Source of the DNA: Nitrospina sp. | Lineage (GTDB): Bacteria > Nitrospinota > Nitrospinia > Nitrospinales > JACRGP01 | NCBI GenBank assembly: GCA_024648695.1 | Contig: JACAVV010000006.1 | Location: 164,458-228,457, forward strand | Length of the DNA: 64,000 nt | Reading direction: 5' to 3' | In this document: piece after piece, positions 1-64,000 of the stretch | Layout of the letters: the number at the start of each line of letters is the position of its first letter | How positions within the stretch are numbered: position 1 is the first letter of the stretch | The notes under the pieces: generated by a model | The model's input: only the letters and a program-made list of their open reading frames with translations | Told to the model about the DNA's origin: nothing | Database searches by the model: none | Program-made: the position numbers and the translations under genes

Positions 1-174
1 GCAACAACCCAAATTAGAATTACCGTAAAGGTAATAAAATTTTATTATATATAAATTTTAATAAATTATGAAGGTTTATTTTTACCTGTTCCTGGGCTCA
101 ACAGGTTTCAACGAGGAATTCAAATGCAATCTAGACCTCGGTTTTTATTATGAATTTATCTACCCAAATATAGA

Positions 175-639
175 ATGTTTGATCCTTCCAAAATAAAATT
201 CAGATTTGCCTCTCAGCAGGATATTCCAACTGTGGTGGAATTTAATAAAAATATGGCCCTGGAAACTGAATCCAAAGTTCTGGATCCTGATATTTTAAAA
301 CGTGGCGTCCAACAAGCTCTTGCTAAACCTGAATTGTGCCGTTATTATGTTGCCGAATACATGCAAGCAGTCATTGGTCAGGTTATGATAACTTATGAGT
401 GGAGTGATTGGCGAAATTCGACCATATGGTGGCTTCAAAGTGTATATGTCCATCCAGATTACAGAGCCCGCGGTGTATTTCGCGGCTTGTTTCAGCATAT
501 AGCATCCATCGTAAAGGAATCCCAGGAAACAGGTTTAATACGCCTGTATGTTAAAGGGTCCAATAATAACGGACAAAGTGTTTACCAAACCCTGGGTTTT
601 GATTCAACCGGTTACCTGGTTTTTGAACGTCCCGTTTAA
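175..639 (+). CDS. GNAT family N-acetyltransferase
   Basis: 154 aa; acetyl-CoA motif A (VYVHPDYRARGVFRGL), EWSDWRN motif, C-terminal N..GQSVYQTLGF. Confidence 0.9.
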   Translation: MFDPSKIKFRFASQQDIPTVVEFNKNMALETESKVLDPDILKRGVQQALAKPELCRYYVAEYMQAVIGQVMITYEWSDWRNSTIWWLQSVYVHPDYRARGVFRGLFQHIASIVKESQETGLIRLYVKGSNNNGQSVYQTLGFDSTGYLVFERPV

Positions 640-703
640 AATCCGAAAATTATAATCCCTCACCTTTCTACTTTTTTAACTTGCCACCCTTAGCGTTTCC
701 CTA

Positions 704-2296
704 ATGGAAAGTCAAAAAAATGTAAGCCGTGCGGCTGGAACTGTTGGAAGTATGACCTTTGTATCACGGATTTTCGGGTTCATTCGGGATCTCGTCATCG
801 CCACCAAATTCGGATCCACAGCGGCCGCCGATGCTTTTTTTGTGGCTTTTCGTATTCCCAATTTGCAACGCCGGATTCTGGGAGAAGGTGCCGTCAGCGC
901 CGCCTTCATTCCAGTATTCAGTGAATATATGCAAACCGAAAAAGATCAGGAAGCCTGGAAACTGGCTTCGAATCTTTTTAACATTTTAAGTTTTATGCTT
1001 TTGATTTTTGCCCTGGGAATTTATTATCTGGCACCCTGGATCATCGCCCTGTTCGCTCCAGGGTTTAACGACGACCCTGAAAAATTCCAGCTCACCGTAA
1101 ACCTGCTGAAATGGATGGCCCCTTTTCTATTCTTCGTCGGTCTGGCCGCCTTTTGCATGGGAATACTAAACACTTGTAAAGTGTTCGCACTGTCTGCCGT
1201 TGCTCCCACATTATTGAATGTCTGCATGATTTCCAGTGCTTTGATGATCTCTCCAATGCTGGAGACACCCATTTATGGTCTTGTTATTGGAGTGGTGATA
1301 GGAGGAGCTTTACAGTTTTTTATCCAGTTGCCAAAGGTACTGGAAAAGGGATTTCACTTTTCGACCGCATTTAACTGGAAGCATCCTGGAATTATCAAAA
1401 TGGGGAAATTGATTGTCCCGGCCGTTTTGGGTCTGGCAGTGTATGAAATCAATATCCTGATTGACACCATATTGGCCTCACTATTGCCGGAAGGCTCTAT
1501 ATCCTATTTGTATTACGCCAACCGGCTGGTCCAGTTTCCCATCGGCATCTTCGGAGTCGCTTTGGGTGTGGCCTTACTGCCTACTCTTTCCGACCAGGCG
1601 GCAAAAAAAAACGTTTCCGACCTCATTAAAACTTTGGCATTTGGCATTCGCCTCATCCTGTTCATCAGTATCCCGGCAACAGCGGGTTTGATATTACTCA
1701 GATTTCCCATCATAAACACACTTTGGGAACGTGGGGAATTTACCCGCGCTTCCAGTGAAGGCACCGCGTACGCCTTGCTGTTTTATTCCCTGGGACTGTG
1801 CGCTTTTGCAGGCACCAAAGTGATCGTTTCCGCATTTTATTCGCTTCAAGATACGATGACTCCCGCAAAAATCGGCATCTATTCCATGATCCTCAATATC
1901 GTGTTTTGTCTGGTTTTGATGGGACCATTTCAGCATGGCGGCCTTGCACTGGCGACCTCGCTTTCGGCTCTTTTTAATGTGAGTTCATTACTCTATATAC
2001 TAAAAAAACGCCTGGGCCGAATGGGTGGCAGGAATATTCTGCGCTCTACGATAAAACTGATGTTTTCCACTTTTGTCATGGGACTATTTTTGATCGGGTT
2101 CAATCAAATGTTCTTTGACCCACAGGACTCCACTCCAATCAAATTACTTTGCCTGTCAGGAAATATTGTACTTGGGTCAGCGTTGTTTTATTTTATTTCG
2201 CACCTCATGAAGAATGAAGAGCTGGCATTTCTCATTAAATTAATACGGGAAAGGAAAGCCAGAACATCAGACATCCCTCCTTCAATAGATGACTGA
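704..2296 (+). CDS. murJ: Lipid II flippase MurJ (MviN)
   Basis: 530 aa polytopic membrane protein; SRIFGFIRD, ADAFFVAFRIPNLQRRILGEGA and YYANRLVQFP signatures. Confidence 0.97.
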   Translation: MESQKNVSRAAGTVGSMTFVSRIFGFIRDLVIATKFGSTAAADAFFVAFRIPNLQRRILGEGAVSAAFIPVFSEYMQTEKDQEAWKLASNLFNILSFMLLIFALGIYYLAPWIIALFAPGFNDDPEKFQLTVNLLKWMAPFLFFVGLAAFCMGILNTCKVFALSAVAPTLLNVCMISSALMISPMLETPIYGLVIGVVIGGALQFFIQLPKVLEKGFHFSTAFNWKHPGIIKMGKLIVPAVLGLAVYEINILIDTILASLLPEGSISYLYYANRLVQFPIGIFGVALGVALLPTLSDQAAKKNVSDLIKTLAFGIRLILFISIPATAGLILLRFPIINTLWERGEFTRASSEGTAYALLFYSLGLCAFAGTKVIVSAFYSLQDTMTPAKIGIYSMILNIVFCLVLMGPFQHGGLALATSLSALFNVSSLLYILKKRLGRMGGRNILRSTIKLMFSTFVMGLFLIGFNQMFFDPQDSTPIKLLCLSGNIVLGSALFYFISHLMKNEELAFLIKLIRERKARTSDIPPSIDD

Positions 2297-2319
2297 TTTC
2301 CATAAAATCAGGTTTCCCC

Positions 2320-2347
2320 TTGAGTTGGCCTCGTGTTTACATATAAT
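2320..2347 (+). promoter_or_regulatory. Putative sigma70 promoter for thrH
   Basis: TTGAGT-16 nt-TATAAT; AAAGGA SD just before the ATG at 2386. Confidence 0.5.
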
Positions 2348-2385
2348 ATCCCCTCGAACTTAAACGCTTTTGGAAAGGAAATGCC

Positions 2386-2994
2386 ATGTTAGCTTGTCTG
2401 GATCTGGAAGGAGTGCTTGTCCCCGAAATCTGGATTGCTTTTGCCGAGAAAACGGGAATCGAAAAATTGAAATTGACGACCCGGGACATCCCCGATTACG
2501 ACGAACTAATGCAAGGCCGCCTGAAAATTCTGAATGAGAATAATCTTAAACTTTCCGACATTCAGGAAGTGATCCAGCAAATCAAACCTCTGGAGGGGGC
2601 GAATGATTTCCTCAATTGGCTGAGAACGGAATTCCAGGTGATTATCCTTTCCGACACCTTTTATGAGTTTGCAGGGCCCTTAATGGCTCAACTGGGCTAT
2701 CCTACCCTGTTTTGTAATTATTTAATTGCAGACGAAAGCGGAAAAATCGTCAGCTACCGCTTGCGGCAAAAGGATGGAAAGACGAAAGCGATAAAAGCTT
2801 TCCAGAGCCTTAACTTTAAATGCATTGCGGCGGGAGATTCCTACAACGATACGGGTATGATTCAACAAGCGGAAGGTGGCATCTTTTTTTGTCCCCCGGA
2901 CTCCATTCTGGACGAGTTTCCACAGTATAAGGTCACACGAAACTACGAAGAGCTAAAGCAGGCCTTTCTGGAAACACGGGCGGATATCCCCTAA
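2386..2994 (+). CDS. thrH: Bifunctional phosphoserine phosphatase / homoserine phosphotransferase ThrH (HAD)
   Basis: CLDLEGVLVPEIWI, TTRDIPDYDELM, ILSDTFYEF and AAGDSYND motifs typical of ThrH. Confidence 0.95.
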   Translation: MLACLDLEGVLVPEIWIAFAEKTGIEKLKLTTRDIPDYDELMQGRLKILNENNLKLSDIQEVIQQIKPLEGANDFLNWLRTEFQVIILSDTFYEFAGPLMAQLGYPTLFCNYLIADESGKIVSYRLRQKDGKTKAIKAFQSLNFKCIAAGDSYNDTGMIQQAEGGIFFCPPDSILDEFPQYKVTRNYEELKQAFLETRADIP

Positions 2995-3001
2995 TGGACG
3001 C

Positions 3002-3514
3002 TCACTCGATTTTTGCAACCAGAAGAGTGCTGTAAATCCAGCCGGTGGTTTCACCCACCTTGATTTTGGTCCAGTTGCCCTTTTCCTCCAATACTTTCAC
3101 CCGCGTATCTTTTTCCAAAACGATTACTATTTTGCTTTTGACGGATCCGCGTTCCCGCACATTGGCCCGGTTGACGTTCACCCTGTGAAATACTTTATAG
3201 TCATCTTCCAGTGCAGGCTCTGGTGCCGGGCGTTCTGAGCTTTTGGTTTCGAGAACTTTATTCACCGGCTCCAAAACAGGGAGATCGTATTTGTAAATCA
3301 CCAGTCCCGAGAAAACCACCAGCATGATAACGATCAGAACAAAAGCCATGCCTAGGGACATGCCCTTCTCCTCCTTCGGTTCCTTCAAAACCGGAGGGCC
3401 GCAATTTGGGCAGAACAAGGCCTTCGGAGGCAATTGATGTTTACAAACAATGCAATAATTGTCCGATTCCAGAGGTGTGGCCTTTTGATTTCGGGTAATA
3501 TGAGGGTCCGGCAT
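3002..3514 (-). CDS. Zinc-ribbon / single TM / bacterial SH3 domain membrane protein
   Basis: CxxC...CxxC (CIVC, CPNC), one hydrophobic helix, C-terminal SH3b (ANVRER...GWIYSTL). Confidence 0.85.
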   Translation of the reverse strand: MPDPHITRNQKATPLESDNYCIVCKHQLPPKALFCPNCGPPVLKEPKEEKGMSLGMAFVLIVIMLVVFSGLVIYKYDLPVLEPVNKVLETKSSERPAPEPALEDDYKVFHRVNVNRANVRERGSVKSKIVIVLEKDTRVKVLEEKGNWTKIKVGETTGWIYSTLLVAKIE

Positions 3515-3521
3515 GGGTCGT

Positions 3522-5048
3522 TCAATTCAGCTGGTAAATCTCTGAGTACTTTTCATTTAAATAGCGGATAAATACATCTGCAGATAAAGGTTGGCCGGTG
3601 ACCTGTTGAACCAGTTCAGAGGTAGAATACAGCCTTCCCTTTGAATGAATGTTATCACGAAGCCAGGCTCTTATGGTGGCAAAATCACCCCGCTCCACCA
3701 ACTCCTCTACGTTGGGGATTTGTAACTTCAACGCCTGGAAAAACTGACAGGCATACATAGCGCCCAGAGTATAAGACGGAAAATAACCAAACAAACCACT
3801 GCTCCAATGCACATCCTGAAGCACCCCCTTGGCATCGCTTGGTGGACATATTCCCAGATACTTTTTCATTTTGCCATTCCAGATTTCCGGCAGATCATCA
3901 ACGGCCATCGATCCGTCGAACAAACCTTTTTCAATTTCATAACGGAGGATCACGTGAAGTGGGTACGTGACTTCATCCGCTTCCACTCGAATGAACGAAG
4001 GTTTACTGATATTGATAGCCCTGAAAAGTGCATCGGCTGATACCCGCTTCAGCGGATTCGGAAACGTTTCGCTGAACAGAGGTTGGTAACGCCGGGCAAA
4101 ACTTTTGCTCTGGGCAATCATGCGTTCCCAGAACAGGGATTGTGATTCATGAATGCCCATAGTCAGTGATTCCGCCACAGGCAAATTTCCCCATTCCTTT
4201 GGGCGGCCTTGTTCGTATAACCCGTGTCCGGTTTCGTGAATCACCGCGTAGAGCGACTCGATGAAATCGTCGTCCCGATAACGTGTTGTGATACGCACAT
4301 CCGTGGGGTGTCCACCGCCGCAAAAAGGATGAACCGCAACATCCATTCGGCCCTGATCAAAACAGAATCCCATATCTGTGCTTATTTGTTTTCCCAAAGC
4401 TTCCTGTTTTTCGATGGGGAATTTGCCTTCCAAAATGGAACCGTCCGGCTTATGATCACTTTCGGCAATCTGTTTGATAAGGGGAATCAACTCGGCTTTC
4501 AGGCCTTCAAACAGCGGATCCAGTTGCTCAATAGTCGCCCCCCGCTCAAAATCATCGAGGTTCACCTCGTATTCCGGGGTATTGGGGTCGATATGGTGGG
4601 CGTATTGTTTTTTCAAATCGATGAATTTACTCAGGACAGGAGCAAAATCCTTAAAGCTATTCTCCTGTCGGGCCTTCACCCAAACCTCGTGACCCCGCGA
4701 CGACAATTCGGCGATCTCCTGCACTAGAGATTTTGGAACCTTGGTCTCGCGTTCAAAATCACGTTGCGCCTCTTGGATATTGCGCCATTCAACCTCCGAA
4801 AATTGTGGCGATCCGGCATGGGCTAATTTACGTATCGTTTCCCCCACCTTTGTGTCGGTGGACTTTTCATGAATCACACCTGAAAGTGTAGCCAGTTGAT
4901 GCGCCCGTGCACCGCCACCACCCGAAGGCATGATAACCTCCTGATCCCAGTGTAAAACGCCCATTACCCCGGATAGGTGCGAGACCTCCTCCAGGTGATC
5001 AGCAAGCTGTTGATAGTCCTGTTTTAAATCATCCATATATAAACTCAA
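3522..5048 (-). CDS. Carboxypeptidase, peptidase M32 (Taq-like)
   Basis: HPF, DVRITTRY, HETGH, HESQ, IRVEADE and GYFPSY motifs; real start may be the ATG at 5036. Confidence 0.95.
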   Translation of the reverse strand: MSLYMDDLKQDYQQLADHLEEVSHLSGVMGVLHWDQEVIMPSGGGGARAHQLATLSGVIHEKSTDTKVGETIRKLAHAGSPQFSEVEWRNIQEAQRDFERETKVPKSLVQEIAELSSRGHEVWVKARQENSFKDFAPVLSKFIDLKKQYAHHIDPNTPEYEVNLDDFERGATIEQLDPLFEGLKAELIPLIKQIAESDHKPDGSILEGKFPIEKQEALGKQISTDMGFCFDQGRMDVAVHPFCGGGHPTDVRITTRYRDDDFIESLYAVIHETGHGLYEQGRPKEWGNLPVAESLTMGIHESQSLFWERMIAQSKSFARRYQPLFSETFPNPLKRVSADALFRAINISKPSFIRVEADEVTYPLHVILRYEIEKGLFDGSMAVDDLPEIWNGKMKKYLGICPPSDAKGVLQDVHWSSGLFGYFPSYTLGAMYACQFFQALKLQIPNVEELVERGDFATIRAWLRDNIHSKGRLYSTSELVQQVTGQPLSADVFIRYLNEKYSEIYQLN

Positions 5049-5109
5049 TTCCTTTATTGTAGATTTACAAATATTTTAAACCAGCCGACGCAAACCCTTC
5101 AAAAAAACA

Positions 5110-5138
5110 TTGAAACTCCGGGGCACCTCTCCTAGGAT
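5110..5138 (+). promoter_or_regulatory. Putative sigma70 promoter for the 5173 ORF
   Basis: TTGAAA-17 nt-TAGGAT; GAGGA SD before the ATG at 5173. Confidence 0.5.
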
Positions 5139-5172
5139 AAACACAAACCTTTAACCATTAAATGAGGAAACC

Positions 5173-5424
5173 ATGACCGACCACCCGGAAACAAAGGGAA
5201 CGATCCAGGGTCGACTGGACGTATTACGCAAACAATTAGTCAGCGAACAAAACTCCGTTCAATATTATCTCACCTTGCTGGAAAAAACGAACGAAGATTC
5301 CGAAGAAAACATCGGTGCCCGCAGAATTTACCAGGACCTCCACGAAGAGGAAAAGAAACACGTTAAATTTTTTGAAGAGCAAATCAAGTTCTGGGAACAA
5401 AAACTTGAAGAGGCTTCAGAATAA
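5173..5424 (+). CDS. Small two-helix ferritin/rubrerythrin-like protein
   Basis: 83 aa; E-x6-Y (EQNSVQYY) and EExxH (EEKKH) half di-iron motif; good SD. Confidence 0.7.
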   Translation: MTDHPETKGTIQGRLDVLRKQLVSEQNSVQYYLTLLEKTNEDSEENIGARRIYQDLHEEEKKHVKFFEEQIKFWEQKLEEASE

Positions 5425-5451
5425 TAATGAAGGATAGATAAGGGCCGATAA
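5425..5451 (+). promoter_or_regulatory. Putative sigma28 (FliA) promoter
   Basis: TAAT-N15-GCCGATAA against consensus TAAA-N15-GCCGATAA; followed by AAGGAG at 5472-5477. Confidence 0.55.
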
Positions 5452-5506
5452 ACCCCTGAACGAACTCAGGTAAGGAGAAGAACTTTTAAATCGTTTCAAA
5501 CACTCA

Positions 5507-6873
5507 GTGTTTGCTGGCGAAACCTTATTTACTGTAACCAGTGTTGAAATTGACCTAAACCCTGAAACCAGCGAAGAGAACGATTCATTAATTACCGGTT
5601 CCGGGACCGAAATTGGTACAGGTGAGGGCTTGGTCGAATACTTATGGAAGGTGAATCAACCCGACGGAACTGAAATTACCAGCAAGATACTTTCCACCAA
5701 CATGTTCAAGGGCACTTCTTCTATCTCTGAATACACCAGCTTCCCTACGGCGTCACCCGGTGACTATTCGGCACATATAGAGATTATCAGCCCAATAACT
5801 TCCCCGGTTGTACTATCCAACAAGGAAAACTACAAAGTGGTTGCCGATGAAACCCCTGAAATTGCCTGGGTATCCACTACATCTCAGTCGGATGAAAACG
5901 AAGAAATTATTGCCGTTGATTTGAGCTTAACGCATGAATCCCGCAAAGCCGTTTCTGTGAAGTATAGAGTAACGGGAACTGCCAATGGAAATGGCGAAGA
6001 TTACAAATTAAAAGATGACACGGTTACTTTTCCCCCAGGAAAAACCAATAAGCAGATTTCTCTTAACATAGTGGATGACATTCTGATTGAGCCGGACGAA
6101 ACAGTCATTCTGACCCTGTTCAAACCGGTAAATGCCACTTTGGGAGAAAACATCGTTTATACGCATACCATTTTAAATGACGATCTACCGCAAATTCAGT
6201 TTGTATCGGATTCCTCGTCGGTTAAGGAAACTGAAACCAACTGGTCTATACCGGTGTCCCTTTCACCGGCATCGATTGAGGAGGTGTCAGTTGATTATTC
6301 TGTAACCGGTGGGACCGCCACGGCAGACGAGGATTTTGAGCTTACAAACGGAACCTTGACCCTGGCCGCTAATGAAACCTCTGCCTCCATTGATGTATCA
6401 ATTTTCCTGGACGACCTGATCGAGGATAACGAAACGGTGGTGATTGAGCTTGCCGATCCCATAAACGCAAGCCGTGGCCTCTCATCGCATACCCTGACTA
6501 TCCAAAATGACGATACCGACGGACAATTATGGGTCAATTTTGGAGCGTTGAAATCCAAAGGGGAACAGTGTTTATCGTGACCAGCAATAATACAACGATC
6601 AATCCGACCACCCTCCCTAATGCCTTGTTCATGATCGGTTCAGAAACGATCTCGGGGCACGGATCGTTAAGAATTACCCCTTTATCCACTTCTCCAAATG
6701 AATTATCCGGTCTTCCTTCTTCTCCTGATCGCGGATATCCAGACATCACACAATTAAATTACTGGGGAGCTGTGGTAGTCCAGGGCACAGCGACCGGATT
6801 CGCAATGGAATTCATCGGCGACGGGCACGATTCCACAGCGTTCACCACACCAAATTTTAGCGGCTTGAATTAG
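5507..6873 (+). pseudogene. Calx-beta domain surface protein, apparently frameshifted (ORFs 5507-6580 and 6529-6873)
   Basis: Two Calx-beta repeats (VxYxVTG.TA...DY...GT.TF..GET...I...I.DD...E..ETV.L.L..P.NA......HT.TI.NDD); coding continues in the -1 frame near the GGGG run at ~6560; no usable start codon at SD spacing. Confidence 0.6.
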
Positions 6874-7016
6874 CCATTCATGTTAGATGGAGAATTTGCT
6901 TTAAACTCCAAAACAAAATCAAAAATCAAACCACGTCTTGATTTAAATATACTGGAGTTTTTAGAAAGGTAAAATATCAGGTAATCTGCTCACTATCCCT
7001 ACTTCTCAGCCAATTT

Positions 7017-9272
7017 TCAGGCCGCTTCGCCGGCTTTTTTGAAGTCGCATCCTTCGGCTTTGCAAATCAGGGATTTGCCTTCGTTACGCTTCCACTTTTC
7101 TACCAGATAAGGGGCTCCGCATTGGGGGCAAGGTTCGGCTACGGGTTTGTCCCAGGATACAAATTTGCAATTGGGATACTCACTGCAACCGTAAAAAGAG
7201 CGGCCTTTTTTAGATCGGCGTGACAGAACCTGGCCTTTGCACCCTTCTTCCGGGCAAGCTATTCCAAGACTGATGGGTTTGGTAAATTTACAATCGGGAT
7301 AACTGGAACAGGCAATGAACTTTCCAAACCGTCCCATTTTCATGACCAAAGTTCCACCGCATTTATCGCAACTGCCTTCAACGGATTCATTCATCGGACC
7401 TTTGCCATCGCCGTCGCCACCAATTTCCTTGGTGGATTTGCATTCCGGATAACCGGAACATGCCATGAACTTGCCGAACCGGCCCCATTTGATCACCATG
7501 GGTTTTTCGCATTTTTCGCAGACTTCATCAGTTTCTTCCACCTTACCCTTGATGTCGCGCATTTTTTCTTCGGCTTTTTCGAGGTCCTTTTGAAAGGGAT
7601 CGTAAAAAGATCGCAGGGTCTTCACCCATTCGGTTTTTCCGTCCTCGATAAGGTCGAGTTGGTCTTCCATATTTGCGGTAAATTCTTCAGTCATCAAATT
7701 GGGGAAGTTTTCAACCAGCAGTTCTGATACCAGGTCTCCCAGCTCGGACGGAAACAGTTTTCTTTCTTCAAGCTTGATATAGTCCCTGTCTTTAATAACC
7801 GAAATGATGGACGCATAGGTACTGGGTCGCCCTACCCCTTTTTCTTCGAGGGCTTTTACCAGGGTAGCTTCCGAATAGCGTGGAGGGGGTTGGGTGAAAT
7901 GTTGTTCTCCACCAATTTTCAACAACTCCAGCACATCCTTCTCTTTTAATGGAGGCAAAATACGGTCGGCTCCCAGGATTCCGTCACTCAACCGTTTGTC
8001 ATCCGATTCCAGATAGGCGCGGATGAATCCGTCAAATTTCAAAATGGAACCATTGGCCCGGAATATATAGTCTTTGCAGTGGATATCGAAATGAGTGGTA
8101 TCCAAAACCGCCGAAACCATTTGACAAGCGGTGAAGCGGACCCAAATCAATTCATACAAAAGGAAAAGGTCTTTCTCCAGCTTGCCCTTGATTTCTTTGG
8201 GAAGAATACTCACATCGGTCGGACGAATCGCCTCATGCGCTTCCTGCGCGCTTTTTTTGCTTTTAAAGGTATTCGGTTCCTTGGGAATATATTTCTCACC
8301 GTACAATTCCCCGATTTGATCCCGAACCGCGTCGACGGCTTCCTGTGCTATTCGAGTGGAATCGGTCCTCATATAGGTAATCAGACCTACGGTCCCTCGC
8401 TCTCCAATATCAATTCCTTCGTAAAGCCTTTGCGCCAGCATCATAGTCTTTTTGGGAGAAAAATTAAGTTTGCTGGACGCTTCCTGTTGCAGGGTACTGG
8501 TTATAAAAGGCGCGGAAGGGTTTCGCTTTCTTTCTTTTTTAACTATTTCCTTAAGGACGAATTCTCCACTCTCGACTTCCTTGAGGATTTTGTTGGCTGC
8601 CTCTTCATTACCAATCTCTGCTTTGTCGTTGCCGATTTTAAACAATTTGGCCTGAAACTCCGGCGGAGTTTCTCCTTTGAAGTCGGCGGTGATGGTCCAG
8701 TATTCTTCCGGTTTGAATTCCCTGATTTCTCTTTCCCGGTCGCAAACCATGCGCAGGGCAACCGACTGGACCCGCCCGGCACTCAATCCACGTTGCACCT
8801 TTTTCCATAAAAGCGGACTGATTTTATAACCGACCAATCGATCCAGAATCCTGCGAGCCTGCTGGGCATTCACTTTATTCGGGTTCAGTTCGGTGGGATG
8901 CTCAATCGCCTCGGTCACAGCGCGTTTGGTGATCTCATTAAACATGACACGGTAGATTTTACCTTTGGCGAACTTGGAAACTTCAGAAAATATATGATGA
9001 GCGATCGCTTCACCTTCACGATCCGGGTCCGGTGCCAGGTAGATGGTATCCGCTTTTTTGGCCGCCGTTTTTAATTCATTGAGGATTTTTCCCTTGCCCC
9101 GAATGGTAATGTAATCAGGCGCAAAATCATTATCGACATCCACGCCCAGTTTTTTCTTAGGCAAATCCTTGAGGTGCCCAACGGAAGCCTTCACCACAAA
9201 GTTTTTCCCTATGATCTTCTTCAGGGTCTGAACTTTTGTTGGAGACTCAACGATTAATAGAGACTTACCCAT
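7017..9272 (-). CDS. topA: DNA topoisomerase I
   Basis: TOPRIM IVESPTK and DPDREGE, SAGRVQS, active site LITYMRTDS, C-terminal C4 zinc ribbons. Confidence 0.98.
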   Translation of the reverse strand: MGKSLLIVESPTKVQTLKKIIGKNFVVKASVGHLKDLPKKKLGVDVDNDFAPDYITIRGKGKILNELKTAAKKADTIYLAPDPDREGEAIAHHIFSEVSKFAKGKIYRVMFNEITKRAVTEAIEHPTELNPNKVNAQQARRILDRLVGYKISPLLWKKVQRGLSAGRVQSVALRMVCDREREIREFKPEEYWTITADFKGETPPEFQAKLFKIGNDKAEIGNEEAANKILKEVESGEFVLKEIVKKERKRNPSAPFITSTLQQEASSKLNFSPKKTMMLAQRLYEGIDIGERGTVGLITYMRTDSTRIAQEAVDAVRDQIGELYGEKYIPKEPNTFKSKKSAQEAHEAIRPTDVSILPKEIKGKLEKDLFLLYELIWVRFTACQMVSAVLDTTHFDIHCKDYIFRANGSILKFDGFIRAYLESDDKRLSDGILGADRILPPLKEKDVLELLKIGGEQHFTQPPPRYSEATLVKALEEKGVGRPSTYASIISVIKDRDYIKLEERKLFPSELGDLVSELLVENFPNLMTEEFTANMEDQLDLIEDGKTEWVKTLRSFYDPFQKDLEKAEEKMRDIKGKVEETDEVCEKCEKPMVIKWGRFGKFMACSGYPECKSTKEIGGDGDGKGPMNESVEGSCDKCGGTLVMKMGRFGKFIACSSYPDCKFTKPISLGIACPEEGCKGQVLSRRSKKGRSFYGCSEYPNCKFVSWDKPVAEPCPQCGAPYLVEKWKRNEGKSLICKAEGCDFKKAGEAA

Positions 9273-9282
9273 AAATCCTCAT

Positions 9283-10434
9283 CTATATTCCTATGTTTGA
9301 AGAAAACATCTTTCCGTTCCTTTGATTCACCAGCCCCCTCAATTCCATTTCCACAAGAGTTGCGGAAACTTCTGAAGGATTCAATCCACTTTGTTCAATC
9401 AAAGTGTCTATATGCCGGTCTTCTTCCTTTAATAAGGAAAGGATTCTACTCTCACTATCTGAAATTGCAATTTCTTTCTCACTTTCAGGGTTTTGGGCAA
9501 AATTGCCGGTTTCCTGAATTTGAGGCAATTCCTCCAGGATAGATTCCACACCATCCACTAATTTGGCTCCCATTTTCAACAATCGATGCGTTCCCACGCT
9601 TTTTGAAGAAAATATGGACCCAGGCACTGCAAACACTTCACGGCTTTGCTCCAAAGCAAATTGCGCGGTGATCAGCGCCCCACTTTTTTCACCGGCCTCA
9701 ACAATAATCGTTCCTAATGACAAACCGCTGATCACACGGTTCCTTGCGGGAAAATTGTTTCTGTCTGGTTTAACCGACAAGGCAAATTCGGATATCACAG
9801 CGCCGTTTTCCTGAATTTTCTTTCTTAAAGAAAAGTTCTCAGGGGGATAGGTATGGGCCAGGCCATTGCCAAATACAGCTAGAGTTTTTCCTCCGGATGC
9901 AAGGGCTTGCCGGTGCGCCGTGGTATCAATTCCCCGCGCCATTCCACTCACAATGCAAATATTTCTATCGGCTAAACGCGAACACAGAAACTCTGTAACC
10001 TTTATTCCATAATTGCTTGGCGTACGCGCTCCAACCACCGAAATTGATATTGGAAAATGATTGAGAGACTCGCCCATAAAATACAAAACCGGGGGTGGAT
10101 CATAAATATTCTTTAATGCCTCCGGGTATTCCTTGCAATCCAGGGTACAAATCTCAGCACCCAGCTTTTTGGCCATCCTGAACTCACGTTGAACCTGTGA
10201 ATCGAAATCAAAAGCCAGGATTTCATTAGCTGTTTTGGGTCCGATTCCTTCCACTTCCATCAATTCGCCGCGTTTTGCCTTGAAAACGCATTTCGGTGTC
10301 TCAAACCTTTTTAGTAATCGGTGAAATAATGTTTTACCAACTCCTAAAACCATATTCAGACCCACCCAATACTCTTTCTCCACCGGGATCTGATCATCGG
10401 ACAATAGTCCTTCTGCACCTAGAGGCAAATTCAT
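9283..10434 (-). CDS. dprA: DNA processing protein DprA
   Basis: VVGAR, IVSGMARGID, FPARNRVISGLS, VEAGEKSGALITA; standard dprA-topA order. Confidence 0.97.
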   Translation of the reverse strand: MNLPLGAEGLLSDDQIPVEKEYWVGLNMVLGVGKTLFHRLLKRFETPKCVFKAKRGELMEVEGIGPKTANEILAFDFDSQVQREFRMAKKLGAEICTLDCKEYPEALKNIYDPPPVLYFMGESLNHFPISISVVGARTPSNYGIKVTEFLCSRLADRNICIVSGMARGIDTTAHRQALASGGKTLAVFGNGLAHTYPPENFSLRKKIQENGAVISEFALSVKPDRNNFPARNRVISGLSLGTIIVEAGEKSGALITAQFALEQSREVFAVPGSIFSSKSVGTHRLLKMGAKLVDGVESILEELPQIQETGNFAQNPESEKEIAISDSESRILSLLKEEDRHIDTLIEQSGLNPSEVSATLVEMELRGLVNQRNGKMFSSNIGI

Positions 10435-10516
10435 GGTCAGCTAATCTAATAATTTGAAAGAAATCGTATGAAACGCCCAAACCCCTTAACAGGTATCCAA
10501 GCATTCCCTGATTTAA

Positions 10517-10545
10517 AGGTTAGGGCAAGGATCAAACTCTGTCAA
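10517..10545 (-). promoter_or_regulatory. Putative sigma70 promoter for dprA-topA
   Basis: Minus strand TTGACA-17 nt-TAACCT. Confidence 0.55.
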
Positions 10546-10611
10546 GTTTTCATGATTAGGCTAGAGCCTTGGTTTTAATGACAGGATTTTCCGAATTGCG
10601 GGTGCAAAAAT

Positions 10612-11529
10612 TTAATTTTCAAATAATTCGGCATTAAGTTGAAAAAAATTTGAAACAGAAACATTAAAGTCATAAACCGTTTCAAAATAGCCCTTCAAGA
10701 CTCGAGTATAAATGATTAGCCCCTCAAACAAATCCTCGGGGTCTCCAATTCCAAAGTCATAATTGGCCAATTCGGTAACCAGCAGAGCCCGTGTTATTTT
10801 TCTGTTTTTCCTAGCAAGCTTCATTTTCCTTTTGGATTTTTGAATTTGTAAAAAGGCCTTTTCCAGCTCTAGCAAAGCTTTTCTATCCACCTTGCTTAAC
10901 AGGAACCCCGGATTCTTTTTACTTTTTGACAATATTGGAGTTTTATTTTTACTTTTGTTGTCCGTTTTCTTCCCAGTTATAGTTTCCTTCCCAAAACCAT
11001 TCACAAAATCCATCCAATTGAGGTAGGGAAACTTTTCTGGACTGAGTTTTTCTTCTTCAACTTTAAGAGGGTGATTTATATCGAGACCCAAAAGCAGGGC
11101 CAATTCCAGCTTTGCACTGGCAATATTATGCTCCAGGTCAATGATATCATTTTCAGTCCCTGCCAAACCAAGCTTCAGCTTGGTAATATTGGATTGAGAA
11201 ACATCGCCCTCCCCTTCATCAAAACTTTCTTCCGCTTTGGATATGGCTTTTTCGAAATGGCCTTTCACTTCTTTTGAAACGACCAACTGTTCTTTACTCG
11301 ATAAAATTAAATAATAGTTTCTCTCGACTTTGTATCTCAGTTGATGCCTGGTTCCATAATCCTTCGCATTCTCGTTTTTTAAAACCAAAGCTTTAGTAGT
11401 AGGTAAGCCAGAAATCACAAAAGGGTTGGGCTTTTCACTGGCCCAAACCTGGGGAGTATAAGGAATCCATAGCAAACCGAGGGAATAAATACATAAAAAC
11501 GAAACGATGAAAGTCTTAAAAAAGCGCAT
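10612..11529 (-). CDS. Exported TolC/OEP-like helical protein (short)
   Basis: Signal peptide from the ATG at 11529 (MRFFKTFIVSFLCIYSLGLLW...WASE); OEP-like segments AKLELALLLGL and ANYDFGIGDPEDL...VYDFNVSV; only ~305 aa. Confidence 0.6.
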   Translation of the reverse strand: MRFFKTFIVSFLCIYSLGLLWIPYTPQVWASEKPNPFVISGLPTTKALVLKNENAKDYGTRHQLRYKVERNYYLILSSKEQLVVSKEVKGHFEKAISKAEESFDEGEGDVSQSNITKLKLGLAGTENDIIDLEHNIASAKLELALLLGLDINHPLKVEEEKLSPEKFPYLNWMDFVNGFGKETITGKKTDNKSKNKTPILSKSKKNPGFLLSKVDRKALLELEKAFLQIQKSKRKMKLARKNRKITRALLVTELANYDFGIGDPEDLFEGLIIYTRVLKGYFETVYDFNVSVSNFFQLNAELFEN

Positions 11530-11597
11530 GGTAAACTTTGCCTGTGCGGGATGGAAAATGGTTGGGGAAGTAAGGAGGGATAAGTTCGATTCCAAAT

Positions 11598-11712
11598 AAA
11601 AAAGGGTACTGAACTATACTAAAGAGACCTTGATGGCAACCAAGTAAGATTAAAAATCTTCACGCCTCTATTAGATAGGGTCTACGACCTGAATTCAGTA
11701 CCCCTTAACGGC
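11598..11712 (-). ncRNA. Candidate structured RNA / attenuating leader (unassigned)
   Basis: 11 bp closing stem GGGUACUGAAU/GUUCAGUACCC enclosing several hairpins and followed by U6; sits just downstream of a promoter. Confidence 0.45.
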
Positions 11713-11716
11713 TTCG

Positions 11717-11745
11717 AATCTATCATATGGCCTATCTCCTGTCAA
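11717..11745 (-). promoter_or_regulatory. Putative sigma70 promoter driving the structured leader and TolC-like gene
   Basis: Minus strand TTGACA-17 nt-TAGATT. Confidence 0.6.
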
Positions 11746-11946
11746 TAAATTTTTGAGAAATCTAACGGAACTAAAACTCAATATAATTTTTAATTTACAA
11801 TAAAATCAACAAAATAATACATATTTTTAAATCTAATAGATAAAGAATCTACTACTAACTTATTATATTTAAACAAAAATTTTAATTACAAAAATTTCTT
11901 TACTGCTTCCGGGGCTGATTCCATAGTTCATTTAACCCTTTTAAAA

Positions 11947-12852
11947 TCAGATTCTTATCAACTCAATTACTTTAAATGGGACGGGAATGAAACTGACCGC
12001 AAAAATCAATATTGAAATGTAACCTAAAGCTTTATGCCGGGGTGAAAGGTCCAGTTCTTCATCATCCAAAGGAGGATGTTTGAACCCAAACAATGTGATC
12101 AAAAATGCCCAAAACCACCACCCGTACCAGAAGAACCCAAGAGGGAACAGGGCCAGAAAGAACACCTTGGCCAGAATAGAATGTTTATCCTTATACAATG
12201 AATAAATAATATGGCCTCCATCCAATTGGCCAATGGGTAAGAGGTTTAAAGCAGTGATTAAAAGTCCGATCCATCCGGCCATGGCCATGGGGTGGAACAA
12301 AATATCCACTTCGGTCGAAGAAGGGCTCACCCCCAAGGTCATTATGGAAAACAATTGGAGCAACAAGGAATTCCCAAAGGCGAGTCCCCCGACATTGGTG
12401 GGTAAAACAATATCAGATAGAGATAAACCAATAAATAAAACGGGAAGCGTAACAATGAACCCAGCGATGGGACCTGCCGACCCAATTTCCATCAGCACAC
12501 GCCGATCCGGGATGGGGTCCCGTATTTGGATAAAAGCTCCGAAGGTTCCAAAAAGGAGTGGCGGTGGAGCTGGAATGAAAAAGGGTAATGTCGCATTCAC
12601 CCCATTTTTTCTACTAGCATAATAATGGCCGAATTCATGGGACCCTAGAATCAAAAGCAGACTCAATGAAAACGAAAACCCGCCTGCAAAATATGTCGTG
12701 AACACGGTGGCCACCAAAAGCAGGCTGAAAACGATATAGGACTTTCGGGAATTCCCCCCTGGATTGGAGGCGTTGTCAATATAGTACTGGTGGCTATCCC
12801 GTTCACTTTCGGGAGATTCTAAATCAGGGTCACGATTATTCAAGGAATCCAT
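11947..12852 (-). CDS. Site-2 protease, peptidase M50 family
   Basis: HEFGH, AGPIAG and NLLPIGQLDGGH motifs; multiple TM helices. Confidence 0.93.
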   Translation of the reverse strand: MDSLNNRDPDLESPESERDSHQYYIDNASNPGGNSRKSYIVFSLLLVATVFTTYFAGGFSFSLSLLLILGSHEFGHYYASRKNGVNATLPFFIPAPPPLLFGTFGAFIQIRDPIPDRRVLMEIGSAGPIAGFIVTLPVLFIGLSLSDIVLPTNVGGLAFGNSLLLQLFSIMTLGVSPSSTEVDILFHPMAMAGWIGLLITALNLLPIGQLDGGHIIYSLYKDKHSILAKVFFLALFPLGFFWYGWWFWAFLITLFGFKHPPLDDEELDLSPRHKALGYISILIFAVSFIPVPFKVIELIRI

Positions 12853-12905
12853 AACATTGAGTTTGTAGCTAACAAAAAACGGGAATATTTTAGACTGAAA
12901 TAAAT

Positions 12906-14192
12906 TTAAGAAAGAGGCTTGTGCGAAAACTCTCTGGAGTTTTCACCGCTATAATCCTTCACCGCCTGACCATCCCCATACAAAAGGTACTTGTAAATCA
13001 CCAAGCCTTCGAGTCCCACAGGACCCCGCGCATGAGTTTTATTGGTGCTGATTCCAATTTCGGCCCCCAACCCATAACGAAACCCATCGGCAAACCGGGT
13101 CGATGCATTCCACATAACACTGGCGGAATCAATTTCCTTCATAAAGCGGTCAGCGCTCTCTTTATCTTCGGTGATGATAGTATCGGTATGGCCTGACCCA
13201 TAAGTATTGATATGATCAATGGCTTCATCCAGACTGGAAACAATTTTTATGGCTAACTTAAGGTCGTTGTATTCACTTTCCCATTCTACAGGATCCGCAG
13301 GCATTACTTCAGAAGATAGTTTACAAGTTTTCTCACAACCCACCAATTCCACATTATTTTCTTTTAACCCTCGAATGATAACAGGCAACAATTGTTCCGC
13401 CACATTTTCATGAATCAAAAGGGTCTCCAGGGCATTACAGGCGGCAGGGTATTGCAGTTTGGAATCTAGTACGATTCGGCAGGCTTTTTCTGGGTTAGCT
13501 GAAGAATCCACATAAGCATGGCAAACTCCCTCAGAATGACCGAGCACGGGAATTCGGGTATTATCCTGAATGTATTTCACAAAGGCATTGCTTCCTCTGG
13601 GGACAATCAGGTTGATGTATTTTTCCTGATTCAACATTTCAGCCACTTCCGCCCGGGTTTCGATCATTTGAATTGCAGAGGGTGGCGCTCCTTCGACTTC
13701 TGCTATGGCGTCTCTCAAAATACCGACAATAACCTTATTGGAATTTTGCGCTTCCGCCCCACCCTTCAAAATGACAGCATTTCCCGACTTAAAGCAAAGT
13801 GAAGAAATCTGTGGAACCGCGTCCGGACGCGATTCAAAAATTGCCCCTATGACACCTAAAGGACAAGATACTCGATAAACCACCAGGTTTTCATCCATTT
13901 CCATAGCGCTTTGCTTTTGGCCTATAGGGTCGGGCAATGCCACGACACTGCGAATCCCTTTCGCCATTCCAAAAACCTTATTTTCATTTAATGCCAGACG
14001 TGCCACTAAGGGACCCGGTATATTCTCTTTTTCAGCAAATTTAAGATCCAACTGGTTTGCTTTTAAAATGGACTCGGAATGAATTTCAAGGGCTGTTGCC
14101 ATTTTCAAAAGAACCTGATTTTTAACTTCAGTGTCCAATCGTGACAATTGCAAAGCTGATTTTTGAGCTGTTTTGGCTATTTCTTCAATCAT
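12906..14192 (-). CDS. proA: Gamma-glutamyl phosphate reductase
   Basis: PLGVIGAIFESRP, KSGNAVILKGG, CNALET, NASTRFADG, GAEIGISTNKTHARGPVGL. Confidence 0.97.
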   Translation of the reverse strand: MIEEIAKTAQKSALQLSRLDTEVKNQVLLKMATALEIHSESILKANQLDLKFAEKENIPGPLVARLALNENKVFGMAKGIRSVVALPDPIGQKQSAMEMDENLVVYRVSCPLGVIGAIFESRPDAVPQISSLCFKSGNAVILKGGAEAQNSNKVIVGILRDAIAEVEGAPPSAIQMIETRAEVAEMLNQEKYINLIVPRGSNAFVKYIQDNTRIPVLGHSEGVCHAYVDSSANPEKACRIVLDSKLQYPAACNALETLLIHENVAEQLLPVIIRGLKENNVELVGCEKTCKLSSEVMPADPVEWESEYNDLKLAIKIVSSLDEAIDHINTYGSGHTDTIITEDKESADRFMKEIDSASVMWNASTRFADGFRYGLGAEIGISTNKTHARGPVGLEGLVIYKYLLYGDGQAVKDYSGENSREFSHKPLS

Positions 14193-14230
14193 ATTTTTTA
14201 CCTTAAAACCAATAACTTACTTATAAAAAC

Positions 14231-16366
14231 CTATGGAAAATTATGAACCATGATTCGAACATTGAGGCCATCCTGCATCCAACCAATATTATCGTTTCCG
14301 GCGATTGTGGTGATAATTCCATCCGGATCAATTTTTCGAATACGGTTCTCATCCCGATCCGAAAAGTACAAATTCCCTTTAGAATCCATACTCATGCGGT
14401 AGGGGGTTTTGATTTGAGCATCCTTTGCAAATCCTCCATCTCCGGAATATCCTTGCTGGCCGGTTCCTGCAAACAGTGAAATGATGCCACTTTTATCAAT
14501 TTTTCTTATGATGTGAGCGGACTCCTCCGCAATCAACAAGTCGCCGCCATTGGTGAAAGTCAACCCACCAGGCGACCGGATACCAGCAGATTTGGCCGGT
14601 CCCCCATCACCAAAATCCTTGAATTCTCCCGTCCCGGCCACCAAACTAACCTTTCCGTCCTTACTGATTTTTCTTATGACACTGCTCCCGGAGTCCGACA
14701 CAAAAAGATTGCCCTCGGAATCCAGCGCCAGGCCCTTGGGATGAATTTCACCAAAGAGCTTTCCCCAGGATGCCTCCGCCACCTTATTGATGATCCCATT
14801 TTTGTCAATTTTGCGCACAAAAGGATTACTTTGATCCGCAATATACATTTCACCCTGAGGACCCATCAGAATGTCGCTGATCGCATAAAACTCTGCGGAC
14901 TTAGCAGGCCCCCCATCTCCTTTAACACCCACCCTTCCGTTACCTGCGAACAGGGAAATGATACCATTGGAATCAATTTTCCTGATACCCCAGCCGCTTC
15001 CCACGCGGGCGGCAAAATAAATATTATCCTCTGGATCTATAGTAAGAGCGGAAGGTAATTTCAACGCCGCATCGACCGCCAGTCCGCCATTGCCTTCACT
15101 GCCTTCAAATCCGTTACCTGCGATAGTTGTTATGTAACCCTCAGGGTCTACCTGACGAATCCGGTGGTGTTGTTTATCGCAGAAAACAACGTTTCCATGA
15201 CTGTCCACAACGAGGCCCGACGGCGAGTCCAGGTTAGCCCCCCGACCCGGCCCACCATCTCCCTTGAAGAACGATTTTCCATTGCCAGCCAAGGTACTTA
15301 CGGTATGATTCTTCATGTTAAACTTTCGCACTCTGAAATGAGAACGGTCCACGACCAGAAGGTTTCCTTTTCCATCCAGAGCGATGGCAAAAGGCAAGTG
15401 CAGGTTGGTTTCGGAACCGATTTCATTATCTCCATTATAATCGGCCTTTCCGGTTCCCATTACAGTCGTAATAATTCCCAGGTTATCTACTTTACGAACG
15501 CGATTGTTATTGCGGTCGGCTATGAAGACATTTCCTGTTGGATCGACAACCACATCGGTTGGATAAGCAAGACTGGATTGGTTCGAAGGTCCATAATCAC
15601 CACTGAAGGAATGCAGACTGTCCCCGGCCAGGGTTGTGATAATCCCTCGGGAGTCAATTTTTCGAATCCGGTTATTGCCCCGGTCGGCGATATAAAGATC
15701 GCCCTCGTTGCCCAAGGCAATTCCAAAAGGATATTTAAGAAAGGCATCCAACGCCGGGCCAAAGTCGCCCCCATACCCAGGCAAACCCAGCCCGGCAATG
15801 GTGGATATGATACCTTCAGGGTCAACTTTACGTATTCGGTTGTTGGACCGGTCAGATATGAACAGGTTTCCATCTGGATCCACTGCCACATCCGATGGAT
15901 AGTTTAAATGCGCTTCTAAAGCAGGCCCGTCATCCCCACCCATATCGGGAGTTCCGGTTCCTGCAACCGTGGAAATGATCCCCCTGGAATCAATCTTTCT
16001 GACCCGATGATTGTTCCTGTCTGCAATATACAGATCTCCTTTTGAATCGAAAGCCAGTCCCGCCGGAAAATTGAGGGCCGCTTCCCTTGCCGGTCCTCCG
16101 TCACCACTGAAACCTGCATCGCCATTTCCTGCATAGGTCGTGATGATTCCCTTTTCATCAATTTTCCGAATCCTGTTTTTTGAGCGATGGGAGATGAATA
16201 TCTCACCATTGGAATTAACCGCGATACCATCTACTAATGTCAGGACCACAGAAGTTGCTTTCTGATAATCTCCCAGGTATTTTTCAGCCCCGAAGAGGTT
16301 TGCTGGTATAATAAATGAAAGGAAAATTATTAAAAGCGGTATGGTTTTATGAATAAGACTGGTCAT
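14231..16366 (-). CDS. Secreted NHL-repeat (teneurin-like) beta-propeller protein
   Basis: Signal peptide, then about 12 repeats of ~56 aa (GDGGPA..A.L..P.G...D..G.LYIAD..N.RIRKID..GII.T.AG.G). Confidence 0.92.
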   Translation of the reverse strand: MTSLIHKTIPLLIIFLSFIIPANLFGAEKYLGDYQKATSVVLTLVDGIAVNSNGEIFISHRSKNRIRKIDEKGIITTYAGNGDAGFSGDGGPAREAALNFPAGLAFDSKGDLYIADRNNHRVRKIDSRGIISTVAGTGTPDMGGDDGPALEAHLNYPSDVAVDPDGNLFISDRSNNRIRKVDPEGIISTIAGLGLPGYGGDFGPALDAFLKYPFGIALGNEGDLYIADRGNNRIRKIDSRGIITTLAGDSLHSFSGDYGPSNQSSLAYPTDVVVDPTGNVFIADRNNNRVRKVDNLGIITTVMGTGKADYNGDNEIGSETNLHLPFAIALDGKGNLLVVDRSHFRVRKFNMKNHTVSTLAGNGKSFFKGDGGPGRGANLDSPSGLVVDSHGNVVFCDKQHHRIRQVDPEGYITTIAGNGFEGSEGNGGLAVDAALKLPSALTIDPEDNIYFAARVGSGWGIRKIDSNGIISLFAGNGRVGVKGDGGPAKSAEFYAISDILMGPQGEMYIADQSNPFVRKIDKNGIINKVAEASWGKLFGEIHPKGLALDSEGNLFVSDSGSSVIRKISKDGKVSLVAGTGEFKDFGDGGPAKSAGIRSPGGLTFTNGGDLLIAEESAHIIRKIDKSGIISLFAGTGQQGYSGDGGFAKDAQIKTPYRMSMDSKGNLYFSDRDENRIRKIDPDGIITTIAGNDNIGWMQDGLNVRIMVHNFP

Positions 16367-16450
16367 TCAGAAATTAACGAAAAATAGAGGTTGAGATAAC
16401 AGAATGGGTTCATTGGCAAAACTCAAGTTTTCTAAGGAAGCTCAATTAAA

Positions 16451-17281
16451 CTAACGAATCACGATTTGAACAGCCCCGTCTTTATTGTATTTGAAAACCG
16501 CCTTCATGGTTTCTTTTCCCAGCTGATTTTTCACAAGGTCCAGGAGTTTCAGATTTGGAAAGCTATTAGATTTTATCAATGCCACAGCACCGGTATCGGT
16601 CAATCCGTTTTGCCCCAGGTAAAAATTGATCAATTTTGGGAAATGTGTGGATTTTGCCAGGGAAACAGCACCTTCATCGCGAATTTCATTTCTGAACAGG
16701 CTCAAAGTTTCCAATTCCGGAAAATTTTTGGATTGTGCAATCTGCTCCGCACCTAAAGGGGTGATCAGGTTATCGTTCAGCAATAGCGTCTTTAAATGTA
16801 AAAAATGGTCCGACTCCACCATCAGGCCGACGCCATCATCACCCACTTCGTTTTTCCAGAGTTTCAACGATTCCAGGTTTTTTATATAAGGAGACTCCAC
16901 AAGCGCCAGCACCCCTTCATCACCCAGAAAATTTCCCCACAGATCCAAATGTTTTAAATTGGATAAATGTTTTGACTTGGCCAGTGCTTTCATTCCGGCG
17001 TATTTGATCCTGTTTCCCTGCAATAAAAGCATCGTGACATTTTTCAACTCTTTCATCTTTGCTAGTTTCCTGGCTCCTGCAGTTCCTATTTTGAGGCCGG
17101 ATAAATCCAAAGTGTCGCCATTTTCGCTTAATCTTTCCATTATGGTGGCCTTGAAATCCTTAGCCTCCACATTATGTATTGGGCTAATAAGAAATATTAA
17201 AACTGCGATCCAATATAGGGCTTTCAACGGATAGTTTGTCGAGGATGTCATAGGTTCCGGATGGTAAAGGTTATTTCCCAT
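16451..17281 (-). CDS. Exported RI-like leucine-rich-repeat protein (Lys-rich)
   Basis: Signal-like hydrophobic stretch; 28-aa repeats L..L..L.L..N.I.D.G...LA.S; start may be 17251. Confidence 0.85.
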   Translation of the reverse strand: MGNNLYHPEPMTSSTNYPLKALYWIAVLIFLISPIHNVEAKDFKATIMERLSENGDTLDLSGLKIGTAGARKLAKMKELKNVTMLLLQGNRIKYAGMKALAKSKHLSNLKHLDLWGNFLGDEGVLALVESPYIKNLESLKLWKNEVGDDGVGLMVESDHFLHLKTLLLNDNLITPLGAEQIAQSKNFPELETLSLFRNEIRDEGAVSLAKSTHFPKLINFYLGQNGLTDTGAVALIKSNSFPNLKLLDLVKNQLGKETMKAVFKYNKDGAVQIVIR

Positions 17282-17981
17282 ATGAGTAATAGGTTATCAG
17301 ATATTTGATAAGGGTCCATATTATTTTTGAACCAGCTTTCAGCGTACCGGAAACGGTGCCGGTGATTTTAGAGACGCCTACTCTCTTCCTGTAATGAACC
17401 GGAATTTCCAAAGTTCTTAATTTATGCTTGATCGCCTTGATCTGCATTTCAACTGTCCAACCGAAATTTGTGTCCTCCATTTGCAAGGTCTTCAACGATG
17501 AGTACCGGATAGCGCGGAACGGACCAAGATCGGTATAGCGGCCCCGAAAAAACATTCGCATCATTGAAACGGCAAGAACGTTTCCGTACCGGGCCTGGGG
17601 GAGCAAAGCATCCCGGCTTTCAGGCAGGATCATCCTGCTCCCCAGCACAAAATCCTTTATCCCCTCTTCGATGGGCGCAATCAATTGGATGAGTTCTTCA
17701 GGATAATCGCTGTAATCTCCGTCAATAAAAACCACAATTTCTGGGTTGTCCAGAACGCTCATTCCTTTCAGACAAGCGCTTCCGTAACCTTTGCGGTCTT
17801 CAGTGACAACTTTAGCACCGTTTTCCTGAGCGACTTCAGCAGTACGGTCGGTGGATCCGTTGTTTACAACAATGATTTCGTGGATTAATTTCCGGGGCAG
17901 GTCGTTCAGTACAAGAGGAAGCGAAGATTCCTCATTAAATGCGGGGATGATGACAGATATTCTGCTGGACATGGGGTCCAA
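17271..17981 (-). CDS. Glycosyltransferase family 2 (DPM1-like)
   Basis: SVIIPAFNEE, VNNGSTD, GYGSAC, FIDGDYSD, TDLGPFRAI. Confidence 0.92.
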   Translation of the reverse strand: MDPMSSRISVIIPAFNEESSLPLVLNDLPRKLIHEIIVVNNGSTDRTAEVAQENGAKVVTEDRKGYGSACLKGMSVLDNPEIVVFIDGDYSDYPEELIQLIAPIEEGIKDFVLGSRMILPESRDALLPQARYGNVLAVSMMRMFFRGRYTDLGPFRAIRYSSLKTLQMEDTNFGWTVEMQIKAIKHKLRTLEIPVHYRKRVGVSKITGTVSGTLKAGSKIIWTLIKYLITYYSYGK

Positions 17982-17997
17982 TTGCCCTTGCGGGGTG

Positions 17998-18798
17998 TCA
18001 GGATTTCAAGGTTTGGTGAATGCTGGAAATAAACTCTGCCACCTTTTGGTCCCGTATTTCGGGGTTGCCACTATGCTCTTCTATCAGTTTGACGATGGCG
18101 CTACCGATGATAACTCCATCCGAAATTCCAGAAGCTTGCCGGGCCTGTTCGGGACCCGATATGCCGAATCCCACCAAAACAGGCCGTTCGCTTGCTTTAC
18201 GAATCTCCAGCAATTTGGTCTCGATACCGGGTGGCAATTGACTTCGTACACCGGTGGTCCCGGTGAGGGAGACGTAATATATAAACCCCCGACTCCTTTG
18301 AGCGACCATTTCGACCCGATCAGGAGTGCTGGTCGGGGCCAATAAGAAAATCATATCCAGACCTTTGCTATTGGCATAGTCTTCCAACTCTTTAGATTCT
18401 TCCGGTGGCAAGTCGGGCACGATGATTCCATCGACTCCTGCCGACACGGCATCGTCTACAAATTGGCGGAATCCGTAAACGTGAATCGGGTTGAAACTGG
18501 ACATCAACACTATAGGCAATTCTGAGTCCTTGCGAATTTCCGAAACCAAATTCACTATTTTCTTCAGGGTCGTCCCGTTTTTCAGGGACCGTTGCGACGA
18601 CTTTTGTATTACGGGACCATCAGCCAAAGGGTCAGAAAAGGGCACGCCTAACTCTACAATGTCAGCGCCATTTTTCTCTATGACGGAAAATAACTGGCGC
18701 GTGGACTCCAGGTCGGGGTCCCCCGCAGTGATAAAAGCGACCAAAGCTTTTTGATTATTTGACCTTAAGGTATTAAACCGTTCTTCGATTCGACTCAC
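17998..18798 (-). CDS. trpA: Tryptophan synthase alpha chain
   Basis: [36 protein letters not shown]. Confidence 0.98.
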
Positions 18799-19994
18799 AA
18801 TTGAATTCCCATTCTCTCAGCAATTTGGGTGACGTCTTTATCTCCACGTCCAGAAAGGCAGACTACAATGATTTTATCTTTACTCAATTTCGGCGCAAGT
18901 TTCGCTACATGGGCGATGGCGTGCGATGACTCTAACGCGGGGATAATTCCCTCGGTTTTGGACAATAACTGAAAACCTTCCAGAGCTTCATCATCGGTGA
19001 TGGTTTCGTACTGGATTCTACCGGTATCCTTGTAATAACTGTGCTCGCATCCTACACCCGGATAGTCCAGGCCCGCAGAAATAGAATGCGCCTCTTGCAC
19101 CTGGCCATCATCGTCATATAACAGATAACTCATCATGCCATGCAAAACCCCATTATTGCCATGCGATAAAGAAGCCCCGTGCTTGCCGGTCTCGATTCCC
19201 AGTCCAGCGGCCTCCACACCGATTAATCCAACATCCTTATGATCGATAAAGGGGTAAAACAGACCCATTGAATTGCTTCCGCCCCCAACACAGGCAACGC
19301 ACAAATCCGGAAGCCTCTGCTCGGTCTCCTGAATTTGCTCAATCGTCTCCTCACCAATAATTTTCTGAAAGTCACGGACGATCATTGGATAAGGATGCGG
19401 ACCCACTACAGACCCAATAATGTAATGCGTGGTTTCCACGGTTGTGATCCAGTTGCGGATAGCTTCGCTTGTTGCATCTTTTAGAGTACGCGTACCCGAA
19501 GAAACAGGGATGACCTTTGCACCAAGCAACTGCATTCGAAAAACATTCAACGCCTGCCGCTTGATATCTTCTTCCCCCATGAACACATCGCATTCCAGAC
19601 CAAACAAAGCCGCCGCCGTTGCCGTGGCCACACCGTGCTGGCCCGCTCCGGTTTCGGCAATCACCCGCTTCTTTCCCATTCTCAGGGTGAGGAGCGCACT
19701 TCCAATGGTATTGTTGATTTTATGAGCGCCGGTATGGTTCAAGTCTTCACGCTTGAGATAAACCTTCGCACCTCCAAGCTCTTTGGTCAGGTTTTCAGCA
19801 AAATATAATGAAGAAGGCCTTCCTACATATTGCTTAAGGTAATACTTTAAATCTTTCTGGAATTGAGGATCGGTTTGAGCTTCCTTGTAAAGGGCTTCCA
19901 GTTCCTTTAACGCGGGCATCAGGGTTTCAATAACGTATTTTCCGCCATACATCCCAAAGTGCCCCTTGGCATTTGGCAATTCCGCCGCTTTCAT
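18795..19994 (-). CDS. trpB: Tryptophan synthase beta chain
   Basis: [16 protein letters not shown] (PLP Lys), [29 protein letters not shown]. Confidence 0.99.
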
Positions 19995-20036
19995 AAATCG
20001 CTTCCTAATTTTATTTTTAAGTACATTAACCTGGTT

Positions 20037-20663
20037 TTAATCACTATGAACTGCTTTTAAAAAGGACATTACTTTTTTAAAATCCTTACGCCCAGGAGAT
20101 TTTTCCACTCCAGAGGACACATCAACTCCGTATGGACGCGCTTGCCTTATGCCCTCCCGGACATTCTCCGAGTTTAACCCACCTGCTAAAATTACAGGTC
20201 CTAAGCCCTTTGCTTTTTTGACCAATTTCCAGTCACAAGTTTCACCGGTCCCACCTCTTCCTTTTTCAGAATAAGCGTCTAGCAGGAATCCCCGAACGCC
20301 CGAGTATTTATCCAGACCTTCAAGGGACCTGGCATCTTTTAAACGAATCGCCTTGACAATCTTCCGAGTGATCTTTTTGCAATAAGCCGGAGACTCCTCA
20401 CCATGCAGTTGAACGACATCTAACCGACACCGTTCCGCGATGGCATTGACCTTGTCCACCTCTTCATTCACAAACACGCCTACAGACTCAACAAACGGTG
20501 GCAGTTGGGAAACAATCTCCTTAACCGTTTTTTGCGATACCCAACGGGGACTTTTTCTAAAAAAAATGAATCCCAGAGCATCGGCACCTGCTTCGATGGC
20601 CAATTGGGCGTCTTTTAAATTCGTGATGCCACAAATTTTAACCTTAACCCGAAGAGGGCTCAT
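20037..20663 (-). CDS. trpF: Phosphoribosylanthranilate isomerase
   Basis: VKICGIT, QLHGEES, ILAGGL, VDVSSGVE. Confidence 0.97.
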   Translation of the reverse strand: MSPLRVKVKICGITNLKDAQLAIEAGADALGFIFFRKSPRWVSQKTVKEIVSQLPPFVESVGVFVNEEVDKVNAIAERCRLDVVQLHGEESPAYCKKITRKIVKAIRLKDARSLEGLDKYSGVRGFLLDAYSEKGRGGTGETCDWKLVKKAKGLGPVILAGGLNSENVREGIRQARPYGVDVSSGVEKSPGRKDFKKVMSFLKAVHSD

Positions 20664-21459
20664 TTTCCTTACCTAACAAGCTTGCGAGTTTTTCTGAAAT
20701 ATTCTCCGAACGCATCAAGCTTTCCCCTACCAAAAACGCATGGGCTCCCCGCCCTTCAAATTCCTCAATTTCTTCCCGCCCGTGAATTCCGCTTTCACAT
20801 ACCAGAATCACATTGGGGTCGTAGGATGCCATTTTGATCAATCGCCGGGCTATATTGAGATCCGTTTTGCCAGTTTTCAAATCGCGGTTATTGATTCCCA
20901 GCAAATGGGCACCGGCATTATAAGCCATTTCCACATCCTTCTCATTATGAGTTTCCACCAAAGCGGTCAATCCCAATTCCTTACCCAGACAAAGAAGATC
21001 GGAAAGCTGATTTGGATCCAACCAGGTGGCAATCAATAAAAATAAATCGCCTCCAAAAGCTCTAGCTTCATACACCTGATATTCAGCAAAAATGAAGTCC
21101 TTGCGCAAACAGGGAATGGTCACCTCAGCCTTGACTTTGGAAAGGTTCTCAATATCCCCTCCAAAATAACGGCTTTCAGTCAAGACAGAAATAGCGGCGG
21201 CACCACCTTCATCATAGGCTTTAGCGATTTCCAGAAGATCAAAGTTTTCGCGTAGCGCGCCTTTGAACGGACTTCTTGGTTTGATTTCTGCAATCAGGCG
21301 CGTTCCCGAATCCTCTCCAGACTTCAAAGCTTTGCTTACATCTAAAGTGGGTTCGCGCTCTGCAATAGAATCCTTCAATTGGGATAAAGAAACTTTACGG
21401 ATCGTTTCCTGCAATTCCAGCTTTTTGTCTGCGAAGATTTTATCAAGGATATCACTCAT
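20644..21459 (-). CDS. trpC: Indole-3-glycerol phosphate synthase
   Basis: LIAEIKPRSP, ISVLTE..F.G, LRKDFI, GINNRDL, ESGI, LVGESLM. Confidence 0.97.
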   Translation of the reverse strand: MSDILDKIFADKKLELQETIRKVSLSQLKDSIAEREPTLDVSKALKSGEDSGTRLIAEIKPRSPFKGALRENFDLLEIAKAYDEGGAAAISVLTESRYFGGDIENLSKVKAEVTIPCLRKDFIFAEYQVYEARAFGGDLFLLIATWLDPNQLSDLLCLGKELGLTALVETHNEKDVEMAYNAGAHLLGINNRDLKTGKTDLNIARRLIKMASYDPNVILVCESGIHGREEIEEFEGRGAHAFLVGESLMRSENISEKLASLLGKENEPSSG

Positions 21460-21476
21460 GTCATTTGTCTCAAATT

Positions 21477-22496
21477 TCAGCCACCGTGGCTGATCCGGCC
21501 TAATTCCTTCAATTTGTTTTTAGCAGATCCACTTTGGATCGATTCCCGTGCCATTTCAATTCCCTGCTTCATATCTTCGGCTTTTCCACACACATAAAGT
21601 GCCGCGGCGGAATTCAATAACACAATATCCCTGGGAGGCCCTTCCTTGCCGGATAAAATATCCCGAATGACCTCTGCATTGTGATCTGGGTCGCCCCCTT
21701 TCAGATCCTCGGCCTTACAAAGATTCAGACCAAACTGTTCGGGGTTCCATTGAAAACTATTCACCTGGCCATCGCGTAATTCGCAAACCCGGGTTGGACC
21801 CGTCAAGGTAATTTCATCGAGCCCGTCTTCGCCTTGAACCACCAATGCCCGTGAACTTCCCAGGCGCAAAAGCACATGAGCCAGAGGTGACAACCATCGA
21901 TCGTCAAAAACGCCCAAAACCTGAAACCTGGATCCAGCAGGATTGGTCAAGGGTCCAAGCAGGTTGAAAAGGGTGCGAAACCCCAATTGCTTTCTTACAC
22001 CTACAGCGTGTTTCATCGCTTTGTGCATGAGGGGAGCAAACAGGAATCCGATACCTGCTTCGCAAATACAGCGTTCCACCACAGCCGTTTCCGCATCGAT
22101 ATTGACGCCAAGCGATTTTAAAACATCTGCACTGCCGGATTTACTCGAAACCGCACGGTTCCCATGCTTGGCGACCACAACGCCTGCTCCTGCCACCACA
22201 AACGCAGAGGCAGTCGAAATATTAAACGTGTCTGCACCATCTCCTCCTGTACCACAGGTATCTACGCGGTCGCCTTCCGGAAGGTCCAGGCGTTGGGCTC
22301 TTTTTCGCATGACCCTGGCGGCACCCAGAATTTCCTCAACGCTTTCGCCTTTCATGCGCAGAGCGGTGAGAAACGATGCGATCAAGGTGGAATCGATTTC
22401 CCCTTCCATTATCCGGTCCATGGCAAAGACCATTTCATCTTCTGTCAGGGAATCACCCAGAACCACTTTGTGCAGTAAGGTCTGAAAGTCCATCAT
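21477..22496 (-). CDS. trpD: Anthranilate phosphoribosyltransferase
   Basis: [39 protein letters not shown]. Confidence 0.98.
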
Positions 22497-23076
22497 TTCG
22501 ATAGGTCCGGTCCGTTAAGTCCAAAAAGTTTTTCAACAAGTCTTTTCCATGTTTGGTGAGAATCGATTCCGGATGAAATTGCACTCCCTCAAGAAAATGC
22601 TCTTTATGCCGAATCCCCATAATTTCCTTTTGGTCTGTTTCACTCGTGATTTCGAAATCAGGCGGAAGCGACTCCCTGTCGATGATCAGAGAATGGTAAC
22701 GAGTCGCTTCAAACGGATTGGGTAGGCCATCATAAACCGATTTGCCATCATGATGCACCCAGGAAGTTTTGCCATGCATCAAGCGCGGAGCCTTTACGAT
22801 CCTGGCCCCAAAGGCTTCCGCAATGGATTGACATCCCAGGCAAACTCCAAGAATAGGAATCTTTCCTGTAAATTCAATAACCACTTCCTTGGAAATGCCC
22901 GCTTTTTCGGGAGTGCAGGGTCCTGGTGATATCACAATTTTCTCCGGTTTCATGTCCCTGATTTCTTTCAACCCAATTATATCATTCCGGTACACCTGAA
23001 TGTCGGCACCCAGTTCACCCAGATATTGAACCAGATTGTAGGTGAACGAATCGTAATTATCGATCATCAGGATCAT
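22453..23076 (-). CDS. trpG: Anthranilate synthase component II (glutamine amidotransferase)
   Basis: [35 protein letters not shown]. Confidence 0.96.
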
Positions 23077-24563
23077 AAGAGGAGTCCCCTTTCAGCCAGT
23101 TCAATGGCTTTTAGCAAAGCTTTACCTTTATTCATCGTTTCCTGGAACTCGTTTTCCGGAACCGAATCGGCGACGATTCCGGCACCCACTCCCAAAAATG
23201 CGGTTTGGTCCTTGATCACCAGGGTACGGATGGCAATAGCCGTATCCATATTTCCTGAAAAGCCGATATAGCCGACGGCTCCGGCGTACAAACCCCGTTT
23301 ATTCGGTTCCAGTTCCTCAATGATTTCCATGGCCCGGATTTTGGGTGCTCCGGAAACGGTACCCGCAGGAAATGCGGCGCGCAACACATCAAAACAGTCC
23401 ATACCTTTTTTCAGCAATCCGCGCACGTTAGACACAATATGCATGACATGGGAATAACGTTCAATAGTAAAACGTTCATTCACGTTTACGGAACCAATTT
23501 CCGAAACCCGTCCAAGGTCATTTCTCCCCAGATCCACCAGCATGATATGTTCAGCCAACTCCTTTTCATCGCTCAACAAATCTTCAGCCAGTTCCTTATC
23601 CTCCACCTCTGTACCACCTCGGGGGCGAGTTCCGGCGATGGGTCTCACTTCCACCTGTTTCTCTTCAAGACGAACCAGAACTTCGGGAGAGGAACCCACC
23701 ACATGCAATCCGTCGAATTTAAGAAAATACATATAAGGCGAAGGATTGATGGTCCTGAGCGCTCGATAAACGGTGAACGGGTCCTGCTTGATAGAAAATT
23801 TCAACCGCTGGGAAAGGACAACCTGGATCACGTCCCCCTCCAGAATATAATCCTTTGCTTTTAAAACCGCGTCCTTAAATTGCTCCTTTTCAAAATTAGA
23901 TTCAAGTCCAGGAGAAACAATGTCCGGTCCCCCGTTTACGGGAACCGGTTGAGTGACATTCCGTCTCAGTTTGTCCTCAAGCGCGGAGATTTTTCGAATA
24001 GCCTCTTCATAGCAAGTGTCCAGATCCCCTTGATCAGTGTGTGCATTGGAAACGATTTTTATTTTTTGCGCGGTGTTATCAAAAATCAGCAGGGTGTCGG
24101 TGATAACAAACAAGGCATCGGGAATATCCAAATCATCGGTGGTTTCCTCCGGAAGCTTCTCAAAAAAGCGCACCATATCATAACCAATAAACCCAACGGC
24201 CCCTCCCCAAAACCGGGGCAAATCTCTGGATACCACAGGTTGATATTCCGACAAAATGTCTCGCACCGTATCCAGGGGGTCTTTTCCGGTGGCTTCTATT
24301 TCTTGTGCTTTTCCATTTTTTTGCAAAACAACCTTGTTGCCCTTGATGCGAACAATGATGGAAGGGTCGCATCCCAGAAAACAATAGCGTGCCCACTTTT
24401 CACCACCTTCGACACTTTCCAGCAAAAAGGAATAGTCACCATCGCTTATTTTCATATAAGCCGAAACAGGGGTGTCCAGATCCGCAAGTATCTCTTTATA
24501 CACCGGGACCAAATTTCCCTCAGTCGCGCGTTCTTTGAATTCGTTTAAGGATGGTTGATACAT
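23073..24563 (-). CDS. trpE: Anthranilate synthase component I
   Basis: LLES and NPSPYM Trp-feedback motifs, [30 protein letters not shown]; first gene of the trp operon. Confidence 0.97.
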
Positions 24564-24568
24564 AATCG

Positions 24569-24610
24569 AAAAGAAAACCCCTCTCCCTGGCTGGAAAGAG
24601 GGGGTTTTTT
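24569..24610 (-). terminator. Intrinsic terminator / possible trp attenuator hairpin
   Basis: Minus strand AAAAAACCCCCUCUUUC-CAGCCA-GGGAGAGGGG-UUUUCUUUU, ending 5 nt before the trpE ATG. Confidence 0.75.
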
Positions 24611-24665
24611 GGTTATCTTAAAGTTAAAATTTTTTTACTATGATGACAAAATAATGGGGCCACAC

Positions 24666-25493
24666 TCACTCAATCTCTTTCCAGTCTTCGCCGTCCCAGT
24701 GCAGGATGATTCCGTTATCTCCGACGGCATACATATTTTCTTCGGAAGTTCCCCAGATGCCGGTGAGATACTCCTCGGTATTGGATTCGATCTGGGTCCA
24801 TTGGTCCCCATCGAGATACATAATCATACCCTCATCCCCGACAGCGAATACAAACTCTTCCGAGGGTCCCCAAACATCCAGAAAAAAGTTCCCTGTACGC
24901 GTGGGCATTTCCGTGACTTCATTTCCGTTGAACCGGTAAATCATACCATCGGACCCAACGATGTATATGTTATCGGGCCCGAAGCCGTAAATGCCGTATA
25001 ATTCGGCATTCGAGTTAATGGTAAGACGCCGCCAGGTATCTCCCTCCTGTTTGAGGATCAGGCCATCAAAACCTACAGCATACATACCGCTTTCTGGACT
25101 TCCCCACAGTCGGGCGATATCCACCTCGGTGTTGGTCTTCATATACTTCCACTCGGAGCCATCGAAGCGGGCGATTTTTCCCAATCGGGTTCCAACATAA
25201 ATCTCGTTGCCGGAAATTCCACAGATACCGGACATGGGAGGAAAGTTTTCAGTGTCTTCGGGTTTCCATTCCTGGCCGTTATAATGGAGAATCTTACCAT
25301 CGGTACAAACCGCAAAAAGGTTGTCGGGCCCGGTTCCCCACATATCCTTGACCGTCCAGCGGCCGCCGGTTTCCATCTTGTTCCATTCCTTGCCATCGTA
25401 TTTCAAAATGGTTCCCTCGGCACCGCCTATGAACACTTCGGATTCACTAAACCCGTAGACGGACAATAAATGGCTCGATGTCAGGCTAGACAT
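24666..25493 (-). CDS. Trp-rich 7-bladed beta-propeller repeat protein, no signal peptide
   Basis: Seven ~39-aa repeats L..(V/I)WG.....(I/V)YAVG..G.IL.YDG..W; 12 Trp; acidic. Confidence 0.85.
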   Translation of the reverse strand: MSSLTSSHLLSVYGFSESEVFIGGAEGTILKYDGKEWNKMETGGRWTVKDMWGTGPDNLFAVCTDGKILHYNGQEWKPEDTENFPPMSGICGISGNEIYVGTRLGKIARFDGSEWKYMKTNTEVDIARLWGSPESGMYAVGFDGLILKQEGDTWRRLTINSNAELYGIYGFGPDNIYIVGSDGMIYRFNGNEVTEMPTRTGNFFLDVWGPSEEFVFAVGDEGMIMYLDGDQWTQIESNTEEYLTGIWGTSEENMYAVGDNGIILHWDGEDWKEIE

Positions 25494-25528
25494 TATTCAT
25501 TCACTCCAAAACTTTTCCCGGTCGGGAT

Positions 25529-26365
25529 TTATAAAGACATATCATTCCACTTGGTTCCATCGTATCGAATCACACAGCCATCTTCCCCCACAGCATATAC
25601 ATTATCATGAGCCAGGCCCCTCACTTTGGTGAGGTATTTATCCGTACAGGATTCCATAGGGCTCCAACTTTTCCCATCGTAATGCAAAATCGTCGAAGCG
25701 TCGCCAACCACAAACATATTTTCCCTTGAGCTTCCCCAGATACTCAACAAATACTCTTCAGTCCCCGATTCCATCGTTTTCCAATCGGTTCCGTCAAAAT
25801 GCAAAATAGTACCATGGGACCCTGCGATATACACGTCATCGGTTTTGAATCCCCAAACCCCGAAAAGAGAAATGGTTTCATCGGTCAACTCTTCCTGACG
25901 CTCAAAAGTTTTTCCGTTGTAAAATCGATAGGTGCCCTCGCCGCCGACAGCATAAATATGGTTGATATCTTCTCCCCAGAAGGCAAACAGGTCATGAATT
26001 GTGTTCGGTTCCCGATACTCCCAGTTTTTTCCATTCCAGAACAGCACACGGCCGCCCACACCAAACACAAAAATATGCTCGGAGTCATAGCCATAAACCG
26101 AATTGAGGGAATCGTAATTACCTGTATCGATTTGTGTCCATTCCTTGCCCTCATAATGAAGCACCACACCTCCGATTCCCACGGCATAAATATCGTTTTC
26201 GTGCGGACCCCAAATGCCCATCAAGGGATTGGTGTTTTCCGTACGTACCGGCGTCCATTCCTCTCCGTCGTAATGCTGGGGAATACCGTCTTTACCTACA
26301 ACATAAATATTATTTTCACTGAACACACACAGGTCCAGCAAGTCGGGATGTTCTCCAACGAACAT
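25529..26365 (-). CDS. Trp-rich 7-bladed beta-propeller repeat protein, paralog of 24666-25493
   Basis: Same repeat consensus, seven copies; 11 Trp; no signal peptide. Confidence 0.85.
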   Translation of the reverse strand: MFVGEHPDLLDLCVFSENNIYVVGKDGIPQHYDGEEWTPVRTENTNPLMGIWGPHENDIYAVGIGGVVLHYEGKEWTQIDTGNYDSLNSVYGYDSEHIFVFGVGGRVLFWNGKNWEYREPNTIHDLFAFWGEDINHIYAVGGEGTYRFYNGKTFERQEELTDETISLFGVWGFKTDDVYIAGSHGTILHFDGTDWKTMESGTEEYLLSIWGSSRENMFVVGDASTILHYDGKSWSPMESCTDKYLTKVRGLAHDNVYAVGEDGCVIRYDGTKWNDMSL

Positions 26366-26416
26366 GAAGTGCCTCTTTCCAAATGAATGAATGGAATCCC
26401 ATTAATGGGTTTTCAA

Positions 26417-26484
26417 TTCCCGTGGCCTGCCACGGAAAGGCATAGGTTTAATCATTGATACTCCACCGGAATTGGTGGAGGTAT
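26417..26484. repeat. Pair of GC-rich palindromes (REP-like / IS200-IS605-end-like)
   Basis: CCGTGGCCTGCCACGG within 26417-26437 and CTCCACCGGAATTGGTGGAG at 26461-26480. Confidence 0.4.
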
Positions 26485-26493
26485 TCAATTCGG

Positions 26494-27387
26494 TCAAGTT
26501 GCCGCGGCTCCAAGCTGAAACACCACTTTTTCCAACTTGGTCAAAGAGGATGAGTTCTTGAACAATTCCTGAACGTCGGGACTGATATCGTTATGAATCA
26601 AAACCAGAGTTTCAAGATTTATCAGTGACTTTGATTCTGCCAATGCCTTTGCACCGGTATCGCCTATTTCCGTTTCATACAGATCCAGAAGGGTGAGGTT
26701 CTTCAACCGCGTCGAATTTGCCAGCGCCTCGGCACCGCGGGTCCCTATAGGATTATATGTCAGGGTCAGTTGTGTCAGGTTTTCCAAAGCTTCAGAATTT
26801 GCAATGGCATCAACTCCGGCGGCTTCAATATAATTCCAGTTCAGATTCAGTTCAGTCAGTTTAGTAAGCGATTTGGAATTGGCAAGTGCGATGGCTCCCT
26901 CATTACCAATATTATTCCGGTAAAGAGAAAGCAGGTTCAAATGGGTCAGTGTTTTGGATTCAGCAAGGGCCTTCGCTCCTTCATCACCCAATTGATCACC
27001 GATCCATAAAGATACCAGACTGCCTAAAGTCTTCGAATTGGCAATTGCTGTGGCTCCTTCCGCCGTTATCTTGTTGTCGCTCAAAATTAATTCCGACAGG
27101 TTGAGGAAATTTTTTGTTTTTGCAATAGCTTTAACCCCAACGTCTGTTACTTCATTTTTAAACAAGTTTAAAACCGTCAGGTTTTTAAAGTAGGCAGATT
27201 CCGCAACCGCGCAAATACCCTTGTCTCCAACTTCATTAAATTCCAGAAACAGGGCGGTCACTGATTTCATTTTATCGGATTCGGCTAAAGCAACGATATC
27301 GTCATCTTTGAGTTCTTTTTCCCTCAGGTCGAGTTCCCCGTTCTCGACGTTATAACTTTCTTCTATTATCTGTTCAATATCTGCCAT
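26494..27387 (-). CDS. Cytoplasmic RI-like leucine-rich-repeat protein (acidic)
   Basis: About nine 28-aa repeats L..LT.L.L..N.IG..GA.ALA.S; no signal peptide. Confidence 0.88.
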   Translation of the reverse strand: MADIEQIIEESYNVENGELDLREKELKDDDIVALAESDKMKSVTALFLEFNEVGDKGICAVAESAYFKNLTVLNLFKNEVTDVGVKAIAKTKNFLNLSELILSDNKITAEGATAIANSKTLGSLVSLWIGDQLGDEGAKALAESKTLTHLNLLSLYRNNIGNEGAIALANSKSLTKLTELNLNWNYIEAAGVDAIANSEALENLTQLTLTYNPIGTRGAEALANSTRLKNLTLLDLYETEIGDTGAKALAESKSLINLETLVLIHNDISPDVQELFKNSSSLTKLEKVVFQLGAAAT

Positions 27388-27738
27388 TCATATATCTCCA
27401 AACTTTGGCGAAGGTGTTGGATTTGATTGGGTTAAACCTTGCATTGTAAAAAACTTCTGAAAATTGTAAAGATTTATTTATAATTTAAGGTATAAATCCC
27501 ACTATTTTATGAAATTTCCCGGTGTTTTGTTTTTATATCACGTATCTTGCATTAAAAAATTTTAATATTTTTTTAATGATTTTTTAATGCCTTTCTTATA
27601 TTTTAAACTCTTTTTAAACTCTGTTTTTTTACATACTTTAGATTCTACCATTTTCTTCAATCCAAAAATGGCCTTTATTTTTTAAGTGCCTTTCTCATTT
27701 TTGTACGAACCTGATACATTAAATATTTTTAAAATATT

Positions 27739-28731
27739 ATGACGCAAAACGTTGAAGAGATCACCGCACGTGTTAAACAAAGTAGCGGCTTTATCCAGGC
27801 GCTAAATACGGAGTTGGAGCGTGTCATTGTAGGGCAGAAAAGCCTTGTGGAACGTCTGGTCCTGGGATTGTTGACCAATGAACACATTCTCCTGGAGGGT
27901 GTTCCGGGCCTAGCCAAAACCACTTCTGTGAAGGCTCTGGCAACCGCCATTCATGCCCATTTCAGCAGAATCCAGTTCACGCCGGATTTGCTTCCGGCGG
28001 ATTTGCTGGGCACTCAGATATACCAGCCGAAAACCGGCGAGTTTACAATTAAAAAAGGTCCCCTGTTCGCAAACATCATTCTGGCTGACGAAATCAACCG
28101 GGCTCCTGCCAAAGTACAAAGCGCACTTCTGGAAGCCATGCAGGAACGGCAAATAACGATTGCGGGAACGGAGTTTAGCCTGGATCAGCCCTTCATGGTG
28201 CTCGCCACCCAAAATCCGATTGAGCAGGAGGGTACCTACCCGCTTCCAGAGGCCCAGGTTGATCGCTTTCTGTTCAAGCTCAAAGTGGATTACCCGAGCC
28301 GAGATGAGGAAAAACTCATTATGCAAAGGATGTCGGACACCAACGGGTTTCCTCAAATTAAGGAAGTGGTCAAACCTGAGGATATTCTTAAAGCACGCGA
28401 AGTGATGAATCTGATCTACATGGATGACAACCTGAACGATTATATCGTCAATCTGGTAAGCGCGACCCGGAAACCGGAAGAGTATGGCTTGCAATCGCTT
28501 TCAGGCCTGATCCAGTACGGGGCGTCTCCGAGAGCCTCTATATTTCTTCACCGCGTTGCCAAAGCCTATGCTTATTTGCAGGGTCGTGGCTATGTGGTGC
28601 CCCATGACATCAAAAGTATTGGAACCGATGTTCTGCGTCATCGGATCATTTTGTCTTATGAAGCCGAGGCCGAAAACCTGGATACCGACGAAATCCTGAA
28701 ACGTATTTTCGACACGGTTGAAGTTCCTTAA
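27739..28731 (+). CDS. moxR: MoxR family AAA+ ATPase
   Basis: LLEGVPGLAKT, RIQFTPDLLPAD, LADEINRAPAKVQSALLEAMQE, ATQNPIEQEGTYPLPEAQVDRF, GASPR. Confidence 0.97.
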   Translation: MTQNVEEITARVKQSSGFIQALNTELERVIVGQKSLVERLVLGLLTNEHILLEGVPGLAKTTSVKALATAIHAHFSRIQFTPDLLPADLLGTQIYQPKTGEFTIKKGPLFANIILADEINRAPAKVQSALLEAMQERQITIAGTEFSLDQPFMVLATQNPIEQEGTYPLPEAQVDRFLFKLKVDYPSRDEEKLIMQRMSDTNGFPQIKEVVKPEDILKAREVMNLIYMDDNLNDYIVNLVSATRKPEEYGLQSLSGLIQYGASPRASIFLHRVAKAYAYLQGRGYVVPHDIKSIGTDVLRHRIILSYEAEAENLDTDEILKRIFDTVEVP

Positions 28732-28748
28732 TCTGGCTGGTTATTATC

Positions 28749-29702
28749 ATGGCTTGGAATCCTATAAAGGCAGTTTTTAATCGGTCCGCTCCCCTGCCCC
28801 CTGCGGCTGAACCGGAAACCGAAGCGCAAATTCCGCCGGACCTGATGGAAAAGATACGTGCCATTCAGGTTCGAGCCAACTATCTGGCTAACGATATCAT
28901 GGCGGGAGAATACGTTTCGGCCTTCAAGGGACGGGGAATGGAGTTCAGCGAGGTGAGGGAATATTTACCCGGTGACGATATTCGTTTGATCGACTGGAAC
29001 GTCACTGCCCGAATGGGCCATCCTTTTATCAAGGAGTTTCGGGAGGAACGGGAACTGACCTTGATGTTGATCGTTGATGTGAGTTCGTCCGGGGATTTCG
29101 GAACGGTCAATAAGTTCAAGAATGAGGTATCTGCAGAACTGGCTTCTATCCTGGCTTATCTGGCAATCAAGAATAATGATAAAATCGGATTGATGGTGTT
29201 TTCAGATAAAATCGAACACTACGTTCCCCCGAAAAAGGGCCGCGGCCACGTGTGGAACATCATTCGCACCATTTTGAATTTTAAACCGCAAAGTCGAAAG
29301 ACGGATCTCAAGGCACCCCTGGAATATTTGATGAGAGTTCATAAGCGCAAAATGGTCACTTTTTTTATTTCTGATTTTCAGGACAGCGGGTACGAAGCTT
29401 CCTTCAAACTGGCCAAACAAAAGCACGATTTAATAGCCGTTTCGGTATACGATCCCAGGGAGGCTGACTTGCCCAATATAGGATGGCTCCATCTTGAAGA
29501 CCGGGAAACGGGAGAAAAAATGTTTGTGGATACCAGTGACCGCGACCTCATGAAGGATTACAAAAAGCGCGTCGAAGCAATTCGGGCCAATCGCAACCGC
29601 TTTTTCAATTCAATCGGGATCGATACTATCGAAATCGACACAGATGGCTCTCTGGTCAATCCTATTCTGAAATATTTCAAGTTACGAGAACACCGGCACT
29701 AA
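28749..29702 (+). CDS. DUF58 domain protein
   Basis: GRGMEFSEVREYLPGDDIRLIDWNVTAR, KEFREERE, DVSSS, ISDF; directly after moxR. Confidence 0.95.
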   Translation: MAWNPIKAVFNRSAPLPPAAEPETEAQIPPDLMEKIRAIQVRANYLANDIMAGEYVSAFKGRGMEFSEVREYLPGDDIRLIDWNVTARMGHPFIKEFREERELTLMLIVDVSSSGDFGTVNKFKNEVSAELASILAYLAIKNNDKIGLMVFSDKIEHYVPPKKGRGHVWNIIRTILNFKPQSRKTDLKAPLEYLMRVHKRKMVTFFISDFQDSGYEASFKLAKQKHDLIAVSVYDPREADLPNIGWLHLEDRETGEKMFVDTSDRDLMKDYKKRVEAIRANRNRFFNSIGIDTIEIDTDGSLVNPILKYFKLREHRH

Positions 29703-30136
29703 TGGCTGAATCATCCGCATTTAAAATTCCGCAGGAAGGGGTCGGTACCAGGACCAAGGTGTTTGTTTTTATTCTGACAGTCGTCACCCTTCTGGTGGGA
29801 ATGGCGCTGATGTTTAAAATCGTCAAGAAATTCATTTCTCCCTCCAGAGAAAATTTTCAAATGGAAAGCACTATTTTACCCCTGGCCGAAAAACTGGAGG
29901 GCGCCGGGTTAAGCCAGCAAGCGATTGCGCAATATCAAAAAGCCCTGAAGGCGCTTCCACTCAATCGGCAAAAGAAGGCTGAAATTTCTTTTAAGGTGGC
30001 TACTCTATATAACGCCAAGGGAAACTGCCAGCAAGCGGTGGAATGGTATTTCAAAACACAGATTATGGCCCCTGAATTTGCACGCCAAAATCAAGTGGAC
30101 TCTCTGATTCAACCCTGTTTGACTCGTTTGAAATGA
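29702..30136 (+). CDS. Membrane-anchored TPR-like protein
   Basis: One TM helix, then TPR-like AIAQYQKAL...VATLY...A.EWY; translationally coupled on both sides. Confidence 0.7.
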   Translation: MAESSAFKIPQEGVGTRTKVFVFILTVVTLLVGMALMFKIVKKFISPSRENFQMESTILPLAEKLEGAGLSQQAIAQYQKALKALPLNRQKKAEISFKVATLYNAKGNCQQAVEWYFKTQIMAPEFARQNQVDSLIQPCLTRLK

Positions 30137-31167
30137 TGGTGTTATTTCGAAAATTCATTTTTATTTTGATTGCCTCGGTATTCCTGTATCCCTCCCCGTC
30201 CTTTACGCAGACAATATCATCCGAAAAGTCCAATCAGAATAAAAAAGAAAATTCCACTACGGGCCCTTTAGAAGTCACTGCCAACATAGATAAACCCCTG
30301 GCAACAATAGGAGAAATAATAACCATCACTCTTGAGTCCCACTTCGACCCTGACCTTACTGTAACTTTTCCGGAATTTCCCCAGGATTTTGAAGGATTTG
30401 ATTTTGTCGACAAGCAACTTGGTAAAATCACTCAGGCCGTAGATAAAAAACAACAGAAAGCCTGGTATCGGTTGCGTGCCGATCAGGTAGGAACGTTTAA
30501 AGTTCCTCCCTTGAATATTTCTTACAGCATGCCTGCCGAAGAGGGTCAACCATCTGTAGAAGGCGAGGTTTCCACTCCGGAACTCAGTCTAAAAATTCAA
30601 TCGGTCCTCAACCTTCAGGGTGAACCGAAGGATATTCGCGATATCAAAAATATTGTCGGGCCCGGTAGAGACTGGACGCCTTATATTATTGGTGCGGTTA
30701 GTTCCATCGTTGCCCTGGTTTTGTTTCTTCTATGGAGAACCAGAAAGCAATCACGCACCACTCAAGCCAAAGCACCGGAACCCGAGGTCCCCATTCATAT
30801 TATCGCCCAGAATGAGTTAAATGCGTTGTTGGCGAGGGGCTATTTAGAGCAAGGTTTATTCCCGGAATTTCATTTCGAATTATCTGAAATATTTCGCAGG
30901 TACCTGGGTGCGCGGTACGAATTCCCGGCACCTGACTGGACCACCGAAGAGATTGCTCCCAAATTGACAGAGCTTGATGACCTGGGTGAGGCGGACCGTA
31001 TTCAGATCCTTTCCATATTGAGGCAATCAGACCAGGTAAAATTCGCCAAAGCACAAGTTGATAGTCAGGCCAGCCGCGACTTGATCGATTCTGTTATCAA
31101 ATACGTTCAAAAAGCGGGTGAACGCGAAAAGCCCAATCCGCTTTATTCCACTCAATCCACCACTTAA
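30133..31167 (+). CDS. Bat-operon membrane protein (BatD-like N-terminus plus DUF4381-like part)
   Basis: Signal peptide, IG..I.I.L Ig-like domain, DIRDIK-TM, LSEIFRRYL, D.VKFAK. Confidence 0.8.
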   Translation: MMVLFRKFIFILIASVFLYPSPSFTQTISSEKSNQNKKENSTTGPLEVTANIDKPLATIGEIITITLESHFDPDLTVTFPEFPQDFEGFDFVDKQLGKITQAVDKKQQKAWYRLRADQVGTFKVPPLNISYSMPAEEGQPSVEGEVSTPELSLKIQSVLNLQGEPKDIRDIKNIVGPGRDWTPYIIGAVSSIVALVLFLLWRTRKQSRTTQAKAPEPEVPIHIIAQNELNALLARGYLEQGLFPEFHFELSEIFRRYLGARYEFPAPDWTTEEIAPKLTELDDLGEADRIQILSILRQSDQVKFAKAQVDSQASRDLIDSVIKYVQKAGEREKPNPLYSTQSTT

Positions 31168-31172
31168 GCGTC

Positions 31173-32171
31173 ATGGAATTTTTTCGTTTTCAGGATCCGT
31201 GGATTTTGGTGTGCATGCTGTTGATTCCTCTCATTCACTCTTTTGACCGGAAAAATAGAAAGGGTGCGGTTTATTACTCCTCGATTCATGATTTGAAAAG
31301 CCTGCAACCGGCGGCTACTTCCTTATTGATGGCCATCCCTACTTTCCTCCGTTATATGGTCATCATTCTCGTTGTTCTGGCGTTGGCCCGACCGCAGGAG
31401 GGAAGGAAAAGTCAGGAGATTATGTCGTCTGGTGTCGATATCATCATGGCCATAGACACATCGGGAAGTATGCGTGCGATGGATTTCATGCGTGACAAGG
31501 AGCGCATTGACCGACTGGAAGCGACCAAAGATGTGGTTCGCGAATTTGTCAAGGATCGGCCACACGATCGTCTGGGAATGGTGGCTTTTGGAAACGAAGC
31601 CTTCACTCAATGTCCCCTGACCCTGGATCATAATATTCTAGTTTCGTTTCTGGACAAACTGGAAATAGGGATCGCGGGCGATTCCACAGCAATCGGTTCC
31701 GCGATTGGTATTTCGACCAAGCGCTTGAAAGACCTAAAATCCAAATCCAAAATTGTAATCCTTTTGACAGACGGACGAAGTAATGCGGGCAACATTCCTC
31801 CACTAAAAGCGGCGGAGATCGCCAAAACTTTTGGTATCAAAATTTATACTGTAGGAATGGGCACGGAGGGTAAAGCGCCTTTTCTAGTCAATACTATTTT
31901 TGGCGAGCGTTGGGTGTACAAACAGGTCGATTTGGACGAGGATACCTTGAATGCCATCGCCGACACCACGGGGGGACAGTATTTTCGGGCCACAGACAAG
32001 GAATCGCTGGAACAGGTTTACGAACAAATCGACCAAATGGAAAAGTCGGAAGCGAAGGTCATTGACCATTCTGAATATTCAGAACTGTATGTCTATTTTC
32101 TTGCAAGTGCGATTGGGTTACTCTTCCTTGAAATCATATTGACCCATACCTGGTTGAGGAGAACCCCCTAA
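31173..32171 (+). CDS. batA: VWA domain protein, BatA
   Basis: F.DPW N-terminus, ALARPQ, MIDAS DTSGSM, TAIGSAI, LLTDG. Confidence 0.92.
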   Translation: MEFFRFQDPWILVCMLLIPLIHSFDRKNRKGAVYYSSIHDLKSLQPAATSLLMAIPTFLRYMVIILVVLALARPQEGRKSQEIMSSGVDIIMAIDTSGSMRAMDFMRDKERIDRLEATKDVVREFVKDRPHDRLGMVAFGNEAFTQCPLTLDHNILVSFLDKLEIGIAGDSTAIGSAIGISTKRLKDLKSKSKIVILLTDGRSNAGNIPPLKAAEIAKTFGIKIYTVGMGTEGKAPFLVNTIFGERWVYKQVDLDEDTLNAIADTTGGQYFRATDKESLEQVYEQIDQMEKSEAKVIDHSEYSELYVYFLASAIGLLFLEIILTHTWLRRTP

Positions 32172-33157
32172 TGAAATTCGCTCAACCGCAATGGCTCCAC
32201 CTTCTTTGGCTCTTGTTGGGATTTCTTTGGTTTTTCCGTTGGTCCTTCAGAAAAAAGCAAAAGATCCTGTCTACATTTTCCAGTCCGGAACTGGTAGAGC
32301 AATTGATCCATCCGAAGGTTCAGCGAAAACAGAAAAACCGAGAGAGGTTTCTCATTATATCTTCCACCCTGATGGTTCTGGCCCTGGCTCAGCCGCAATG
32401 GGGCTTTGAATGGGAAGACCTAAGGCAACAGGGCGTCGATGTCGTGGTCACTCTGGATGTATCCACCAGCATGATGGCGGAAGATATCAAACCCAACCGC
32501 CTGACCCGCGCCAAGCACAAAATTGCCGATTTATTGAGTATGCTTGAAGGAGACCGCATCGGCCTGGTGGCTTTCGCCGGAATAAGTTTCCTGCAATGCC
32601 CCCTGACTCTCGATTACAATGCGGCCGCCCTGTTTCTCAATGCCATTGAAACCGATTTGATTCCAGTACCGGGCACGGCCATCGGGCACGCACTGCAAAC
32701 TTCTCTGAAGGCGTTTAACGCAGAAGAAAAAAAATCAAAGGCCATCATTCTAATCACAGACGGAGAAGACCATAGAGGCGATGCGTTTCAGTTTGCACAG
32801 CGCGCCAAGGAAGAAGGCGTTAAAATATTTACGATTGGTATTGGCCAGGAGTCCGGGGCTCCCATTCCGGACCCTGCAAAAGGGGGATTCAAAAAAGACA
32901 AACGCGGAGAAGTTGTGATCAGTAAACTGGATGAGATCACATTGCAAAAAATCGCTCTGGAAACCGGCGGGACCTATGTGAGGTCGGTCACCGGCGATAT
33001 GGATTTACAAAAAATCTATTTGGAAGACATCAAGCAGACGGTGGAGAAGAAGGAACTCACCACCACACGCAGAAAACTGTGGCAGGATCGATTTCAATGG
33101 TTTCTTGCTTTTGCCCTGGTTTTGCTATGTGTGGAATTCGTTTACAGGGAAAATTGA
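32171..33157 (+). CDS. batB: VWA domain protein, BatB
   Basis: ALAQPQWG, DVSTSMMAEDIKPNRL, DRIGLVAFAG, PLTLDY, ITDGEDH. Confidence 0.92.
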   Translation: MKFAQPQWLHLLWLLLGFLWFFRWSFRKKQKILSTFSSPELVEQLIHPKVQRKQKNRERFLIISSTLMVLALAQPQWGFEWEDLRQQGVDVVVTLDVSTSMMAEDIKPNRLTRAKHKIADLLSMLEGDRIGLVAFAGISFLQCPLTLDYNAAALFLNAIETDLIPVPGTAIGHALQTSLKAFNAEEKKSKAIILITDGEDHRGDAFQFAQRAKEEGVKIFTIGIGQESGAPIPDPAKGGFKKDKRGEVVISKLDEITLQKIALETGGTYVRSVTGDMDLQKIYLEDIKQTVEKKELTTTRRKLWQDRFQWFLAFALVLLCVEFVYREN

Positions 33158-33161
33158 ACTA

Positions 33162-34319
33162 TCAGTCAAAGGGTTTTTCCTGCAAGGTGACATAAACCCG
33201 ATTCATCTCATTGCCCTGAATTACTTCCAGATCCAGGCCATCACCCACCTTGTTGCGATTAATCTCCCTTACCAGAGACTTCATCCCTTCCACCTTTTGG
33301 CCATTCACGGACAGGATGATGTCGCCACCCACCGGAATCAACATATTATCGAGCGTCACCTCCTGGGTTCCGCCAGACAAACCGGATTGATCCGCAGGAC
33401 TGCCTTCAATCACTTCAACCACAAGAATACCTTCGGTAACCTGCAAATTCAGGGCATCCGCCAAATCCTCGGACAAATCGATACCCGAAATTCCCAGCCA
33501 GGGAGAAGCGTAACGGCCCTCGGTGATGATCTGCAACGCCACTTCCCTGGCCTGATTGATGGGAATCGCAAACCCGATTCCCTGATATCCTCCTGACAGG
33601 CTGAAAATAGCTGTGTTGATTCCAACCACTTCTCCGTTGGAATTAAGGAGTGGGCCACCAGAGTTTCCGGGATTAATGGCGGCATCAGTCTGGATCAGGC
33701 CCGTCAACATGGTGCCTGATTCGTCTTCCAGTTCACGGTCCAGGGCGCTGACGATTCCGGTAGTAAGCGTATGGGAAAGGCCGAAGGGATTGCCAATGGC
33801 AATGGCTTTCTGGCCGACTCGTGCATAATCTGAATTTCCCAGTTGGGCCACCGAAGGCACCATGTGCTCGGGAATTTTAATAACCGCTAAATCTGTCGAA
33901 CTGTCCCTTCCAATCAGCTTGGCTCTGGTTTTTTTATCATCGCCCAAAGTGACAATAATTTTTTGTGCTTTGGCAACGACATGATTATTGGTCAAAATGT
34001 AACCTTTATCGTCGATGATAAACCCGGACCCCTGCCCTTCCTGCGGCGTGATCTGTTGCCAGTAATTGATGGTGAGCGTGGTGGCAACTATATTCACAAC
34101 CGCCTTGTGAACCTTATTGAACACATCCATGTTGATTTGTTCATCGCTGGAAACGACTACCGGTCCACGTTCTTCAAGGTTAGTGTGATTGAAAGCAAGG
34201 TCTTCGGAGTCGGGCCGACCCCATAAAAACAGGTTGATGGCGCCCCATTGCTCGACGAGAACAGACACAACAACCACGGCAAGAAATACCAGAAAAAAAA
34301 CCTTTAGAATTTTATGCAT
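33162..34319 (-). CDS. HtrA/DegP-family trypsin-like serine protease with one PDZ domain
   Basis: TNNHVV, DLAV and GNSGGP triad; QTDAAIN; C-terminal PDZ; N-terminal anchor. Confidence 0.95.
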   Translation of the reverse strand: MHKILKVFFLVFLAVVVVSVLVEQWGAINLFLWGRPDSEDLAFNHTNLEERGPVVVSSDEQINMDVFNKVHKAVVNIVATTLTINYWQQITPQEGQGSGFIIDDKGYILTNNHVVAKAQKIIVTLGDDKKTRAKLIGRDSSTDLAVIKIPEHMVPSVAQLGNSDYARVGQKAIAIGNPFGLSHTLTTGIVSALDRELEDESGTMLTGLIQTDAAINPGNSGGPLLNSNGEVVGINTAIFSLSGGYQGIGFAIPINQAREVALQIITEGRYASPWLGISGIDLSEDLADALNLQVTEGILVVEVIEGSPADQSGLSGGTQEVTLDNMLIPVGGDIILSVNGQKVEGMKSLVREINRNKVGDGLDLEVIQGNEMNRVYVTLQEKPFD

Positions 34320-34415
34320 AGTTTCATTTTAAGGTTCTTTTTGGGTTTTGCAAGTTGCGTAAAAGAAAAATCGAGGTTGAATGCTAATACACTACCCAAG
34401 TGTCCTAAGGTTATT

Positions 34416-34787
34416 TTAATCTTGAAGCTCCAGATCCTGACCGATCATGATACGATGTCCGTCGATGGTTCGCAGTCCGAATTCCCGCATTCCCCAAGGC
34501 TCGCTGTTCAGGTCTTTGATAAGGTCGATTTCCTTCTTCAATAGTTCAGCATGAAATTCATCCACATTGTCGACGACCAGATAGGCGAAATAGGAATGAT
34601 CACCCAATTCGGTCGCTGATAAGGCATCAGGGCAATGACCTGCCATTATGCGACAACCGTCACGCTGAAATATTCGCCAACCGTCATCGCCGATTTCTCG
34701 AATCGTAAACCCAAGAACATCGCGATAATATTTTGCAGATGCTTGCAAATCTTGAACTGCAATGACATACATGTATTCTTGGATCAT
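34416..34787 (-). CDS. VOC / glyoxalase-bleomycin resistance family protein
   Basis: V.DL..S..YY.DVLGF, EPWGMREF...DGHRI. Confidence 0.9.
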   Translation of the reverse strand: MIQEYMYVIAVQDLQASAKYYRDVLGFTIREIGDDGWRIFQRDGCRIMAGHCPDALSATELGDHSYFAYLVVDNVDEFHAELLKKEIDLIKDLNSEPWGMREFGLRTIDGHRIMIGQDLELQD

Positions 34788-34930
34788 TTGTCAGTGAAGG
34801 TCCTTGGGGTTTCTATTAATCCAACACAATATTACCTGTCCTATGAGGTTGGAAATTAGTCTTAGAATTTTTTGAACCTATCCTAATCCTAAATGGGTTA
34901 AGCTTGGATCTTATCCATGTTTTGGGTTAA

Positions 34931-37204
34931 TCAAAAATAGCGGTGAATCAGTTTCTCGTAGTTTTTCTGGCCGAAGGTGCCCAGGCCTTTCAGATGGATT
35001 CTGAAGAGAAACTTGTTTTCGATTTCGTCTTCGGCTTCGTTGATCAGGTTTCTTCGGATGAAGTCAAATGAGAATCCCCAGCATCGGCAGGAATCGTTAA
35101 ACGAAACGCTCAGGTCGTTTTCCCGGAATTCTCCCAAATCCTCATCGAATCGGGTACTGTGGGTTATTCTCCAGCCCTTCTTTAAATTGAGATCCACGGT
35201 TCCCAGCAAAAATGTGGAAACATCGCGAGTGAACCTTCTTTCCAGAAACAGGGACATCCAGTCGGTAGGCTTGATTCCCAACTGAACGTTGAAAGTTCGA
35301 ATCTGGGCCTCATTGACATCAAAGGTAGAATCCATATTAATCATTAACGAATCACTCAACCGGCTGTCCAGGTCGAAACGGATGTCTGAAAACGGTTCGC
35401 GGGCGTCATTAGGAGATAAATCGTCGCGTGTTGCTTCACGGATGTCGTAGGTTTGGCTGATTTGAAAGCGAAGAATATCCCTGTTGGTGGATTCCCCATC
35501 GCCAAGGAGTTCTTTTAAGAATAAACGATGAACGAGTGAATAGGTCACTGTATGCTCATCGTCCGCCAGGTCCACAGCGTCGAACACTTTTATTTTTTCC
35601 CGGTCGCCCTGATCGATATCGGGGATCCAGCTATAAGTCACCCTTGGCTCGATAATATGTTTCAGCTTGGGATATTTTTTACTTTTCAGCCCGAAAATTT
35701 TCTTGAATTTGGGCCCTTCGAGAATGGTTTCAAAATCGAATAGTTCACGGGAAAAGGCATCGAACTCGTTATCGCTCAGATCAAATCCCCGACTATAAAA
35801 AGTTTCCCGAAAACCTATGGTAGGTGTAACCGAGAGCCATTGAGTGGGTCGGCCGGTATAACTAAGTTGAGGATGGAAGTCGAAGCGGTGAATGTCGACA
35901 AAATTATCCACTCCAATAGTCGAATCCAGATCGGTATAAAACAGGGTGTACTGCGCGTCCTGATTGAAATAGAAATTGGTTTTCCCCAGGGAATGCTTTT
36001 GTGTTTTAAACGTGACCTGTGGCAATTGGGCAAAAGTGTCGTCTCTGCCCCGCTCCGTACTATCGCGAAACCTTGAAATGAAATCCAGGGTATGATTGTT
36101 CCATACCCTGTTTACGGATAAAAAGGAGTCAGTGCTTCGACGGGTTCTTAAAGACGTCGCATCGTTAAAAGTTTTATCGAAATTGTTGTCGCCGACCAAA
36201 TCGAGTTTTCCGCTGACCTGCCAATTGTCTGCAATGATCTGGTCATGCGTCCAATCGACTTTATAAAACAAATCGTCGGACACTCTGTCCTGCAAGAAAG
36301 AAGCACTGAATTTCCCCTGGGTAGTTTTGCTTGGAGTGTAGCGATATTCAATTCCGGGCCGAACACCACGTCTTCCCAGATAATCCAAATAAAAGGTGGC
36401 GTCGGAAGAGCGGTTGATCGCCCAAAAGTAGGCCCCCTTGAAGGTAAATCCGTCGGTGTTGCTGTTACCGAAAGAAGGCATCAGAAATCCGCTTTTTCTA
36501 CGGTTATCAAGGGGTACATAACCTTGAGGAATATACATAATCGGCACGTCCCGGATTTTCACAACGCCTCGCTTGAACAAGGCGCGATCACCCATTTTCA
36601 AATCAACCGATTCCGCCTCAACTAACCAGTCCGGGAGTTTTCCCTTACAAGTGGTGAACGTGGTTTTATAAGCTTTATAATGTTTATCAGTGATCCGTGT
36701 GAACTTTTGGCCTTTGACCCGGTACATATCCCCAACCAGGCCCTGGGCTCGAAACAGCTTGCCCTGACTGTTTTTTATGTTGAAGGTCGTTCGGTCGGCC
36801 TTCATTTTGGTTCCCTTGTCGATAATCACGACATTCCCAAAAGCTTCACCGTCTCCGGATTTGGTATTCAAAATGATGCGATCGGCCTTGATCGTCTTAT
36901 CTTCACTTTTGACGACAACGTTTCCGCGAGCTTTGACCAGGTTTTTCGGTCCGTCCTGTTCGACCTTATCAGCTGTAATATCAATAGCCTGTTTCTCTTC
37001 GGCGGGGGCTTGAGGAGGCTTGGCTTTTCTGGTTCTTTTCCTTTTCCTGGCTTTTCGAGACTTTTGGGAGCCTTTCGCACTGTCCAGCTTTTTCGATTTG
37101 GAATAGGAGGAGGAGCCTGAGTAATTGGCGTTTTGCGCCAAAATATCATCAGCCAGGAATAAGACCGCCAGGAGTGCGACCAGGAGTTTGGTTAACTCTT
37201 TCAT
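34931..37204 (-). CDS. lptD: LPS-assembly protein LptD
   Basis: Signal peptide, OstA-like jellyroll (ITAD.V, ARGNV), FTTC....PDW, RKSGFLMP, large C-terminal beta-barrel with C.CW. Confidence 0.92.
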   Translation of the reverse strand: MKELTKLLVALLAVLFLADDILAQNANYSGSSSYSKSKKLDSAKGSQKSRKARKRKRTRKAKPPQAPAEEKQAIDITADKVEQDGPKNLVKARGNVVVKSEDKTIKADRIILNTKSGDGEAFGNVVIIDKGTKMKADRTTFNIKNSQGKLFRAQGLVGDMYRVKGQKFTRITDKHYKAYKTTFTTCKGKLPDWLVEAESVDLKMGDRALFKRGVVKIRDVPIMYIPQGYVPLDNRRKSGFLMPSFGNSNTDGFTFKGAYFWAINRSSDATFYLDYLGRRGVRPGIEYRYTPSKTTQGKFSASFLQDRVSDDLFYKVDWTHDQIIADNWQVSGKLDLVGDNNFDKTFNDATSLRTRRSTDSFLSVNRVWNNHTLDFISRFRDSTERGRDDTFAQLPQVTFKTQKHSLGKTNFYFNQDAQYTLFYTDLDSTIGVDNFVDIHRFDFHPQLSYTGRPTQWLSVTPTIGFRETFYSRGFDLSDNEFDAFSRELFDFETILEGPKFKKIFGLKSKKYPKLKHIIEPRVTYSWIPDIDQGDREKIKVFDAVDLADDEHTVTYSLVHRLFLKELLGDGESTNRDILRFQISQTYDIREATRDDLSPNDAREPFSDIRFDLDSRLSDSLMINMDSTFDVNEAQIRTFNVQLGIKPTDWMSLFLERRFTRDVSTFLLGTVDLNLKKGWRITHSTRFDEDLGEFRENDLSVSFNDSCRCWGFSFDFIRRNLINEAEDEIENKFLFRIHLKGLGTFGQKNYEKLIHRYF

Positions 37205-38474
37205 TTAAAAGACTTTGTTTGGCTTCGGAGACGGTAAAAAGGGAGCCCGTGACGCATAGGAGATCGTTCCGGTTGGAAGTTTGCAGACTGCTCCTTAAAG
37301 CATATGGAATTTCTTCAATAATTTCAATAACTTTCTGGCTTTTTGACCACTTATTCGCCCAAAAATGGGGGTCCCAGCTTCTTTCTTGCCGAGGCCGGAC
37401 CAAAATCAGCCGGTCGGCGATATCTAAAATAAAATCAATAAGTTCTGCAATGGCCTTATTGTTCATGAATCCGAGAATGAAATGACAGCGCTCGTAACTG
37501 AAATAGTCCCTGATAGTGCTAGTCAAGTATTTGACACTTTCCGGATTGTGAGCACAATCCAGGAGTAGAATGGGGTTATGCTGGATAACTTCCATCCGCC
37601 CCTCCCAACGGGAATATTGCAGGCCGTGAACCAGATGTTCAGAGTTTATGCAATATCCCAATTCATTTAAAAGAGTACATGCCTTGATGGCCAGGGAAGC
37701 GTTTTCGGCTTGATAGTCGCCCGCAAGGGGGAGCTGAATGTCTTCCAGCGTCAATTCGGGGTCCTGGTAGGAAAAAACTCTGCTTTCATTCAAGGCCTGG
37801 ATCTTGGGAAAGAAGTCTTTTTGGCAGGAAAACATTTTTGCCTTATTGGATTTAACCTGCTCCTCCACCACGGCATAGGCACTTTCATCGATGTCAGCTA
37901 CAACTACTAATCCATGAGGCTTAATAATGGCGGCCTTCTCTCCGGCAATGGTGGCCGTATCCGGACCTAAAATATCCAGATGGTCTTCAGCGATGGAAGT
38001 GATTATTGAAACCAGCGGGTGGCAAACATTGGTAGCGTCCAACCGGCCCCCCAGTCCCACTTCCAGAACACAAAAATCAACCTGTTTAGCCTGGAAATGC
38101 AGAAAAGCTATTATGGTGGAATATTCAAAAAAGGTAAGGAAAATGGAGTGGCGGACACATACTTCGCGTATGGTGTCTATATAATTCAGCAAATCAGCCT
38201 CAGGAATCAATTCACGGTTGATTTGGATACGTTCTCTGAAATCCAGTAGATGTGGAGATGTGAAAAGACCCACCCGGTACCCGGCCGATCTTAGAATGGA
38301 CTCGACAAAAGCCGCCGTAGATCCTTTTCCATTAGTTCCAGCGATATGAATAATCTTCAACTGATCCTGAGGATCTCCCAGGTGGTATAATGCCTCACGG
38401 GTATTATCCAGTCCCAATTTTATCCCGCGGTTTTTCAGACTGAATAAATAATCTATGCTTTCTTTATAATTCAT
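37149..38474 (-). CDS. folC: Folylpolyglutamate synthase / dihydrofolate synthase
   Basis: IHIAGTNGKGST, FTSPHL, EVGLGGRLDATN, WEGRME, DCAHN, TGSLF. Confidence 0.97.
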   Translation of the reverse strand: MNYKESIDYLFSLKNRGIKLGLDNTREALYHLGDPQDQLKIIHIAGTNGKGSTAAFVESILRSAGYRVGLFTSPHLLDFRERIQINRELIPEADLLNYIDTIREVCVRHSIFLTFFEYSTIIAFLHFQAKQVDFCVLEVGLGGRLDATNVCHPLVSIITSIAEDHLDILGPDTATIAGEKAAIIKPHGLVVVADIDESAYAVVEEQVKSNKAKMFSCQKDFFPKIQALNESRVFSYQDPELTLEDIQLPLAGDYQAENASLAIKACTLLNELGYCINSEHLVHGLQYSRWEGRMEVIQHNPILLLDCAHNPESVKYLTSTIRDYFSYERCHFILGFMNNKAIAELIDFILDIADRLILVRPRQERSWDPHFWANKWSKSQKVIEIIEEIPYALRSSLQTSNRNDLLCVTGSLFTVSEAKQSLLNERVNQTPGRTPGGLIPG

Positions 38475-38495
38475 ATAGTTAAATAAATTAATTTA

Positions 38496-38508
38496 AATCA
38501 AAACATTA
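38496..38508 (+). promoter_or_regulatory. IHF-binding consensus site
   Basis: AATCAA-AACA-TTA, exact WATCAANNNNTTR, in the AT-rich divergent region upstream of folC. Confidence 0.5.
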
Positions 38509-38582
38509 AATAAAATCAGCAATCCTTATGGTTTTGGAAAATTTATAAAAACTAAAATCAGTTAAATTCATCTTTTATCAAC

Positions 38583-39140
38583 ATGCCCCCAATGTCGCAA
38601 GAATCTTCGATTGTAATCATCCCGCAAATAAAATTTCTGGCTGGAAAAGCTGATGGGATGTTTAACCATCGCTTTTGGGATAGTTATCCAAGGGTGCAGT
38701 TACCAGTGAAAAAGGAGATCAATGATACCTGTTACGGAGTTTTGGTTGAAAATGAGGACTACTTGCCAATCCTCCGCCTGCAGGATACCGGAGTCTTTTG
38801 TCCCATGAATTCACTTGAAGCTATAGAAAAAGTATATACTATTGGCTTTCGGGATGATTCTATAAAAATATTAAAAATCCTTAATATTCAAGCAAATAAG
38901 AATCAAATCGCAAAGAAATCAAACAGTAAAGGAGCTGGAGGCAGACTCTATTCCACAAGAAAAAGTTTCCTGACCCCTACCCCCCTTCATATTCCGGGTA
39001 GCCGCGTAAAACCTCTCAAAGAGCCTGAAAATGACAATTTCATGGTCAAGGGACTGAATAGAGATTCAAAACTGGAATGGGTTTCGAAGAGTGAGGTACT
39101 ATGGTTTCATCCCTTGGTCCACATTGAACGAAAACTTTAA
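38583..39140 (+). CDS. Hypothetical protein
   Basis: Fills the gap and is co-oriented with the next gene; no motif recognised; start uncertain (ATG at 38658 possible). Confidence 0.5.
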   Translation: MPPMSQESSIVIIPQIKFLAGKADGMFNHRFWDSYPRVQLPVKKEINDTCYGVLVENEDYLPILRLQDTGVFCPMNSLEAIEKVYTIGFRDDSIKILKILNIQANKNQIAKKSNSKGAGGRLYSTRKSFLTPTPLHIPGSRVKPLKEPENDNFMVKGLNRDSKLEWVSKSEVLWFHPLVHIERKL

Positions 39141-39165
39141 CCATATGAAATAACAGGATCAGACA

Positions 39166-39783
39166 ATGTCAAAATTCAAAGAAATTCTAGATAACATTTA
39201 CACATGGTCAGAGTATTGTGAGGAAAAAGATATCGATTTTAACGGCTACCTGATTTTTCATAAGGGTGAAGCTGTCATCATAGATCCACCAGAATTAACC
39301 GATGAAGAAATGGCCGAATTGAAGGGTTTATTGGACCAACGAGGGGACTATAAGCTCAAAGGCATTCTCCTGACTAATGTGCATCACGAGCGTGGCAGTG
39401 AAAAAATGAAAAAGAAGTTATCCATTCCCGTTTTCATCCATATCAATGACCAAGGCGGGTTAGAATGCTCACCCGACAACGTATTTCAGGATGGTTCCGA
39501 TTTATTTTGCGGTTTGAAGGTAAAAAACCTCGCTAACCAGAAATCTCCAGGCGAGTCGGTATTTTTACTAGCAGACAGGAAAATACTGATCGCTGGTGAC
39601 GCGTTGATAGGCAGGAATCCGGGACAATTCAATTTACTGCCCCCTGATAAGTACCAGGATATTCAAGCGGCGAAAAAAGGCCTTAAGGCCTTAAATGGTC
39701 TGGATTTCGATGCGGTATTGGTAGGAGACGGTAATTCTATAATAACTGACGCTAAGAAAGCTTTGGAGGCGTTGCTTGATTAG
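39166..39783 (+). CDS. Metallo-beta-lactamase-fold protein with a degenerate metal motif
   Basis: IIDPP, LLTNVHHER in place of HxHxDH, SPGE, IAGDALIG, LVGDG. Confidence 0.85.
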   Translation: MSKFKEILDNIYTWSEYCEEKDIDFNGYLIFHKGEAVIIDPPELTDEEMAELKGLLDQRGDYKLKGILLTNVHHERGSEKMKKKLSIPVFIHINDQGGLECSPDNVFQDGSDLFCGLKVKNLANQKSPGESVFLLADRKILIAGDALIGRNPGQFNLLPPDKYQDIQAAKKGLKALNGLDFDAVLVGDGNSIITDAKKALEALLD

Positions 39784-39787
39784 AAAT

Positions 39788-39862
39788 TGTTCCACAAAAT
39801 ACTAAAATTAATATTTGTCCACCAAACAATCACCCTGGCTTTTCCTTTTTTCATTATCCACA
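39788..39862 (+). promoter_or_regulatory. Cluster of co-oriented DnaA-box-like sites
   Basis: Perfect TTATCCACA at 39854-39862; TGTTCCACA at 39788-39796; TTGTCCACC at 39815-39823. Confidence 0.45.
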
Positions 39863-40035
39863 GTTCCTACCAGTTCAGAACCAAAAATCATAAGGAAACA
39901 TCCATTCCCTAAAAGACGAGGAAACCATCCCAGGTTTCCCTGTTGCCTCCCGCAAATAAGAAATTTAAACACAAAAAATAGGAAATTTATTATAATATAT
40001 AGGAAATACACCCATTACCTTAGAGTAAGCTTTTT

Positions 40036-40048
40036 TAAACCGTTGATT
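40036..40048 (-). promoter_or_regulatory. IHF-binding consensus site
   Basis: Minus strand AATCAA-CGGT-TTA. Confidence 0.5.
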
Positions 40049-40124
40049 TAAAAAGTTCAATATTCCGGCTAAATTTAAATTTTGATTTTTTCCAAAGCAA
40101 GTTATTTCAAAGTTTGGGAATTTT

Positions 40125-41192
40125 ATGAACATCATTTTGAATAGTTATTGCAATTTAAAGTGTAATTATTGTTTTGCAGATGAATATATGGAGGAAACCG
40201 TCCGATCTCCGGAAAAATCAATGGATCTGGTTTTTTTCAATAATAAATTGCTTCCCAAAATCAAAAATAATCTGGTGATAAACTTTATGGGAGGCGAACC
40301 GACTTTACATCCTCAGTTCAATGATATTTTTAGCAATACCTTGAATTCGATGCAACCCTACACCTACCTTGGCGTATTTACCAATGGATTGATGCCCGAT
40401 TCGGTGCTGGAACTTTTGAAAAAAGCTATCAGCGTGAGAGGAAGCATAAAACGCCATATCACCTTTTCCGTTTTACTAAATTGGCAAACCCTCGAAAACA
40501 TCTCCGAGAAAAACCATCAACGCTGTAAGGAATCTGCTTTAACCCTGCTCCAGGTAAACGGCTATGGGGTCACCTTCAGCATAAACCTGTATTCAAAATC
40601 CCAGGACCTTTGGAGACAATGCAGTGAAATCGACGCCATTTACCAAAAACTGGGTTTGCCTGATGACAAGGAATACCGGATCCGGATCAGTCCCGCATTT
40701 CCCATAGTGGGCGAAATGGATAACTTTTATTTGCCAATCAGGGATTATCCGGTTTTGGGAAAGGAGATGGTCAAAATTCTAAAAGAATTCCCGCAAATGG
40801 CTTTTCGATTCGATTGTTCGTTCCCCCCCTGTTTCCTGGACGAAATCGAAGAAGAGGATTTTCATTTGGCCGGGCGGTTTTATTTTCATGGCTATCAACA
40901 GGTACCACCTATTCAGGAATGGGCCAACCAGGATCTTTATTTCGGATGCGCCGATGGAAGTCCTATGGACATTGATGGCAAAGGCGATTGCTTCAACTGT
41001 TTTCCGTTTCACAATCTGAAACTGGGCAATATAGAAAATTTTAAAACCGTGAATTCAATCGCCAGCGCCAAAATGGGCTCGTCCTTTTTAAACCATGTAT
41101 TCGATAAAGCAGAAACCAAAGAACCCTGCCGGTCCTGCCCCCACTACATGGAACGCTGTTCCAGCGGATGCTTCGCTTATAATTTTGTTTAA
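40125..41192 (+). CDS. Radical SAM protein with SPASM-like C-terminal domain
   Basis: CNLKCNYC, MGGEPTLHP, FTNG; C-x(14)-GDCFNC-like auxiliary cluster and CRSC.....RCSSGC. Confidence 0.92.
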   Translation: MNIILNSYCNLKCNYCFADEYMEETVRSPEKSMDLVFFNNKLLPKIKNNLVINFMGGEPTLHPQFNDIFSNTLNSMQPYTYLGVFTNGLMPDSVLELLKKAISVRGSIKRHITFSVLLNWQTLENISEKNHQRCKESALTLLQVNGYGVTFSINLYSKSQDLWRQCSEIDAIYQKLGLPDDKEYRIRISPAFPIVGEMDNFYLPIRDYPVLGKEMVKILKEFPQMAFRFDCSFPPCFLDEIEEEDFHLAGRFYFHGYQQVPPIQEWANQDLYFGCADGSPMDIDGKGDCFNCFPFHNLKLGNIENFKTVNSIASAKMGSSFLNHVFDKAETKEPCRSCPHYMERCSSGCFAYNFV

Positions 41193-41204
41193 AAAGAAAA
41201 ATTC

Positions 41205-41822
41205 TTAAATTGAAATTATTTCAAAATGAGATTTTAACGAATCGAGTCCCTCTTTGACCCAATCCAGGTTTTTAAAAGAATCATCCTGAACGCTGTGAAT
41301 TCGAATAAGCTTGAGATAATCGTTTTCTTTCACTAGCGACCTGAGTTTTTCCTCAGAACATTCAGGGATACGAAAAAACTTTTCCTGTTCCCATTCCCAG
41401 GGTGTAGGTACAAAAGACAGGTAGGTTTCATTACAACTTACAATAGATTTATTTTGAATCAAATTCTCAGCAAATTCGTTCAGCCGATGCCCTTTAAGAA
41501 TCAGGGAAAACCCGAGATAATGCCCCCACCAAAATAAAACACGGAAAGTGAACATCTCAGTTTTGGAAAACATTTGCGGCATGTCCAGGGAACGAAACGG
41601 AAATCCGTTCAGGTTTTCGCCCCGAACTAAATGGCCTTCTATGATATCGGCTTCCTCTGGAATCAGGCCCTTGTAAGCGTCCAGTTCAAGGACGATGGCG
41701 TCTCTCAGAGCATTGAGGCGGTGCTCTGCTTTCTTTAATATTTGGGGCTTTATTTGAAACAATTCAGTATTTTGAAGCGTTTCAAATTCTTTCGCTTCCC
41801 AGGAATCTTCTAATGAATCCAT
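41205..41822 (-). CDS. Conserved hypothetical protein
   Basis: 205 aa with a distinctive RGEN..GFP...LD.P..FSK....FR.LFWWGH core; last gene of the motAB-pilZ run. Confidence 0.7.
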   Translation of the reverse strand: MDSLEDSWEAKEFETLQNTELFQIKPQILKKAEHRLNALRDAIVLELDAYKGLIPEEADIIEGHLVRGENLNGFPFRSLDMPQMFSKTEMFTFRVLFWWGHYLGFSLILKGHRLNEFAENLIQNKSIVSCNETYLSFVPTPWEWEQEKFFRIPECSEEKLRSLVKENDYLKLIRIHSVQDDSFKNLDWVKEGLDSLKSHFEIISI

Positions 41823-41853
41823 TTTTACCTAACTGGCAGAGGGGAGGAATGTT

Positions 41854-42243
41854 TCAAATGATTTGCTTTTTGCGAATTTCATACTTTTGCCGCTCCAATA
41901 CGTAAAGATGAATTTCCTCCTGCGCCTGCTTGCCAAGGCTCATGAAACGCGCATTGCAGGTTCCCTTATCGTCCATTCGCAGAATTTTCAATTGACCCTG
42001 AATTTCATCGGCTACTCCAGGTAGGGAAAACCGGATAGGATAGATCTGATTTAACTGAAAATCTTTGCCCATAAAAGCAACCCCTCCCGAACTGATGTCC
42101 AGGATAGGAACCGACTGCTCCTTAAATTGAAGAACCACCGGTTCATCCTCATGCGGTTTCACCCTGAAGGCATTTCTTGCCTGCTCGGGAATATTAAAAA
42201 GCTTTTTCGGCTCCTTATCTTTTTTTGGCTTTTTCCAAAACAA
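41854..42243 (-). CDS. Single-domain PilZ (c-di-GMP receptor)
   Basis: RNAFR (RxxxR) and DISSGG (DxSxxG); TTG start with AGGAGG 7 nt upstream, inside the end of motB. Confidence 0.9.
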   Translation of the reverse strand: MFWKKPKKDKEPKKLFNIPEQARNAFRVKPHEDEPVVLQFKEQSVPILDISSGGVAFMGKDFQLNQIYPIRFSLPGVADEIQGQLKILRMDDKGTCNARFMSLGKQAQEEIHLYVLERQKYEIRKKQII

Positions 42244-43732
42244 TTTCTACCCTCCTGTTTTTGGCTCGCCCCCAAACCGTATCATTGGGCGCTATGGGAA
42301 AAATATCAGCAAACCCCGTAGCTGTCAATCGAGTGGCATCAATGCCTTTATCCAGAAAATAACGCAAAACGGCAGTCGCTCGAGACGCCGACAATTCCCA
42401 ATTGGTGGGAAAGCGCGGCGATTCAATTGGCACATCGTCAGTATGCCCTTGAATATTGACCTGGTACTCGGGAAATTTCTTGCTGACTGCCACTATTTCA
42501 TCAAGGACCGCGCGAGCCTTCATTTGCAAATCGGATTCTCCCGGTTTGAACAGGGTTTGACCAGGGAGTCGCAAAACGATCCTGGACTTGTCTGTAGAAA
42601 CTGATAATTTTGAATCCAGGTTTCCACGTTGCAAAACCGTATTCATCTCTGAATAAATATCATTGGATTTCAAACCGGCCAAGTTGGCAATACGCTCATT
42701 TAAATTGACGCTGTCCAAAAGCTCCAGGAGACCCACACTCGCCGATTTCTGACCCATAATAGCGTTTTTAAATTTTTCCACGTTTCTGGCAGATAAAGAA
42801 TAATAAAGAATGAAAAGGGTCAACAACAATGTCGACATATCGGAAAATGTGATCATCCAAAAGGGAGCTGAAGGTTCTTCATCAATTAACTCATCCGACA
42901 TTTGCTTGATTTTCTTACGATCCCGATTGATCGCTTTCAACTTACTTTCCCATTCGGTTTCTAATTTATAGATTTCAGCATTCAATCGACGTTCAAATGT
43001 ATTTTTGTCTTCATCAAGTTTTTCTTTAAGTTCTTCCGTTTCTCTCCTTAAACGATTGCACTCATCTTCCAGGTCTTTTTGAATGGTTAATGCAATAGAG
43101 TCCTCTTCACCCGATTTCGAACTTTGAACTTCCAAATCCCTTAAATGGTCGAATTGTGACTTATTCTGGTCCAAAACCTTTTTATAAGAGTCGGCCAATT
43201 CATTCTTCTCATCCAACAACTTTTCGTACCGACCATTTATTTCCTCGAATTTTTGCTTTAATATGCCAACCTCTTTTTTTAAACTTTCTACCGCCTCCGG
43301 TTTTTCTCGAGCCTTTCGAATTGCTTTTGCTAGCAATTCCCGTTCCTTAACCAATTTCTTCTTTTCAAGTTGTTCGGCCTTTATCAATTTGCTCAATTGC
43401 TGGTTTTGTTCTTTTAAATCCTGAATCGTTTGTTCCAGATGAGGGTCTAACCGGGGACCTTCCGCCGACATTTCAGCAGGTGACTCAGGCGACTCCGTTT
43501 GGTCCGTTAGGCTTGGACGTCGAATGGACTTTAAGGCTTCATTCTTAATCTCAATTTGCTCTTTTAAATCGGATACCATCCTTTCCTTGATCGTCTGAAT
43601 TTCCTGGATCTTGGCCTCATAATGAACACTTTCTGAATTTTTTTTACGCAGTTCGCGATTCTTGGCCCGTAACTGCTCTTTTAATAGTTCAATATTTCTT
43701 TGGTTATCCATATTTAACAAGCCATCCTGCAA
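42215..43732 (-). CDS. motB: MotB/PomB-type stator subunit with a very long N-terminal coiled coil
   Basis: WMITFSDMSTLLLTLFIL TM with the essential Asp; OmpA-like domain (GHTDDVP, NWELSASRA, NRRVE); ~285 aa heptad-rich N-terminus; ATG at 43711 is an alternative start. Confidence 0.9.
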   Translation of the reverse strand: MQDGLLNMDNQRNIELLKEQLRAKNRELRKKNSESVHYEAKIQEIQTIKERMVSDLKEQIEIKNEALKSIRRPSLTDQTESPESPAEMSAEGPRLDPHLEQTIQDLKEQNQQLSKLIKAEQLEKKKLVKERELLAKAIRKAREKPEAVESLKKEVGILKQKFEEINGRYEKLLDEKNELADSYKKVLDQNKSQFDHLRDLEVQSSKSGEEDSIALTIQKDLEDECNRLRRETEELKEKLDEDKNTFERRLNAEIYKLETEWESKLKAINRDRKKIKQMSDELIDEEPSAPFWMITFSDMSTLLLTLFILYYSLSARNVEKFKNAIMGQKSASVGLLELLDSVNLNERIANLAGLKSNDIYSEMNTVLQRGNLDSKLSVSTDKSRIVLRLPGQTLFKPGESDLQMKARAVLDEIVAVSKKFPEYQVNIQGHTDDVPIESPRFPTNWELSASRATAVLRYFLDKGIDATRLTATGFADIFPIAPNDTVWGRAKNRRVEIVLEKAKKR

Positions 43733-43733
43733 A

Positions 43734-44492
43734 TTACTGATTCATGGGCCTTCTGAGTTTTGTGGGAATATAGGATGAAAGCTTTTCATAAACGGCAATG
43801 GGGTTGTTATTTTCCAATATCGAAACACCTCCCTCAAAAATAATTTGCAGGTTGATAACCTCAAGAACCGTCCGCGCCTTTAGTTTGCCTGCTATGGGAA
43901 GAAAAAATAGGGTCGATAAAATAGACCCATAAAGAGTGGTCAACAAAGCCACGGCCATGGCGGGACCCACGGTTTCCGGATTGGATAATTCATTGAGCAT
44001 TTGCACCAGTCCAATCAAGGTTCCGATCATGCCAAAGGAAGGCGAGTAAATAGCCATTTTTTTGAAAACGTCCTGAATAATAAAATGACGCTGTTTCATG
44101 GAATCGATTTCAATTTGCAAGGTGTCACGAATGATTTCTTCCTTGGAACCATCAGAAATCATAATGCATGCTTTTTTGAGGAAGTTTGACTCGGTTTCAA
44201 TTTTGCTTAAAGCCAATAAACCCGCTCTGCGGCTTAGAGTACAGAGCTCTAACATGGTAGCGACCATGTCATTGGGGTCTTCGCGTTTTTCAGAGAAAAC
44301 AAGAATGGCGGCTTGAAAAGCCGTTTTTACATCTTTTAGCTGAAAGGTTATCAAGGTTGCCGCGATGGTTCCGCCAAGGACGATCATGACTCCCGGCAAA
44401 TTCACGAAATTTAAAAGTTCTCCACTAAGAAAAATTGCCGTGATAATCAGTGAAATACCAGAAAGTATTCCAACAAAGGAACCTAAATCCAC
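43734..44492 (-). CDS. motA: MotA/PomA-type stator subunit
   Basis: MDL....G, IVLGGT, PSFGMIGTLIGLVQML, GPAMAVALLTTLYG, LPIAGKL; GTG start. Confidence 0.93.
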   Translation of the reverse strand: MDLGSFVGILSGISLIITAIFLSGELLNFVNLPGVMIVLGGTIAATLITFQLKDVKTAFQAAILVFSEKREDPNDMVATMLELCTLSRRAGLLALSKIETESNFLKKACIMISDGSKEEIIRDTLQIEIDSMKQRHFIIQDVFKKMAIYSPSFGMIGTLIGLVQMLNELSNPETVGPAMAVALLTTLYGSILSTLFFLPIAGKLKARTVLEVINLQIIFEGGVSILENNNPIAVYEKLSSYIPTKLRRPMNQ

Positions 44493-44839
44493 CCTTGGTC
44501 ACCTCGAAAAGTCTAATGTTTTCAATTAGTTTGGATAATCGACTGTACCATGAAGCCTTCCGGGATTCAACAGCTTCCTTAAAGCTTCTTAAGCCGCAAA
44601 TCACCTTGTCATAATTTCGGAAGCACCCCTAAAGATTCCCAAAAAACAAAGTATGATTTTATTTTTCAATGGCCTACGTTATGTATCGGACTTTTTTTAC
44701 AACAGATAAGGAAGTAAAGGGATAAATCGCCTGTTTTGGCCATTTAGGTAGGGGATCTCGCGAGTGGTAATCATCGCGGATGGCAATTTCGGGTCCGTTA
44801 AAATTTTTGGGAAAGTAAAATCTGGGATAACTAGCCAGG

Positions 44840-45994
44840 TTATTGGGTTACCTGCCTCATCTGCTTAACCAGGACGGTGATTTTATTCGCTACCGTTTCC
44901 AAATCTTCTGTGGATATTCCCCACCCCATACTGATCCTTATAATGGATTGAATATCCTTTTCTGGCAGTTTCATAGCTGTCAGAACAGCGGATGGCAAAA
45001 CGGTTCCGGAACTGCAGGCGGTTCCAGTGGAAACGGAAACACCTTCCATGTCCAATGCGATCATTAATGATTCCCCCACCACTCCGGGAAACCCTAAACT
45101 AAGGGTGTTCGGCAAACGAAAAGTCGGGTGACCATAACATCTGACATCTGGCAATTCCTTTTTAATTTGCAAAAGCAGAGATTCCCTGAGGTCTTCCAGG
45201 CAAGGGTCCGGCTCATTTTCTAATCGGGATTGGGCAAGTTCGCATGCCTTGGCCAGACCGACGATTCCGGCTACATTTTCGGTACCACCGCGGCGTTTTT
45301 TTTCCTGTCCTCCTCCTGAAATAAGCGGTACCAAAGGGGACAATCCTTTTCGAATAAATAAGGCACCCACACCTTTTGGACCATACAGTTTGTGTGCAGA
45401 AAGGGATAACATATCTACCGGAGTATCCGCGAGATTCCAGGGTAGTTTTCCAACTGTTTGAACGGCATCGACGTGAAATGGAATTCCCATACTTCGAGCC
45501 ATTTCACCCATGCCTTGAATATTCTGCAAGGTCCCAATTTCACTATTGGCGTGTTGAACGGATAGCAAGGCTGTGTCTTTCCGAAGCATCGACTGCAGTT
45601 CGTCCATATCCACAATGCCATTACAATCTACCGATACGTAATCGACCTCAAAGCCCAATCGCTCCAAATCACTGCAAACATTCAGTACCGACGGATGCTC
45701 AATCTGACTTGTAACAATATGTCGACCCCGTCTTTTTTCTGACCAGGCCAAGCCCTTGATAGCCATGTTATTCGATTCGCTTCCGCCACTTGTAAAAACG
45801 ATTTCGGTGGGTTGCGCTCCTAATAAACTCGCGACAACTTCTCTGGATTCATCCAGGCGCACCCTTGCTGTCCGGCCCTGACTGTGAATGCTGGAAGGAT
45901 TGCCAAAATGTTCTTTCAGAATCGGAAGCATCGCTTCCAATACTTCCGGATGCAGGGGCGTTGTTGCATTATGGTCCAGATAAATCGTTTTCAC
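44840..45994 (-). CDS. Cysteine desulfurase (IscS/NifS family)
   Basis: YLDHNATTP, FTSGGSESNN, SAHKLYGPKG (PLP Lys), STGTACSSG (catalytic Cys). Confidence 0.95.
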   Translation of the reverse strand: MKTIYLDHNATTPLHPEVLEAMLPILKEHFGNPSSIHSQGRTARVRLDESREVVASLLGAQPTEIVFTSGGSESNNMAIKGLAWSEKRRGRHIVTSQIEHPSVLNVCSDLERLGFEVDYVSVDCNGIVDMDELQSMLRKDTALLSVQHANSEIGTLQNIQGMGEMARSMGIPFHVDAVQTVGKLPWNLADTPVDMLSLSAHKLYGPKGVGALFIRKGLSPLVPLISGGGQEKKRRGGTENVAGIVGLAKACELAQSRLENEPDPCLEDLRESLLLQIKKELPDVRCYGHPTFRLPNTLSLGFPGVVGESLMIALDMEGVSVSTGTACSSGTVLPSAVLTAMKLPEKDIQSIIRISMGWGISTEDLETVANKITVLVKQMRQVTQ

Positions 45995-46065
45995 GAAAAG
46001 TACGAATGAATAGGTTGGATGGAAGAAAGGGTCAATAAATCAGGCAAGGCACCCGAAAAAAGATG

Positions 46066-46797
46066 TCAGGAAGAATGGCCGCTGGAAACTTTTTTCATGG
46101 GTTTGCTGGATAAAGAAATAGGCTTCTGTGTCGGAGGCGTATCTGATTTTTTATGGAGCTCTTCCTTCAACAACCGGATTTCTTTTTCCATTTGGGGCAA
46201 ACGTTCCAGCATACATTCAATGGCTCGCGCCACAGGGTCGGGGAAAGTCTCTTCACCTGTGTCATTTTCATCTTCAGAAGAAACGCCTGAAAATACAACG
46301 CGTCCAGGAACTCCGATCACAGTCGAATATTCCGGAACATTCTGAAGGACCACTGAACCGGAGCCTATTTTGGTATTGTCTCCAATGTTGACAGGTCCTA
46401 AAACCTGGGCACCTGCTCCAAGCACTACATTATTTCCTATAGTCGGATGCCGCTTTCCCTTTTTGGTGCTCAACCCACCCAAAGTGACCCCGTGATAGAG
46501 AAAAACATTATCCCCCACTACTGAAGTTTCCCCAATCACCACACCCATTCCATGGTCAATAAAAAATCGATTGCCGATTTGAGCCGCAGGATGAATTTCA
46601 ATCCCCGTGAACCATCTTGCAAAAAACGAAATAAAACGACCAATAAAATAAAAATTCTTTTTCCAAAACCAATGGGCGCACCTATAGGCCAAAAGGGCAT
46701 GGACTCCAGGGTAACAAATAATTACCTCAAGATAACCTCTTGATGACGGGTCCTTTTCCAGGGCAACTTCGATATCTTCTTTAATTTGTTTTAGCAT
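46066..46797 (-). CDS. cysE: Serine O-acetyltransferase
   Basis: DP......E....[33 protein letters not shown]; start set at the ATG at 46797. Confidence 0.96.
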
Positions 46798-46917
46798 GCA
46801 AACCAAAATTTTTTGGGGAAATATATATAAGTTATATAGTACCACAGTTAATCCGGTCAATACCAACAACTTACTATTTTATAAGGAAATGGAACCCTTG
46901 ATAAAGAACGAAAGTTA

Positions 46918-47175
46918 TCACATCAAATGTTTTAATATTTTACCCTCATCCGGTAAACCCAATGAACATCCCCCCTTGGAATCATCTAATCTTTCTCCAA
47001 AAACCAGAGAACCATTTATTATTATTGAAGGTGAACTGAAATATTTATAGGGGTGACCTTCCGGGAGTTGCGTTTGTTCGATTTCTTCAAACTCAGCCCC
47101 AAGTCGGACCAATATGGTTCTGGCTAATTCATAATTAGGACAACCCGCAAAAAATAAAAATTTTAAGGAATTCAT
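46918..47175 (-). CDS. Small thioredoxin/glutaredoxin-like protein (monothiol GCPNY)
   Basis: LFFAGCPNY, SPSIIING, C-terminal C..GLP. Confidence 0.65.
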   Translation of the reverse strand: MNSLKFLFFAGCPNYELARTILVRLGAEFEEIEQTQLPEGHPYKYFSSPSIIINGSLVFGERLDDSKGGCSLGLPDEGKILKHLM

Positions 47176-47182
47176 TTTACTC

Positions 47183-47213
47183 AAAAAAAAACCCCGCCCA
47201 TTAACAGGCGGGG
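47183..47213 (-). terminator. Intrinsic terminator after the glycine-zipper gene
   Basis: CCCCGCC-8 nt-GGCGGGG followed by U9 on the minus strand. Confidence 0.85.
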
Positions 47214-47242
47214 CAACAAATTATAAAAACTAAAAAAGAAAT

Positions 47243-47638
47243 TTAATTAATTACATTGTGACCCCGGTTGCGCATGCAATTTTTATAAGATTCTTCATAA
47301 CGCTCTTCAGCGCTCAAACCTTTTTTGGCACCACCACCAATTCCCCCAGCCGCCGCGCCGATAGCTGCGCCTTGTCCAGGATTCCCAACAGCGGCCCCGA
47401 TAGCGGCGCCAGCGGCGGCACCAATCAAACCACCCACAACAGCACCTTTAGCCGTTTCCTTGGCGGTCCCTTGAGAAGCCTGATCGGCTAAACGTTCACA
47501 GTCCGCCATATCCCGACTGATGTTTTGAGCATTGGGATCCCCATAAGTATCCACCGTTGGCTGATACCCGCCTCTTGAGGAACAAGCAGAGGCCAGAAAA
47601 AGAGCCATCAATACTAAAATAAATTCCTTTTTTAACAT
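47243..47638 (-). CDS. Glycine-zipper lipoprotein
   Basis: Lipobox ASAC, GAVVGGLIGAAAGAAIGAA zipper, C...CMRNRG. Confidence 0.9.
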   Translation of the reverse strand: MLKKEFILVLMALFLASACSSRGGYQPTVDTYGDPNAQNISRDMADCERLADQASQGTAKETAKGAVVGGLIGAAAGAAIGAAVGNPGQGAAIGAAAGGIGGGAKKGLSAEERYEESYKNCMRNRGHNVIN

Positions 47639-47683
47639 GTTTGTCTCCTTATGTTATTCTTCTTACCCAAAGAACTTTGTTGC

Positions 47684-47736
47684 AGTTTAAATAAATCTCT
47701 GAAACTTGTCAAACAGATTTAAAAATCAATTAATTA
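47684..47736 (-). promoter_or_regulatory. Sigma70 promoter for the lipoprotein with an adjacent IHF site
   Basis: Minus strand TTGACA-17 nt-TAAACT (47712-47684); AATCAA-TTAA-TTA at 47724-47736. Confidence 0.55.
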
Positions 47737-47777
47737 CCTGATTTTCCGTAAATCGGAAAATGGAGTTTTGCTAACCC

Positions 47778-48350
47778 ATGGAAGAAAACAACCCTTTTGA
47801 AAACCCTTTATTTAAAAACCTGGAACAATTAAGAGAAGATCTGGACTCGCATTTTTTAAATAACTTTCAACGCATCGTTCCTTTTTCTGAAGCGCTTGGA
47901 AACAGGTGGAAAAAAGCGGAACGGCTGGGTTTTCCAAAAGGATGCAACATCCACGATTTAAGCTATATCATAGGTAACGTCCAAATTGGCAAAGACACTT
48001 ATGTGGGACCCTACACATTTTTAGATGGTAGTGGCGGATTAGACATAGGCGACAATTGCTCGATTTCTGCCGGTGTACAAATTTACTCCCACGATAGCTT
48101 GAAATGGGCGCTTTCAGGGGGCAAAAAAGATTATGACAAAGCCGCCGTATCCATAGGTTCTCATTGTTACCTGGGACCTAATTGTGTGGTTTCCAAAGGT
48201 GTGACTTTAGGAAATAAATGCCTTGTGGGAGCTTTTTCCCTAGTCAATCAAAACTTTCCTGATAAATCAATTATCATGGGAGTTCCTGCAATAAGAAAGG
48301 GAACCGTTATCATTAACGAACAGGGCGATGTCCACCTTGATTATGATTAA
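47778..48350 (+). CDS. Hexapeptide-repeat (LbetaH) acyltransferase
   Basis: IGKDTYVGP, LDGSGGLDIGDNCSISAGVQIYSHD, GVPA. Confidence 0.9.
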   Translation: MEENNPFENPLFKNLEQLREDLDSHFLNNFQRIVPFSEALGNRWKKAERLGFPKGCNIHDLSYIIGNVQIGKDTYVGPYTFLDGSGGLDIGDNCSISAGVQIYSHDSLKWALSGGKKDYDKAAVSIGSHCYLGPNCVVSKGVTLGNKCLVGAFSLVNQNFPDKSIIMGVPAIRKGTVIINEQGDVHLDYD

Positions 48351-48367
48351 AGCCTGAGACGATTTTC

Positions 48368-49168
48368 TTACAAGTCCTTAATATTTGCAGGCAATCCACC
48401 CTCCCCTGAATCTTCCTGGTGATATTGGGCCAGTATTTCCGCTTCTGTTTCCTTGTCCGTTGAACGGTATACCCGGATGGTTTGAAATGCATCTGTTTGC
48501 TGAACCCGAATCAGTCCCAGCCGCATCAGCTCCAAAATAGCTAAAAACAGGACGATGACTTCCTGTCTCGTATTGACAGGAGTGAACAAGGATTCAAACG
48601 TAACGCTTTCTGCCGAGGATAAAATTTCCAGCACGTAAGTGATACGATCTGAAACCGAAAGCGTGGTGACTTCAATTTCATAATCTTTTTTAAGGTTTTT
48701 CTTCTTAATAATTTTCTGGAACGCATTCAACAAATCAAATGGGGACACATTCGAGATGTCTACCTCTTCCGAAAGGTCTGGCAGGGTCGGTCCATGACGG
48801 GCAAACACTTGCTGTTTATCGAATTCTTTCTTCCTCAATTCAAAAGCCGCTTCCTTGAATCGCTTATATTCCAGCAATCGGCGTGTCAATTCGACACGAG
48901 GATCTTCACCTTCCTCTTCGGTCTCGCCTTCAACTTCCTGCCGGGGCAGAAGCATTTTTGACTTGATCCGAGCCAACTCGGAAGCCATCAACAAATATTC
49001 CCCAGCCACATCGAGATTCAGGTCCTGCATGATATCCAGGTACTCCATGTACTGCTTGGTGATGTCCAAAATGGGAACATCATAGATATCCATTTTCTGC
49101 TCCTTGATCAAAAAAAGAAGCAGGTCCAGGGGTCCTTCAAAAATATCGATATTCAATCGCCAATTCAT
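48368..49168 (-). CDS. scpA: Segregation and condensation protein A
   Basis: FEGPLDLLLFLI, EYLLMASEL..IKSKMLLP, LLEYKRFK, FLAILEL. Confidence 0.96.
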   Translation of the reverse strand: MNWRLNIDIFEGPLDLLLFLIKEQKMDIYDVPILDITKQYMEYLDIMQDLNLDVAGEYLLMASELARIKSKMLLPRQEVEGETEEEGEDPRVELTRRLLEYKRFKEAAFELRKKEFDKQQVFARHGPTLPDLSEEVDISNVSPFDLLNAFQKIIKKKNLKKDYEIEVTTLSVSDRITYVLEILSSAESVTFESLFTPVNTRQEVIVLFLAILELMRLGLIRVQQTDAFQTIRVYRSTDKETEAEILAQYHQEDSGEGGLPANIKDL

Positions 49169-49180
49169 GACAGTTCCTAT

Positions 49181-49915
49181 TTAAAGATCGCCCCACAGGT
49201 TTTGCAGAATGGACAATACAGCTATGGGGGCCGTTTCAGCTCTCAGTCTTCTGGGTCCCAAACTCACTGTTTGAAATCCGAACCTGCGTGCTTTATCGAT
49301 TTCTTCATCGGTGATGCCACCTTCAGGTCCAGTAAAAAAAACGATGGTTGCAACATCGGCTGTATCTAAATCCTTTATTTTTTGCCGGGTTTCTTTTTCC
49401 CAAATAGCCAGCTTGATATCATCTTCGCAAAAGTTTTCACAAAACGTTTCCAAGGATACTATATTTGGGCTGATTAAAGGAACCCGTCTGCGCCCGCATT
49501 GTTTGCAGGCCTCCTGCATAATGCGTTGCCAGCGGGAAATTTTTTCAGAGGAGGGCGTTTTCCCCGGTTTTACCACCGAGCGATCGAACTCAATGGGATA
49601 CAGGGCATGAACTCCCAGTTCGGTAGCCATTCTTATAAAATGGTCGTTCTTGTTTCCTTTGATCAAGGGAAACCCAACATTGATTTTCACCGGGGACTCG
49701 GTATCAATCGACTCTTTACCCAGCACTTCTCCCAAAATACGATTTTTCCCCACCTCCAACAGCTTGACTTTAAAACAGGATCCTTTGCCGTCCATCACCA
49801 AAATGGGGTCGCCCGTTTTCAACCTGAGAACGGTGTGAATATGAACCGCTTCACTGCCTTGAATCTCTACCTTATCCCCCGAAAAACATTTGGGCTCCGC
49901 AAAGAAACGGTTCAT
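49181..49915 (-). CDS. rsmE: 16S rRNA m3U1498 methyltransferase
   Basis: H...VLR, TELGV, EACKQCGR, GPEGG, LGPRRLRAETA. Confidence 0.95.
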   Translation of the reverse strand: MNRFFAEPKCFSGDKVEIQGSEAVHIHTVLRLKTGDPILVMDGKGSCFKVKLLEVGKNRILGEVLGKESIDTESPVKINVGFPLIKGNKNDHFIRMATELGVHALYPIEFDRSVVKPGKTPSSEKISRWQRIMQEACKQCGRRRVPLISPNIVSLETFCENFCEDDIKLAIWEKETRQKIKDLDTADVATIVFFTGPEGGITDEEIDKARRFGFQTVSLGPRRLRAETAPIAVLSILQNLWGDL

Positions 49916-49918
49916 AAA

Positions 49919-50653
49919 TCAAATTACCGATGAACAACTTCTCAATTCAGGAACCTCTTCTAGGGATTTCAGAATGAAATTAGGCTCAATCCCATCACAA
50001 GCAATTTCATCATTTCGATTGATCCAGGCCGTTTTCATACCCACTTTTTGTGCACCCTCTATATCATTTTTTATATTATCACCTACAAACAAAACCTCTG
50101 CCGGTGCGACATCAAAATAACTGAGGGCCAAATGAAAAATACTGGAATGGGGTTTACGAAAGGGTACTTCGCTGGAATAAATGGCGAACATGAAATAGGA
50201 AGCCAGTCCTGCCTTTCGACACTCCATGCGTTTTATAAAGCCGGGGTTTGTTGTATTAGAAACGATCCCCATTGGAATACCCATCGCCTGTAAAGCGTTG
50301 AGACAAACGGGAGTGTCGGGAAAAACTATTCGGGGTTTGAATACTTCTTCATAATACACGGTCAAAACTTCTTTGATGGTGGCCTTTTCCTTCCAATCAA
50401 AAATTTCATAATCAAGAATGTACTCCAACACCTGTTGGTAAGTGGCCTCACGATGAGTGGTCCTCGAAATTGCCCTCATAGTATCGAAAATTTCCTGGGA
50501 CACCTTGAACGCCTTGTTTTTATCAGAGAATTCAAAACCCTTCTCTTCAAAAAATTCACAAACTTTCATAAAAGGAGGCAAGGGGTTTTCATCTACCAGA
50601 TCAACCAGGGTAAACGCCCAATCGAATATTACGGCTTTAAATGGAAAGGTCAT
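49919..50653 (-). CDS. HAD family hydrolase
   Basis: IFDWAFTL, IVSNT, RKP, FVGDNIKNDIEGA. Confidence 0.9.
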   Translation of the reverse strand: MTFPFKAVIFDWAFTLVDLVDENPLPPFMKVCEFFEEKGFEFSDKNKAFKVSQEIFDTMRAISRTTHREATYQQVLEYILDYEIFDWKEKATIKEVLTVYYEEVFKPRIVFPDTPVCLNALQAMGIPMGIVSNTTNPGFIKRMECRKAGLASYFMFAIYSSEVPFRKPHSSIFHLALSYFDVAPAEVLFVGDNIKNDIEGAQKVGMKTAWINRNDEIACDGIEPNFILKSLEEVPELRSCSSVI

Positions 50654-50913
50654 CTTGACGATTTGTGAAGTGTTGTTTTTGTATCGAAATTGAATGGATA
50701 CCCGCGCAGGAAACTCAATAACAAGGTTAGGAGGTACTTAAATAATTCAATAATTACAATAAGATAATAAAAATTAGGATAGGCTGGACAAAACTGGAAT
50801 TACGGAGTCGAACGTGAAAAAACAATAAATAAACCCTATTCCTTTTTGCTATAAGGTATAATTACAAGGTCATAATAACACAAAAATTAAGGAAACCCCA
50901 ACTCGCCCTGTTT

Positions 50914-51459
50914 ATGCTCACTGAATTTCCAAAAGTAAAAAAGTTGGCCGCAAAAATCGGTTCCCAGAAAAAAATCATTGATACTGCGTACTCCCTGGGT
51001 TGCGTCAACGCGAAAATTATCCTGACAAGAACGATTTCTCTGGGTCGATGGGTGAAACTGCACTGCCAGTATGGTTGCCAGTATTACGGCACCCGTTATA
51101 CCTGTCCACCCTGTACGCCGAACGCAGATGAAATGTCTGAGATTCTTCTGGACTACCAAAAGGCGCTTTTGATCCAGGCTCCCGAAGGAAAACAGGTTAG
51201 GGAGATTGTGGTTTCGTTGGAGGATTACCTGAAAAAAGAAGGCTATTATAAGGCCTTCGGTTTATGTGCCACGCCATGTGATTTATGCGAAGTGTGCACG
51301 CTCGATACCCAATGCAAATATCCGGAAAAGGCCCGCCCTACCCTGCAAGCCTGCGGTATCGACGTTTCCCAGACCATGGCCATCAACGGTTGGGAAAACG
51401 TTTCTCCTATCGAACCCTGCTCCGATTCCCATTCCATCGGACTGGTCCTGATACACTAA
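50914..51459 (+). CDS. DUF2284-like Cys-rich metal-binding protein
   Basis: CQYGCQYYG..YTCPP, C.LCE.C, CKYPEKARP.LQACGIDV. Confidence 0.85.
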   Translation: MLTEFPKVKKLAAKIGSQKKIIDTAYSLGCVNAKIILTRTISLGRWVKLHCQYGCQYYGTRYTCPPCTPNADEMSEILLDYQKALLIQAPEGKQVREIVVSLEDYLKKEGYYKAFGLCATPCDLCEVCTLDTQCKYPEKARPTLQACGIDVSQTMAINGWENVSPIEPCSDSHSIGLVLIH

Positions 51460-51486
51460 TTTATTTTTTCCAAAATTGAATAAGGT

Positions 51487-52662
51487 ATGACTATGGCTTA
51501 CCGCTACGCCGTCATGGGCGCAGGCCGACAAGGTATTTCTTCGGCTTATGATCTGGGACGCTTTGGCTCCGCAGATGATATCATGATCATGGATATCGAT
51601 GAAGAGGCCGCAAGGCATGGTGCCGAACGAATCAATCAACTGCTTTCCAATAATATAGCCCGAAGCGTTTGTGTCGATGCCAGCGATTTGCCTTCTGTAA
51701 AAAAACACCTGCAAGGGGTGCATTCGACGGTCAGCGCCGTTCCATACTTCTTTAACCTGGAATTGACGCAGGTGGCGATTGAAGTGGGATCCAATTTTTG
51801 TGACCTGGGCGGAAACACGCAAATCGTTCGCGATCAACTCAAATTAAACAACCCGGCGAAAGAGGCCAATATCAGCATCACCCCCGATTGTGGTCTGGGA
51901 CCGGGACTGAACGTATCCATGGCCGTCCACGCTATGGATTTTCTGGACCAGCCCGAGGAAGTGTTTATCTGGGACGGCGGACTTCCGCAGAACCCGATCC
52001 CTCCCTGGAACTATCAACTGACCTTTCACATTAACGGCCTCACAAATGAATATTTTGGCGACGCCTTTTTCCTGAGAAATTGGAAAGTCAGCCCCATACC
52101 CGGATTAACCGAGCTGGAAACTCTAAGTTTCCCCGATCCGCTGGGCCAGCTCGAAGCGGCGGTCACCACAGGCGGACTGTCCACTGCTCCGTGGACCTTC
52201 GAAGGAAAATTAAAAACACTGGAAAACAAAACCCTGCGCTATCCCGGTCACTGGAAAACCTTTCAGGCCTACAAGGAACTGGGACTGTTCGAAGAAAAAC
52301 CGATTCCGGTTAACGGACAGGATGTAGCGCCCCGAGACTTGTTCCACACCTTGCTGGAACCAAAAATCCGTGCTGAACGGATCAGGGACATCTGCATCAT
52401 CCGCGTCGAATGTAGAGGACTCAAAGACAATAATCCTGCAGTATGCACCCTCGACCTGATAGAAACCTATGACGAAACCACAGGTTTCACAGCCATGGAA
52501 AAACTCACCGGTTGGCACGCTTCAATCATAGCCATCCTGGGGGCAAAAGGCCAACTTCCGAAAGGTGCCGTCCCCGTCGAATTGGCACTACCTGGCCATC
52601 TGCTCCAAAATGAAGCCAATCTCCGAAACTGGCAGATAAAAAATCAATTCAGCTGGCATTAA
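51487..52662 (+). CDS. Saccharopine dehydrogenase family (lysine 6-dehydrogenase-like)
   Basis: GAGRQG Rossmann motif, SAVPYFFN, DLGGN, DCGLGPG, GGLP, KTLRYPGH. Confidence 0.9.
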   Translation: MTMAYRYAVMGAGRQGISSAYDLGRFGSADDIMIMDIDEEAARHGAERINQLLSNNIARSVCVDASDLPSVKKHLQGVHSTVSAVPYFFNLELTQVAIEVGSNFCDLGGNTQIVRDQLKLNNPAKEANISITPDCGLGPGLNVSMAVHAMDFLDQPEEVFIWDGGLPQNPIPPWNYQLTFHINGLTNEYFGDAFFLRNWKVSPIPGLTELETLSFPDPLGQLEAAVTTGGLSTAPWTFEGKLKTLENKTLRYPGHWKTFQAYKELGLFEEKPIPVNGQDVAPRDLFHTLLEPKIRAERIRDICIIRVECRGLKDNNPAVCTLDLIETYDETTGFTAMEKLTGWHASIIAILGAKGQLPKGAVPVELALPGHLLQNEANLRNWQIKNQFSWH

Positions 52663-53626
52663 CTTTATCCATATTTAATGAAAAATCCACAATCACTGGA
52701 TAGTGGTCGGAATCTACATTGGGGCCAATATTGCGCGCATGGATGTTAATGTCTTTTGTAACGAAACAATGGTCCAGGGGAATCCAGAATAAGGGCATGG
52801 AAGTGGGCCATGAGGGTTGAATGCCAATCCCTTTTTGCGAATCGTTCAATCCGGTTTTGGCGATGAAATCCTGGAAGTAAGGTGACCACGGGGTCAGGTT
52901 AAAATCGCCCATCACCATTTTTGTTCCTTTGGTGGATATTATTAGATTGGCCAGGTCCTCCAGACCGTCGTTGCGGTCTTTTGAAAAGGCGGCGTTGAAT
53001 GGGGGTTTCAGGTGAGTGCCTATCAGGGACAAGGTGTGACCATTCAGATCCAGTCTTGCCACTAATACCGGAATGTCGCCATTCATCGTGAAGACATCCA
53101 CTTTTTTTAACGGGATTTTGCTAAACACACCGATGCCGAATGCGTCTTCCCGCGCAAATGTTTTGAAATAAGGATACCGGGAAAACACCTGACCCGCCTT
53201 TCGCACCCAGAAGGGACTTAACTCTTCCAACATGATGACATCGGGTCGCGCAGAATCCACAAGTTTATGTACTTTATCGAAAGCCAGATTGGCCACATTC
53301 AGGTTGAGGTTCATGGCCCTGAAAACTGCACCAGTTTTTGAGATGGCGGTTTGGCTGGAATAGTAGGGCAGAATCAGCCACAGGTTCAACATGGCCACGA
53401 GGATAAAAAAAACCGAACTGCGGCGGCGTTTTCCCCAGAACCCGACCAATGCCCCCAACCCTAAAAGCAAAAAATACTGCGGTCTGAAATGGCTGGCGAT
53501 ATCGAAGACCCACCAGCTTTTTCCGAAGAACCCCATTAGGGTCAGAGCCACGAGGAATAGTTGCAACCCTATTAGAAGCCTCCATAGAAATGAAAGCCGA
53601 ATTTCTAACTGGAAAGGTTTGGTCAA
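52649..53626 (-). CDS. Membrane-anchored endonuclease/exonuclease/phosphatase family protein
   Basis: Three N-terminal TMs with HFRPQY; EE, GDFNLTPWS, LDH and SDHYP catalytic motifs. Confidence 0.92.
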   Translation of the reverse strand: MTKPFQLEIRLSFLWRLLIGLQLFLVALTLMGFFGKSWWVFDIASHFRPQYFLLLGLGALVGFWGKRRRSSVFFILVAMLNLWLILPYYSSQTAISKTGAVFRAMNLNLNVANLAFDKVHKLVDSARPDVIMLEELSPFWVRKAGQVFSRYPYFKTFAREDAFGIGVFSKIPLKKVDVFTMNGDIPVLVARLDLNGHTLSLIGTHLKPPFNAAFSKDRNDGLEDLANLIISTKGTKMVMGDFNLTPWSPYFQDFIAKTGLNDSQKGIGIQPSWPTSMPLFWIPLDHCFVTKDINIHARNIGPNVDSDHYPVIVDFSLNMDKVNAS

Positions 53627-54846
53627 GAGGATATGCTTACGATTTCATGGAGTTCTTTGAGGTCTTTGCCGTTGATGCCCAGGAAGTACAGAATCAGTTG
53701 CAAATTGGAGATATTAATACTGGCTCGGGCGTGTTTCTGGACAATGGGTTTGGCGTTGAAGGCGATGCCGAGTCCGGCCTGCGCCAACATATGGATATCA
53801 TTGGCACCGTCCCCAACGGCCACTACCTGGCGCACCGACAGGCCCTCTTTTCGGGCCAGGTCTTTTAAGATGCGTTCTTTACCCTTGGCATCAATGATCT
53901 CGCCGGTGACTTCACCGGTCAATTTGCCATTTTCAATTTTAAGCTGGTTAGCAAAGCCGTAATTCAATCGATACCTGCGTTTCAATCGGTCAATGAAAAA
54001 CTGGAATCCACCGCTGACAATGGCAACCTTATAACCCAGGTGATGCAGAATACGCACCAGGTCTTCGGCCCCAGGCGTGAGCGGAATGCGCTTCGACAAT
54101 TGATTCAATTTGCTAACGGGTAATCCTTTTAACAAAGCGACGCGTTTCTTCAAAGCTGTTTTGAAATTGATCTCCCCGGCCATGGCCTTTTCGGTGAGGG
54201 CCACCATCTTCTCCTCCACGCCAGCGAGTTTTCCCATTTCATCGATCACCTCGCATTGCAAAAAAGTCTTGTCGGCATCCAGCACAATCAGGCGTTTATT
54301 GCGGCGGAACAGGGTGTCCTCCTGCACGGCAATATCCACTTGATGAGTTTCTTTGAAGCGGACCATTTCGTTCAACACATCCAGGACCGGCATGAGCTTG
54401 CGCGTGCCGATAACCAACTCAATTACATGATATGTGCTGTAATCCAGTTGCTCTATGCGAAGGATATTGATATCGAGGGAAGCGAATGTACGGGTGATTT
54501 CCAAAAGTGCAGGTGCATCGATTCGCCAACCCACCAGGGTGATGACATGGCGGTGTTTGTATTCGATTTCCACCTCGGCCAGGGAGTCGCCAGAGTAGAC
54601 ATTGAATTTTGACCCTGACGCACGGCCATATTCAGCCAGACTTTCTTTGAGGGGTTTCAGGGAATTGGATTCCGGACCTTCAAGCAGTAAAGACAGGTTC
54701 AAAAGTCCGTTAAACACGAACTGTTTGATATCCATAACATTCCACTGCAGTGGAATCATACGCTCGATAATTTCGGCTAAAATTCCTGGTTGGTCGTCAC
54801 CTGAAACGTGAACGTGAGCCAGACGGTTTCCTGAGGAAGGTATCAT
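53623..54846 (-). CDS. serB: Phosphoserine phosphatase with tandem ACT domains
   Basis: SGDDQPGI ACT domain, RRNKRLIVLDADKT, EVIDE, VSGGF, GDGAND; start set at the ATG at 54846. Confidence 0.93.
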   Translation of the reverse strand: MIPSSGNRLAHVHVSGDDQPGILAEIIERMIPLQWNVMDIKQFVFNGLLNLSLLLEGPESNSLKPLKESLAEYGRASGSKFNVYSGDSLAEVEIEYKHRHVITLVGWRIDAPALLEITRTFASLDINILRIEQLDYSTYHVIELVIGTRKLMPVLDVLNEMVRFKETHQVDIAVQEDTLFRRNKRLIVLDADKTFLQCEVIDEMGKLAGVEEKMVALTEKAMAGEINFKTALKKRVALLKGLPVSKLNQLSKRIPLTPGAEDLVRILHHLGYKVAIVSGGFQFFIDRLKRRYRLNYGFANQLKIENGKLTGEVTGEIIDAKGKERILKDLARKEGLSVRQVVAVGDGANDIHMLAQAGLGIAFNAKPIVQKHARASINISNLQLILYFLGINGKDLKELHEIVSISS

Positions 54847-54851
54847 CACTC

Positions 54852-55310
54852 TTAATCTCGCGGCTTGTACCGCCACCCTTCCCTTTTTTTACAGGACCAG
54901 CCGTCGTGGACCTGAAACGTTTGCAATCCCTCAAGTGTTTCGGAATTGAACAGAGCCAGAAGCCCGTGGCCCTCAATGGGGTTGTCCTTCAAATGCAGGC
55001 GTTTCAGTTTTTTCAAATAGGGCGATTTAGACAGCGCGAAGAGTCCCTTGTCTGTCACTCCGTTCTTGTTCAAGTTCAAGTACTGAACATTTTCCAAGAG
55101 GGCGCAGGCGGCTAAATTCTCGACACCCTCATCGCCAAGATTGTTATCATCCATATCGAGCCAGGACACTTCTTGCAGGCGCGGACTGCTCCAAAGCAGG
55201 CGTGCTTCTTCCGGTTCCAGGTCCAGTCCCGAGACCATTAACTGATTGCCGCGAATACGGCCTTTAAAAATGAGTTCCACATCATCAAATTTTTGCCTTA
55301 CTGACATCAA
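54852..55310 (-). CDS. Short RI-like LRR protein
   Basis: About three 28-aa repeats (LDMDDNNLGDEG, LNLNKNGVTDKG, LHLKDNPIEG). Confidence 0.8.
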   Translation of the reverse strand: MMSVRQKFDDVELIFKGRIRGNQLMVSGLDLEPEEARLLWSSPRLQEVSWLDMDDNNLGDEGVENLAACALLENVQYLNLNKNGVTDKGLFALSKSPYLKKLKRLHLKDNPIEGHGLLALFNSETLEGLQTFQVHDGWSCKKREGWRYKPRD

Positions 55311-55377
55311 ACACGTTCCTTTACCTGGTTATAAGATTGCTTTTTATCAAATAATAAAGAAGATCAATTTAGTACCA

Positions 55378-56673
55378 TTAGGATTTCCGGTCAAGCCTCC
55401 ATTTTTCCGGAAGGTATTGAACGCCCTCCATTTCATCCGGCAAATAATTTTGTTCAACATAATTTCCCGGATAATCGTGAGGGTATTTATAATCGACTCC
55501 ATATCCGTATTTTTTGGCATCCCGGTAATGCGCGTCTTTCAAGTGATCTGGGACCGGAAAAGACAATCCCTTTTGTTCGATATCACCCATAGCCTTGTCG
55601 ATAGCCGAGACTGCCGTATTGTCCTTGGGCGCGCGGGCCACATACAGCACGGCCTGCGACAAGGGAATCCTGGCTTCGGGCAATCCCAGATAATCAACGG
55701 CCTGGGCGGCGGCCATGGCAATCACCAGCGCCTGGGGATCAGCCAGGCCAACATCTTCCGCGGCACAAACGACCAAGCGGCGCACAATAAACCTGGGATC
55801 CTCTCCCCCAGCCAGCATTTTGGCAAGCCAGTAAATGGAGGCATCCGGATCCGATCCCCGTAGGCTTTTTTGAAAGGCGGAAGCATGATCGTAATGTTCC
55901 GTACCGCCCTTTTCGTACAGCACAGCAGACTTCTGAATCACACTCCGGACTCGGTCCACACTGATTTCAGCAGAATCCCCGGTTTCCTCCATCGCGAGAA
56001 AGCAGGACGCTTCCAAAACGTTCAGCGCCCTTCGCGCATCGCCGTTGGCAAAATGAATGATTAAGTTAAAAGCGTCTTCGGATATCGTCACAGGAAATTC
56101 AGCCAGTCCAGCGGCGGAATCCGCCAGCGCTCTGTCCATGATCGCACGAATGGATTCGGCGGATAAATAATTCAACCGAAAAATCTGGCACCGTGACCGA
56201 AGTGCCGGAATCACTTCCAGAGACGGGTTTTCTGTGGTGGAGCCCACTAGCCGGAGGGTTCCGTTTTCGATGTCCGGTAAAATAGCATCTTGCTGAGCTT
56301 TGTTGAAGCGGTGAATTTCATCGATAAACAAGACACTGCGTTTTCCAAGTGATTTCAAGTTTTTTCGGGCAGAACTGATCACCTTCCTTATATCAGCAAC
56401 CCCGGAACTGACGGCGCTGATTTCGAAAAAGGCACTTTGTGTGACACGAGCAAGTATCTGCGCCAGCGTAGTTTTACCCGAACCAGGCGGACCCCACAAT
56501 ATGAAGGAGATTCCGGAATCATGCTCAATCAGTTTCCGCAGAGCCGCGTCCTTCCCCAACAGGTGATCCTGGCCCAGGAAATTCTCAAAACTCCTGGGGC
56601 GCATGCGGTCAGCCAAAGGGGCTTTGTTTGCGGGAACTGACTTTTCTTCTTTAAATTCGGGAAACAGTTCCAT
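55378..56673 (-). CDS. rarA: Replication-associated recombination protein A (MgsA)
   Basis: PLADRMRP, WGPPGSGKTT, DEIHRFNKAQQD, TTENP, KSLRGSDPD, YKYPHD. Confidence 0.97.
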   Translation of the reverse strand: MELFPEFKEEKSVPANKAPLADRMRPRSFENFLGQDHLLGKDAALRKLIEHDSGISFILWGPPGSGKTTLAQILARVTQSAFFEISAVSSGVADIRKVISSARKNLKSLGKRSVLFIDEIHRFNKAQQDAILPDIENGTLRLVGSTTENPSLEVIPALRSRCQIFRLNYLSAESIRAIMDRALADSAAGLAEFPVTISEDAFNLIIHFANGDARRALNVLEASCFLAMEETGDSAEISVDRVRSVIQKSAVLYEKGGTEHYDHASAFQKSLRGSDPDASIYWLAKMLAGGEDPRFIVRRLVVCAAEDVGLADPQALVIAMAAAQAVDYLGLPEARIPLSQAVLYVARAPKDNTAVSAIDKAMGDIEQKGLSFPVPDHLKDAHYRDAKKYGYGVDYKYPHDYPGNYVEQNYLPDEMEGVQYLPEKWRLDRKS

Positions 56674-58365
56674 TTATAAATCCATTGTTTGAAGCTTGCG
56701 CACACCGCGTCGAAACGGCACAACCGTAACAAATACGGTGAGCAGGATTATGAGTCCATAAGAAACAGGAACTCCGAAGCCGCCTATATTTTTCAAAAGA
56801 AACCGTTGTGTGAAATGGACATGCATTGGATAAGCAGTCAATACCAGAACCGAGCCAACATAAATCAAACTTTGTATCATAAAAATGATTCCGCCGGTGC
56901 TGGTAGAAATCTCCGGAACATTTTCATGATCGAACATAGGGTACATTGCGCCTAACCCGGTCCCCAAACCGACAAGACCGGTAGTGATGAGAAATATACC
57001 AATCACCGATACGGTCATAACGTAAGGGTCCACCTGCAAAATCCAGTTGGACACCACAACCAGCAATTCGGAAAGAAATAAAAGAGGAGGAAAATACAAC
57101 AGGAATTTTCCTATTAGAAATTTCTTCATATCCATCGGGGAGGAATATACGGCCCAGAACTTTTTACCCTCGGCACTTGTGGATGCAAATACAAAACGGG
57201 AAATTAAAGCGGCTAAAACAAACCCCACTAATCCGATATTCAACACCGAAACCACGTTTTTCAAAACGAGATTTTTTAAAGGCAAATTCAAAATATTAAA
57301 TATATATACAACCACCAAAGCAAACAGAATGAACAACTGGCTCCATTGCGACGGATCCCTGAAAAATATTTTCACATCCTTGGTAAGCAACGCACGAAAC
57401 GCCGGGGACAAAGGCAGGCGCGATTGCCAGGACCTTCGATTTTTGGAGATGGTAGGTTTGTTCACGGGAGCGGTCTTAATTTCCTGATAATGGCACCAAC
57501 TCAAATAATAAATTCTATTGCTGATGAAGGCAAATATTCCCAAAAGTGACAGGGACGCGGTCCATAACCAGGCTTCCTGGATGAGCCCCTTTTTCCAATG
57601 TCCTTCAATCCACTGGTTAAGCCCTATGGTGATCCAACTACTTGGCAAAAATTCGTAATCGGGTACCTTCAAACTGTCCACAAAAGCCATGATCATTTCA
57701 TCGGACACCTGTTTGTCAAAAAACTTTTCCGGAGATAAAAACCGCAAATACACCACGATCCCGATAAGAAATAATAAACTTAAAATAGAAAGGATCTGGT
57801 GCGCCTTTTTCGTTGGAAAATAACGCATCAAAGCCATGATTCCCAGGGACCCCAAAACGCAGGGAATAAGCACGAAGGGAAGCAGGCTGGTTATCAGGTA
57901 CAAATAGTAACTAAAGGTCACATCAAAATAAATTCCATAGGCGATGAACATTGGTAATGAAAATAAAAATACCATCCAGCAACTTTGAACACAATTCTGC
58001 CAGAATTTAACCGTAATGATCGCCTGTTCATGCATTGGAAGGGAATGAAGAAAGTCCAGATCACTGGACATATAGAATATCGAAAGGGAAGAGATCAGGC
58101 TGGAAAACAATACCATGATAAAAATAGTCAGAAAAACCACATTCAACATCTGAACGATCAATTCTTCACCGACCTGCAAAGGCAATTCGTCCAGATAGCG
58201 AATTACACGGAAAAAGAAAACGTAGTCTCCAAAAAGGAACAATCCTCCGAGAAAAAGAATGAGCACCCAACGCAAAATTTTATCAAGATTCGGACGCAAA
58301 AAATAATTGCTGGCCGATTTCCTGCGAACTTCAAACAAGGACTGTATATGGCTAAAGGTAGTCAT
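56674..58365 (-). CDS. Putative ABC-2-type exporter permease
   Basis: 563 aa with ~14 TMs; S.DL.FL.SLP, KD.K.F.RDP.QWSQ, EG..FW...SSP. Confidence 0.8.
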   Translation of the reverse strand: MTTFSHIQSLFEVRRKSASNYFLRPNLDKILRWVLILFLGGLFLFGDYVFFFRVIRYLDELPLQVGEELIVQMLNVVFLTIFIMVLFSSLISSLSIFYMSSDLDFLHSLPMHEQAIITVKFWQNCVQSCWMVFLFSLPMFIAYGIYFDVTFSYYLYLITSLLPFVLIPCVLGSLGIMALMRYFPTKKAHQILSILSLLFLIGIVVYLRFLSPEKFFDKQVSDEMIMAFVDSLKVPDYEFLPSSWITIGLNQWIEGHWKKGLIQEAWLWTASLSLLGIFAFISNRIYYLSWCHYQEIKTAPVNKPTISKNRRSWQSRLPLSPAFRALLTKDVKIFFRDPSQWSQLFILFALVVVYIFNILNLPLKNLVLKNVVSVLNIGLVGFVLAALISRFVFASTSAEGKKFWAVYSSPMDMKKFLIGKFLLYFPPLLFLSELLVVVSNWILQVDPYVMTVSVIGIFLITTGLVGLGTGLGAMYPMFDHENVPEISTSTGGIIFMIQSLIYVGSVLVLTAYPMHVHFTQRFLLKNIGGFGVPVSYGLIILLTVFVTVVPFRRGVRKLQTMDL

Positions 58366-59408
58366 TTTACCTCTTCCAAGTCATCTTCACTCTCCCAAAA
58401 AGTCTTTGCCCATTCCAGAATGGCGTAATCCATCCAGCGGTGGTCACCTAAAGGCGTGGGATTTTTCGATATAAACCCCATGTGCCCGCCGTGGTTGGTG
58501 GCCATATAGCTAAGAGACAAACTCATCTCAGTGCTTTCAAACACTTCGGGTGGGATAAAAGGATCGTCCCGCGAACATAAAATCATCGTCGGTGTTTGAA
58601 TGAATCGCAACAGGCGCTTGGCGCTACAACGTTCGTAGTAATCATCCACTGAAGCAAATCCTGCGGCCTGGGCGGTGTACTCACAATCAAATTCATAAAT
58701 GGTTTTGCAGGGCCCCTTTGGACTCAATGTATCCGGAAAACATTCCGCCATTGCTTCGGCTTGACGATTGATCAAATCCATATAATATTTATTAAATATG
58801 CTGGAGAATTTACCGGTGGATAGAGCCAGGCTCGACACTTTTAAATCGATCGAAGGACTCACAGCATAAGCCCCGGCAATTTCCCTGGGTAAATTCCTAC
58901 CCTCCCCCAGATATTTTAACAGTATGTTCCCGCTAAGGGAAAATCCTAATAGAAGCAGGGGGCGGGATGGATACATTGCAACGATAAATTGGACAACAAA
59001 TTCCAGGTCGTCGCTTGACCCTCCGTTCCAAAGTCTTGAACTCATGCCGATTCCCGGACCGCTTCCCCTTTGATTCATCATAAACACCGCGAATCCATAA
59101 TCATCCAGCTTTTTTGCAATCCGGCGCATGTAGCCCGATTCGGTACACCCTCCCATACCATGAGTCATTAAAACGATGGGTGAATCACTGTCCGCTTCCA
59201 GTTCATAAACAATAAGGCAGGATTGGGAATCAATCTGCACTTTATGAGTCTTTCGGTCCTTCAGTTCCATGGAGCCGGGGAATTTGGACCCCAATATGGT
59301 TTGCGCCACACCGCCTTTTATCATTGGATGGCAAATGAATCGGTCAAAATTTGTCTTTATAGTGGGTGTCAAAATATGGTCTAATCCTGGCTTTGATAAA
59401 ATTAACAA
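58362..59408 (-). CDS. YheT-like alpha/beta hydrolase
   Basis: HGMGG, GFSLSGN nucleophile elbow, FD...TA...GF....YY, DDPF, GGHMGF; start uncertain. Confidence 0.9.
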   Translation of the reverse strand: MLILSKPGLDHILTPTIKTNFDRFICHPMIKGGVAQTILGSKFPGSMELKDRKTHKVQIDSQSCLIVYELEADSDSPIVLMTHGMGGCTESGYMRRIAKKLDDYGFAVFMMNQRGSGPGIGMSSRLWNGGSSDDLEFVVQFIVAMYPSRPLLLLGFSLSGNILLKYLGEGRNLPREIAGAYAVSPSIDLKVSSLALSTGKFSSIFNKYYMDLINRQAEAMAECFPDTLSPKGPCKTIYEFDCEYTAQAAGFASVDDYYERCSAKRLLRFIQTPTMILCSRDDPFIPPEVFESTEMSLSLSYMATNHGGHMGFISKNPTPLGDHRWMDYAILEWAKTFWESEDDLEEVK

Positions 59409-59600
59409 GAATAATCCAAACTTTTTAAGATCCTAAATATTATCCCATGGCAAAAAGCCAGGGCGTAACGTGTTCTGATAACCCCCCATCAAATTCTCTG
59501 GGCAAGCTTCATTCTTACCCTATAAGGCCCATTGACTCAAATTTGATGTATTGTTAAATTATACTATCTTTTAAACCTGAAACCCTGAAATGGAATCAAG

Positions 59601-60965
59601 ATGCAGGCTGGCAAATTAAAATTTAGAAAATACACCTTTGTTCAAATTCTGGTAATTATATTCATTCTTATAATAGGGTCCCCCTATACGGTAATGGCCA
59701 AAACGCCGGACCCCTATCGATTGGGACTCGCCCATATAAAAAATAGACAGTGGGAAAAAGCCATTGAGGAGTTCAATAAAGCTTTAGAGGCTAACCCCGA
59801 TCATGCGCTGACCTGGGCGAATCTTGGAGTTTCCCTGAGCCAGTCAGACAAACACAAGGAAGCCCTGCTCGCCTACGAAAAAGCGCTGGAATTAGGATAC
59901 AGCAACGCCCTGTTTCATTACAACCGGGGTTTGTCCTTTGCCAAGGTGAACTTGCTGGAAGAGGCGGAACAGGAAATGGTTGCCGCATTGAAAGAAAACC
60001 CCAGGCTTCCCAGGGCCGATTTTGATCTGGGAATCATTTACAAATTGCAAGGCCAATGGGAAAAAGCGTTTGCCCAGGTAAAAAAACTATACCCCAGAAA
60101 CGAGAAGCTGGCCTACAGTTTGTTCGAACAACTTCCCCCAAGCTATAAAATCGTCACCATTGATCAGGGTGGCTACCTTACCGGAACTGTAAGTCTAAAG
60201 GGCAAATCGCCTCGTGCGCGTTCATTTCATTTAATCCATGCTCCCAATATTGAATTTTGCTCCCGCATATCAGACGGAAAAGGCCACAGGCTCTTGTTTG
60301 ATTTTACCGTCTCGGATGACAACAAACTCAAAGACACCGTGGTTGCTCTTTTGAATGTACCCAAGGGCAAGCCGTTTCCTTACTCTCAGAAAATGCAGGC
60401 CTTTCAAATCGACCGGTGCCGTGCCAATCAATACGTCATGGGTATTAATAACGGAGAGAAAGTTCTGATTGAAAATTTTGATCCGATCAAACATGAAATT
60501 GTTACTTACGAGATCAATGCCAAACGCCACGTGCAACAAAAAAGCAATAAATCTGTTGTGGCCGAAACGTCCCAGATCCGTACTGCTTTCATTCACCCGG
60601 ACTCCAAAGAGTTTTTGATCAAGTGTAATCTGCATCCTTTTCTGCAAACCCGTGCAGTAATGGTAGACAATCCCTATTACGCGATCACCGACGAAAATGG
60701 TAAATTCGAGATCAAGGACATTCCACCGGGAACCTATGAAGTGATGGCCTGGCATCCTTTCATTCCGACTCAATACGGAAAAGTTACCATCAATCCAATC
60801 GGAACCGCTGAAATCGATTTTGAATTTGATTCGAAAAATATCAAAAGGAAACTGTATCACGATGACCTGGAAGGCTACCGTTTTCAACCCTGGTACGACA
60901 GTTTTGAAAACTTTTATGGTGGCCCGCGGGTGGATGATCCTGTAGAGATCCTGCAAAAGTTCTAG
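59601..60965 (+). CDS. Exported TPR protein with carboxypeptidase-regulatory-like / cupredoxin-like C-terminal region
   Basis: Signal/TM, ~4 TPRs, G.LTGTV, N.DPIKH, KCNLHPFL, NPYYAITDENGKF.I.DIPPGTY....WHP. Confidence 0.82.
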   Translation: MQAGKLKFRKYTFVQILVIIFILIIGSPYTVMAKTPDPYRLGLAHIKNRQWEKAIEEFNKALEANPDHALTWANLGVSLSQSDKHKEALLAYEKALELGYSNALFHYNRGLSFAKVNLLEEAEQEMVAALKENPRLPRADFDLGIIYKLQGQWEKAFAQVKKLYPRNEKLAYSLFEQLPPSYKIVTIDQGGYLTGTVSLKGKSPRARSFHLIHAPNIEFCSRISDGKGHRLLFDFTVSDDNKLKDTVVALLNVPKGKPFPYSQKMQAFQIDRCRANQYVMGINNGEKVLIENFDPIKHEIVTYEINAKRHVQQKSNKSVVAETSQIRTAFIHPDSKEFLIKCNLHPFLQTRAVMVDNPYYAITDENGKFEIKDIPPGTYEVMAWHPFIPTQYGKVTINPIGTAEIDFEFDSKNIKRKLYHDDLEGYRFQPWYDSFENFYGGPRVDDPVEILQKF

Positions 60966-60971
60966 CCGACT

Positions 60972-61805
60972 TTATTCAGAGAGCATCACTATCACTGCTT
61001 GCAAACGTTCTTCCTGTTTTAATTGATTGGACACCTTTTTGGCATGATCATATTTCGCAAACTTGCCAATAAACACGCGATATGCCAGGTTTCTCGCACC
61101 CGGCTCTTCGGATGTGACAAGGTAGGTGGGAAAGCCTTTCTGCTTTAAACGAATTTGAAGCAACTGGGCACTTTGTAAATCAGTTAAGGTATTAACTTGC
61201 AATGCAAACGACCTTTCGGCACGAGACTTTTTACGCCGCTCCTGTTTCTGAATGGACTTCCGGACTGATTTTTTAACCTTTTTTTCAGGTTTAACCGGTT
61301 TTTTTTGAACCTGGGGTGGAACCGGATCGGGAACCTTTTCAGGAATCGGGCCCTCTACTACATGGGTTTTCGATGCAGATTCAGGAACCCTTGAGGCCAC
61401 TTGAACCTTTTCTTGAGCTTCTTCCTCTATTCCCTCTATTTCCTCCTTTTTAGTAGCCAACAACGCCTGCATTTTGGCCTCCCGCCGTCTTTGCAGAAAC
61501 TCCTCGGTTATCTCATAAACCTCTACCGGTTTTTTCTCTTTTAACCCCACATAGGTATCCAACTCCGGATCATTCAAAACTTCAAAAAACGTAAACTCCT
61601 CAGCATTGGATGCACGAATTTCAGTATCTCGGTATTTCAGTCGGGCGCTGGCAGGTTTCTTAGGACTGATTTTCTTCACCACCCTGGGAACCGATTCATG
61701 GGTAGATTCCCAAAATGGCAGTTTGTGATACTGGCTGTAATAAATTGCCACAAAGGCTCCACCCAGTATCATGATCAACAGGCTAAGTTTGAATAAACGA
61801 ATCAA
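60972..61805 (-). CDS. SPOR domain cell-division protein (FtsN/DedD-like)
   Basis: N-terminal TM, FTFFEVL, Pro/Lys-rich linker, SPOR (FALQV...YRVFIG.F); follows argS. Confidence 0.85.
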   Translation of the reverse strand: MIRLFKLSLLIMILGGAFVAIYYSQYHKLPFWESTHESVPRVVKKISPKKPASARLKYRDTEIRASNAEEFTFFEVLNDPELDTYVGLKEKKPVEVYEITEEFLQRRREAKMQALLATKKEEIEGIEEEAQEKVQVASRVPESASKTHVVEGPIPEKVPDPVPPQVQKKPVKPEKKVKKSVRKSIQKQERRKKSRAERSFALQVNTLTDLQSAQLLQIRLKQKGFPTYLVTSEEPGARNLAYRVFIGKFAKYDHAKKVSNQLKQEERLQAVIVMLSE

Positions 61806-61845
61806 AGGAAAAACTTTGGAAAGGGGTAAATATCAGAAATCTGCG

Positions 61846-63510
61846 TTACATGCTTTCAGGTGAAGACACGCCCAGCAGACTCAACCCGTTGCGGATAATA
61901 GACCGAATTTTGTCCAGCAAAAACAAACGTGCTTGAGACAGGCCTTGATCTTCGGTAACCACTCGATGCAATTTATAATAACTATGAAACAGGGAAACCA
62001 GTTCCTGTAGATAAAAGGCCACACGATGACCTTCCAAAGTCAACGCACTTTTTTCGATCACTTCCGGAAAAGCCAACATCTTTTTGACCAGATCCATCGC
62101 CTCTTCCTCCTTTAACAGGGAAAGATCCACATCGTCCGCGCCAGGTAATTTCAACCCTTGTTCTTCAGCCGTGCGAAATACACTGCATATACGGGCATGG
62201 GCGTACTGGATATAAAAAACGGGATTATCAGAACTTTGCTTTTTGGCAAGGTCCAGGTCGAATTCCAAATGGCTGTCACAACTACGCATCTGAAAAAAGA
62301 ACCGGGTGGCATCCACTCCCACTTCCGAAACCACCTCTTCCAGGGTCACAAATTCTCCCGACCGGGTCGACATTTGTACTTTTTTACCACCACGTATCAA
62401 AGTCACGAATTGTACCAACAGGGTGGTAAAATTATTCAGATCGTAATCAAGCGCTTCCATCACCGCCTGCATACGGGGAACATAACCATGGTGGTCGGCG
62501 CCCCAAATATTGATAATCCGGTGGTATCCACGGTTAATTTTATTTTGATGGTAAGCAATATCTGAGCAGAAGTAGGTTTTTTCACCCGATTGTTTGATAA
62601 TCACCCGGTCCTTATCATCTTTAAAGGCAGAAGATTTCAACCAGACGGCTCCATCCTGATCGTAAATAAAACCCTTATCCCGCATCCAGGCCAACGCCTT
62701 ATCGACGGAGTCGTCATCATAAAGACTGAGCTCGCTGAACCAGTTTTCATAATTCACACGAAACTCTGAAAGGTCTTTTTCAATTCCCTTTAAAATCGCA
62801 TCACTGGAATACTTTTTGAAAAAAGGCAGGGCCGTTTCGTCATCCTTGTCCAGAAATTCCTTTCCATGGGAATCAATGATTTCCTGCGCCAAATCTTTAA
62901 TGTATTCCCCTTTATAATGATCTTCAGGAAACTCGATACTTTCGTTGAGCAATTCCCGATACCGCAACAATGTGGAACGACCCAGGATGTTCATCTGATT
63001 GCCCACATCGTTGATATAATATTCCGAATCGACTGCATATCCAGCTTTTTTCAGGATAGCCGCCAAAGTAGCCCCCACAGCCGCGCCGCGCCCATGCCCC
63101 ACATGCAAAGGTCCCGTTGGATTTGCGCTCACAAATTCCAGAAGCACTTTTTGGTCCCTGCCAATCTCCAAATTGCCAAAATTATCCCCTTGCCGGGCGG
63201 CATCCAGGAACCGTTCCAGATAAAATCCAGCAGACATTTTTAAATTGATGAATCCCGGTCCCGCCGTTTGCACCTCGGCCACATTCCCGTTGATGGATTG
63301 TAACTGCTGGCAGATCGCATCGGCAATCACCTTTGGACTCTTTCTTTCCGTTTTAGCCATAGACATAGCCACCGTCGTGGAAAAGTCTCCGTGGTTCTTA
63401 TCTTTGGGTTCTTCGATTACAATTTCCGGGTAATCGGAAAGAAGCAAGGTTCCCTTATCTTTTGCCTGATCCAGGGCTTGCCGGATGATGGCTCGAATAA
63501 CATTTTTCAT
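61846..63510 (-). CDS. argS: Arginine--tRNA ligase
   Basis: HGDF, GPGFIN, EFVSANPTGPLHVGH, GADHHGY, MSTRSG, YIQYAHARI. Confidence 0.98.
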   Translation of the reverse strand: MKNVIRAIIRQALDQAKDKGTLLLSDYPEIVIEEPKDKNHGDFSTTVAMSMAKTERKSPKVIADAICQQLQSINGNVAEVQTAGPGFINLKMSAGFYLERFLDAARQGDNFGNLEIGRDQKVLLEFVSANPTGPLHVGHGRGAAVGATLAAILKKAGYAVDSEYYINDVGNQMNILGRSTLLRYRELLNESIEFPEDHYKGEYIKDLAQEIIDSHGKEFLDKDDETALPFFKKYSSDAILKGIEKDLSEFRVNYENWFSELSLYDDDSVDKALAWMRDKGFIYDQDGAVWLKSSAFKDDKDRVIIKQSGEKTYFCSDIAYHQNKINRGYHRIINIWGADHHGYVPRMQAVMEALDYDLNNFTTLLVQFVTLIRGGKKVQMSTRSGEFVTLEEVVSEVGVDATRFFFQMRSCDSHLEFDLDLAKKQSSDNPVFYIQYAHARICSVFRTAEEQGLKLPGADDVDLSLLKEEEAMDLVKKMLAFPEVIEKSALTLEGHRVAFYLQELVSLFHSYYKLHRVVTEDQGLSQARLFLLDKIRSIIRNGLSLLGVSSPESM

Positions 63511-63624
63511 TCTTGATGAATTTCCTTTTCAAATTGAACTTGTCCTGCCAATGGATTCAGGAGGAACCCTTGAAGACAGAGGGGAAGTAACAAGGCTGGG
63601 TAATTTTGAGGGTCGGAAAAAACG

Positions 63625-63927
63625 TTAGTGATTATGAACGCGTTCCACCATTTCCTCCATTTCCTTTTCCAGTTTTTCTTTTTCTTCAGCGAATTCAGCT
63701 TTCAATCGTTCTACTTCAATAGGATAATCCTCAGGCCTAACCCGGTCTTCCAGTTTCTTTATTTTATTCTGATAGCTAATATCCTTATCCGCAATTTTGG
63801 CTTTATACTCTTTACGGATTTCGCTGATTTCCTGCTTTTGCTTATCGCTTAATTTTTTATTGACCTCAGGAACCATCTTGTTGGTTTTTTCAAGGCTCAG
63901 TTCCCAGGCGCTTTTCAATCCAGACAT
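63625..63927 (-). CDS. Small helical hypothetical protein
   Basis: MSGLKSAWELSLEKT start with an AGGGAG SD; coiled-coil composition. Confidence 0.7.
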   Translation of the reverse strand: MSGLKSAWELSLEKTNKMVPEVNKKLSDKQKQEISEIRKEYKAKIADKDISYQNKIKKLEDRVRPEDYPIEVERLKAEFAEEKEKLEKEMEEMVERVHNH

Positions 63928-64000
63928 AATTATCTCCCTATCAGGTTTTGCCCAATTATAAACAAAATCCTTTTCAGTACACAATTTTATTATTTAAAGG

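Follow-up and report, generated by a model that had tools for sequence, protein, structure and literature searches.

In Nitrospina sp. we identified an operon of four genes, on the reverse strand of a 64-kb stretch of DNA (hereafter the window, meaning the whole stretch analysed), which encodes a stator pair whose B subunit bears a long helical tail and which comes with its own predicted c-di-GMP sensor; flagellar-type motors of this design have not been described. In a reading whose chances we consider about evenly balanced, this pair, MotA2-MotB2, is an accessory, c-di-GMP-controlled and probably Na+-driven flagellar stator with a non-rotating cytoplasmic stalk.

The first gene, motA2 (43734..44492, reverse strand like all features below), specifies a PomA-like A subunit of 252 aa from a GTG start, and 1 nt separates its stop from the earliest possible start (TTG) of motB2 (42215..43732), which encodes a B subunit of 505 aa; the database copy of MotB2 begins at an ATG 7 codons downstream of this TTG and has 498 aa. 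Within motB2, codons 1-284 (42881..43732) specify a cytoplasmic helical, coiled-coil-like extension, codons 285-326 (42755..42880) an acidic patch, the transmembrane (TM) helix with Asp298 and the plug, and codons 394-493 (42254..42553) an OmpA-like peptidoglycan-binding domain. The third gene, pilZ (41854..42243), encodes a PilZ-only protein of 129 aa and overlaps the end of motB2 by 29 nt; its TTG start (42243-42241) lies 7 nt after an AGGAGG ribosome-binding site (42251..42256, read from the sequence), both being inside motB2, which ends at 42215. The fourth gene (41205..41822) starts 31 nt after pilZ and encodes a conserved protein of 205 aa with no family assigned. An earlier note on this DNA had described motA, motB and pilZ as tightly coupled and followed by a hypothetical gene, and the four ORFs, with the ribosome-binding site and TTG of pilZ inside motB, agree with that description. 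Its statement that the window contains no flagellar or chemotaxis genes also stands, the operon itself excepted, as Pfam searches of 61 chosen ORFs of at least 90 aa in the window detected no such family outside the operon, which is surrounded there by housekeeping genes. A promoter and terminator scan gave a signal below chance, no sigma-28 or sigma-54 consensus was found upstream of motA2, and no Rfam family, hence no c-di-GMP riboswitch, was found in 40000-46000.

In MotB2, Pfam recovers MotB_plug at residues 285-325 and OmpA at 394-493 (1.7e-18), and Asp298 is invariant in all 24 aligned relatives, which bears out the prior reading of an intact TM helix with an ion-binding Asp at about residue 298 and an OmpA-like domain. 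Residues 289-503 match the MotB of C. sporogenes (6ysf, 8e-35), the OmpA-like domain finds its counterparts in the periplasmic portions of MotB, PomB and MotS structures that have been solved, and AlphaFold2 places a helix at 291-326. The 14 residues preceding the membrane helix have a mean net charge of -3.3 across the family. The best NCBIfam match of MotB2 is MotD, which scores 149 against a cut-off of 283. The Asp, plug, OmpA-like domain and acidic patch are all shared with the B subunit of PomAB, the Na+ polar stator of Vibrio alginolyticus; however, the Asp is residue 24 in PomB and residue 298 in MotB2. To our knowledge there is no PilZ gene beside PomAB.

MotA2 is recognized by Pfam as MotA_ExbB (1.8e-24), and its residues 1-243 align without gaps to V. 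alginolyticus PomA (8brd, 8bri; E 7e-50); the best NCBIfam stator model is PomA, scoring 229 under a cut-off of 341, and every stator model remained below its cut-off for the operon proteins. Together with the Asp, plug and anchor of MotB2, such a PomA-like subunit makes up the component set of a 5:2 ion motor anchored to the wall. Of the PomA residues, MotA2 retains P151, T158, T185, T186, P199, R88 and D114, and has Arg at position 89 (R89). Since T158, T185 and T186 are described in PMC10374538 as conserved across Na+ stators, with T158 and T185 being Ala in H+ stators, the presence of Thr at all three positions in MotA2 and in all 18 MotAs of the clade defined below points to Na+ as the probable driving ion. 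The same source gives the contacts with the FliG torque helix as PomA R88, K89, R232, D114 and E96. This set of charges is incomplete in MotA2: R88, R89 and D114 are present, and positions 96 and 232, E96 and R232 in PomA, are occupied by Ser and Ile respectively. The loss of two of the five contact charges suggests a weaker or altered grip on the rotor, as might be expected of an accessory stator that is brought in only in certain circumstances.

The membrane helix of MotB2 is preceded by about 284 mostly helical residues, and Glu (16%), Lys (13.5%) and Leu (12%) are abundant in residues 1-288. The AlphaFold2 model, which has low overall confidence (pTM 0.34), shows helices at 3-71, 97-141, 145-189, 191-203 and 209-283; confidence falls below 50 at 72-94 and 204-209, and the helix breaks at 72-96 and 204-208, in agreement with both of the breaks placed previously near 72-98 and 200-212. 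The description of the extension as a heptad-rich coiled coil holds in part: the heptad signal exceeds that of shuffled sequences (mean contrast 0.42 versus 0.27) and 28% of the 28-residue windows lie above the 95th percentile, but the signal is strong in only a portion of the extension, mainly residues 127-185. Likewise, the rod of 35-40 nm proposed in the earlier note becomes an upper bound, as 37 nm is the length reached if each of the 247 residues predicted to be helical contributes 0.15 nm, and the kinks at 142-144 and 190 together with the two flexible breaks would allow the chain to fold back. No solved structure was found to match residues 1-284, and the ESM Atlas gave no usable match for the N-terminal 285 residues.

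MotB2 has 417 relatives, and all those with an organism name belong to Nitrospinota. The membrane Asp lies at residue 240 or beyond in 116 of the best 120 of these 417, against residues 20-66 in 71 MotBs from other loci, so that the N-terminus is exceptionally long for a MotB, as had been supposed, and long-N-terminus MotBs do recur among the relatives. The Nitrospinota MotB2s, alone in this respect, have about 250-440 additional N-terminal residues, mostly helical, in which the mean pairwise identity is 30%, compared to 59% in the remainder of the protein; the extension contains conserved blocks, and L113, E175 and K176 are invariant in 24 relatives. A profile search of genome contigs with the long-MotB alignment recovered at least 80 loci; the 80 listed have short MotBs, nearly all belong to other phyla, and a long orthologue from Nitrospinota is not among them. 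A MotB ORF was obtained from 79 of these 80 (other phyla and one Nitrospinaceae short-MotB locus) and none of the 79 has the long extension: 72 of them allowed the Asp motif to be located, and in 71 it falls at residues 20-66 when the ORF is taken at its greatest possible length. An apparent 562-aa MotB from Rubrivirga (L072) was rejected as an out-of-frame over-extension across motA on a contig of 71% G+C. A profile of the extension matched neither the other ORFs of the window nor the 80 listed loci. Our literature search found no described MotB with an N-terminal coiled-coil extension, and the main text of PMC12505986 does not mention Nitrospin-, PilZ or coiled.

These data bear on whether the extension could be a sequencing-error fusion of two genes, or go unmade through a start near Met278 that would yield a normal short MotB. 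There is indeed a Met 20 residues upstream of Asp298, and 66 of the best 120 of the 417 relatives have one 9-35 residues before the Asp; however, it is missing in the other 54, and sequence reading reveals no ribosome-binding site ahead of Met278. The long frame itself recurs in 116 of the best 120 of the 417 relatives, which are independent and come from many assemblies, with conserved amino-acid blocks, invariant residues and confident helices. We therefore count the extension as translated and conserved: it is real, and the contrary explanation is highly improbable.

The operon had been called stand-alone, and this is true within the window; relatives, however, encode a separate canonical short MotB, which was found in N. 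watsonii, in N. gracilis ('MotB1') and in another complete genome (4,244,043-bp contig). In N. watsonii the short and long MotBs are on one contig of 3,011,914 bp, and a second short/long pair is common to one 4,244,043-bp contig. Short MotB orthologues with Nitrospinota names have 64-99% identity, and the short pair of locus L011 has all five rotor-contact charges. The objection that MotA2-MotB2 might be the sole stator thus fails in those relatives, and within this group the pair is a second stator rather than an orphan. Flagellar genes are present in published Nitrospinaceae genomes, according to PMC5029188 and PMC11995701, and N. gracilis has 97 CDS in the COG class 'cell motility' (PMC3578206). 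In a phylogenetic analysis of 60 MotBs, covering each protein from its membrane helix onwards, the long MotBs unite in one clade (support 100/98), which joins the pilZ-linked stators (100/98), and the short MotBs of Nitrospinota form a clade apart from it (100/100); a quick tree of 102 rows agrees. Otherwise the pilZ-linked clade comprises short MotBs from Desulfobacterota and some gammaproteobacterial genomes. The 18 clade MotAs (MotA2, the four representatives nearest to it and those of 13 loci) as a whole keep R88 and D114; an acidic residue at position 96 is found in only 2 of them and a basic one at position 232 likewise in only 2, compared to 83 and 64 respectively of 87 other MotAs; rows L012, L046 and P0366 were left out of this count because they are fragments or misaligned. 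On the evidence of these alignments and trees, the pilZ-linked stators are a separate clade of stator paralogues.

The PilZ protein gives a Pfam match of 1.4e-5 and retains both c-di-GMP-binding motifs, RxxxR and DxSxxG, in line with its earlier identification as a putative c-di-GMP receptor; these motifs and a basic N-terminal motif are common to the PilZ genes downstream of motB at related loci. In eleven loci of other phyla, among the 80 listed, an overlapping pilZ accompanies a short MotB, and these too lie in housekeeping surroundings with no flagellar genes beside them. No solved PilZ structure matched the protein at E 1 or better, and a literature search on PilZ and motAB stators of Deltaproteobacteria returned nothing on the pilZ-linked clade among the matches listed. 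The fourth gene has 525 relatives, of which all those with an organism name are Nitrospinota. No Pfam or NCBIfam family was found for its product, and a Pfam search of 38 members of its family gave no credible match even at E 1 or better. AlphaFold2 models it confidently (pLDDT 89, pTM 0.87), and its sole structural match at E 0.001 or below is 2a8e (E 4.6e-4, TM 0.52), a B. subtilis protein without assigned function which we take to be a member of DUF1054 (YktB-like); 3mqz, titled DUF1054, ranks 19th in the same fold search. Its ESM Atlas matches are only clusters of about 200 aa, with look-alikes commonest in Bacteroidota, which is no more than a lead. Using identically sized contigs in both match lists as a proxy for linkage in Nitrospinota relatives, we obtained 13 cases in which the fourth gene and a long MotB coincide, three of them on small contigs of 3312, 5185 and 7146 bp; together with its absence from the 80 other listed loci, this indicates that the fourth gene is linked to the long MotB in Nitrospinota. 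A complex prediction of two copies of MotB2 1-300 with the fourth protein scored 0.00, which speaks neither for nor against binding.

The order motA-motB-pilZ is in itself already known, both from the eleven loci with short MotB and from MotL of S. putrefaciens, a PilZ-only protein of 144 aa whose gene directly follows motB of the lateral-flagella MotAB and which resembles the operon's PilZ in having RxxxR and DxSxxG intact (PMC8203827). In that paper motL closes a flagellar cluster, with 34 bp between it and motB, and its stator is described as proton-dependent; here, pilZ instead overlaps motB, no such cluster is near and the MotB is long. According to the same paper, FlgZ of P. aeruginosa, which has two stators, binds MotC and not MotAB. 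FlgZ/MotCD, MotI (B. subtilis) and YcgR (E. coli) resemble the present case in that, when two stators coexist, the A subunit of a particular one is the target of a PilZ protein; these three proteins differ in possessing an extra YcgR-type N-terminal domain and in having genes that do not overlap motB. On the accessory-stator reading, ion flow, probably of Na+, would rotate the MotA2 pentamer about the MotB2 dimer, and both MotB2 N-termini would exit via the cytoplasmic opening of the MotA2 ring to form a non-rotating stalk, up to about 35 nm in length if fully extended. PilZ with bound c-di-GMP could then bind the cytoplasmic face of the unit and act as a brake or cause disengagement, as in MotL, YcgR, MotI and FlgZ, and the stalk, a fixed platform next to the rotating ring, could keep in position either PilZ or the fourth protein or some component of the motor, or could link stator units. 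A parallel is C. jejuni FlgX, a helical, elongated cytoplasmic element that lies under each stator and stabilizes the stator ring (PMC11725899), although in MotB2 the element belongs to MotB itself.

Certain observations sit uneasily with a flagellar role. E96 and R232 are lost, and the charge of E96 is reported to be indispensable for motility in the assay of PMC10374538; no flagellar genes adjoin the operon or the eleven pilZ-linked loci; all NCBIfam stator models are under cut-off; and cultured Nitrospina have never been observed to be motile, according to PMC5029188. This raises the possibility, which we hold to be the less probable one, of a non-flagellar, wall-anchored 5:2 ion motor that turns with an output other than FliG, its MotA2 ring working against a fixed MotB2 stalk with bound PilZ and fourth protein, the whole being a device for envelope, signalling or transport functions under gating by c-di-GMP. 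Such a motor would account for the clade-wide loss of both charges, which the co-resident short MotAB retains, for the housekeeping neighbours here and at the eleven related loci, and for the non-motile cultures; moreover, our structure, profile and literature searches found no counterpart of the stalk and the fourth gene in described flagellar motors, and the Bacteroidota look-alikes of the fourth protein are a further lead in this direction. However, R88, R89 and D114 are retained, in all groups with the clade there is either another stator paralogue or a published report of flagellar genes, and MotL is a precedent for a PilZ gene following motAB and serving a flagellar motor (PMC8203827). 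In addition, all the structural traits by which PMC12505986 ('FIT' class) tells flagellar stators from their non-flagellar relatives, namely plug, OmpA-like anchor and large cytoplasmic domain, are present in the unit. Extended to the whole clade, this alternative would make the pilZ-linked stators a separate class of Na+-driven, wall-anchored 5:2 motors that gave up the grip on FliG through the loss of E96 and R232, with the B-subunit axle of Nitrospinota drawn into a cytoplasmic stalk and the A ring either working against it or being clamped by c-di-GMP-bound PilZ and the fourth protein; we consider this generalization rather doubtful.

A different relationship is suggested by the Zorya anti-phage system, where ZorAB is a motor of the 5:2 type whose rotating A subunit bears a long helical tail in the cytoplasm, and which requires ZorC and ZorD. 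The operon, too, has a MotAB-like pair and, as part of it, an extended helical tail in the cytoplasm that might relay a signal, and MotB2 weakly matches ZorB profiles of PADLOC (best 1.4e-19), chiefly in its OmpA part. However, the tail is on the B subunit, a difference from Zorya that had been pointed out beforehand and holds; PADLOC gave no match for MotA2, in particular to any ZorA profile, for PilZ or for the fourth protein; and neither ZorC, ZorD nor other defence families were found in the four genes or their neighbours. Given also the phylum-wide conservation, the housekeeping setting and closest relatives that are flagellar-type stators, a Zorya-type function is extremely unlikely. PADLOC further reported a weak coiled-coil match of the operon to LmuB.

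In the described 5:2 motors that we know of, the B dimer ends on the cytoplasmic side in a stub that is short and disordered, and it is the A subunit that carries any long appendage. A stationary axle extended by a conserved helical stalk of about 250-440 residues would provide a handle beside the rotating ring, which could be a built-in brake anchor, a sub-stator scaffold of the kind that FlgX provides in trans, or a new output. The pilZ-linked stators, consistently without two of the rotor-contact charges, may be a class that engages the rotor differently, and this would bear on the choice of stator under c-di-GMP in multi-stator bacteria; if the non-flagellar alternative were true, this would be the first 5:2 motor with output or control through a cytoplasmic extension of its stationary subunit. 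The Nitrospinota are major marine nitrite oxidisers, and, although swimming has reportedly never been observed in their cultured members, they have kept flagellar genes and two types of stator.

The stator genes lie in a compact minus-strand operon, in which ORFs for motA (43734-44492; 252 aa), motB (42215-43732; 505 aa), pilZ (41854-42243; 129 aa) and an unnamed fourth gene (41205-41822; 205 aa) follow one another closely: the earliest possible motB start is 1 nt from the motA stop, the final 42 nt of motB contain the TTG and AGGAGG of pilZ, and pilZ is spaced 31 nt from the fourth gene. As a convergent radical-SAM gene (40125-41192, plus strand; product with a SPASM-like C-terminal part) comes directly after the fourth gene, the operon ends there. 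Pfam searches recovered MotA_ExbB in MotA2, MotB_plug (285-325) and OmpA (394-493) in MotB2 and PilZ in the pilZ product, and returned no match for the fourth gene; with the NCBIfam stator models every score was under the cut-off, the top models being PomA for MotA2 and MotD for MotB2. The unit has all parts of a wall-anchored, plug-gated 5:2 stator, and its operon includes its own predicted c-di-GMP receptor gene, pilZ. A putative sigma-70-like site (42300-42328, minus strand; with TG, 10 of 12 matches) is located within the last part of motB, ahead of pilZ, and from it pilZ and the fourth gene could be transcribed separately, though the scan containing it found fewer sites overall than in shuffles. 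The operon is surrounded by housekeeping genes (lptD, folC-like, nifS-like, scpA and the trp operon), and among 61 ORFs of at least 90 aa picked across the window Pfam recognized no flagellar or chemotaxis family outside it, in agreement with the earlier note.

MotB2 bears a conserved cytoplasmic helical extension. Glu, Lys and Leu are abundant in residues 1-288, and an AlphaFold2 model made with 24 relatives (mean pLDDT 73.5, pTM 0.34) has helices at 3-71, 97-141, 145-189, 191-203 and 209-283, with the membrane helix (291-326) after them. Its low-confidence stretches, 72-94 and 204-209, coincide with the two breaks that the earlier note had placed in the extension; as to the rod of 35-40 nm proposed there, the 247 helical residues of the model would extend to about 37 nm only if all were collinear. 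The heptad signal is above that of shuffles, yet distinct only in parts, for which reason we call the extension, cautiously, a 'coiled-coil-like helical stalk'. A search of 5.8 billion proteins recovered 417 MotB relatives, in the best 120 of which the position of the ion-binding Asp (Asp298 in MotB2) was read: it lies at residue 240 or beyond in 116 (median 300, maximum 456), so that a MotB with this Asp behind a long N-terminal region, as recognized from the sequence alone, is borne out beyond chance. Of the four with a shorter N-terminus, one is marked as a partial record and two come from short contigs. Wherever the organism is named, the MotB relatives are from Nitrospinota, including Nitrospina watsonii, and some have additional helical insertions, about 70-140 residues long. 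Mean pairwise identity is 30% in the extension as against 59% in the remainder of MotB; the extension has conserved blocks, with L113, E175 and K176 invariant, and a Met able to start a short MotB is found in only 66 of the best 120 relatives. The presence of the extension in 116 of these 120, its conserved blocks and its invariant residues make it very unlikely that the extension is an untranslated leader or results from an artefactual fusion, and we give little weight to an artefactual origin.

One scan of species-representative genomes listed at least 80 MotB-relative loci, nearly all from other phyla and one, L011, from a Nitrospinaceae genome with a short MotB. A MotB ORF is present in 79 of the loci listed; among these matches, 72 MotBs allowed the Asp to be located, and in 71 it falls within residues 20-66 when the longest possible ORF is taken. 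Locus L072 was rejected as a long MotB, its frame being over-extended across motA on a contig of 71% G+C. MotB2 residues 1-284 had no match among solved structures, their profile matched no other ORF in the window or the at least 80 loci, and the ESM Atlas gave no usable match for the extension. A literature search for an N-terminal coiled-coil extension on MotB found no paper, and the main text of a 2025 survey of MotAB diversity (PMC12505986) is silent on Nitrospinota, PilZ and coiled coils. A long cytoplasmic stalk on the stationary subunit of a flagellar-type stator is without earlier description in the literature searched.

The fourth gene has 525 relatives, all from Nitrospinota where the organism is named. 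Thirteen are on contigs identical in bp size to those of long-MotB relatives, three of these contigs being short (3312, 5185 and 7146 bp), which indicates that the fourth gene travels with the long motB; its profile matched nothing in the at least 80 MotB loci listed. The protein is confidently modeled (pLDDT 89, pTM 0.87), and its sole structural likeness is to 2a8e, a B. subtilis protein without known function (E 4.6e-4, TM 0.52).

The window's MotAB type is a paralogue of the canonical stator in related genomes. L011 encodes a canonical pair (MotA 273 aa, MotB 264 aa), whose MotB has orthologues with Nitrospinota names at 64-99% identity, including N. gracilis 'MotB1' and one N. watsonii protein. 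In N. watsonii the short and long MotBs are encoded on one 3,011,914-bp contig, and another such pair shares a contig of 4,244,043 bp. Hence the description of the operon as stand-alone holds within the window, but not in the sense of an orphan stator, since related genomes also encode the short MotB. Nitrospina-like genomes are described as encoding flagellar genes, with swimming never observed in cultured strains (PMC5029188; PMC11995701, which names the source genome of L011), and in N. gracilis the COG class 'cell motility' comprises 97 CDS (PMC3578206). HD_5 (HD-GYP-type) genes, whose products would be c-di-GMP phosphodiesterases, are directly upstream of stator genes at L011:7815-9098 (canonical pair; response regulator with HD_5) and at L010:7814-9028 and L009:64-486 (two pilZ-linked pairs; GAF with HD_5).

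At its end motB overlaps with or directly adjoins a gene encoding only PilZ (about 127-149 aa) in 11 loci (L001, L003-L007, L009, L010, L012, L013 and L074) from Desulfobacterota and one gammaproteobacterial genome. Their MotBs are short (243-254 aa), and none of these loci adjoins flagellar genes; in two, an HD-GYP-type gene is located upstream. The window PilZ and the PilZ proteins of these loci have in common RxxxR, DxSxxG and a basic N-terminal motif; the profile was built from nine PilZ sequences, those of L010, L012 and L013 being independent matches. The basic motif, a Phe-Trp and then several Lys, precedes RxxxR in the window PilZ (41854-42243) and in L001, L003-L007 and L009. It is a candidate part that could dock on the stator; the inner cytoplasmic surface of PomA is described as very negative (PMC10374538).

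In a careful tree of 60 MotBs, spanning the membrane helix to the end (supports as ultrafast bootstrap/SH-aLRT), the long MotBs form a single clade (100/98), which joins the pilZ-linked MotBs together with those of L002, L017 and L021 (100/98). The short MotBs of Nitrospinota fall in a different clade (100/100), whose sister is a second group of Desulfobacteraceae (100/99). The same picture emerges from a quick tree with 102 rows; L074, which was not caught by the trimming motif, is absent from both. This topology implies that both phyla have two stator paralogues, and that in Nitrospinota the pilZ-linked paralogue gained the extension and the fourth gene. The Desulfobacteraceae genera Desulfotignum and Desulfobacula have both pilZ-linked (L005, L013) and canonical stators (L015, L019, L023, L073); thus either the duplication predates Nitrospinota or the phyla shared it. 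In L017, a close relative of L006, the 437-nt motB-lpxC gap (10870-11308) has no PilZ ORF of at least 60 aa; in L006 pilZ occupies the corresponding place, and L017 may have lost it recently.

MotA2 aligns without gaps to V. alginolyticus PomA over residues 1-243 and accordingly shares its numbering. It keeps T158, T185 and T186, which are reported to be conserved in all sodium-driven stators, the former two being Ala in proton-driven ones (PMC10374538); the betaproteobacterial loci of the scan have Ala at both 158 and 185. The window stator is, on its sequence, probably sodium-coupled. PomA residues described as meeting the FliG torque helix are R88, K89, R232, D114 and E96, the charges of R88, D114 and E96 being indispensable in the assay of the same study (PMC10374538). 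We compared 18 clade members (the window, its four closest representatives and 13 loci) with 87 other MotAs, leaving out three rows that were fragments or misaligned. Arg at position 88 is present in 17 of the 18 and 78 of the 87, and Asp at 114 in 18 and 80 respectively. Position 96, which we take to be the counterpart of E. coli MotA E98, is acidic in 2 clade members as against 83 of the others, and Arg or Lys occurs at 232 in 2 as against 64. All five rotor-contact charges are present in the MotA of the short pair in L011. E. coli MotA E98 is reported to partner FliG R281 (PMC12505986).

The absence of rotor-contact charges suggests that the unit would grip FliG in an altered way. We favor an accessory flagellar stator, a reading to which we give an even chance; a motor working apart from the flagellum is less likely, and for a role in defence we see little probability. 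The interpretation in the earlier note is in part supported, and the observation behind it is confirmed. As an accessory stator, the unit would have its MotA2 ring rotating about the MotB2 dimer, with both MotB2 N-termini exiting via the cytoplasmic opening as a non-turning stalk. Immediately before its membrane helix MotB2 has an acidic patch, like PomB as described in PMC10374538, with a basic segment ahead of it. The stalk might be a fixed platform beside the rotating ring, serving PilZ, motor parts or the fourth protein, and we propose for it a role in cis similar to that of Campylobacter FlgX, which acts in trans (PMC11725899). PilZ bound to c-di-GMP would brake or uncouple the unit, by analogy with MotL, FlgZ, MotI and YcgR, described as PilZ effectors that do so in other motors (PMC8203827). 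The pilZ-linked clade, with its changed rotor face, hosts a flagellar-type stator with a long stalk on the stationary subunit.

Elsewhere in the window, an operon at 27739-33157 (plus strand) codes for a MoxR-type AAA ATPase, DUF58 and BatA/VWA proteins of the 'aerotolerance' type, with two ORFs without known family in its middle. Three ORFs made up of LRR_6-type leucine-rich repeats (16451-17281, 26494-27387 and 54852-55310, all on the minus strand) are unusually many for 64 kb of bacterial chromosomal DNA.
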